DNA from: a virus
Lineage: Duplodnaviria; Caudoviricetes
Virus record (IMG/VR): IMGVR_UViG_3300016484_000074
Span: 1 to 35,155 of that record
Length of the DNA stretch: 35,155 nucleotides
Direction: 5' to 3' (one strand)
Shown: in pieces, positions 1 to 35,155 of the stretch
How the letters are laid out: each line of letters opens with the position of its first letter
How positions within the stretch are numbered: position 1 is the first letter of the stretch
Notes under the pieces: generated by a model
Databases searched by the model: none
Told to the model about the DNA's origin: nothing
What the model saw: only the letters and a program-made list of their open reading frames with translations
Program-made: the position numbers and the translations under genes

Positions 1-16
1 CGTGAGATGGAGATGA
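1..16 (+). repeat. Terminal direct repeat CGTGAGATGGAGATGA, copy at 35140-35155
   Basis: The first 16 nt equal the last 16 nt, most likely a circular-assembly overlap. Confidence 0.9.
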
Positions 17-333
17 AGTTGGCTCACATGAAGATGATGACCGAGCGCAACACCCAGCTTTTATTGGCTTACGTCAACAACGGTGCAAAGATCGAAACAG
101 CCCGTATATCGGCTGGCGTTGATGATGGCAAACAAGCCTATGATGAATATCAAAACGATGCGGATATGGCTGCCGCTATGGAACATCCACTGGCTCCGAT
201 TGCTAACGCTATCGCCCAAGGAAATCAGCAAATGACTGACACTTTAAGTGCTTTAATTGATAAACTAAACGCACCCAAGCAAGTCGTGCGTGGGCCTGAT
301 GGCAAAGTTGTGGGAGTCGTAAATGGCCAGTAA
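7..333 (+). CDS. C-terminal segment of the portal protein, continuing 33230..35155 across the junction
   Basis: The frame is open from nt 1 (REMEMKLAHMK), continues the Q/M-rich coiled coil of the portal and ends APKQVVRGPDGKVVGV. Confidence 0.75.
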   Translation: MEMKLAHMKMMTERNTQLLLAYVNNGAKIETARISAGVDDGKQAYDEYQNDADMAAAMEHPLAPIANAIAQGNQQMTDTLSALIDKLNAPKQVVRGPDGKVVGVVNGQ

Positions 334-727
334 CCTTAAATATTCCAACGGCACACGTGATGCCCAGCAAAATGGGCTTATTACCTATGCAGGATCAGGT
401 TGCCTTATCAATATATACCAAGGAACACAGCCTGCCAATGCCAACACAGCGATTTCTACACAGACTTTGCTGGTTAGTCTGCCGATCTCTGGCTCTTTTG
501 GTACGGATTCCAATGGCACGATCACGATTGGTGCTGTGACCAGCGCACAAGCTGTAGCTACTGGAACTGCTCAATTCTTCCGCATATTTAAATCTGATGC
601 GACAACCGTTGTTATGGATGGTTCAGTAGGCACAAGCGATGCTGACATGATTTTGAACAACACCAGCATAGCCATTACCCAAACTGTAACCATTACTTCA
701 GGCACGATTATTAGGGCCAACCAATGA
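323..727 (+). CDS. Putative virion structural protein
   Basis: 134 aa, rich in T/S/G and predicted beta strands, overlapping the portal end within the structural operon. Confidence 0.6.
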   Translation: MASNLKYSNGTRDAQQNGLITYAGSGCLINIYQGTQPANANTAISTQTLLVSLPISGSFGTDSNGTITIGAVTSAQAVATGTAQFFRIFKSDATTVVMDGSVGTSDADMILNNTSIAITQTVTITSGTIIRANQ

Positions 728-2385
728 CAGTAACCGTAAAACACCCGTTTGTAAGCACCGTACCTGATAGCGCAGACACTAGCTTAGTACGGCCTTCTAA
801 TTGGAATGCTGACCATACCGTATTAGGCTTGGGTACGGCTGCCGAATTAAACGCTGGTGTAGCGTTAGGCGTTGCTACGCTAGATGCCAGCGGTAAAGTG
901 CCTATTAGCGAAATACCTGATGCCGTTATTGGCGCATTAAATTATCAAGGTACATGGAATGCCAGCACAAACACTCCTACCCTTATATCTTCTGTAGGAG
1001 TTAAAGGTTATTACTATGTAGTTAATGTTGCAGGAACAACAAACCTTAACGGAATTACAGACTGGCAAATTGGTGATTGGGCGGTATTTGATGGTCTTAT
1101 TTGGGAAAAAATAGACAATACCGATGGCGTAACCAGCGTTAACGGCCTTACTGGAGCAGTAGTGTTAACCACTACTAACATTGCTGAAGGCACAAACGAA
1201 TACTTTACAACTTCCCGTGCAAGAACTTCTATTTCTGCTGGCACAGGCATTAGTTATGACAATTCCACTGGCGTAATTACCAATACAGCCCCAAGTTTAG
1301 GCGGTGATGTAGTCGGCCCAGCAAGTGCTACAGACAATGCAATAGCCCGTTTTGACACCACAACTGGCAAATTGATTCAAAACAGCGTGGTAACAGTAAG
1401 TGATACAGGTGTTATTGCTGGCGCACCATCTATTTCAAACATTAACTTTGTTGATTTTGATACTACTTACGCCACTACCTTAACTGAAGGGCAATTAGGC
1501 TGGGATGGCAACAATACCCTTGCTTTAGGTATGTATGGCGGTAATGTTATTCAGCATATTGGTGAAGATTCTTATTTTTACATTAAGGCTTCATCCGCTA
1601 TTACTAAAGGTCAGTTAATCATGTTTACTGGCGCAGTAGGCGCAAGTGGCGTATTAACTGGCGCACCGTCTACTGGGGTAACAAATCCCCAATACATTAT
1701 GGGTGTTGCTGCTGAAAGCATAGCTTTAAACGGCTTTGGTTTAGTTCAATGGTTTGGCGAATTAACCAATGTCAATACCAATAGCTTTAACGAAGGCGAT
1801 ATTTTGTATTACGATTCTGCCGTAACAGGTGGATTAACCAATGTCTACCCTACAAGCGGAATTATTGTCCAAGTTGCTGCTGTAGCTAAAAAATCAGCAG
1901 GTGGTGGCGTAATCTATATTCGTGTTTCGGTAACCCAACGATTAACAGCAGGAACAGCTATTTCTGTATCACAGAACGGCACAGGCACAAGCATTACCAA
2001 TACAGGTGTAACTTCTGCCGTAGCAGGCACAGGAATAAGCGTAAGCGGTGCAACTGGCGCAGTAACCATTACAAACATTGCCCCTGACCAAACCGTAGCG
2101 ATTACAGCAGGTACAGGCATTAGCGTTAGTGGCACTTACCCAAGCTTTACTATTGCCAATAGCGGTGTAACTAGCTTAACTGGTACAGCAAGCCAAGTAA
2201 CAGTTTCAGCATCAACTGGCGCAATTACTTTAAGCTTGCCCAGCACCATAAATGTAAACACAAGTGGCAATGCCGCAACGGTTACAAACGGAGTTTATAC
2301 AACAGGAAGTTATGCCGACCCTACTTGGATAACTAGCCTTGCAGGTAGTAAAATCACTGGAACAATTGACGGTGGAACTTTTTAA
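724..2385 (+). CDS. Fibre or spike-like virion protein
   Basis: 553 aa, G/T/V-rich, with repeated GVTS..AGTGISVSG motifs, GVATLDASGKVP, and a C-terminal IDGGTF. Confidence 0.75.
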   Translation: MTVTVKHPFVSTVPDSADTSLVRPSNWNADHTVLGLGTAAELNAGVALGVATLDASGKVPISEIPDAVIGALNYQGTWNASTNTPTLISSVGVKGYYYVVNVAGTTNLNGITDWQIGDWAVFDGLIWEKIDNTDGVTSVNGLTGAVVLTTTNIAEGTNEYFTTSRARTSISAGTGISYDNSTGVITNTAPSLGGDVVGPASATDNAIARFDTTTGKLIQNSVVTVSDTGVIAGAPSISNINFVDFDTTYATTLTEGQLGWDGNNTLALGMYGGNVIQHIGEDSYFYIKASSAITKGQLIMFTGAVGASGVLTGAPSTGVTNPQYIMGVAAESIALNGFGLVQWFGELTNVNTNSFNEGDILYYDSAVTGGLTNVYPTSGIIVQVAAVAKKSAGGGVIYIRVSVTQRLTAGTAISVSQNGTGTSITNTGVTSAVAGTGISVSGATGAVTITNIAPDQTVAITAGTGISVSGTYPSFTIANSGVTSLTGTASQVTVSASTGAITLSLPSTINVNTSGNAATVTNGVYTTGSYADPTWITSLAGSKITGTIDGGTF

Positions 2386-2394
2386 GGAAAAATT

Positions 2395-4152
2395 ATGGCC
2401 GTAACATTAAAGACTAAAAACAGCGTAGTTACTACTACTGTCCCATCAAGCTTGGCGCAGGGTGAACTTGCCGTCAATATTACAGACAAGAAGATTTGGG
2501 TAGGTAACGCTTCCACCACCCCAGTGCTAATTAGCGACTATTCAGGGTCAATTATTGGTGGTTCAAATACTCAAGTTCAATACAACAGTTCAGGTGCTTT
2601 TGCTGGTTCTGCTAACTTTACCTTTAACGGCACTACAGTAACTATTGCTAATGATGCTTCTATATCAGGTCTTACTGTTGGTAAGGGCGGTGGTGCTGTT
2701 GCTACTGGAACAGCTTTAGGCTATCAAGCGTTAAACTCAAATTCTAGCGGAACAGTTAATACGGCTGTAGGCTATCAGGCTGGTTACACAAACACAACCA
2801 ATGCTTTAACTGCTGTCGGTTATCGTGCTGGTTATTTATACAATTCTGGTTCAGAAACAACTGGAAGTGTATTTGTTGGTTATTCTGCTGGTTCTGCTAC
2901 TACAACAGGTCATGATAATTCTTTTGTTGGTGGAAGTGTAGCTACAGCAAATACAAGCGGTTCATACAATACTGCTTTAGGTAATTCTGCATTAGCAAGC
3001 AACACCACCGCCTCTAACAACACAGCAGTAGGTTATCAGGCTGGATATAGTAATACTACTGGGTATTCTCAAGCAATCTTTGGTTATCAAGCTGGTTATA
3101 CAAACAGCACAGGTGTAGCAAATACTTTTATTGGTAATTCAGCAGGGTATTCAGCAACTGGTGGATATAACACTTTTATTGGTCAATCTGCTGGTGATTC
3201 AGTTTCTTCAGGAACTAAAAACACAATTCTTGGTCGCTATTCAGGCAACCAAGGTGGTCTAGACATCCGCACAGCAAATAACTACATTGTGCTGTCTGAT
3301 GGTGATGGGAATCCTAGACAAGTAATTGACGGTAGCGGTAATGTAGGTATTGGTGGAACACCTGTAAGCCTTGCAAGCACAAAAATATTGACTGTTACAG
3401 ACGCAACTGAAGCTAGGATTCAACTTCAAAATACAGCGTCAGGGTCAACATCTGCTGATGGTGTTTCTTTGGCTATTAATGGTACTGATTTTTATGTAAA
3501 TAATAGAGAAAACGGCAACATTATTACTTATGTTAATGGTTCAGAGCGTATGCGTATTGACTCTAGTGGTAATTTGTTGGTTGGGACTACTTCAGTTTTA
3601 AATGGAAACACTAAATTAAGTGTCTATCAAAACGGGCCTTCTGTAAATTGTATCTGGGCTCAAAATGCAGCAACAAATGACGGAGCTACTAAAATTGTTG
3701 CAACAACTGGTCAGACAACAGCTTCGTCTGCACATTTTTTCTATGATGCTGGCTATAACTTCCCAACAAGTTTTACAAGGGCTTTTGCGGTTCGTGGTGA
3801 TGGTGTAATTTTTGCATTAAATACAACAATTCAATCACTTTCTGACAAGCGTTTAAAAGAAAATATTGTTGATTCTCAAGATGGATTAAACATCATACAA
3901 GGGTTACGCCCTGTTCGTTTTGATTGGAAAAAAGAAACTGGAATAGAAAAAACAAATCAACTTGGCTTTATTGCCCAAGAAGTAGAGCAAGTGTTTCCTG
4001 AGGCAGTAGATAAATATTCAAATAACGAAGATAACACTATTGAATACAAATCGGTTGGTTCTGGGGCATTTATTCCTGTTTTAGTTAAAGCAATTCAAGA
4101 ACTCAACGCTAAAGTAACTGCATTAGAAACACAGTTAGCAGCAAAAGGGTAA
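2395..4152 (+). CDS. Tail fibre / receptor-binding protein with C-terminal intramolecular chaperone (peptidase S74)
   Basis: N-terminal LAQGELAVNITDKKIWVG fibre domain, NTAVGYQAG-type repeats, ERMRIDSSGN, and the S74 signature SDKRLKENI...GFIAQEVEQVFPEAV...LVKAIQEL. Confidence 0.88.
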   Translation: MAVTLKTKNSVVTTTVPSSLAQGELAVNITDKKIWVGNASTTPVLISDYSGSIIGGSNTQVQYNSSGAFAGSANFTFNGTTVTIANDASISGLTVGKGGGAVATGTALGYQALNSNSSGTVNTAVGYQAGYTNTTNALTAVGYRAGYLYNSGSETTGSVFVGYSAGSATTTGHDNSFVGGSVATANTSGSYNTALGNSALASNTTASNNTAVGYQAGYSNTTGYSQAIFGYQAGYTNSTGVANTFIGNSAGYSATGGYNTFIGQSAGDSVSSGTKNTILGRYSGNQGGLDIRTANNYIVLSDGDGNPRQVIDGSGNVGIGGTPVSLASTKILTVTDATEARIQLQNTASGSTSADGVSLAINGTDFYVNNRENGNIITYVNGSERMRIDSSGNLLVGTTSVLNGNTKLSVYQNGPSVNCIWAQNAATNDGATKIVATTGQTTASSAHFFYDAGYNFPTSFTRAFAVRGDGVIFALNTTIQSLSDKRLKENIVDSQDGLNIIQGLRPVRFDWKKETGIEKTNQLGFIAQEVEQVFPEAVDKYSNNEDNTIEYKSVGSGAFIPVLVKAIQELNAKVTALETQLAAKG

Positions 4153-4188
4153 TCCGCTTCCCTTTAAGCGGTATTTTAGGAGAATGTC

Positions 4189-4404
4189 ATGGGACAAGAT
4201 AAAAAGACCCCCATTACTATCAACGAAGTAGATTACTTTTTTGAAGATTTAACCAAAGAACAGCAAACGCTGTTTAATCATTGCGTTGACCTTGACCGCA
4301 AGTTAAGTTCAGCCCAATTTAACCTTGACCAGCTTGCCGTTGGCAAGGAAGCTTTTATTAAGCGTTTAGAAGAATCACTGGCTAAAGTGGAAGTAGTACA
4401 GTAA
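4189..4404 (+). CDS. Hypothetical small coiled-coil protein, possibly a fibre assembly factor
   Basis: Has an AGGAG RBS and directly follows the fibre gene. Confidence 0.6.
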   Translation: MGQDKKTPITINEVDYFFEDLTKEQQTLFNHCVDLDRKLSSAQFNLDQLAVGKEAFIKRLEESLAKVEVVQ

Positions 4405-5000
4405 TGACCACTGGGTTTCAACCGAATGGCTTTCAAAGTAATGCCTTTCAGGTTGACCCCATTACGGGGTACATTCTTACCACTGATAACAACGACACCG
4501 CCCTATTTAACGGGGCGGTAGTCCAACCTTCAGGGTACATAGATACTACCGACAGCAACGATACCTGTAATATCCAAGGCACAGTGGGTGAAGGCCCACA
4601 AATGGATATGCACGACGGTTTTACGCCTGAAGAAATCCGCAGAGCAAAACGCCTTGATGCCAAGATCGCCGAGCGTCAACGCAAACTGATCGAAGCACAA
4701 AAATTACAGAACCAACAGCGCAAGCAAGCGATCAGAGATTTAGTTGATCCACGCCCTGTTGCAAAAGTTAAGAAAACTAAAGTAGAATCTGCACAAGAGG
4801 TTAAAGCTGATATACCGTTAGCTGAAACAGAAGAGTTGCAACGGTCTATACGCTACCTTGAAAACCAAAGGAACAATCTCCTTCAGGCGGTGGCCTATAG
4901 AAATGAGATGGCTAGAATTCAAGCCCATCTTGCGATACTGGAAGCCAAGCGTCTAGAGGATTTAGACGAAGAGGAATCCGTATTAGCACTCCTACTATAA
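4404..5000 (+). CDS. Hypothetical protein
   Basis: TAATG coupling, N-terminal FQxNxFQ repeats and a C-terminal coiled coil ending DEEESVLALLL. Confidence 0.7.
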   Translation: MTTGFQPNGFQSNAFQVDPITGYILTTDNNDTALFNGAVVQPSGYIDTTDSNDTCNIQGTVGEGPQMDMHDGFTPEEIRRAKRLDAKIAERQRKLIEAQKLQNQQRKQAIRDLVDPRPVAKVKKTKVESAQEVKADIPLAETEELQRSIRYLENQRNNLLQAVAYRNEMARIQAHLAILEAKRLEDLDEEESVLALLL

Positions 5001-5035
5001 GTGCCAGCGCACAGTACAAACTAGCCTACGATCAC

Positions 5036-5890
5036 TTGCACGCAGGGCGTTATGAGCAGGGTTTTCGCCTTTTTGAATATAGATGGCATCCTGAGATCAT
5101 CGCCCAGCAAACGCAAGGCTATGGCCCATCCTTGGATCTTCCTGTTTGGCGTGGTGAGTCTTTGCTTGGCAAGTCCATCACCGTTCAAATGGAGCAAGGT
5201 TTTGGTGATATTTTGCAATTTGCCCGTTTTTTGCCTGCTTTAAAGGCTATGGGCGCAAAAAAGGTCGTTGTTTTGCAAGAAGGCACATTACACCACCTTT
5301 TGGGGCAAATCGAAGCGGTTGACGTCTTTACAAACGATTTAAGAAGCGGTGCTGCACTGGAATCGGATTATTGGATAGGATCGCTTTCTTTGCCTTATTA
5401 CATAAGCTTGGCACATCCCCTTGTAAAAGCCATGTTTCCCGTCACAAAGGCGAAAATCGTCGGTTCTGAGGGCTATTTACACGCCCAGCCGTCCAATATT
5501 CCTCCAAAAATCGGGGTAAATTGGGAAGCTTCCAAACAAGTCCTGTATTACATCAAATCTATCGACATGAGGGAGATGGAAAAGCTTACAGGATCAGATT
5601 GTTATAGCCTAAATCCCAAAACTGAGGGCATTTTTAGCCCTTTACCCGATGATGGCTGGAAAACCAACTGGGTCAAAACAGCGAGCCACATGAAGGCTTG
5701 TAAGGGGATTGTGACCGTAGATACGGGGACAGCCCATCTTGCTGGGGCTTTGGGCGTGAAAACCATCGTTTTATTGCCAAAAGAGGAGTTTGTCTGTTGG
5801 CGTTGGAAGAATGGTCGCTGGTATGACTCTGTCATCGCCCTGCGTCCTGATGAATATCACAAAGTGCCTGATTTGATAAGGAGGATGTAA
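5036..5890 (+). CDS. GT-B glycosyltransferase (GT9 / heptosyltransferase-like) with an N-terminal TPR-like helix; true start probably upstream of 5036
   Basis: Motifs FEYRW, WRGESLLGKSI, EQGFGDILQFARF, VTVDTGTAHLAGALG and WRW...WYDS. Confidence 0.8.
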   Translation: MHAGRYEQGFRLFEYRWHPEIIAQQTQGYGPSLDLPVWRGESLLGKSITVQMEQGFGDILQFARFLPALKAMGAKKVVVLQEGTLHHLLGQIEAVDVFTNDLRSGAALESDYWIGSLSLPYYISLAHPLVKAMFPVTKAKIVGSEGYLHAQPSNIPPKIGVNWEASKQVLYYIKSIDMREMEKLTGSDCYSLNPKTEGIFSPLPDDGWKTNWVKTASHMKACKGIVTVDTGTAHLAGALGVKTIVLLPKEEFVCWRWKNGRWYDSVIALRPDEYHKVPDLIRRM

Positions 5891-6282
5891 TGGCATTGGT
5901 CAAAATTACGGTTACTTGCCCACATTGCAAGGTAGATCACGAGGAATGGGATCACAGTCAAATGGACGATCGTGAGAAATATCTTGCCTACTGGCATTTG
6001 CCTTTTGATGGGCCTGAAGCCGAGGAAGCTTGGAAACAAAAGCTGGAAATGAAGCCACGGGAGGCTCCGATGGTGCAATCAGACATTGGCGGCTATATCA
6101 GCCAAGTGGACGGATCATGGATTGACAGCCGTTCTAAGCACAGAAATCACCTTAAACAGCATGGAATGATTGAGCTGGGCAACGATTACATGAAATCCAA
6201 CAAACCCATAGAATTAAGCCGCAAAGACAACGAATCTCGCAAACGAGTTCTTGCCGAAGTAGCTGACGCTAAACTTAGATAA
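5890..6282 (+). CDS. Hypothetical protein with a CxxC motif, upstream of the scaffold gene
   Basis: CPHC and YISQVDGSWIDSRSKHRNHLKQHGMIELGND, with TAATG coupling. Confidence 0.7.
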   Translation: MALVKITVTCPHCKVDHEEWDHSQMDDREKYLAYWHLPFDGPEAEEAWKQKLEMKPREAPMVQSDIGGYISQVDGSWIDSRSKHRNHLKQHGMIELGNDYMKSNKPIELSRKDNESRKRVLAEVADAKLR

Positions 6283-6294
6283 GGAGCAGTAAAC

Positions 6295-7401
6295 ATGGCA
6301 GACAACATCAGAGATGCGCTTGAAGCGGCAATGGATGCGGCAGAAGAGGGCACATTAGAAACCCCAGTCGAAAAGGAGATCGAAGTAAATGAAGATTCAA
6401 TCCAAGCCGAAAGCCAAGACAACGCCAGCGAAGAAGACAACACGCCAAGCCGTGACGAAAAAGGTCGCTTCAAAGGTAAGTCCGAAGAAGCCAGTAGCCA
6501 AGACCATCAAGTTGAAGAACCTGAACTGGTGGCAGAAACTACTGCTCAAACTCAAGAGCCTGATGTAGAGCCTACTCGCCCAACCACATGGAAAAAAGAG
6601 TATGTGGAAGTATGGGAAAAAATGAAAGGCGGACAGCCTTTAAGTCGTGAGGACTTTAACAAGTTTGCCGAATATGCCAACCAGCGTGAAGCTGAATATA
6701 AGCGTGGTGTATCTGCCTACAAAGCTGAAGCTGACAATGCTCGTGTTTTGACGGAAGCCATCGGGCCATTCGTTCCCGAATTGCAATCGCAAGGCATTCA
6801 TCCAGCCGCATGGATTAACAATCTTGGTCGGGCGCACATGATTTTGTCAAAAGCCCCTTATGATCAAAAGGTGCAGATGTTCCATAGACTGGCGGCAGAT
6901 TATGGAATACAATTAAATCATGACAGTTTACAGATGCCTGAACAGGTGGCTGTAGACCCGTATCAACAACAGCTGATGCAACAACTGCAAATGACACAAC
7001 AGCAGGTGCAACAGTTAGCGGCGATACGTGAGCAAGAAGAGCAACAACGGTTGACCAATGAAATCAACCGAGTAGCACAAAATGTGGAGAAGTTTCCGCA
7101 CTTTGAATTGGTTAGGGAGGATATGGCTCAATTACTTGAGCGAGGTTTAGCCCCAGACCTTGAAACGGCTTACGCCAAAGCTGTGCGTATGAACGATGAA
7201 GCTTACAGGCTTGAACAGGAAAGACTCCTGAAATCAGCTAGTACCCAAGCATCTAAAGCGCAGGAAGTAGCAAGAGCCAAAGCGACCGCAGTTAGCCCAC
7301 GTTCCGTAACACCTAGCGGAGCAGTAGCCAAGACGGACGCAAAGGATAGACGTTCTTTGTTAGCTCAACAATTGGGCGAAGCCGAGAGCGGACGGGTTTA
7401 A
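6295..7401 (+). CDS. Capsid scaffolding protein
   Basis: Acidic N-terminus, RDEKGRF motif, coiled coil, located immediately before the capsid gene, AAGGAG RBS. Confidence 0.8.
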   Translation: MADNIRDALEAAMDAAEEGTLETPVEKEIEVNEDSIQAESQDNASEEDNTPSRDEKGRFKGKSEEASSQDHQVEEPELVAETTAQTQEPDVEPTRPTTWKKEYVEVWEKMKGGQPLSREDFNKFAEYANQREAEYKRGVSAYKAEADNARVLTEAIGPFVPELQSQGIHPAAWINNLGRAHMILSKAPYDQKVQMFHRLAADYGIQLNHDSLQMPEQVAVDPYQQQLMQQLQMTQQQVQQLAAIREQEEQQRLTNEINRVAQNVEKFPHFELVREDMAQLLERGLAPDLETAYAKAVRMNDEAYRLEQERLLKSASTQASKAQEVARAKATAVSPRSVTPSGAVAKTDAKDRRSLLAQQLGEAESGRV

Positions 7402-7423
7402 ATTAACTTAAAAGGATAACATC

Positions 7424-8407
7424 ATGGCATTTGCTAACTCAGCAATCACCGATATTATCGCTACCACCATTCAAAGTCGTAGCGGCGTATTGGCAGACAA
7501 CTTAACACAAAACAATGCAATTCTTCAGCGTTTGAACTCTAAAGGTAACGTTCGCCCATTCTCAGGCGGTAATGTGATCTTAGAGGAGATCTTTTACAAT
7601 GATCCAAACACTAATAATGCAAACAGCTACTCTGGCTACGAAGTTTTAAATATCACTCCTGACAGCCCTATTTCTGCGGCTCAGTTCAGCATTACTCAGT
7701 ATGCTGACTCCGTAACAATGAGCGGTCTCGAAATGTTGCAAAACAGCTCTAAAGAAGCAATCATCGACTTGTTAGACGGTCGTATGCAAGTTTCTGAAGC
7801 TCGTTTGCTTAACCGCATTTCAGGCGACATTTATGGTGATGGCACTGGTAACGGTGGTAAAAACATCACTGGTCTAGCCGCAGCTGTTCCTGTTTCAAAC
7901 ACAACTGGCACATACGGTGGTATTAATCGTGCAAACTGGGCGTTTTGGCAAAACCAAAGCTCTACAGGTGCAGATTCTTCCACAGTAATCCAAGCCGCTA
8001 TGACTGCCGCCGCTATCAAATCTGTTCGTGGCACAGACAAAGTTGACTTGATTGTTGCTGGTAACACTTTGTATCAACGTTATGTAGCTTCTTTGCAAGC
8101 TATTCAGCGTATTACTTCCGAAGAGTCAGGCGCAGCTGGTTTCGCAAGCTTGAAGTTCTACGGTGGCGGTATGTCTGCTGACGTTGTATTGGGCGGTGGT
8201 TATGGTTCACAAGAGAATGCACTTTATATGTATTTCTTGAACACTAACTACATCTTCTTACGTCCACACAAAGAGCGTAACTTTGTACCTATCGGTGGTG
8301 AGCGTCAGTCTATTAACCAAGATGCGATTGTTAAGTTGTATGGCTGGGCAGGTAATTTAACTTGCTCAAACAGCTTCTTGCAAGGCGTATTGACTGGTAC
8401 AGCTTAA
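7424..8407 (+). CDS. Major capsid protein
   Basis: 327 aa after the scaffold gene, strong RBS, codon usage suggesting high expression, and GDGTGNGGKNITGL...TYGGINR capsid-like motifs. Confidence 0.9.
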   Translation: MAFANSAITDIIATTIQSRSGVLADNLTQNNAILQRLNSKGNVRPFSGGNVILEEIFYNDPNTNNANSYSGYEVLNITPDSPISAAQFSITQYADSVTMSGLEMLQNSSKEAIIDLLDGRMQVSEARLLNRISGDIYGDGTGNGGKNITGLAAAVPVSNTTGTYGGINRANWAFWQNQSSTGADSSTVIQAAMTAAAIKSVRGTDKVDLIVAGNTLYQRYVASLQAIQRITSEESGAAGFASLKFYGGGMSADVVLGGGYGSQENALYMYFLNTNYIFLRPHKERNFVPIGGERQSINQDAIVKLYGWAGNLTCSNSFLQGVLTGTA

Positions 8408-8434
8408 TTAACCGATCATTAAAAGGAAACAATC

Positions 8435-8728
8435 ATGGCATATTCAGTAACTCCACTTAGTGGAATTGATTTGGTTAACGTAACCAATACCAACCCTAAC
8501 TCTGCTGGCACTTCAGTTCCAACTTTTGGCCCATTGGGTACAGAAGTATTTGGTTCTGACGGCAAGCGTTATGTTTTCGCACAAGCTGGTGCCGCTATCG
8601 GCGCATCTACAGCAACCTGCGTAATCAACGCTTCCACATTCCAAGTAACTTTGGGTGCTGGTACATACGTTTCAGGTGCTTCTATGGCGTCTGGTGACTA
8701 TGGCTGGTTTGCAGGAACTGGCGTTTAA
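8435..8728 (+). CDS. Putative capsid decoration / cement protein
   Basis: 97 aa directly after the capsid gene and before a terminator, containing GSDGKRYVFAQA...GDYGWF. Confidence 0.7.
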   Translation: MAYSVTPLSGIDLVNVTNTNPNSAGTSVPTFGPLGTEVFGSDGKRYVFAQAGAAIGASTATCVINASTFQVTLGAGTYVSGASMASGDYGWFAGTGV

Positions 8729-8749
8729 TCGCTTTTTGTAGTAAAAACG

Positions 8750-8785
8750 AGGGGTTACCTTAACGGGTAGCCCCTTTTGTCTTTT
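8750..8785 (+). terminator. Rho-independent terminator after the capsid and decoration genes
   Basis: AGGGGTTACC-ttaacg-GGTAGCCCCT stem followed by TTTGTCTTTT. Confidence 0.85.
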
Positions 8786-8814
8786 AACAACCTAATACCT
8801 TAGGAGAATTAAAA

Positions 8815-9486
8815 ATGGCTTTACCAAGCGATGAGCAAAACGCAGACAGCCGTCTGCAAGTAAGATTTTACAAACGTGCTGTTCAACAAGAACAGGAAAC
8901 CCTTGAAGCTGGACGCCCAATTTACAAAGAATTTGACTTTGTGCATATTTGCGTGGCTGGTGACTCCCTGACAGAAATCGACACTTATGCCACAAATGAG
9001 CATAAGAAACGCTTTCCTATCCACTGGGCGCAATATCAAAATCGTGTAGGGGCTGATGATCCGCAAGTGGTTGGAACTCCTTTGTCGGAATGGCCTATTG
9101 TCAGCAAATCCCAAGCGGAAGAGTTGCGTGGCTTGAAATTCCACACTATTGAGTCGGTTGCCAACGCTTCCGACCAACAATTGCAACGCATCGGAATGGC
9201 AGCAGGAATGTCACCGTATGCGTTTAGAGATAAGGCTATTGCCTTCTTGAACCGTGCCAACGAAAACGCAGAAGCGGACAAACGTGATTCTGAACTTGCA
9301 AAGCTTAAAGAAGAGATTGCAAAACGTGACGAAGAACTTGCCAAAAAAGAACTGGAATCAGTTAAAATGAAGGCAGAAACAGATGCGAAGCTGGCTCAAA
9401 TGCAAGAGCAAATGGCCGCTGTACTTGCCGCTGTTGGTGAAAAGAAAACCCGTAAGCCTAAGACGGAAGCCACAGAGGAAGCCTAA
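8815..9486 (+). CDS. Hypothetical protein in the head-completion region
   Basis: GGAG RBS, GTPLSEWP motif and a C-terminal coiled coil. Confidence 0.7.
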   Translation: MALPSDEQNADSRLQVRFYKRAVQQEQETLEAGRPIYKEFDFVHICVAGDSLTEIDTYATNEHKKRFPIHWAQYQNRVGADDPQVVGTPLSEWPIVSKSQAEELRGLKFHTIESVANASDQQLQRIGMAAGMSPYAFRDKAIAFLNRANENAEADKRDSELAKLKEEIAKRDEELAKKELESVKMKAETDAKLAQMQEQMAAVLAAVGEKKTRKPKTEATEEA

Positions 9487-9488
9487 TT

Positions 9489-10391
9489 ATGTCAGCCACC
9501 ATGCTCCAATTAGTCCAGCAAGTAGCCGCTGAACTAAACCTTGCAGTTCCAAGCTATGTTGTAGGTAATACAAGTCAGGACGTTCAACAAATCCTCGCCT
9601 TGATGAACCGTGCTGGATATGACTTGGTAAAAGAGCATGACTGGCAGGCTTTAGAGCTTGAGTACCGTTTTTACACCACAGCCATTACAACTACCTGCGA
9701 TACCATTAATGGGTCTTTTGACCTTTTAAACGTAGGTAACGTGACTGGCTTGGACAGCAATTATTCAGTAGTAGGCACAAACGTCCCACAGGATACTTAT
9801 GTTTCAAGCGTTACAGGATCAACAGTAACCGTTACGCAGATGGCATCAGCCTCAAGTATTGGCGGCACTGTAACCTTTAGTAAGACCAAATACGCACTAC
9901 CGCCTGATTTTGAAACAATTACGGATAATACCCACTGGGACAAAACGAAACATTGGCAAATGTTGGGGCCAGAGGACGCCCAGCAATGGCAATGGCTTAA
10001 ATCAGGATATATCTCAACTGGCCCACGTATTCGCTGGCGTATTCTTGGAAATAAGTTCCAAATATGGCCTCCCTACAATACCCAAGAATATTTAGGCTTT
10101 GAATATCGCTCAAAAGGCTGGGCTAGAAGTGCCACAGGAGAGGTTAAAAACAGCTTCACGGCTGACAGCGACACCACCGTTCTTGATGACGCTGTGATCG
10201 CATTATTAACTAAGCTCAAATACTTCCAAATCAAGTCTTTTGACACTACATCCTTACAGCAGGATTACACACGCTATTTAAACGTGGCAAAAGCGAACGA
10301 CAAAGGCTCTGCAACCCTGTCATTTGCCCCATACCCAAGCAAAGTGCTTATTGGCTACGCTAATATTCCAGACACTGGCTATGGTAGCTAA
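9489..10391 (+). CDS. Head-tail adaptor / tail tubular protein A-like
   Basis: Helical N-terminus TMLQLVQQVAAEL, RWRILGNKFQIWP, and a position just before the nozzle gene. Confidence 0.65.
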   Translation: MSATMLQLVQQVAAELNLAVPSYVVGNTSQDVQQILALMNRAGYDLVKEHDWQALELEYRFYTTAITTTCDTINGSFDLLNVGNVTGLDSNYSVVGTNVPQDTYVSSVTGSTVTVTQMASASSIGGTVTFSKTKYALPPDFETITDNTHWDKTKHWQMLGPEDAQQWQWLKSGYISTGPRIRWRILGNKFQIWPPYNTQEYLGFEYRSKGWARSATGEVKNSFTADSDTTVLDDAVIALLTKLKYFQIKSFDTTSLQQDYTRYLNVAKANDKGSATLSFAPYPSKVLIGYANIPDTGYGS

Positions 10392-10393
10392 TC

Positions 10394-12394
10394 ATGCCAG
10401 TAGCTAAACGGTTCTCGGCAACAACAACGTCCGTTCCAGCCCCTATTGGCGGTTGGAATGCCCGTGATTCGCAAGCGGCAATGAATCCGCTAGATGCGGT
10501 TCAGCTTGTTAACTGGTTTCCAACGCCAACAGATGTGACTATGCGTAAAGGTTGGACTCAGGTTAGCTTGCTGACAAGTCCTGATGCCGCCGTAGCGATC
10601 AGCACAATCACCCACAATGGCGCAACCGCAACATTGACCACATCGTCCGCTCATGGATTGGCAACAGACGATCAGGTTGCTATTTCAGGTTGCACACCTA
10701 GTGATTACAACGGCGTTTATACGATTACCGTTGTAAATAGCACAACTTTTACATATTTGATGTCAACTGCGCCAGCAAGTGACGCAACTGTTATTGGAAG
10801 TTATGAAGTAGGAATAACAACGCCAGTTAACACGTTAATGAATTACACTGAAATCGGCACTTATAAGCTATTTGCCGCCGCTGGTGACACTATTTACGAA
10901 TCTAAAGCTAACCCAGCCGTACCTGTATTTACTGGCATTCAAAGCGATAAGCTTCAGCACGTCAATATGACAAACACAGCAAATCATTATTTGATTGCTT
11001 GCAATGGTGTTGACCCAGTAATGATTTATGACGGCACACAATGGTTTTACGTGGCAACAACAACAACTGCTCAAACAATCAGCACAATTACGCACGTCGG
11101 GGCTGTTGCAACGCTTACAACGGCTTCAGCCCATGGTCTTGTTGATGGCAACCGAGTAACGATTACTGGCGCAAGTCCTGCTGAATACAACGGCACTTAT
11201 GTTATTGACGTCACAGGCTCCAATACTTTTAAATACACAATGGCTGCAACGCCTGCCACTGATGCAACAACCGTGGGCGCATATACAACCATTGGTATTA
11301 CAGGCATTAACAGCAACAAATTTATTAATGTAAACCTGTTTAAAAACCGTTTGTATTTCACCGAAAAAGATAGCCTAAACGCTTGGTATTTGCCAATTGA
11401 CGCCATTGGTGGTGCGGCATCACCTTTGTATTTTGGGGGAATTGCCCGTAATGCTGGATATTTGCAAGCAATGGGCACTTGGACGCTAGATGCTGGTCAA
11501 GGTGCAGACGATTACGCTGTATTTGTGACCAGTATGGGCGAGGTTTTGGTCTATAACGGCACAGACCCCGATCAGACAGATATGTGGGCACTTAAAGGCG
11601 TATGGCAATTAGGTCAAACATTTAGTCGCAGATGCTTTTTTAAGTGGTCAGGCGATCTTTTGCTTTTAACGCAAGATGGTCTTGTGCCTTTGACTTCTGC
11701 GTTGCAGTCTAGCCGTTTAGACCCACGGGTAAACCTGACAGACAAGATTTATTACGCTGTTTCTCAAGCGGCAACGTTGTATTACGCCAATTTTGGCTGG
11801 CAAATTAACTACTTTGCCTCTGAAAATATGCTAATTTTATCCATTCCGACAAGCGTTGGCATGGAGCAGTTTGTTATGCATACCATTACAAAGTCTTGGG
11901 CACGTTTTACTGGCATTGAAGCCCATTGCTGGGAAGTGTCAGGCGATAACGATATGCACTTTGGTGGCGATGGCGTAGTAGGCACTTTCTACACTAGCCT
12001 TTCTGATAATGGCAAAAACATCGCCGCAACAGCACAACAGGCTTATTCATACTTTGACAGCGCAGGCCAGCTTAAGCGTTTTATGATGGTTCGCCCAATC
12101 TTGCAATCAACAGGCGGTGTTCCCAGCGTTCTTTGCGGTTTGTCTGTTGACTTTGACACTCAAAGCCAGCTTGGACAAGTTTCATTTAACCCAAGCACCC
12201 TTACCGATGGCGTTTGGGATGCTTCAAGATGGGATAACGCAAACTGGTCAGGCGGTTTGATTACAACAAAGGTTTGGCAGGGCGTGACAGGACTTGGTTT
12301 TGCTGGTTCAATTAACTTAAACGTAGCAAGCCGTAATATAGAATTGCACTGGGCATCAACGGATTATGTAATGGAGAAAGGCGGAGTTCTGTAA
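10394..12394 (+). CDS. Tail nozzle / packaged-DNA stabilisation protein (P22 gp10 / tubular B-like) with two inserted repeat domains
   Basis: PAPIGGWNARD N-terminus, propeller-like beta segments, WDASRWD near the C-terminus, and synteny. Confidence 0.7.
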   Translation: MPVAKRFSATTTSVPAPIGGWNARDSQAAMNPLDAVQLVNWFPTPTDVTMRKGWTQVSLLTSPDAAVAISTITHNGATATLTTSSAHGLATDDQVAISGCTPSDYNGVYTITVVNSTTFTYLMSTAPASDATVIGSYEVGITTPVNTLMNYTEIGTYKLFAAAGDTIYESKANPAVPVFTGIQSDKLQHVNMTNTANHYLIACNGVDPVMIYDGTQWFYVATTTTAQTISTITHVGAVATLTTASAHGLVDGNRVTITGASPAEYNGTYVIDVTGSNTFKYTMAATPATDATTVGAYTTIGITGINSNKFINVNLFKNRLYFTEKDSLNAWYLPIDAIGGAASPLYFGGIARNAGYLQAMGTWTLDAGQGADDYAVFVTSMGEVLVYNGTDPDQTDMWALKGVWQLGQTFSRRCFFKWSGDLLLLTQDGLVPLTSALQSSRLDPRVNLTDKIYYAVSQAATLYYANFGWQINYFASENMLILSIPTSVGMEQFVMHTITKSWARFTGIEAHCWEVSGDNDMHFGGDGVVGTFYTSLSDNGKNIAATAQQAYSYFDSAGQLKRFMMVRPILQSTGGVPSVLCGLSVDFDTQSQLGQVSFNPSTLTDGVWDASRWDNANWSGGLITTKVWQGVTGLGFAGSINLNVASRNIELHWASTDYVMEKGGVL

Positions 12395-12826
12395 GTGCGA
12401 AAAGTTACAACTGAAAATCAACCGCATTTACGGGCTTGGCTTGGCAACATTTTAGGCGTTAAGTTTGATGACAATACGATGTGTATTGGGCAGGAAATAG
12501 ACGGGGAACTTGCAGCAGTTGTGGCTTATACAAATTTTCAGGATAAGTCCTGTTGTATGCATACTGCCGCTTTAGTTCCTAATTGGATTAGCAAGGATTT
12601 ATTGTGGGCGTGTTTCGATTACCCCTTTAATAAACTGGGTGTTAAGGTTATACTAGCGACAGTAGCTTCAACTAACGAAGAAGCTTTGAAGTTAGACCGA
12701 CACCTTGGTTTTATTGATAAGGCTTATATTGAAGATGCCCATGTAGATGGGGATTTAGTGATATTAGCAATGAGGCGTGAAAACTGTCGATGGCTCGACA
12801 TAAACGCCCCAATAAAAGGAGCATGA
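12395..12826 (+). CDS. GNAT-family acetyltransferase-like protein
   Basis: FDYPFNKLGV...N..ALKLDRHLGF..., located between the nozzle and ejection genes as in many podoviruses. Confidence 0.75.
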   Translation: MRKVTTENQPHLRAWLGNILGVKFDDNTMCIGQEIDGELAAVVAYTNFQDKSCCMHTAALVPNWISKDLLWACFDYPFNKLGVKVILATVASTNEEALKLDRHLGFIDKAYIEDAHVDGDLVILAMRRENCRWLDINAPIKGA

Positions 12827-12827
12827 T

Positions 12828-14396
12828 ATGGGTGGCGGTGGCGGTTTATTAAGTCCAGTAACAAATTTGCTATTTGGTTCGCCTCCAAGCGCACCTCCTG
12901 CGCCAAACTATACTGCGGCGGCACAAGCTACGGCTTCAGGCAACCTTGATGCGGCACGTCAAGCAACTGCGGCAAATCGTGTAAATCAGGTAACTCCTTA
13001 CGGCAACCTTACCTACGCAATCACTGGCTCTGATCCATACGGCAATCCTACTTGGACGGCAACTCAATCATTAAGCCCTGATCAGCAAGCTTTATACAAC
13101 ATGGACATTGCTACAAGCAAAGGCTTGGGCAATTTGCAACAAACTGGCTTGAATTATGTACAAAACATGATGGCTAACCCGTTTAGTACGGCTAGTTTGC
13201 CTGCTTTGCAAAGTTCTGCTGGAATGCCACAAATGCAACAATTGACTGGTCAAGCTAATTTGCAAACTGTAGGTCAAGGCCCTAAAATGTTTGGTGTAAA
13301 TCAAGCGGCACAAGCACAAGGCATAGGAAGCGCACCACAGCTACAAACTGGTTTACAAGACCAAGGCATGGCAGGCTGGGACAGAGCAAGCAATTTGTTG
13401 ATGCAACGTCTACAGCCGCAAATGGATATTCAGCAACGCAACTTGGATGCTAAATTAGCTAATCAAGGTATTGCCGCTGGAACTGAGGCTTACAACCGTG
13501 CCAAGGCTTCTCTTGGTATGCAACAAAACGATCTGCTTACACAAGCCCAGCTACAAGCACAAGGAATTGGTCAAAACTTGTTTAATCAAGCGTTGCAAGG
13601 CGGTCAGTTTACTAATGCTGCTCTTACACAAGGCAATCAAAATCAACTTGCTAATATGCAATTAGCTAACCAAGCGGCGCAACAAAATTACAGCAATTTG
13701 TTGGCTGGACAAGGATTTAACAACCAAGCTGCACAACAGCAATATGCTAACCAATTGGCAGCGCAAGCGGCTAATAACCCAGCATTGCAGCAAATGTACA
13801 CAAACCAGCAGGCGCAACAGCAAGCTAACAACGCTATTGCCCAGCAACAGTGGGCTAACCAGTTAGCAAACGCTAACTTAGCTAACCAAGCCCGTCAACA
13901 AGGCTTTGGTGAACTGTCTTATATGCGTAATGAACCGCTTAATACCCTTAATGCGGTGCGTTCAGGCTCACAAGTTCAAGGCGCACAGTTTGTTAACCCT
14001 GCAATGCAGGCAACAACCACTGGCCCTGATTACTTAAGTGCCGCTCAAGCAACAGGTCAATATAACCTTGGCTCATACAACGCACAACAGGCGGCACAGG
14101 CAAGCGCAAATCAAGGTTTATTGGGATTGGGCGGAACATTAGGTGCGGCGGCTATGTTGGCTCCTGTTGGCACATTCTCTGATATTCGTGCCAAGGAAAA
14201 CATTGTCAAAGTTGGAATCCTTGAGAATGGCTTGCCAGTCTACGTTTACAACTATAAACCTGAATTTAGGGACGATCCTCATGCTGGTCATGGCACATTT
14301 ATGGGTGTTATGGCGCATGAAGTCGAAGCTGTTAAACCTGAAGCCGTTATTACACGTCCTGATGGCTACAAAATGGTGGATTACGCACAGCTATGA
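12828..14396 (+). CDS. Internal virion / DNA ejection (pilot) protein with a C-terminal S74-like domain
   Basis: PPAPNY...NRVNQVTPYG N-terminus, Q/A/N-rich repeats, and SDIRAKENI...GVMAHEV...DGYKMVDY. Confidence 0.7.
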   Translation: MGGGGGLLSPVTNLLFGSPPSAPPAPNYTAAAQATASGNLDAARQATAANRVNQVTPYGNLTYAITGSDPYGNPTWTATQSLSPDQQALYNMDIATSKGLGNLQQTGLNYVQNMMANPFSTASLPALQSSAGMPQMQQLTGQANLQTVGQGPKMFGVNQAAQAQGIGSAPQLQTGLQDQGMAGWDRASNLLMQRLQPQMDIQQRNLDAKLANQGIAAGTEAYNRAKASLGMQQNDLLTQAQLQAQGIGQNLFNQALQGGQFTNAALTQGNQNQLANMQLANQAAQQNYSNLLAGQGFNNQAAQQQYANQLAAQAANNPALQQMYTNQQAQQQANNAIAQQQWANQLANANLANQARQQGFGELSYMRNEPLNTLNAVRSGSQVQGAQFVNPAMQATTTGPDYLSAAQATGQYNLGSYNAQQAAQASANQGLLGLGGTLGAAAMLAPVGTFSDIRAKENIVKVGILENGLPVYVYNYKPEFRDDPHAGHGTFMGVMAHEVEAVKPEAVITRPDGYKMVDYAQL

Positions 14397-14824
14397 GTAT
14401 CAAAGACGATTTAATCAAATACTTCAGCCAGTTCACCGATTCTTCAGGTGGCTATGGAATCAACCCACAGCAAACTGTTGCTAAATTTGGGGAACTAAAC
14501 CCAGTTATGCCGCCACAAGGCACGGCTGGATTTAATCAGTTAAATACCATGCAAAACGCTATGTCTAATCCTATTGACGCTCAAAAAGCGTTAGATATGG
14601 TTAAGCAAAATGCTGGTGCTTCAGATATGGCTAAACAGCTTGTATCTAAAGCTATGGGTTCTTTAGGCGGTGGTGGCAGACAAATGGCACAACCAGAGCT
14701 AAAAATGATTAATGCTCAACAGGCTTTTGCACAACTGCCTGATGCAACACAACCTCAACAAATTCAAGAATTTAAGCCTGAGCAAATGGCTATGATGTTA
14801 AGGAGAAGACATGGCGGCTATTGA
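14393..14824 (+). CDS. Putative internal virion protein
   Basis: ATGA overlap, M/Q-rich, within the ejection cluster. Confidence 0.55.
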   Translation: MSIKDDLIKYFSQFTDSSGGYGINPQQTVAKFGELNPVMPPQGTAGFNQLNTMQNAMSNPIDAQKALDMVKQNAGASDMAKQLVSKAMGSLGGGGRQMAQPELKMINAQQAFAQLPDATQPQQIQEFKPEQMAMMLRRRHGGY

Positions 14825-16175
14825 TTACGGTAGTTATCTGCCACCCGAACTGGAACTGCAAAAACAGCAGTTAAATCGTCAGCAAGAGATGGCGAAAGCT
14901 TTGCTTGCTCAAGGTCAGCAAATGAACATGGGGCCAGCAGGTCAAATGGTCAGCGGTCAGTATGTTGCAAACAGCCCTTGGCAAATGCTTCAAGGCCCAG
15001 TTAATCAATTGGTTGGCGCATGGCTTGGATCAAAAGGCGATGAAGCCGCCACAAAGCTTGCCACTGCTTTGCGTGAGCGTGAAATGGCTGACATTCAAAA
15101 ATACACTGATATGTATAGAGGCACAGAAGCCATTCCTGAAGTTCGCACTGAACTTGCTGGGCCATATACAGCTGAATTTGCAAAACCTGAAGCTGTCGTT
15201 CCTGCAAAAGCGGCTGTTGCGGCAAATCCTGAAGCGGCTAATATTTTTGCGGCAAGCTCTTATTCTCCAATATTGCGTCAAATGGGTCTTAAAAAGCTTA
15301 CTGAAGGCCCTAAATGGGAAAAAGCAGAGATGCCATTGCCTGATGGAAGCATCAGAACTGGTTGGGTCAATTACAACTCGCCTGATCCTAAAGCGACCTT
15401 TGTTGAAGGTGGCACAAAGCCTGCATACAACGCTTTGGAAGCGGCTAAATTTACATACGAAACTGGTATGGCTCCTCCAAGTGGCGCACCACGCTCTTAT
15501 GTGCAAAACCCACCGATTGTTGGTGGCACAGCTTCCGTAGGTGGCGCACCTTATGTTGGCGGTGTTGCCCCTACTGGTGGCGCACCAGCTATGCCATCCG
15601 TTGGCGGTATGCGTCCTACTGGAATGTCTCCTGCCGCCGCTAATGCTGCAAGTAAAGAGATCTATGTAGATAAAGCCAAGCGTCTAGCTGAATATGCAGA
15701 GCAAGCTCCTGCCGCTATTGAAGCTATGAACCAAACTATTCAAAACATTAACGGTTTGATTGGTGACGCACAAGTTGTTAAAAATCCTAAAACTGGCAAA
15801 GAAGAGATCAAATACGGTCAAATTGAACCACACGCTGGATTTAAGAGTGCTGTTGGCGCACCTACGTTATCCAGTGGTTTTGGTATTGCTGGTTACCTGC
15901 CTGCAACAGATACGACAAACTTTAAAGAGCGTCTTGAGCAGATTAAAGGTCAAACATTCTTGCAAGCTTTTAACACTCTTAAAGGTGCTGGTCAAATTAC
16001 TGAGCAAGAAGGCACAAAAGCTACAGCGGCTCTTAACCGTATGAGCAAATCTCAATCTGAGGTTGAATTTGTCAAAGCGGCTCGTGAGTTTGAAGAGAAT
16101 ATTCAAAAAGGCATGGAAATGGCTCGTAAACGGGCTGGTATGCCTGCTGGAAATACAGGCTGGAGACTTAAATAA
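14811..16175 (+). CDS. Putative DNA ejection protein
   Basis: A/Q/G-rich with LKGAGQITEQEG, plus synteny. Confidence 0.65.
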   Translation: MAAIDYGSYLPPELELQKQQLNRQQEMAKALLAQGQQMNMGPAGQMVSGQYVANSPWQMLQGPVNQLVGAWLGSKGDEAATKLATALREREMADIQKYTDMYRGTEAIPEVRTELAGPYTAEFAKPEAVVPAKAAVAANPEAANIFAASSYSPILRQMGLKKLTEGPKWEKAEMPLPDGSIRTGWVNYNSPDPKATFVEGGTKPAYNALEAAKFTYETGMAPPSGAPRSYVQNPPIVGGTASVGGAPYVGGVAPTGGAPAMPSVGGMRPTGMSPAAANAASKEIYVDKAKRLAEYAEQAPAAIEAMNQTIQNINGLIGDAQVVKNPKTGKEEIKYGQIEPHAGFKSAVGAPTLSSGFGIAGYLPATDTTNFKERLEQIKGQTFLQAFNTLKGAGQITEQEGTKATAALNRMSKSQSEVEFVKAAREFEENIQKGMEMARKRAGMPAGNTGWRLK

Positions 16176-17944
16176 TGGCTGAAAAAGAATATACAGTTGT
16201 TGCCCCCGATGGCAAAGAGATCACTTTAATTGGCCCTGTTGGGGCAAGCCAAGATGAGATCATTGCACAAGCACAGCGATTGTATAAAGAGCCAAAATCA
16301 ACACCAGCGGTTGCACCTGTCGAGCAAACTTATGCTCCTAAACCCGTAGAAAACCCAGTATGGGAGTCTACAGGCGGTGGTGCGGCTATGGGTCGCCCAA
16401 GACAAGTCGATAGAACCAACGTATTGCCCGAACCACGCCCTTTAGAGTCAGCTTTGGCTGGAGTTACCAAAGGTGCGGTAATAAACCCCGTGTTGGGCGT
16501 CACACAGCTTGCCACAGGCGGTCGTGTTGGCGGTGAAGCGGCACAAAGATACGCACAAGAGGCTGAACCTTACAAAAAGGTAGCTCCTGAGGCATTTATG
16601 GTTGGGGAGATCGCTGGATCAGTATTGCCTGCCAGCCGCATAGGAGGGGCTATAGGGCAGATTCCATCGTTTGCCCGAATGATGCCCCAAGCGACCCAAG
16701 TTGTGGGCAACGTAGCCCCAAAATTGGCTCCTTTAGCGGCTCCTGTGGTGCAATCTGCTGGTTATGGGGCTGTTTCTAGCGTATTAACCCCTGAAGAATC
16801 GGGCGTAACTGGCAATGAATTGCTTGCAAATCGCCTGCGTAATATGGGGACAGATACCGCTATTTCTGCCGCAATCCCGTTTGTAGCCCCTGCTGTTAAA
16901 GAAACCAGCAAATTAGGTGGCAAATTATTGGCAGAATTGCTTGGTCAAACCACTGGAACAGGCGGTCAATCTGTTGGTCAAGCCGCCCGTGCAGGTGTTG
17001 AGCGTAATCCACAATTTATTGAAAATCTGCGTGGCGATGTATCAGCTAAAGACGTTCTTGAAGCCGCACAAGGTGGAATGCAAAGCTTGGCTCAAAAACG
17101 CAATGAAGCTTATCAAAAAGGCTTTGCCACAACCAAGGCAAATCAGGTCTTTTTGGATTTTGCGCCGATCGAGGATAAATTTAAGACCGTTGTTGATAAC
17201 TTAAATGTTAAAGGCGTGGGTGGTGTTCAGGCGTCTAAAGTTGGCCCTGAAACCATGAAAGACGTAAATCAGATTCAGACTATTTTAAGCGAATGGAAGT
17301 CTAAGCCTGAATTGCACACAGCAGAAGGCTTGGATGCGTTAAAGCGTAGAGTTGACGACTTATATCGCAACGATATGACAAACGAAGCAAAAAGCGTTCT
17401 TACACAAACTCGTGGCGCAATCAAAAACACCATTGTTGCACAAGACAAAAATTATGCAAAAACGATGCGTGATTATGAAAAAGCACGTGAAGTTGAAAAA
17501 GAGATCGAAGATGCACTTGGCACTGGCAGACGTAAATCAACTGATGCTGCTATCCGCAAACTTCAGTCTTTGACACGCAATAACGCAAACACAAGCTATG
17601 GCTATCGTCAGGAATTGGCTGATCTTTTACGTCAAGAGACTGGCGTTGATCTGATGCCTGCATTGGCTGGTCAATCAATGAGCGCAGTATTCCCACGTGG
17701 CATTCAGAAGTTTGTGCCAACACTAACAGCAGGCGCAGGAGCGGCAAACCCAGCTTTATGGGCAACTTTGCCTTTGCAAAGCCCTCGCTTGGTTGGTGAA
17801 GCGGCTTATGGTGCTGGACGTGCTGTTGCGCCTTTTGTTGATCTTGCAAACTCAGTAAAATTGACTGATGAGCAACGCAAACTAGCACGATTGTTAGAAA
17901 TTCAAGCGGCACAACAAGCCACAAGAGGAGCTTCAAATGAGTAG
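16175..17944 (+). CDS. Putative large DNA ejection / internal virion protein
   Basis: 589 aa, A/G-rich and helical, with SPRLVGEAAY near the C-terminus, plus synteny. Confidence 0.65.
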   Translation: MAEKEYTVVAPDGKEITLIGPVGASQDEIIAQAQRLYKEPKSTPAVAPVEQTYAPKPVENPVWESTGGGAAMGRPRQVDRTNVLPEPRPLESALAGVTKGAVINPVLGVTQLATGGRVGGEAAQRYAQEAEPYKKVAPEAFMVGEIAGSVLPASRIGGAIGQIPSFARMMPQATQVVGNVAPKLAPLAAPVVQSAGYGAVSSVLTPEESGVTGNELLANRLRNMGTDTAISAAIPFVAPAVKETSKLGGKLLAELLGQTTGTGGQSVGQAARAGVERNPQFIENLRGDVSAKDVLEAAQGGMQSLAQKRNEAYQKGFATTKANQVFLDFAPIEDKFKTVVDNLNVKGVGGVQASKVGPETMKDVNQIQTILSEWKSKPELHTAEGLDALKRRVDDLYRNDMTNEAKSVLTQTRGAIKNTIVAQDKNYAKTMRDYEKAREVEKEIEDALGTGRRKSTDAAIRKLQSLTRNNANTSYGYRQELADLLRQETGVDLMPALAGQSMSAVFPRGIQKFVPTLTAGAGAANPALWATLPLQSPRLVGEAAYGAGRAVAPFVDLANSVKLTDEQRKLARLLEIQAAQQATRGASNE

Positions 17945-18215
17945 AAATGGATCGGGTACTTATAATCTGCCTGCTGGCAATCCAGTAGTCACAGGCACTT
18001 CGATTACCTCAAGCTGGGCTAATACCACCCTTTCAGACATTGCTTCAGCTTTGACTGGTTCTATTGCCGCCGATGGTCAAACTCCAATGACTGGCAATTT
18101 AAACATGACCAACAACACCATCGAAAACGTTGCTGACGCCACAGCGATTGGTGATGCGGTTTCCCTTAACTTCTTGCAGACAGGCAGCTATATAGTTGAC
18201 TGCGGCACTTTCTAA
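17937..18215 (+). CDS. Short tail-fibre attachment (adaptor) protein
   Basis: MSRNGSGTYNLPAGNPVV...DGQTPMTGNL resembles a podovirus fibre N-terminal anchor, but the protein is only 92 aa and ends DCGTF. Confidence 0.65.
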   Translation: MSRNGSGTYNLPAGNPVVTGTSITSSWANTTLSDIASALTGSIAADGQTPMTGNLNMTNNTIENVADATAIGDAVSLNFLQTGSYIVDCGTF

Positions 18216-18225
18216 GGTGGAAGTT

Positions 18226-18459
18226 ATGGCGTTCGAGATTGACCCAGTCAAATACGGGGTTTTATGGCAAAAAGTCGAGGACTATGAGAAAAAGTTTGAC
18301 TCTATGGAAAAGAAGATAGATTCCATGGACGAGGACTTAAAGAAGCTGGTCACTATGGCTGAACGATCAAAAGGAAGCCTTTGGGCTTTGATGGGTGCGG
18401 CTGGTGTAATTGGCAGCATTATCAGCTTTTTAACAGACTTTATTTTTATCAAAAAATGA
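18226..18459 (+). CDS. Coiled-coil protein with a C-terminal TM helix (lysis module, XhlA/holin-like)
   Basis: ATG at 18226 after a TAAGGTGG RBS, with one C-terminal hydrophobic helix. Confidence 0.6.
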   Translation: MAFEIDPVKYGVLWQKVEDYEKKFDSMEKKIDSMDEDLKKLVTMAERSKGSLWALMGAAGVIGSIISFLTDFIFIKK

Positions 18460-18641
18460 AACGCATGATGAAATCGAGAACTATGTGGTTCTCGTTTTTA
18501 CTTGTAGTGTTTGGTGCGCTACTTGATAACTTTTCTCAGTTGCAATCGGTCATTGACCAAAAATATTATGGCGTTATTTTGGTTGTTATCGGTGTTATTG
18601 TGGCTATATTGCGTTTTATCACTTCTAATCCTATAAGATGA
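18456..18641 (+). CDS. Putative class II holin with two TM helices
   Basis: ATGA-coupled, MKRMMKSRTMWF, two hydrophobic segments, ending LRFITSNPIR. Confidence 0.65.
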   Translation: MKRMMKSRTMWFSFLLVVFGALLDNFSQLQSVIDQKYYGVILVVIGVIVAILRFITSNPIR

Positions 18642-19189
18642 TCTATTTAGTCTATCTCGTCCTCGTTCCAATCAGCCTGTTAATCACATTGGTTGCGGTT
18701 ATTTTTGCGCCAATCATGCCTGTTTTTAAGGTCATGAAAGAATGGTGGTGCGATAACCATAGCTTTCGAGCCATAGGCCCAGTGCTTCCAAGCTGGCTTA
18801 ATTGGTTCATGACACCTGACAATACTTTAGACGGTGATGCAACCTTTCAAAAGCTCAATGGCATCAGCTATTGGTCAAAAGTGAAGTGGCTTTGGCGTAA
18901 TCCTGCGTATAGCTTTGCATTACGATATTTACACAACCCTTACTACACAAAGGTTTGGGGCGACAAAACTATCAAGGACAACGACAATGCGAAAGAAGGC
19001 TGGTGTTTGGTTCACGCTAACGGACTTTTTCAGTTCCGTCTTGTCAAGCGCATATTTTCTACTAATCGCTGTGTGTACGTTAATTTTGGTTGGAATGTTA
19101 TTGGTCTTGTGGACGATAACGTTCCTGTTAAGCCTGATCCTTGGCAAGCTACGTTCGTATTTTCACCTCGTATAAGTGGGTTTAGATGA
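18638..19189 (+). CDS. Membrane-anchored hypothetical protein in the lysis module
   Basis: N-terminal TM helix and LPSWLNWFMTPDNTLDGD...WLWRNPAY. Confidence 0.7.
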   Translation: MIYLVYLVLVPISLLITLVAVIFAPIMPVFKVMKEWWCDNHSFRAIGPVLPSWLNWFMTPDNTLDGDATFQKLNGISYWSKVKWLWRNPAYSFALRYLHNPYYTKVWGDKTIKDNDNAKEGWCLVHANGLFQFRLVKRIFSTNRCVYVNFGWNVIGLVDDNVPVKPDPWQATFVFSPRISGFR

Positions 19190-19560
19190 ACATTTATGTT
19201 ATTTATGCTATCACCGCCGTTATTCTTTTTGGGACTGGTTTTATTGGTGGTTGCCAACATCAGCAGTCATCACAAGAAAAAGTGATTCGTGCAAAAGAAC
19301 ACCAATATCAAGCCGATGCAGACAAAATAAGGACAGAAAAAGATGCTCAAATTAAAGCTATTAACGATCAGCTTGTCGATGCTATTAGTCAGTTGCGTAA
19401 ACGCCCCAGTCGTTCCGAACAAGCCAGCAATGGACAAAGTTGCAACGGAGCCAGCCTTTATGCCGAGGATGCAGAATTTCTTATCAGGGAAGCTTCCCGA
19501 GCAGACCAAATAAGGGTCGCCTTGCAAGCCTGTTATCAACAATATGAGGCAATTAAATGA
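19186..19560 (+). CDS. Putative Rz-like spanin
   Basis: N-terminal TM helix, coiled coil, C-terminal ADQIRVALQACYQQY, adjacent to the endolysin. Confidence 0.65.
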   Translation: MNIYVIYAITAVILFGTGFIGGCQHQQSSQEKVIRAKEHQYQADADKIRTEKDAQIKAINDQLVDAISQLRKRPSRSEQASNGQSCNGASLYAEDAEFLIREASRADQIRVALQACYQQYEAIK

Positions 19561-20144
19561 CGCCTGAACAAGCTCAAAAATTAGGAATTGGCGAACAATG
19601 GGTTGATCCGCTTAATGAAACCTTTGCCAAATATGACATTAGCACCCCTAAACGCCAAGCGGCATTCATTGGTCAATGTATGCACGAATCAGGCGGCTTT
19701 AAGTTTTTAAAAGAAAACCTAAACTATTCTGCCAAAGCTTTGATGGCAACATGGCCTTCACGCTTTCCTGATATTGATACCGCAGAAAAATACGAACACC
19801 AGCCTGAAAAGATCGCTGGCAAAGTTTACGTTGGGCGCATGGGCAACCAAACAGAAGAAGATGCCAAAAAATACATCGGTCGTGGTTTAATCCAGTTAAC
19901 AGGAAAGGAAAACTATGCAAACTGCGGACTTGGTCTTGGTGTGGATTTGCTTGGGAATCCTGATTGGCTGGCTACTCCTAAATATGCGGCTTTAAGCGCA
20001 GGCTGGTACTGGAACAAGCGTGGATTAAACGCACTGGCAGACATTGGCGATATTGACGGAATGACCAAAAAAATCAATGGAGGCAGCATAGGCATCGCCG
20101 ATCGCAAAGCGAAAATTGAGATGGTTTCAAAATATCTCACGTAG
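19557..20144 (+). CDS. Endolysin, glycoside hydrolase family 19 (chitinase-like)
   Basis: AAFIGQCMHESGGF..LKENLNYS, YIGRGLIQLTGKENY, SAGWYW and TKKINGG. Confidence 0.92.
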   Translation: MTPEQAQKLGIGEQWVDPLNETFAKYDISTPKRQAAFIGQCMHESGGFKFLKENLNYSAKALMATWPSRFPDIDTAEKYEHQPEKIAGKVYVGRMGNQTEEDAKKYIGRGLIQLTGKENYANCGLGLGVDLLGNPDWLATPKYAALSAGWYWNKRGLNALADIGDIDGMTKKINGGSIGIADRKAKIEMVSKYLT

Positions 20145-20564
20145 ATCTACAAACTTCCACAGATTTTTTGGGACGTCATAAAAATACTCGTCCCTTGCAA
20201 CCTCAAAGTTTGGAACCTCAATTAAAGGACATTCTTTGATTTTGCTGGCTCTAATCCAGTAAGCGTGGGTTAAATCTTTGGTAACCACATACATGGTTGT
20301 GCGTTCGTGAGCAAATAATTTTTCTTTACGCTGGGCAATGTGAATGGTGTTATATGGACAAAAGTTCATTCCCCAGTCACGCACTTCTACTTCAGCATAG
20401 CCAATTTCTTTACCATCTTTGCTCAATACAAGGTCTACAGCATATTTGTCAGGGTTGGGCGTGGCATCCACATACCATAGGTTTTTAAGCCAAGTGGCGA
20501 CTGCTTCACGGGCTGGTGGATCATAAGTGTCATGCAACCGTTGGTCAAAGGCTTTGTATTTCAT
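20127..20564 (-). CDS. Putative PD-(D/E)XK-fold nuclease-like protein
   Basis: YAVDLVL...GYAEVEVR motif. The ATG at 20564 is coupled to the upstream stop codon. Confidence 0.55.
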   Translation of the reverse strand: MKYKAFDQRLHDTYDPPAREAVATWLKNLWYVDATPNPDKYAVDLVLSKDGKEIGYAEVEVRDWGMNFCPYNTIHIAQRKEKLFAHERTTMYVVTKDLTHAYWIRASKIKECPLIEVPNFEVARDEYFYDVPKNLWKFVDLREIF

Positions 20565-20764
20565 GAGTAAATAATCGCTAAAACGATCGCTATGGCAACA
20601 ATCCAGCAATAAGCTATATTTGCCAGTTTTTCTCTTTGTGCGGCTTTGTTGACCCCTAAAAACCAGCCCTGTATGGCAATCATGTCGCTATCTTGCTCGA
20701 CATATTTAGGTGGCTCGTAATATAAGCCAATTTTGACCTTACCTGTATCGTATGGCGTTCTCAT
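20561..20764 (-). CDS. Small membrane protein
   Basis: MRTPYDTGKVKIGLYYEPP with a C-terminal TM helix and TAATG coupling. Confidence 0.65.
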   Translation of the reverse strand: MRTPYDTGKVKIGLYYEPPKYVEQDSDMIAIQGWFLGVNKAAQREKLANIAYCWIVAIAIVLAIIYS

Positions 20765-20841
20765 TAAAATCCCCAAGCAAACATTGCGCCAAAAATAATC
20801 CCCATGATGATTACGCCGATCCATTCTAATATTTGTTTCAT
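20764..20841 (-). CDS. 25-aa single-TM micropeptide MKQILEWIGVIIMGIIFGAMFAWGF
   Basis: AAAGGA RBS, and its stop codon overlaps the next ATG. Too short for the ORF track. Confidence 0.6.
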   Translation of the reverse strand: MKQILEWIGVIIMGIIFGAMFAWGF

Positions 20842-20861
20842 TTTGTTTTCCTTTGTTGGGT

Positions 20862-20929
20862 GGCAGGTCAAAGTCTTTTTAGTCTTATCTTCCTATAGAC
20901 ATCGAGCTGAATAGTGTCAATGACCTGCC
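20862..20929 (-). ncRNA. Putative structured intergenic element
   Basis: Perfect 9-bp inverted repeat GGCAGGTCA/TGACCTGCC enclosing 50 nt. Confidence 0.35.
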
Positions 20930-20935
20930 GTAAGC

Positions 20936-21214
20936 TTATCTTGCGGTGACTTTTAAAGTAATCACTGCGGTTGTTTTGGTGTGTTTTGCGATCAAATCTG
21001 CTGGAATATTGGCCTCTGCAAAAACCGCCTTGTTATCCACTGTTTTGCGCTGGGATAAGGTAACGCAGGCTTTGTATAGGTTGCCCTCAATGCTGCCTTC
21101 GTTTTGCTTTAGCTTTGATTTGATGGCTTCTGCTTGTGCCTCAAGGTCGGCGATCTGTGCCAACAACATACCAAGCTGATCAACTTCTGTGATTTGGATG
21201 TCTAAAACTTGCAT
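20936..21214 (-). CDS. Hypothetical early protein
   Basis: AAAGGAG RBS and its own promoter, with a coiled-coil N-terminus. Confidence 0.75.
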   Translation of the reverse strand: MQVLDIQITEVDQLGMLLAQIADLEAQAEAIKSKLKQNEGSIEGNLYKACVTLSQRKTVDNKAVFAEANIPADLIAKHTKTTAVITLKVTAR

Positions 21215-21257
21215 TTGATTCTCCTTTATCTATCTCACTGCCCGATGCAGTAATGAC

Positions 21258-21286
21258 AGAATAATTAAGTAATCTTAACTAATCAA
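21258..21286 (-). promoter_or_regulatory. Sigma70 promoter with operator TTAAG-N4-CTTAA (21265-21278) in the spacer
   Basis: TTGATT-17 nt-TATTCT on the - strand. Confidence 0.7.
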
Positions 21287-21329
21287 GCTTTATTTATAGG
21301 GACATACCCTTAGTTTTGCAATAAAACAA

Positions 21330-21419
21330 CAGGGCTGTATTTGGCAGTTGCTACAAATGGGGCAGAAAGCCGCAAAATTCCCCAATTACTGCATCCTACA
21401 ATGGCGGCTTAACGCCCTA
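21330..21419 (-). ncRNA. Putative pseudoknotted structured RNA
   Basis: Nested stems AGGGC/GCCCU, UGUA/UACA, GCAGU/ACUGC and UGGGG/CCCCA, plus a 7-bp AAGCCGC/GCGGCUU pseudoknot. Confidence 0.6.
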
Positions 21420-21425
21420 ATTGGT

Positions 21426-21476
21426 TGGGTGACAGTCCCGTGAAGGAGCTTAGATTTTGTCTAAAACCGCCACCCA
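21426..21476 (-). ncRNA. Putative three-way-junction RNA element
   Basis: UGGGUGGCGGU/ACUGUCACCCA stem with two G-U pairs, enclosing UUAGA/UCUAA and UCC/GGA hairpins. Confidence 0.5.
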
Positions 21477-21483
21477 TGGCTAA

Positions 21484-22242
21484 TTATATGCCGTTCTTTA
21501 TCTGATAAACACGCAACAAATGCTGAAAGCAATCCCAGCCCTTTTGGAGCGCAGATTCCTCAACTTCTATCAATTTCACTTGATTAGTGACCCCATTTAC
21601 GAACACAATCGCCGCTCTTGCGCTGGGGATTCCAAGCCCCTCTCGGTAGGCTGCCAGTTGCATCTCATGCTCGAAATAAACGTCCACCTTATCAAGGCTG
21701 GTGTCTTTGGTCTTAAAATCGACCACGATACCGCCAAAATCGTGCGTTCCCTTTGCCATCAGGTCGCACTTGCCACCATACCCCAAGTGATGCCCAAAAG
21801 ACCGCTCAGAGATCCACAGTTGCGATCCAAAGTGATCTTTTAAGGCTTGGTCTATCACATCCAAATACGGTGGCTTTTCAGGCATATAAACCTGCTCAAA
21901 ATACCCCTGAATAATGGCGTGAATAGCGGTTCCTCGTTCGGCGGCTTCCCTGCCAGTTGCCTTGGAGTCCTGCATTACCCGAGATAACCACTCGGATTCA
22001 GGTTCGTCAGGCAAACGTGGAAGAGTAAGTGCCGCTAGGAGGACTTGTTGCTGTTTCCATGTATCAAGGCCTGCTTTTGATAGCAAGTTGATAATTGTCG
22101 TAACACTTGGCAAAAGTCCAAGTTTGCGTGCGTCCCTGAGCGTTGTGTTGCGTTCCCCAGTTTTGCCAACGATCGTATAGGCTGGATTGCCGTCTTTTGT
22201 ATACCAGTGTCCACTTTCTGCCACCTTTTCTTTAACTATCAT
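21484..22242 (-). CDS. PD-(D/E)XK exonuclease (recombination exonuclease / Cas4-like fold)
   Basis: LPSVTTI, AAERGTAIH, GGKCDL...VVDFKTK and MQLAAY. Confidence 0.85.
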   Translation of the reverse strand: MIVKEKVAESGHWYTKDGNPAYTIVGKTGERNTTLRDARKLGLLPSVTTIINLLSKAGLDTWKQQQVLLAALTLPRLPDEPESEWLSRVMQDSKATGREAAERGTAIHAIIQGYFEQVYMPEKPPYLDVIDQALKDHFGSQLWISERSFGHHLGYGGKCDLMAKGTHDFGGIVVDFKTKDTSLDKVDVYFEHEMQLAAYREGLGIPSARAAIVFVNGVTNQVKLIEVEESALQKGWDCFQHLLRVYQIKNGI

Positions 22243-22251
22243 TATTTATCC

Positions 22252-22872
22252 TCAGAACGGAATGTCGCTTAAATCATCATCAGGAGATGGGTTTGCTGCC
22301 TCTTCCGCATCTTTGGCTTTTTGACCACGCCACTCACTGCTTTCGGTGATCTTTTCCTTGTAATACTTTGGAAGCGCATCGTATTTCGCCTGATCAAACT
22401 CAGCCAACCAAAAATGCACTGGTGGGTTGATTCCATCAGGTTGATGGGCACGCAACGCACTAGGAACAGGGCTGATACCGCTGATATTGGCGTACTTGCC
22501 ATCTTCGGTGTGCGTGATATTAACCATGCAGAACTTGCCAAGCAGTCCTTTTAAATCAAAGTTCTTGCGATCTTCGGGCGTCATCTTTTTATTGCTCCAC
22601 GCCTCTAAATCTTTACGCAGGGTGGATTGATCGCCAAGGCTTACTGTGTATCGTTTGGAAACAATTAAAGGCTTGCCATCGTCAGTTTTAAGCGGTTGAC
22701 CGTTATCGTCCTCGCCATGCAGTTCCCAAGTAAACACAACCTTGTGCATGATCTTGGTGTCACCGTTCCATACGGTTGCTTGATGGCCCAAGTCAATAAT
22801 GGAATACAAGCGTGCCATGTGGTTGCCTGCTGGGGCGATCTTAAACTCTTTGCTGGTATCTGAAATAATCAT
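22252..22872 (-). CDS. Putative single-stranded DNA-binding / annealing protein
   Basis: PAGNHMAR..IIDLGHQ, LLGKFCMVNI and an acidic C-terminal tail DDDLSDIPF, adjacent to the exonuclease. Confidence 0.7.
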   Translation of the reverse strand: MIISDTSKEFKIAPAGNHMARLYSIIDLGHQATVWNGDTKIMHKVVFTWELHGEDDNGQPLKTDDGKPLIVSKRYTVSLGDQSTLRKDLEAWSNKKMTPEDRKNFDLKGLLGKFCMVNITHTEDGKYANISGISPVPSALRAHQPDGINPPVHFWLAEFDQAKYDALPKYYKEKITESSEWRGQKAKDAEEAANPSPDDDLSDIPF

Positions 22873-23663
22873 TTTTTATCCTTTATTAATAAGTTCCTCA
22901 CTACATTACGGCAGTAAGCCACGCCTGCTGTTGCCTCGGCATCGCTTGCTTGTAGTCTTGATACATCACCTAATGATTCGTTAAACACTTTTAATGCTCG
23001 TGCAATTAAATCATTTCGGTTATTGGCATTCACCCGATTTTCACTAACCTGACGTATAAATGCTTGTGCTATGTTAGGCAGTTCGTTAAAGTTTTGGTGA
23101 ACTAAATTGCTGTATGTTGCTTTTATGTATTGCTGGTTATAGCCATCCAAAATCATGCAAACTGCTGCCGTTCTGACAGGTGCTGAAGATAAAACCTTGA
23201 GGTTTTTGCCACAGAACTCTATCAAGTTGTCATGAACTTCGCCCACGCCAGTGTTGTAGATTTCAAGGCATTGCTCTGCGCTGGTTATCGTGTCGCCACC
23301 ATAAGCCAATCTTGCAAGCAATCGACATACTTCAGACGTTTTAACGTTTACGCCAGTTAAATCGGAAAGAGTGCGTTTAACGCCGTTATCCAAGACTTTG
23401 TAAGCATCGTCCCGAACATCGGTCACAACCAGCATTTCTACTGGAATATTGGCCTCAACAATCGCTTCAAGCCTGTGTTGACCGTCAAGTAACTTCCCTG
23501 ACTTGGAAAACGCCACGCCTTGATGGGTTGGAATCCACTCACCACGTTTAATCATATTAGCTAGTCCTGACACCCACCAGCCACGTTTTTTGCGATTGTC
23601 AGTGTTATGCTGCAAAAACGACTCTGCAATCGAAGGGGTTACTATCATTATTTGAGGTTTCAT
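22869..23663 (-). CDS. ParB/Srx-like N-terminal domain protein
   Basis: VTPSIAESFL..N..NR, GEW..THQGVAF...GKLLDGQHRLEAIV. Confidence 0.75.
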   Translation of the reverse strand: MKPQIMIVTPSIAESFLQHNTDNRKKRGWWVSGLANMIKRGEWIPTHQGVAFSKSGKLLDGQHRLEAIVEANIPVEMLVVTDVRDDAYKVLDNGVKRTLSDLTGVNVKTSEVCRLLARLAYGGDTITSAEQCLEIYNTGVGEVHDNLIEFCGKNLKVLSSAPVRTAAVCMILDGYNQQYIKATYSNLVHQNFNELPNIAQAFIRQVSENRVNANNRNDLIARALKVFNESLGDVSRLQASDAEATAGVAYCRNVVRNLLIKDKK

Positions 23664-23884
23664 TTGTGCGCTCCAAAGATTTCGCCATAATCACGAAATA
23701 ACTCCATCAAAGTTTTGGATGGTCGTGCTTTTGGTTTTGCTGGTAACCCACAAGCGTATCGTAGTAGGTCTATTTGACGTTCTGTAAGAAAGATGCCTTC
23801 TTCTATATCGGCAAACGCTTCTTCAAGCTCTTTCTCCAGTTGGACTTGATCAGCCCATTGTTGCTCAGTTTCTATTTCACTCAT
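23660..23884 (-). CDS. Hypothetical protein, first gene of the leftward operon
   Basis: GAAAGGA RBS, with ATGA coupling to the next gene. Confidence 0.7.
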   Translation of the reverse strand: MSEIETEQQWADQVQLEKELEEAFADIEEGIFLTERQIDLLRYACGLPAKPKARPSKTLMELFRDYGEIFGAHK

Positions 23885-23922
23885 AAGAGTCCTTTCTATT
23901 CACTGCACCATGCAGTAACCCC

Positions 23923-23951
23923 ATATTAAGCTGGCTTAAATCATAAAGCAA
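23923..23951 (-). promoter_or_regulatory. Leftward early promoter with operator TTAAG-CTGG-CTTAA (23926-23939)
   Basis: TTGCTT-17 nt-TAATAT on the - strand. Confidence 0.7.
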
Positions 23952-23958
23952 GGGATAT

Positions 23959-23994
23959 TTGTCAAAATGTTGTTATTTTGTTAAGATGGCTGAA
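23959..23994 (+). promoter_or_regulatory. Rightward promoter for the cro-like gene with operator TTAAG-ATGG-CTGAA (23981-23994)
   Basis: TTGTCA-17 nt-TAAGAT with an extended -10 TG. Confidence 0.65.
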
Positions 23995-23996
23995 TT

Positions 23997-24224
23997 ATGA
24001 ATTCCAGCGCAATAATCAAGCTTTTAGGTGGCCCTACCCGTATATCGAAGATGGTTGGGGTATCGGTTCCTGCCGTCTCTATGTGGCAAAACGGCGATAT
24101 TCCGCAGGATAAATTGATCATATTGGCGGCAACCTTGGAAAAGGAAAGCCACGGTCTTTTGACCCGAAAGTCGCTTTTTCCCAACACTTACCATCTTATT
24201 TGGCCTGAATTGCAAGATTCGTAG
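23997..24224 (+). CDS. Cro-like HTH transcriptional regulator (YdaS/Cro family)
   Basis: IIKLLGGPTRISKMVGVSVPAVSMW...IP HTH and C-terminal IWPEL, in a divergent position. Confidence 0.85.
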   Translation: MNSSAIIKLLGGPTRISKMVGVSVPAVSMWQNGDIPQDKLIILAATLEKESHGLLTRKSLFPNTYHLIWPELQDS

Positions 24225-24237
24225 GATTTGATATACT
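24210..24237 (+). promoter_or_regulatory. Sigma70 promoter upstream of the C4/CI-like RNA
   Basis: TTGCAA-16 nt-TATACT with an extended -10 (TGaTATACT). Confidence 0.6.
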
Positions 24238-24280
24238 GTCGGTAAGCAGAGTCGCATCTGTGGCAGTTAATTTCCGACAT

Positions 24281-24367
24281 AGACCCTTTTGGGTTGCTTT
24301 GAGCGTTTAATAAATGCAGTCGGACATTTCTTAAGCGATGCGAACTTAGAGCAACCTAAAGGGGTTT
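24281..24367 (+). ncRNA. C4 / P4 CI-like antisense RNA
   Basis: 23-bp outer stem with several G-U pairs and an inner stem-loop. The loop GUCGGA and bulge GAUGCGA are complementary to upstream TCCGAC (24273-24278) and TCGCATC (24252-24258). Confidence 0.7.
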
Positions 24368-24377
24368 TTCTATTTCT

Positions 24378-24556
24378 GCTTGGTCTTGATTGGTCGGGCT
24401 AAAAACAACAGCGATCAAGATACAAGTGCTACTGTGGGACAGTTGTTGCAACAGCACAAAGATCGGTGGCGAAGTTAGTGCCGATACAACGAAAGACTGA
24501 CGGGTTCTGTGGCTCCGAAAAGCAAACAGTTGAAGGCAACCTAGGAAGGCTAGGTT
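24378..24556 (+). ncRNA. Multi-hairpin non-coding region (structured RNA or origin element)
   Basis: Hairpins at 24383-24421, 24462-24485, 24507-24529 and 24538-24556, with no ORF in the track. Confidence 0.4.
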
Positions 24557-24598
24557 CGTTCACCAAAAAGCAACAAAAAACTTATTATTAATAAAAGC

Positions 24599-24628
24599 TT
24601 GCATTGTTAAGATTCCTTAATATATACT
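24599..24628 (+). promoter_or_regulatory. Sigma70 promoter with operator TTAAG-ATTC-CTTAA (24607-24620), driving the small-ORF operon
   Basis: TTGCAT-18 nt-TATACT with an AT-rich UP-like tract upstream. Confidence 0.7.
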
Positions 24629-24668
24629 GATTTCACTCAATACCGAGTGATATAGAAAAGGAATAGAA

Positions 24669-24929
24669 ATGACAACCAAAAAAGCCCCAAAAACCAAGCC
24701 GCTTACCAAGCTTGAACAGGCAGAGCGCAAAGCTTCAAACTTTGAGTACGCTGTTTACGATACCTACAACAATTTTGACGAATTGTTTGCGCTTTTAAGG
24801 CTTTATCGGGACTATATTGAAAGCCCTGAATACAACAAATACACCGCAAAACAAGCGTTAAACGGCATATTTTCCAACGCCATCAATATGCAAACCAGCA
24901 TGATGGATCAAGCTGGATTGGAGTGGTAA
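24669..24929 (+). CDS. Hypothetical early protein
   Basis: AAAAGGA RBS, first gene after the promoter. Confidence 0.75.
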   Translation: MTTKKAPKTKPLTKLEQAERKASNFEYAVYDTYNNFDELFALLRLYRDYIESPEYNKYTAKQALNGIFSNAINMQTSMMDQAGLEW

Positions 24930-24931
24930 TC

Positions 24932-25219
24932 ATGAAAGAACTTCTAATTTTCCTAGCTGGCGCATCGGTTGGATTGTGGTTAAGTGACGCAAACGCTCAA
25001 ACCTATGCGGTGCAAAACTCCCAAGGATATGTTCAGGGATATATCCAGCAAAACGGTCAAACCGTCAACGTTTTAACGCCCAACGGCAACACAGTGGGCC
25101 AGCCTTACACCGTATATCCCACACAAATCACTCAGCCAAGCGGTTATGCGATCGGAACACCGAGCTATAGTGTCCCACCAAGCCCACCATCACCACCATC
25201 TGTGAGGGTTTTGCAATGA
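24932..25219 (+). CDS. Putative exported protein with a signal peptide and Pro-rich tail
   Basis: MKELLIFLAGASVGLWLSDANA-Q with an A-x-A cleavage site, and PPSPPSPPS. Confidence 0.7.
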   Translation: MKELLIFLAGASVGLWLSDANAQTYAVQNSQGYVQGYIQQNGQTVNVLTPNGNTVGQPYTVYPTQITQPSGYAIGTPSYSVPPSPPSPPSVRVLQ

Positions 25220-25350
25220 ATCCATATTTACAAAAAATATTGCATCAAATAACTGTCAGTATTCAAGCTGAATTTAAAAAACAAGATGACCGCATAAAAA
25301 TGCTTGAAGAAGAATGCAAAGCATTACGGGAGCAATTAAATAATGAATAA
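25216..25350 (+). CDS. 44-aa coiled-coil peptide
   Basis: ATGA overlap with the upstream gene, MNPYLQKILHQ...ALREQLNNE. Confidence 0.55.
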   Translation: MNPYLQKILHQITVSIQAEFKKQDDRIKMLEEECKALREQLNNE

Positions 25351-25621
25351 ACCAGTAGCGTGGATGTTTGAAAAAGATGGTGCATATATGTGCATTAAAC
25401 ATGACGATAAAGTTAATTATGATGGCGGTGTTCCACTCTATACCCATCCAGTAAAAGAACCAATGATGGTGCTAGACGGCAATCGTGTTTACCCAGTAGT
25501 AAAAGAACTAACGGATGAGGAAATAGAAGAAGTAATCAGAAAGCATTGGAATAGAGAATACAAAAACAGAAGTATGTTTGAATTTGCTAAAGCAATACTA
25601 AGAAAGGCACAAGAGAAATGA
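25343..25621 (+). CDS. Hypothetical protein ending in the first array repeat (ILRKAQEK)
   Basis: KPVAW...PLYTHP...ELTDEEI...FAKAILRKAQEK. Confidence 0.75.
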   Translation: MNKPVAWMFEKDGAYMCIKHDDKVNYDGGVPLYTHPVKEPMMVLDGNRVYPVVKELTDEEIEEVIRKHWNREYKNRSMFEFAKAILRKAQEK

Positions 25622-25743
25622 ACGATTTTGGTCATGGAGTAGATGCAATGGGCGCAACTGTATTTATTGCGCTAATCATTATTGGCATACCAGTATTTTT
25701 TGGTCTGCTATTTAAGTTATTTGTTTCGTTTTTTGGTTTATAA
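25618..25743 (+). CDS. Cassette 1: 41-aa membrane peptide
   Basis: Starts at the ATG of repeat 1 and stops at the TAA that begins repeat 2. Sequence MNDFGHGVDAMGATVFIALIIIGIPVFFGLLFKLFVSFFGL. Confidence 0.75.
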   Translation: MNDFGHGVDAMGATVFIALIIIGIPVFFGLLFKLFVSFFGL

Positions 25744-25759
25744 GAAAGGCACAAGAGAA

Positions 25760-25954
25760 ATGACACCATACGGAATTTCAAAAGACATACTAGATAAAGG
25801 TTATATGACGATGCTTTATCCGTCATTGTGGACAAAGTTAAAGTTTTATTTATTTGGCAAAAAAATTGTGGAATCGGCTGGTATGCACAGAGTAGTTTGG
25901 TATGTGTATAAAGACCAGTTATTCCTTACTGAAATGAAGCATAAGTTTCTTTAA
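25760..25954 (+). CDS. Cassette 2: 64-aa hypothetical protein
   Basis: Starts at the ATG of repeat 2 (MTPYGISK) and stops at the TAA that begins repeat 3. Confidence 0.75.
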   Translation: MTPYGISKDILDKGYMTMLYPSLWTKLKFYLFGKKIVESAGMHRVVWYVYKDQLFLTEMKHKFL

Positions 25955-25970
25955 GAAAGGCACAAGAGAA

Positions 25971-26141
25971 ATGATGTTTAAGAATATATGCACTTGCGGT
26001 GGATATGCACATAGTATGAATGGTCGTGATGAAGCAAGACCACACATGGATTACTGCGAACAAAAAGATGAATACAACAAATGGTATGACTCTATTGGCA
26101 AAGAATTTTATGCAGAGTTAAGAAAGGCACAAGAGAAATGA
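25971..26141 (+). CDS. Cassette 3: 56-aa protein with CxC...HxxxC, a possible Zn ligand set
   Basis: MMFKNICTCGGYAHSMNGRDEARPHMDYCEQ...ELRKAQEK, bounded by repeats 3 and 4. Confidence 0.75.
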   Translation: MMFKNICTCGGYAHSMNGRDEARPHMDYCEQKDEYNKWYDSIGKEFYAELRKAQEK

Positions 26142-26320
26142 AAACTGTTTATGAATTATTCATGCAAGGATTTATTAGCCAAGAAAATAAGCATGGATTT
26201 CCTGATGGATGGGCTAAAAAACAAGCAGAAGAAATGACTAGGGATGAGTTTTTGATGTCTTTAAGTGATGCTATTGAGTTGCGTTTAATGAAGTATGAAA
26301 GAAAGGCACAAGAGAAATGA
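26138..26320 (+). CDS. Cassette 4: 60-aa hypothetical protein
   Basis: Bounded by repeats 4 and 5, ending ERKAQEK. Confidence 0.75.
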   Translation: MKTVYELFMQGFISQENKHGFPDGWAKKQAEEMTRDEFLMSLSDAIELRLMKYERKAQEK

Positions 26321-26451
26321 AAAAACTAATTGCAAGATTAGCGACCACAACATCCCCAATATGGGTAGTTCCTTTTCTTATATCAGGAATCTTTTGGATT
26401 GCGGTAAATGATATGGAAAAGTTATTGTTTGGAAAGGCTAATGAGAAATAA
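26317..26451 (+). CDS. Cassette 5: 44-aa membrane peptide
   Basis: MKKLIARLATTTSPIWVVPFLISGIFWIAVNDMEKLLFGKANEK, ending in degenerate repeat 6. Confidence 0.7.
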   Translation: MKKLIARLATTTSPIWVVPFLISGIFWIAVNDMEKLLFGKANEK

Positions 26452-26636
26452 TGGCTGATATAACTATGTGCAGAGATGAGTCCTGTAAGAAGCGTGAAAG
26501 ATGTTATCGGTTTACAGCAAGAGCAACACCTGAGTACCAATCTTACTTTGTAGATAGTCCCAGACAAAGTAAAGAGTGTAAATACTTTTCCGATAATGAA
26601 GATAAGACAAAAAGACTTAGAAAGAATTGTGAATAG
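26451..26636 (+). CDS. Cassette 6: 61-aa Cys-rich protein
   Basis: MADITMC....C.....CYRFTA.....QSYF.......C, followed by degenerate repeat 7. Confidence 0.75.
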   Translation: MADITMCRDESCKKRERCYRFTARATPEYQSYFVDSPRQSKECKYFSDNEDKTKRLRKNCE

Positions 26637-26651
26637 AAAGGCTAGTGAGAA

Positions 26652-27035
26652 ATGACCTTTGCTAAGTTTTATGCCTTATATCCTCGAAAACAGGGCAAAC
26701 GTGCCGCAGAAAAGTCATGGCAAAGACTTACCATGCAAGAGCAACAAGATGCCTTTGATGCTTTGCCTAATCATTTGGAATATTGGAAGCTAAAGCAAAC
26801 AGAAAAAGACTATATTCCGCACCCTGCCACTTGGTTAAACCAAGGTCGATGGGAGGACGAGCTTGATATGGAAGTCAAAAAGCTCAAAAAGCCCGAGTTG
26901 CCTTGGTATTCTACGGAAGAGTTAACGATCAAAAAAGCACAAGAGGTAGGGGTTCAGGCTTATGCAGGAGAGGGATGGCAACAATGGCGAGCAAGGATCA
27001 GCCAAAAGATCAAGCAACTGGAAGAACAAGCTTGA
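26652..27035 (+). CDS. Stand-alone domain resembling the C-terminus of phage replication initiators / replisome organisers
   Basis: FAKFYALYPRKQGKRAAEKSW...YIPHPATWLNQGRWEDE. Confidence 0.65.
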   Translation: MTFAKFYALYPRKQGKRAAEKSWQRLTMQEQQDAFDALPNHLEYWKLKQTEKDYIPHPATWLNQGRWEDELDMEVKKLKKPELPWYSTEELTIKKAQEVGVQAYAGEGWQQWRARISQKIKQLEEQA

Positions 27036-27165
27036 TTACCTTGCTTGGTGGTATATCGGGGTTTCAAAGCGCAGAGGCTGGAACGAAGTGCTGCGTCTTA
27101 TTAACCAATACCCTGATGATGCCGAAGAAGTTAAAAAGTTAATAAAAAAGAAACTAGGAAAATGA
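26962..27165 (+). CDS. Hypothetical protein, start uncertain
   Basis: Fills the gap, and its TGA overlaps the methyltransferase ATG. Confidence 0.45.
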   Translation: MQERDGNNGEQGSAKRSSNWKNKLDYLAWWYIGVSKRRGWNEVLRLINQYPDDAEEVKKLIKKKLGK

Positions 27166-27950
27166 ATGAGTTGGCTTTATTCGCAGGTGCTGGTGGAGGA
27201 ATACTTGGGGGACATTTGCTTGGATGGCAAACAGTCTGTGCCGTTGAATGGGAACCTTACCCAGCAAGCGTATTGTGCGCAAGACAAAATGACGGACTTT
27301 TGCCGCCTTTCCCGATTTGGGATGACGTTCAAACCTTTGATGGACGACCTTGGAAAGGAATTGTTGACGTTGTATCTGGAGGATTTCCATGCCAAGACAT
27401 TAGTGCTGCAGGAAAAGGTGCAGGAATCGACGGAGAACGATCAGGAATGTGGAAAGAAATGGCACGGATCATTTACGAAGTTAGACCCAAATACGCATTT
27501 GTGGAAAACTCACCAATACTCTCTCGTAGAGGACTTGGAGTCGTCCTTAGAGATTTGGCCACGATGGGGTTCGATGCGGAATGGGGAGTGTTGGGAGCGT
27601 CAGACATTGGAGCTAAACATCACCGACAGAGAATTTGGATTGTTGCCCGACAACGAGAAGTTTTTTCATACACCAACAACGGGAGCGGATGGTGGCAGCA
27701 ACAGCAGGAAAGCGTTAAAGAAGCGCAAAGAAGCGATTTGGCCAACTCCAACAACTCCAACTGGGGGGGGGGAAATGCTGGAGGTTCAGGAGCGGCAAAA
27801 AATGCAGTCAAAAATGGGACTTACGTACCATCTTCAATCAACCCGAGCCTATACGAATGGTTGATGGGTTGGCCGCTAGAGTGGACAGACTTAAAGCCGT
27901 TGGAAACGGACAAGTTCCGCAAGTGGCAGCAATTGCATGGGAATTATTAA
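27166..27950 (+). pseudogene. C5 methyltransferase beta subunit in an overlapping frame (TRD plus motif IX), frameshifted at the same G tract
   Basis: A 232-codon open +1 frame with its own AGGA RBS and FHTPT/WPTPT TRD-like motifs. The motif IX-like INPSLYEWLMGWPLEWT follows the tract in the alpha frame. Confidence 0.7.
27763..27772 (+). repeat. G10 homopolymer, a candidate slipped-strand switch
   Basis: The longest homopolymer I noticed in the window. Confidence 0.9.
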
Positions 27951-27962
27951 CGGAGAGATTAA

Positions 27963-28298
27963 ATGACAGAAAAAGAATATGATCCTCACGAGGCAATCAA
28001 CTATATATTTACTCACAGCAAAGCATTTGCTCAAGCAAAGGGATCGCTGGCACAGCTTGAGGCTTTTAAAAGTTCGCTTAAAGCAATTATGATGAAAAAG
28101 TCCAACGAAACCAGCCTTGGTGGTCAAGAGCGTGAAGCCTATGCCAGCCAAGAGTATCAAGACCTTTGTAATGCCATCGGAGTCGCAACAGAGCAAGCTG
28201 AAGAACTAAAGTGGAAGCTGGAATCAGCTAAGATGCGTTTTCAGGCTTGGCAAACAGAGTCCGCAAACAACCGTCAAATTGAAAGATTAACTGTATGA
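27963..28298 (+). CDS. Helical protein, possibly a UvsY-like recombination mediator
   Basis: 111-aa coiled coil with QEREAYASQEY...WQTESANNR. Confidence 0.5.
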   Translation: MTEKEYDPHEAINYIFTHSKAFAQAKGSLAQLEAFKSSLKAIMMKKSNETSLGGQEREAYASQEYQDLCNAIGVATEQAEELKWKLESAKMRFQAWQTESANNRQIERLTV

Positions 28299-28462
28299 TG
28301 ACCTTAAACGAAGAATATTTAATTTTAAAAACATTGATGCGTATGTTTGACGAAGCTTTAAAGAAAGGCGATCCAGTACTAATGCTTGAAATTAGCGTGG
28401 ATATTGCCGAAAGTGCCGAGAAACTTGAACAGAAAGCTTGCGACTACGCCAATGGCCACTAA
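28295..28462 (+). CDS. 55-aa hypothetical protein
   Basis: ATGA-coupled, MMTLNEEYLILK...DYANGH, filling the gap. Confidence 0.6.
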   Translation: MMTLNEEYLILKTLMRMFDEALKKGDPVLMLEISVDIAESAEKLEQKACDYANGH

Positions 28463-28733
28463 AGCGCAAAAAGATGAGTACAGAAGAATTGCTGAACTGG
28501 GATGCTCACTATGTCGGCATCAAGGCAATGAGGGAACACCAGCAGAGTTGCATCACATTAGACGAACTTCTAAGCGAAGTCTTGCCCCTGTTATCCCGTT
28601 ATGCCCCTACCATCACCGAGGATCAAATACCAGTATTCACGGCATGGGACGGAAAAGATTTGAAAGGGAGTATGGCATCACTGAAGAGACCCTTCTTGCA
28701 CAAACGCTATCATTACTAAATGCTGGTTCTTAA
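28452..28733 (+). CDS. Ref-like (RecA-dependent) HNH-type nuclease
   Basis: ELGCSLC...PAELHHIR...VIPLCPYHHRG...IH...FEREYG. Confidence 0.75.
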   Translation: MATKAQKDEYRRIAELGCSLCRHQGNEGTPAELHHIRRTSKRSLAPVIPLCPYHHRGSNTSIHGMGRKRFEREYGITEETLLAQTLSLLNAGS

Positions 28734-29094
28734 TCTTCCTTTGCCGCCGTCCGTTAACTCTTATCGCACCATTTTTCGGGGCAGGATGGGTATAAGCAAA
28801 GCTGGGCGCATTTTTAAAGAACAAGTCAGCGATTACGTTGCGGAATACAACGTTCCAAAATTAGGCGACGCAAGGCTTGAAATGAAGGTCACGTTATATC
28901 CACGGGATCGGCGCAAGCAAGACATCGACAATCGTATAAAAGCCCTGTGGGACGCTTTAAGCGATGCAGGCGTCTTTGACGACGATAGTCAAATTGATGT
29001 TCTTTTTATACAAAGAGGAGAGATCAAAAAAGGCGGCGGTTGCCTTGTCATGATCGACATATTAGATGCTGAACACACACTATCATCGGTTTGA
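28720..29094 (+). CDS. rusA: RusA-family Holliday junction resolvase
   Basis: LPLPPSVNSY...DRRKQDIDNRIKALWDAL..AGVFDDDSQID. Confidence 0.9.
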   Translation: MLVLNLPLPPSVNSYRTIFRGRMGISKAGRIFKEQVSDYVAEYNVPKLGDARLEMKVTLYPRDRRKQDIDNRIKALWDALSDAGVFDDDSQIDVLFIQRGEIKKGGGCLVMIDILDAEHTLSSV

Positions 29095-29602
29095 AAAGGC
29101 TTTATCGAAGGAATTTTGCGAATACGTCCTTAAATCCATAGATTGGTCGCAAGCCAAAACCGCCGAAATCAACCGTGGCGAAGATCACATTATCAAAGAG
29201 GAAACACGCACCAGTCGTATTGTTTGGCAGGATTTATTGACCCCGATTGGGTGCGTTCTTAAAAACTATTTGCTGCAAGGCAATTCAATATGGAATTATG
29301 ACTTGTCTTATCTTGAGCAGGCTCAAATTGCTGAGTATGGAATCGGCGGTCATTATGACTGGCACATCGACTCAAAAGCACCTGTAAATAATATTCAACG
29401 CAAGCTTTCAATCAGCATTTTATTAAACGATGACTTTAAAGGCGGAGAGCTTGAATTTGATTTCCAACGGGGAGATAATGTATTAAAATCACAGGGAGAT
29501 ATAGTGGTTTTTCCATCATTTTTGCACCACAGAGTTAATCCTGTGACCGATGGCGTCAGATATTCAGCAGTAACTTGGGGCTATGGCCCTGCTTTTAGGT
29601 GA
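29066..29602 (+). CDS. 2OG-Fe(II) oxygenase (PKHD / prolyl-hydroxylase-like)
   Basis: HYDWHID, RKLSISILLND.F.GGEL, VFPSFLHHRVNPVTDGVRYS. Confidence 0.9.
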   Translation: MLNTHYHRFEKALSKEFCEYVLKSIDWSQAKTAEINRGEDHIIKEETRTSRIVWQDLLTPIGCVLKNYLLQGNSIWNYDLSYLEQAQIAEYGIGGHYDWHIDSKAPVNNIQRKLSISILLNDDFKGGELEFDFQRGDNVLKSQGDIVVFPSFLHHRVNPVTDGVRYSAVTWGYGPAFR

Positions 29603-29609
29603 GGATTTT

Positions 29610-29966
29610 ATGGAAAGTTGTGCTTTATTTGCCGCCACCCTGTTGCACAGCGCAACAAATACTCATTTCTTTCATTGGTCAACTGATTCCTACGCAAAAC
29701 ACGTAGCTTTGGCTGAATACTATGACGGTATTGTGGAGCTTGTAGATTCATTGGTTGAAAGCGTGATGGGCAAATACGGCAAAATCACCAGCTTTCCTAC
29801 TGCTTATCACCAGCCAAAAGACCCAGTCAAATATCTGCAAAGCTTACAAAAGTTCGTCCAAGACGCTAGAAACGATCTTCCACAAGACACCGAACTGCAA
29901 AACATCGTGGACGAAATCGCCGATCTGATCAACACAACGACCTATAAATTGGTCAATCTAAAGTAA
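29610..29966 (+). CDS. Ferritin/Dps-like four-helix protein
   Basis: THFFHW...YAKHVALAEYYD...D.LVE...LQNIVDEI...YKL, with a GAGG RBS before the ATG at 29610. Confidence 0.7.
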   Translation: MESCALFAATLLHSATNTHFFHWSTDSYAKHVALAEYYDGIVELVDSLVESVMGKYGKITSFPTAYHQPKDPVKYLQSLQKFVQDARNDLPQDTELQNIVDEIADLINTTTYKLVNLK

Positions 29967-29975
29967 GGAATCATC

Positions 29976-30161
29976 ATGCCTTTATGGAAATCAAGCAAAA
30001 AAGAAGCAGTGGGCGAGAACATCAAGCGTGAAGAAGCCGCTGGAAAGCCTAAAAAACAGGCAGTTGCCATCGCTTTAAGCACACAACGTGAAGCCGCCAA
30101 AGGCAAGCGCAGAAAGCAATTAGAGGATGCCTACGCTAAATACATCGAAAAAGAAGCCTGA
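29976..30161 (+). CDS. Small basic hypothetical protein
   Basis: MPL.KSS.K.AV..NI..E..AGKP.KQAVAIAL with an AAGGA RBS. Confidence 0.75.
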   Translation: MPLWKSSKKEAVGENIKREEAAGKPKKQAVAIALSTQREAAKGKRRKQLEDAYAKYIEKEA

Positions 30162-30163
30162 TC

Positions 30164-30310
30164 ATGTTTAAGAAGGAAAAGATCAAGCCTGAAAACAGCT
30201 TGTTGCAACCTCACAAGGAAACAACACTGGAAAAACAACAACGTTTGCGTATTGAGCGCAGAGAAAAGATCAACGCTTTATTTAATAAGATTGTTAAAGA
30301 CAGATTTTAA
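30164..30310 (+). CDS. 48-aa basic hypothetical protein
   Basis: MFKKEKIKPENSLLQ...KIVKDRF, filling the gap. Confidence 0.55.
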   Translation: MFKKEKIKPENSLLQPHKETTLEKQQRLRIERREKINALFNKIVKDRF

Positions 30311-30350
30311 AGCTATACTTAAGCATCATTAACTAACTACTTGGTTAAAT

Positions 30351-31565
30351 ATGCAAATCAAAGAAGTTGCTGTAGAAAAGCTAATTCCTTACGCTAAAAA
30401 CAGTCGCACTCATTCTGACGAGCAAGTCGCACAAATTGCCGCCAGCATTAAAGAGTTCGGATTTCGCAACCCAATCCTTGTGGACGGCGTTGGAATCATC
30501 GCTGGTCATGGTCGCCTGATGGCTGCCCGAAAGCTTGGATTAGACAAAGTCCCGACAATCGACTGCTCGGATATGACTGAAAGCCAAAAAAAGGCTTATA
30601 TCATCGCAGACAACAAATTAGCCCTAAACGCTGGCTGGGACACCAACCTTTTATCAATAGAGCTTGAGGAATTGCAAGACGAGGGATTTAACCTTGATTT
30701 GCTAGGATTTGACGAAAAAGAGCTAAATGCCCTGCTTGAGCCTGAAATTGTCGAAGGTTTGACCGATGAGGACGAAGTCCCTGAAGTTCCTGAAGAACCC
30801 AAGACAAAGTTAGGTGACATTTACATTCTTGGCGATCACAGGCTGATGTGTGGGGATTCCACCAGCCTTGATGCCGTAGAAAAGATGATGGACGGAGACA
30901 AAGCATCGCTGGTCGTTACAGACCCTCCTTGGAACGTGGCTTACGGCACAAACCTTGCCAATAACGCCCAAGGATATAAACAGCGCACCATCATGAACGA
31001 CAACTTTGAAACCACCAAAGAGTGGGAGGACTTCTTGTCGGGATTTATGGGCAACATTGTGGCATTTACGATGAAAGGATGCCCCATTTATTGCGTCATG
31101 GGAGCCTCAGAATGGCCCGCTATTGATAAAGCTTTAAGGGATGGGGGCTTTCATTGGTCTAGCACCATTATTTGGGCTAAAGACACCCTTGTTTTATCCC
31201 GAAAGGATTACCACACCCAATATGAGCCGATATGGTATGGCTGGAAAGACGATGGCCCACGGATTTGGACGGTAGCCGATCGAAAGCAGTCCGATTTATG
31301 GGAATGCAAACGCCCTAAACGATCAGACCTGCACCCAACCACAAAACCAGTAGAGTTAATCGAACGTGCTGTGCTGAACTCCTCAAATGCTGGCACTATT
31401 GTGTTTGAGCCTTTTGGGGGATCAGGGTCAACCCTAATAGCCTGTGAAAAGACTGGTCGTAAAGCCCGTTTGATGGAATTAGACCCTAAATATTGCGACG
31501 TAATTGTCAAGCGTTGGGAAGATTTCACTGGTAAAAAGGCTGTTCTTTCGGAGTTAGAAAAGTAA
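30351..31565 (+). CDS. ParB-like N-terminal domain fused to an N6-adenine/N4-cytosine DNA methyltransferase (beta class)
   Basis: LIPYAKNSRTH...IIAGHGRL...ADNKLA, TDPPWNV (IV), HPTTKP and FGGSGSTL (I). Confidence 0.9.
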   Translation: MQIKEVAVEKLIPYAKNSRTHSDEQVAQIAASIKEFGFRNPILVDGVGIIAGHGRLMAARKLGLDKVPTIDCSDMTESQKKAYIIADNKLALNAGWDTNLLSIELEELQDEGFNLDLLGFDEKELNALLEPEIVEGLTDEDEVPEVPEEPKTKLGDIYILGDHRLMCGDSTSLDAVEKMMDGDKASLVVTDPPWNVAYGTNLANNAQGYKQRTIMNDNFETTKEWEDFLSGFMGNIVAFTMKGCPIYCVMGASEWPAIDKALRDGGFHWSSTIIWAKDTLVLSRKDYHTQYEPIWYGWKDDGPRIWTVADRKQSDLWECKRPKRSDLHPTTKPVELIERAVLNSSNAGTIVFEPFGGSGSTLIACEKTGRKARLMELDPKYCDVIVKRWEDFTGKKAVLSELEK

Positions 31566-31903
31566 TGGCACAAGGCGTAGAACATATACCCACCGAGGAA
31601 AGCCGCAAACTGGTTAAAGGTTTAGCGGCTGTAGGCATTCGTTATGTGGATATTGCCCTTAAACTCGATATAACGGACGATACGTTAAGAAAGCATTACA
31701 AGGCAGAACTGGAGCTTGGTCGCATAGATGCCAACGCCCAGCTTGGGAATACCTTATTCCAGCAGGCAAAGAAAGGCAACACCACCGCTTTGATCTTTTG
31801 GTTAAAAACAAGGGCTGGATGGAAAGAAACACAGGTCAATGAGCTAACAGGAGCGGATGGAGGAGATCTGCGATTAGCGTGGGCTGATGAGCAGGATAAT
31901 TAA
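31565..31903 (+). CDS. terS: Terminase small subunit
   Basis: N-terminal HTH, TLRKHY, ALIFWLKTRAGWKE, and a position immediately before terL. Confidence 0.8.
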   Translation: MAQGVEHIPTEESRKLVKGLAAVGIRYVDIALKLDITDDTLRKHYKAELELGRIDANAQLGNTLFQQAKKGNTTALIFWLKTRAGWKETQVNELTGADGGDLRLAWADEQDN

Positions 31904-33227
31904 GCTTAACTATCGCCCACGTTCTGTTTTTGAGGATTTCCACAAAAGAAAGCAACGCTGGGCAATCATAGTGGCGCACAGGCGTGCAGGAAAGACGTGT
32001 GCTTGCATCAATGATCTTGTGGTGCGTGCATCCCTTGAAGGCAAAAAAGACGCCCGTTATGCCTATATAGCCCCTTATCACAGCCAAGCCAAGACCATCG
32101 CTTGGGACTACCTTTTAAGATACTCTGCCCCACTCCTTAAAAAGAGCAATCAGTCCGAATTATGGGTTGAACTGATTAATGGGGCAAAAATCAGGCTTTT
32201 TGGGGCTGACAATCCTGACAATCTCCGAGGTCTCTATTTGGACGGCGTAATCCTTGATGAATACGCTGACATGAAGCCATCCGTTTGGGGAGCCGTCTTG
32301 AGACCCATATTGGCAGACAGAATGGGATGGGCCGTCTTTATTGGGACGCCAAAGGGACACAACGCTTTCTACGATATATACAACGAAGCCCAATCAAACC
32401 CCAATTGGTATGTCAAAACCCTGCGAGCCAATCAAACAGGCTTATTGCCTGATGCCGAGCTTGATGATGCCCGTCAATCAATGACGCCCGATCAATACGA
32501 ACAGGAGTTCCTTTGCTCATTTGAGGCAGCAATCCTTGGAGCCTACTTTGGTCAAGAGATGCGATACCTTACCGATATGGAGCGTATCACCACCGTCGAT
32601 TACGACCCTATGTTTCCCTGCCATACTGCTTGGGACTTGGGCTTTAATGACTCCACGTCAATATGGTGGTTTCAGGTCGTTTATGGCGAGATCAGGGTGC
32701 TGGATTATCACCAGTCGGATGGTAAATCCGTGCCGTTTTATACAGGCTTGATCCAAGAGAAAGAGGAAGAGTTTGGTTATAAATATGGGTATCACTACCT
32801 GCCTCACGATGCTCGAGCAAAAACACTGGCAAGTGGCGGCAAGAGCATAATCGAACAAATTTCGACAAAAATCGACATAAAACATCTAAAAATCGTTCCA
32901 AACCTGTCACTTCAAGACGGAATTCAATCTGCGAGGCTTGCATTAACTCGAGCTTGGTTTGATAATAGATGCAAAGAAGGCATCGAATGTTTGCGTCAAT
33001 ACCAAAGGGAATACGATGAAGATAAAAAAGTATTCAGAGATAAGCCAAGGCACGACTGGACGTCGCACGGTGCAGACGCCTTCCGTTACTTGTCTATCGT
33101 ATGGAAAGACGAAGACACGCCAATCCTTAAAGACACACGGATCAAAGGCATAGGCGTTGGGGAAACCGACGTCACGCTAAACGATATGTGGAACTCTACG
33201 CCAAAACCCACCTACCGCAGGATATAA
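31887..33227 (+). CDS. terL: Terminase large subunit
   Basis: Walker A RRAGKT, Walker B VILDE, GTPKG, and nuclease motifs WDLG...HDWTSHGADAFRY. Confidence 0.95.
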   Translation: MSRIIKLNYRPRSVFEDFHKRKQRWAIIVAHRRAGKTCACINDLVVRASLEGKKDARYAYIAPYHSQAKTIAWDYLLRYSAPLLKKSNQSELWVELINGAKIRLFGADNPDNLRGLYLDGVILDEYADMKPSVWGAVLRPILADRMGWAVFIGTPKGHNAFYDIYNEAQSNPNWYVKTLRANQTGLLPDAELDDARQSMTPDQYEQEFLCSFEAAILGAYFGQEMRYLTDMERITTVDYDPMFPCHTAWDLGFNDSTSIWWFQVVYGEIRVLDYHQSDGKSVPFYTGLIQEKEEEFGYKYGYHYLPHDARAKTLASGGKSIIEQISTKIDIKHLKIVPNLSLQDGIQSARLALTRAWFDNRCKEGIECLRQYQREYDEDKKVFRDKPRHDWTSHGADAFRYLSIVWKDEDTPILKDTRIKGIGVGETDVTLNDMWNSTPKPTYRRI

Positions 33228-33229
33228 AC

Positions 33230-35155
33230 ATGGAACATAGCTACCAAGATTGGTATAACACCATTGCTGGTTACGAAAGAACGTATAAAGAGTGGGAAGC
33301 ACGGGTAGACCGCATTCTAAAGCGTTACCGTGATGACAGTCGCACACGCAACAATCCAAACGCTCGGTTTAATATCCTTTGGTCAAATATTCAAACCATC
33401 ACGCCAGCGGTGTTTGCTCGTTTGCCACGCCCTGACGTAAGCCGCCGATTCCGTGACAACGATCCAATCGGTCGTGTGGCATCTATGATGCTTGAGCGTG
33501 CATTGGACTATGAGATCACCCACTACGGCGATTATGGCTCTGCCATGAAACAATCCGTTCAGGATCGCTTGCTTGGCGGTCGTGGAACAAGCTGGGTGCG
33601 CTATGAGCCACACATCACTGGAAGCAAAGCAGACGGTGAAGATCTTGATGATGGCTTGCAAGTTACCGAAGATATTGATGAAGCAGAAACCGAGGGCGGC
33701 ATCTATCGTGAAGATCAAGAGCGTATTGAGTATGAGTGCGCTCCCGTAGATTACGTTCATTGGCGTGATTTTGGCTTGACCGTTGCTCGCACTTGGGAAG
33801 AAGTCACTGCCGTATGGCGTAAGGTATACATGACCCGTCCTGCGCTTGTTGAGCGTTTTGGTGAAGAATTAGGTTATGAAATCCCACTCGATACCAAGCC
33901 TGAAACATCCAAGACATTTAACGAGAAGATGGGCGAGGGTGCGTCAGAAGCTGTTGTTTATGAGATATGGGACAAACAGACTGGCGAGGTTTTATGGTTG
34001 TCTAAGTCTTTGGGAAGAATTCTTGACACTAAGCCTGATCCGCTAAAGCTTGAGAACTTTTGGCCTTGCCCGAAGCCAATGTATGCAACATTAACAACGG
34101 ACACGCTAATCCCTGTTCCTGACTTTGTAATGTATCAGGATCAAGCCAAGCAATTAGACACGCTGGCAGACCGTATTGATGGATTTATCAACGCCCTTAA
34201 AGTTCGTGGCGTATACGACGCTTCTGAGCCATCGCTTGCCCGTTTATTCTCTGAAGGCGAAAACAACACGCTGATTCCTGTTAAAAATTGGATGGCTTTC
34301 GCTGAAAAACAAGGTATGGCTGGAGCTATTAACCTAGTTGATATTGCACCGATCGCACAAGCTCTGCAAATGAGCTATCAAGCGATGGAGCAAGTTAAGG
34401 GTCAAATCTACGAGATCATGGGCATCGCTGATATTCAGCGTGGTCAGACCGATCCAAACGAGACTCTTGGCGCACAAATTATCAAGTCCAACAATGCCGC
34501 AGGTCGTCTTAAAACTATGCAACACGAAGTGGTTAACTTTGCCACCGAATTGCTGCAAATTAAGGCACAAATTATCTGCAAACACTTCACTGATGACACA
34601 ATCATCAAGATTTCAGGCGCAAATCAGCTATCTCCGCAAGATCAAGCCCTGATTCCACAGGCTTTAGCATTGTTAAAGGACGAGCCAGCTAAGAACTTCC
34701 GCATCGAAGTCACCACTGACTCAATGATTTACCAAGACGAAGAGCAAGAAAAGCAAGATCGTGTTCAATTTTTAACTGCTGTTAGTCAATTTATGACCAC
34801 AGCCTTGCCAGTGGCTCAACAAGCCCCTGAATTGACCCCACTTTTGATGGAAATGTTGAAGTTTGGCGTCACAGCGTTTAAAGCTGGCAAAGGATTGGAA
34901 GGACTTATCGACGAAACAGCCGACAAGTTCCGCTTGCAAGCCGAGCAAATGCAAGGTCAGCCTAAACCACCTCCACCAGAAGTTCAAAAAGTCCAAATGC
35001 AAATGCAAGCCGATCAGCAAAAGATGCAGATGGAAGCTCAGCTTGAAATCCAGCGTATGCAGGCTCAAAACGAGATCGAAAAAGCCAAGCAAGAGTATCA
35101 AGCACAGGAAAATCAGCTTAAATTCCAGCTTGACAAGACCGTGAGATGGAGATGA
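33230..35155 (+). CDS. Portal protein, cut by the window end
   Basis: Follows terL, with FNILWSN, IYEIMGIADIQRG...ETLGAQ and a long C-terminal Q-rich coiled coil. Confidence 0.88.
   Translation: MEHSYQDWYNTIAGYERTYKEWEARVDRILKRYRDDSRTRNNPNARFNILWSNIQTITPAVFARLPRPDVSRRFRDNDPIGRVASMMLERALDYEITHYGDYGSAMKQSVQDRLLGGRGTSWVRYEPHITGSKADGEDLDDGLQVTEDIDEAETEGGIYREDQERIEYECAPVDYVHWRDFGLTVARTWEEVTAVWRKVYMTRPALVERFGEELGYEIPLDTKPETSKTFNEKMGEGASEAVVYEIWDKQTGEVLWLSKSLGRILDTKPDPLKLENFWPCPKPMYATLTTDTLIPVPDFVMYQDQAKQLDTLADRIDGFINALKVRGVYDASEPSLARLFSEGENNTLIPVKNWMAFAEKQGMAGAINLVDIAPIAQALQMSYQAMEQVKGQIYEIMGIADIQRGQTDPNETLGAQIIKSNNAAGRLKTMQHEVVNFATELLQIKAQIICKHFTDDTIIKISGANQLSPQDQALIPQALALLKDEPAKNFRIEVTTDSMIYQDEEQEKQDRVQFLTAVSQFMTTALPVAQQAPELTPLLMEMLKFGVTAFKAGKGLEGLIDETADKFRLQAEQMQGQPKPPPPEVQKVQMQMQADQQKMQMEAQLEIQRMQAQNEIEKAKQEYQAQENQLKFQLDKTVRWR

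Follow-up and report, generated by a model that had tools for sequence, protein, structure and literature searches.

A 23-base sequence that closes one mini-gene and opens the next chains together six unrelated tiny genes in the complete, 35-kb genome of a freshwater phage that likely infects Polynucleobacter. We consider it probable that this sequence, hereafter the joint, is a boundary sequence common to many freshwater phages, at which small genes are swapped, added, or lost, likely through short-homology recombination and with no integrase. The window analysed (the whole stretch of 35,155 nucleotides) carries exact copies at positions 25599, 25741, 25952, and 26119, and a copy with one mismatch at 26298. 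Two degenerate copies (26429–26451 and 26633–26655) each differ at 6 of the 23 positions. These positions and mismatches, together with the unit lengths of 142, 211, 167, 179, 131, and 204 nt, agree with the first-pass annotation on re-measurement. The 23-mer gave 0 matches in 100 dinucleotide shuffles, and a search of the whole genome allowing up to two mismatches returned five matches, all inside the array and none outside it. All copies form a single array of 1 kb, whose GC content (0.347, compared with 0.444 for the genome) fits the earlier description of the cargo as AT-rich.

The array, which lies on the plus strand, is preceded by a 92-aa founder gene (25343..25621) from a mosaic family with the pattern PVAW..PLYTHP..LTDEEI..FA(R/K)AILRKAQEK. 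The 3ˊ end of this gene is joint 1 (25599..25621, exact), which is read as LRKAQEK with its TGA overlapping the next ATG. This joint extends upstream into the FA(R/K)AIL module, and about 39 nt are frozen in total. Cassette 1 (25618..25743, 41 aa) encodes a hydrophobic, predicted membrane peptide and stops at the leading TAA of joint 2 (25741..25763, exact). Cassette 2 (25760..25954, 64 aa) is the ORF between joints 2 and 3, and the leading TAA of joint 3 (25952..25974, exact) is likewise a stop. Joints 4 (26119..26141, exact) and 5 (26298..26320, one mismatch) are of the read-through type; cassette 3 (25971..26141, 56 aa), which has three Cys residues, ends in LRKAQEK, and cassette 4 (26138..26320, 60 aa) ends in ERKAQEK. 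Cassette 5 (26317..26451, 44 aa) encodes a second hydrophobic, predicted membrane peptide that ends in GKANEK, and joint 6 (26429..26451) is of the degenerate KANEK type.

The proposal that each interval holds one ORF starting at the ATG of the repeat is correct in its sizes of 41–64 aa but not for the last start. In the sixth joint copy, ATA replaces the consensus ATG, and the start of cassette 6 (26451..26636, 61 aa) is therefore shifted 3 nt downstream to 26451, where it overlaps the TAA following KANEK of cassette 5 in a TAATG arrangement. The product of cassette 6 is Cys-rich and matches phrog_20586 (unknown function), and its TAG (26634–26636) lies within joint 7 (26633..26655, degenerate, KASEK type). 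There the stop is followed by a Shine-Dalgarno-like stretch and the ATG of a replication-type gene. This conserved right anchor (26652..27035, plus strand, 127 aa) encodes a protein that resembles replication initiation proteins in their C-terminal part (phrog_9474, E 1.5e-16; also phrog_270) and is present in 79 loci at 83–91%.

The array is not an assembly chimera. In run X1, which is possibly the source run, one Logan contig matches 25592–26378 with 0 differences, thereby bridging the joints at 25741, 25952, 26119, and 26298; it is unbranched and has an even depth of 14.7 (flanking sides 10.8 and 13.7). A second contig from this run (26420–27300) bridges the joint at 26633. A false joining at the repeat, a risk raised in the first-pass annotation, might be suspected because the repeat is common to many co-occurring phages, the summed depth spikes at joint 1, and joints 1 and 6 (25599 and 26429) are unbridged among the pieces listed. 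However, with five joints bridged, and with 66 of 129 sequences, drawn from many assemblies, holding arrays of two to seven copies, such an artefact is exceedingly unlikely.

Gene order was compared in flank clusters of at least 95% identity, with genes called by a simple custom script. Order breaks at the joint in 16 of 18 downstream-anchored and 25 of 26 upstream-anchored clusters (about 90–96%), whereas nearby joint-free junctions between small genes break in 10/30 and 15/38 cases (about 33–41%; Fisher p 2.4e-4 and 3e-6, respectively). Breaks in the middle of genes number 7/162 and 9/169. In loci not picked by the joint pattern, where numbers are small, order is broken at 3/3 and 3/4 joints versus 4/17 and 10/25 joint-free junctions. 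The limits of flank identity coincide with the joint edges: identity stops 15–29 nt ahead of the ATG in 23 of 29 events and within −5 to +9 of it in 47 of 49. There are also clean joint-to-joint indels, which distinguish locus L109 from L023 (310 bp, two cassettes) and from L231 (531 bp), and L220 from L067 (166 bp). The order breaks, the clean indels, and the changed neighbours described below all support the earlier suggestion that genes are added, deleted, and exchanged at the repeat, with relatives varying at its boundaries. Because joint-free junctions also break often, and because 39 of 45 one-sided joint events break at the start codon, the joint is best regarded as a hot spot and not as a requirement.

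The repeat recurs in other genomes, with its core present in an estimated ~850 IMG/VR stretches. In every one of 129 sequences the copies all face the same way, the joint is held in common by phages with different gene sets, and it leads into many different downstream genes. Searches returned nothing closely related to the array as a whole: with the exact start of the replication gene there were 0 matches in JGI metagenomes, and INPHARED returned one record with a 45-bp match only. Individual cassettes do travel. Contigs of three other studies, from other phages, contain cassettes 2, 4, and 6 joint-to-joint and set in different flanks. For cassette 2, a contig of run X7 spans 25742–25974, a homologue in L278 (86% aa, dN/dS 0.13) lies joint-to-joint between other neighbours, and a 52% relative in L279 lacks the joint. 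Cassette 4 is present in run X2 (26119–26321, 2 differences), in run X6 (26119–26295, 0 differences), and in one metagenome locus, and its relatives in L211, L281, and L276 have other neighbours (dN/dS 0.11–0.14). Cassette 6 has 30 IMG/VR relatives (85–97% aa; dN/dS 0.03–0.08 where measurable) with many different neighbours, and a 13-kb contig of run X2 carries 26432–26655, including both joints, with 4 differences. Among the remaining cassettes, the third has one relative (81%) that ends in ELRKGEE and thus lacks the joint peptide, and its IMG/VR search gave a 12-residue tail match only. The fifth has a 43% relative in L029 that also lies between two joints, and the first matched nothing besides itself; both the first and the fifth are below the usable query size of the locus search.

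Overall, 239 units fall into 174 cassette clusters, which is a small sample, and both neighbours are changed in 15 of the 16 clusters that occur in more than one phage group. A given cargo gene can have the joint in some cases and lack it in others. Purifying selection acts on the cargo, whose members are likely to be accessory early host-interaction peptides, a role we regard as putative. Pfam, PHROGs, and the ESM Atlas assigned no function to either the cassettes or the founder family. As a lead only, DUF6078 appears at 30% of one cluster.

The joint is not confined to this array: its DNA is the frozen 3ˊ end of genes in the large mosaic PVAW…FARAILRKAQEK family, and it adjoins many different downstream genes. 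This family gave 178 tblastn matches in the loci collected and falls in virus-only, unnamed ESM Atlas clusters at 0.94; the founder gene has no Pfam or PHROG match. A PVAW gene still terminates in 150 of 316 joints, the arrays of relatives usually begin after it, and collapsed 18-aa genes encoding MNNEPAFA(R/K)AILRKAQEK are found in 4 loci from 3 groups. These observations would also suit a reading in which joints are passive residues of duplicated and collapsed PVAW-family genes, with no further part in exchange. That reading covers the origin but not the pattern. Joints that lack the longer PVAW module still break order (3/4 and 10/10 clusters; 17/17 and 5/5 in clusters of 90% identity), cassettes retain both joints while both neighbours change, and residues would decay and not remain identical. 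That non-PVAW cassettes move as joint-to-joint units largely refutes it, and we judge it very unlikely.

The constraint on the joint acts on its nucleotides. In 62 protein-defined motifs from loci not picked by DNA pattern, synonymous codons are frozen as GCA (62/62), GCT (61/62), ATA (61/62), and CTA (56/62), compared with background frequencies of 0.32, 0.36, 0.26, and 0.16. Given these frozen sites and the 29 of 316 joints that are kept yet untranslated, a protein-level role for RKAQEK was ruled out as the main constraint. An in-frame KKGTREM fusion gives the longest frame at just 6 of the 316 joints. As proposed earlier, the repeat includes a ribosome-binding candidate, AGAAAGG, and an ATGA stop/start overlap. 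In 42 of 61 genomes of the genus Polynucleobacter, the 16S tail has a CCTTTCT end. Provided that the mature rRNA retains it, AGAAAGG pairs with this end at −7.9 kcal/mol, which is stronger than 32 of 40 other starts.

This strong pairing, along with the numerous swaps at joint-free starts, favours a model in which selection acts only as a filter: microhomology breaks occur anywhere, survivors keep a good Shine-Dalgarno sequence and stop/start overlap, and the joint is a translation signal instead of a recombination substrate. The accessible part of PMC3233612 sets this out as its second model. However, the CACAAGAGAA spacer, which has no pairing role, is 80–97% invariant per position (107 joints with up to 5 mismatches, from loci not picked by pattern). 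The synonymous codons 5ˊ of the Shine-Dalgarno sequence are frozen as well, and other genes of the phage use varied ribosome sites. We therefore regard a selection filter alone as unlikely.

The array was described earlier as integrase-free, and no integrase or resolvase family was found among 51 proteins, which include every main-frame ORF longer than 150 aa (PHROGs; Pfam on 28). Candidate recombination helpers are a PD-(D/E)XK exonuclease (21484..22242, minus strand; phrog_298, E 1.5e-17, with PF12705 below the cut-off), whose part is inferred, and the adjacent 206-aa product of 22252..22872 (minus strand), which has an acidic DDDIPF family tail. The latter had been taken for an annealing protein, but its predicted fold resembles SSB (DUF669/PrgE-like; best Foldseek PDB match PrgE at a borderline E of 1e-3), and no Rad52, RecT, or Erf match was obtained.

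The precise ends, single orientation, and nucleotide-level freezing of the joint, with the short inverted repeat TTGC-N4-GCAA in the PVAW extension, could instead reflect a target of a dedicated, unrecognised recombinase or DNA-binding protein, with cassettes travelling as excised circles. PeSL cassettes do form circles according to the accessible text of PMC2839356, and a protein-bound site was considered for the mycobacteriophage SAS. Set against this are the lack of an integrase or resolvase among the 51 proteins and the lack of a dyad or hairpin in the joint core (7 folds over five joints, z from −0.4 to +1.6, core mostly unpaired, no attC-type hairpin). Moreover, joint sub-types (KAQEK, KASEK, KANEK, and a shortened KAQENG) coexist and exchange, and phages with different gene sets have the joint. 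The repeat-to-repeat deletions or excised circles predicted for the phage's own population were not found among the matches listed for the possible source run, nor did the 15 joints listed, out of 53, include a back-joint linking one joint to another; both searches covered contigs, which drop rare variants. A site-specific system is thus quite unlikely. Joint-to-joint skips (such as 25621 to 26296) were rejected as deletions, having sides of about 25 bases and coming from runs of other phages.

In the preferred reading, an exchange boundary without an integrase, the joint would have arisen from the 3ˊ end of the PVAW..FARAILRKAQEK family, with stop, Shine-Dalgarno sequence, and next start within about 21 bases. 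Paired alleles with and without the joint (L029/L111, L035/L115, and L270/L081) share microhomology at the graft. They suggest that a new gene is captured when AGAAAG-like microhomology near its 3ˊ end, or a TAA, recombines with an existing joint to give an RKAQEK tail or a TAA-type joint. A joint-flanked gene would then move between co-infecting phages through crossovers inside joints, a pattern seen in the comparisons above and one for which the responsible enzyme can only be proposed. Minimal pairing segments are 23–27 bp for Red-beta and 31–34 bp for RecA in the accessible part of PMC3945230. Unequal crossovers would lengthen or shorten the array. Every recombinant would keep the stop, ribosome site, and start, so the downstream gene would still be expressed, and repeated exchange would hold the joint DNA uniform. 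A bolder, tentative possibility is that this 23-bp coding connector is a community-wide plug standard across several phage lineages of one freshwater host group, turning captured small genes into integrase-free, self-expressing cassettes that are passed on, possibly as circles, by exonuclease and SSB-type proteins. If so, hundreds of accessory peptides would form a library pooled among these phages, which would recruit new genes via C-terminal R-K codon microhomology.

Whether phage mosaicism results from recombination at boundary sequences or from random joining followed by selection is an old open question, as the accessible portions of PMC3233612 and PMC3945230 present it. The joint family offers a natural test that can be scored by counting and is controlled internally, namely the broken fractions at joint and joint-free junctions given above. 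It also shows how a linker may be born, when the end of a mosaic gene becomes frozen, and how a microhomology graft may supply it to new genes. In addition, the joint provides a 22-base handle with which to collect a large pool of uncharacterised accessory peptides; their phages infect an abundant bacterium of fresh water.

The literature search, in which subscription papers were poorly covered, turned up no description of this repeat, and the main text of PMC5737381 does not mention the motif. Functionally, the joint resembles Botstein linkers and T4 PeSLs, but it is neither a PeSL nor an integron. Integron cassettes carry attC sites, which act as bottom-strand hairpins and are recombined by the tyrosine recombinase IntI. 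The first-pass comparison with integrons holds for the arrays of promoterless single genes between repeats, with variable content and order. It fails in that the array has neither an integrase nor a hairpin-forming site, the repeat gives translation signals, cargo also moves without the joint, and relatives of cassette 6 carry the 5ˊ joint in 14/30 cases and the 3ˊ joint in 0/30.

The start-associated sequences (SAS) of Cluster K mycobacteriophages (PMC3203893) and Cluster EF Microbacterium phages (PMC7302621) are, in the accessible text of these papers, 13 bp long and present in 11–19 copies genome-wide; they tend to stay with given gene families and were proposed to be translation or protein-binding signals. 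As far as that text goes, the joint resembles them as an asymmetric, single-orientation repeat at the ribosome-binding position, conserved beyond the needs of 16S pairing, with the upstream stop sometimes inside it. Unlike SAS, it is neither spread genome-wide nor tied to fixed gene families; it is clustered, takes in the start codon, codes for a C-terminal peptide, and lies at points of exchange.

The PeSL elements of the T4-type phages RB49 and phi1 (Arbiol et al. 2010, PMC2839356) are described in the accessible text as an intergenic sigma70 promoter and a stem-loop terminator that isolate each gene. By that account, both systems shuffle small ORFans between repeated elements in a variable region without an integrase, with gene indels and replacements bounded by the repeat, and PeSLs likewise span from the upstream stop to the Shine-Dalgarno sequence and start of the next gene. 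The joint differs in that it is about 23 bp long, overlaps coding sequence, and has neither a sigma70-like promoter on the coding strand (6 promoter-like hits in 24200–27200, with 7.2 expected and none at a joint on that strand) nor a stem-loop terminator, and hence would couple genes in one operon. Mini-circles were shown for PeSL (PMC2839356, accessible part), whereas the joint is known from its comparative footprint.

Also comparable are Botstein linkers, which are short, conserved gene-boundary sequences that target homologous exchange so that an incoming module is placed and expressed correctly; the joint, too, is a short sequence common to phages in which unrelated flanks meet at module boundaries. 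Clark et al. reportedly described linker or boundary sequences of HK620 in 2001 in terms of the modular theory of Botstein and Campbell. The boundary idea of this theory of phage evolution is summarised in the accessible parts of PMC2839356 and PMC3233612. Unlike such linkers, the joint is itself coding, comprising a C-terminal peptide, stop, Shine-Dalgarno sequence, and start. It also bounds single genes of 30–140 aa in up to seven copies per array, and it is identical letter for letter in hundreds of contigs from phages of different gene sets.

The joint, a 23-base repeat that closes one gene and opens the next, occurs seven times in the window (joints 1-7, 25599..26655) and delimits six small ORFs, termed cassettes 1-6. 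The first-pass annotation was right on the repeat and its spacings, on ORF lengths and on the low GC content, with only small details of joints 6 and 7 requiring correction, and 100 shuffles gave no repeat matches. A single Logan contig from run X1, a metagenome that is possibly the source of the window, spans positions 25592-26378 with 0 differences and crosses four joints, while a second Logan contig crosses joint 7. These contigs argue against an assembly chimera, and the passage of the X1 contig through four joints at a depth of about 15 speaks against deletion variants being abundant in that population.

The search of other contigs that had been proposed at first pass covered 9 of 64 IMG/VR parts and recovered the 22-base core in 129 stretches, which corresponds to an estimated total of about 850. 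In the set used for copy counts (128 loci plus the window, with three overlapping pairs), 66 of the 129 sequences carry 2-7 joint copies at ≤4 mismatches, and opposite-strand copies are absent from all of them. Most distinct joints (270 of 316) close the upstream gene by read-through, in which the joint is read as RKAQEK followed by a TGA overlapping the next ATG, and 150 of these 270 end a gene of the mosaic PVAW family finishing FARAILRKAQEK. The leading TAA or TAG serves as the stop in 29 of the 316, the longest frame is an in-frame KKGTREM in six, and no open frame of 24 codons is present in 11.

The joint is conserved at the DNA level. Synonymous codons are almost fixed in 62 motifs defined by protein sequence, whose loci were fetched by protein search, and 107 joints (≤5 mismatches) show 80-100% invariance at positions −17 to +3. 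The RBS-like stretch noted previously also holds up, in that AGAAAGG is exactly complementary to CCTTTCT, with which the 16S tail motif ends in 42 of 61 genomes from the putative host genus. This pairing (−7.9 kcal/mol), which assumes that mature rRNA retains the CCTTTCT end, exceeds that of 32 of the 40 other starts of the phage. No hairpin, promoter or terminator was found at the joints.

Gene order was then compared across 273 sequences merged into 233 groups, with genes called by a simple script. Where the 70 bases flanking a junction on one side recurred at ≥95% identity in another group, we scored whether the partner block on the other side was kept, counting by clusters and leaving out the later loci L278-L293 and five window-derived loci. 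Order is broken at joints in 16 of 18 clusters anchored downstream and 25 of 26 anchored upstream, versus 10/30 and 15/38 at joint-free small-gene junctions no more than 1.2 kb away from a joint (p = 2.4e-4 and 3e-6). Repeating this near control gave 12/29 and 15/39, a tie-breaking effect. Breaks occur in 22/124 and 37/143 clusters at joint-free small-gene junctions beyond 1.2 kb and in 7/162 and 9/169 clusters at mid-gene sites. Joints without the PVAW extension are broken in 3/4 and 10/10 clusters, and a small subset independent of the DNA pattern agrees (3/3 and 3/4 at joints versus 4/17 and 10/25). Identity is lost at the 5′ edge of the joint for 23 of 29 events, and for 47 of 49 it is lost at the start codon; start-codon breaks in 39 of 45 one-sided events point to much joint-independent shuffling. 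Clean joint-to-joint insertions account for the differences within three pairs of relatives, and a replacement for that within one pair. Moreover, 239 joint-to-joint units form 174 clusters, 16 of which span groups, and 15 of these have both neighbours changed. The proposal that genes are added, lost or exchanged at the repeat is thus supported.

The window's own cassettes show the same behaviour, with contigs matching cassettes 2, 4 and 6 coming from three other studies. Cassette 6 with both of its degenerate joints (26432-26655, 4 differences) lies inside a 13,152-base contig that otherwise has no match to the window. Cassette 4 is matched over 26119-26321 (2 differences) and 26119-26295 (0 differences), and cassette 2 over 25742-25974. 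Among the fetched loci, L278 carries cassette 2 between two joints, and three others (L211, L276 and L281) carry a joint followed by cassette 4, all with different neighbours. The low dN/dS values of cassettes 2 (0.13), 4 (0.11-0.14) and 6 (0.03-0.08, with 5 of 7 pairs saturated) mark them as evidently real genes. Among the 30 cassette 6 relatives from IMG/VR, 14 have a 5′ joint and none has a 3′ joint, which argues against a strict cassette model.

The joint also crosses phage lineages, since only 6 of 40 joint-selected loci (≥6 kb) carry any of four genes core to this type of phage, and no Cro or replication-gene match lies within the 2.5 kb flanks of 30 close cassette 6 relatives (contigs ≤67 kb). 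The interval from Cro to the replication gene (26652-27035, +) measures 783-2522 bp in the 63 sequences having both genes and 2430 bp in the window. Joint-led genes occupy it in 17 relatives, mostly directly after a PVAW-type gene and with 0-3 further genes; none of these relatives shares a cassette with the window, whose array is the longest.

New genes would gain a joint by recombining with an existing one at a microhomology. Alleles (≥90% identity) with and without the joint join at microhomologies, in a comparison that is unpolarised. Examples are EAIRKAQEK versus EAFKKARIT.., which have in common TAAGAAAG, VRERKAQEK versus VRERKCK, and a further pair finishing in the 3′ half of the joint. 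A cassette 3 relative ends in ELRKGEE and the L211 cassette 4 in ERKAWD. PVAW genes (25343-25621, +, in the window; also L225, L229, L230 and L231) consist of the fixed modules MNNEPVAW, PLYTHP, LTDEEI and FARAIL with exchangeable parts between them, and an 18-aa collapsed form is also found. Such collapse, observed in four loci, may provide another route by leaving a bare joint. Another gene end that recurs, (L)EEEC(K/A)ALREQL, overlaps the next ATG (25216-25350, +; L129, L134, L143, L149, L151 and L170), often ahead of the replication gene in relatives, and is possibly a further frozen joint.

Regarding enzymes, no integrase was found among 51 proteins scanned. The phage encodes a PD-(D/E)XK exonuclease and RusA, but the annealing protein suggested to act with the exonuclease was not substantiated. 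The 206-aa neighbour of the exonuclease has a confident predicted fold (pLDDT 92), a C-terminal tail of the DDDIPF family, a weak match (E 1e-3) to PrgE, an OB-fold ssDNA-binding protein, and matches to DUF669 and SSB-annotated viral models. It is SSB-like and has no Rad52, RecT or Erf match. Minimal pairing lengths quoted in PMC3945230 are 23-27 bp for Red-beta and 31-34 bp for RecA; by these figures the 21-23-bp joint corresponds to the Red-beta minimum and the 39-bp PVAW form is longer than the RecA minimum, making homology-driven exchange plausible, with the exonuclease and the SSB-like protein as candidate helpers.

The record, rated 100% complete at 35,155 bases, is a tailed phage whose genes include those for terminase, portal, head, tail and lysis proteins. 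A Cro-like gene (23997-24224) divides a leftward arm, holding the exonuclease and SSB-like genes, from a rightward early arm in which the array is followed by genes for a replication-initiator-like protein, a C5 methyltransferase and RusA. Of 29 sequences spanning both arms, nine have joints in the right arm, eight in the left, none in both and 12 in neither (Fisher p = 0.033, duplicates kept); left-arm joints (L129-L210) are located some 2.9-3.6 kb to the left of Cro. There might be selection against carrying inverted joints on both arms. A 33-nt inverted repeat pair (82%; 24580-24622, ahead of the rightward early genes, and 21264-21296, left arm) is probably a common early promoter or operator. 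The methyltransferase ORF (27162-27950, +, 262 aa) is nearly wholly overlapped in a different frame by a 232-aa ORF (27166-27864, +) that also matches methyltransferase PHROG phrog_1008 (E 6e-15). Likely auxiliary genes at 29066-29966 (+) encode a 2OG-Fe(II) oxygenase and a DUF5856/Dps-like protein, and the tail fibre gene (2395-4152) contains 48-51-nt periodic repeats at 2707-3202.

The run matching the window best is a freshwater metagenome. A Betaproteobacteria-1 RNA (Rfam RF02932; 24383-24505, +; 111 bits, E 1.6e-21) makes a betaproteobacterial host likely; it lies between Cro and the early operon holding the array, and is a structured RNA of the leader or control region. The host genus is probably Polynucleobacter, as supported by the joint in 3 of 241 genomes of the genus of a Polynucleobacter MAG. 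Against this, the other MAG matches among 11 stretches fall in unrelated taxa and are probably mis-binned phage contigs.

No description of this repeat was found in the literature searched. The array had been called integron-like but integrase-free; the mobile genes and missing integrase stand, whereas the tests that define integrons exclude the joint. Its suggested likeness to T4-type PeSLs and SAS elements is likewise partial, in that the joint works like the former and occupies the same position as the latter but fails the defining tests of both. It also works like the linker or boundary sequences of modular theory. On unusually clear comparative evidence, we regard the joint as a real and widespread variant of this known kind of boundary sequence.
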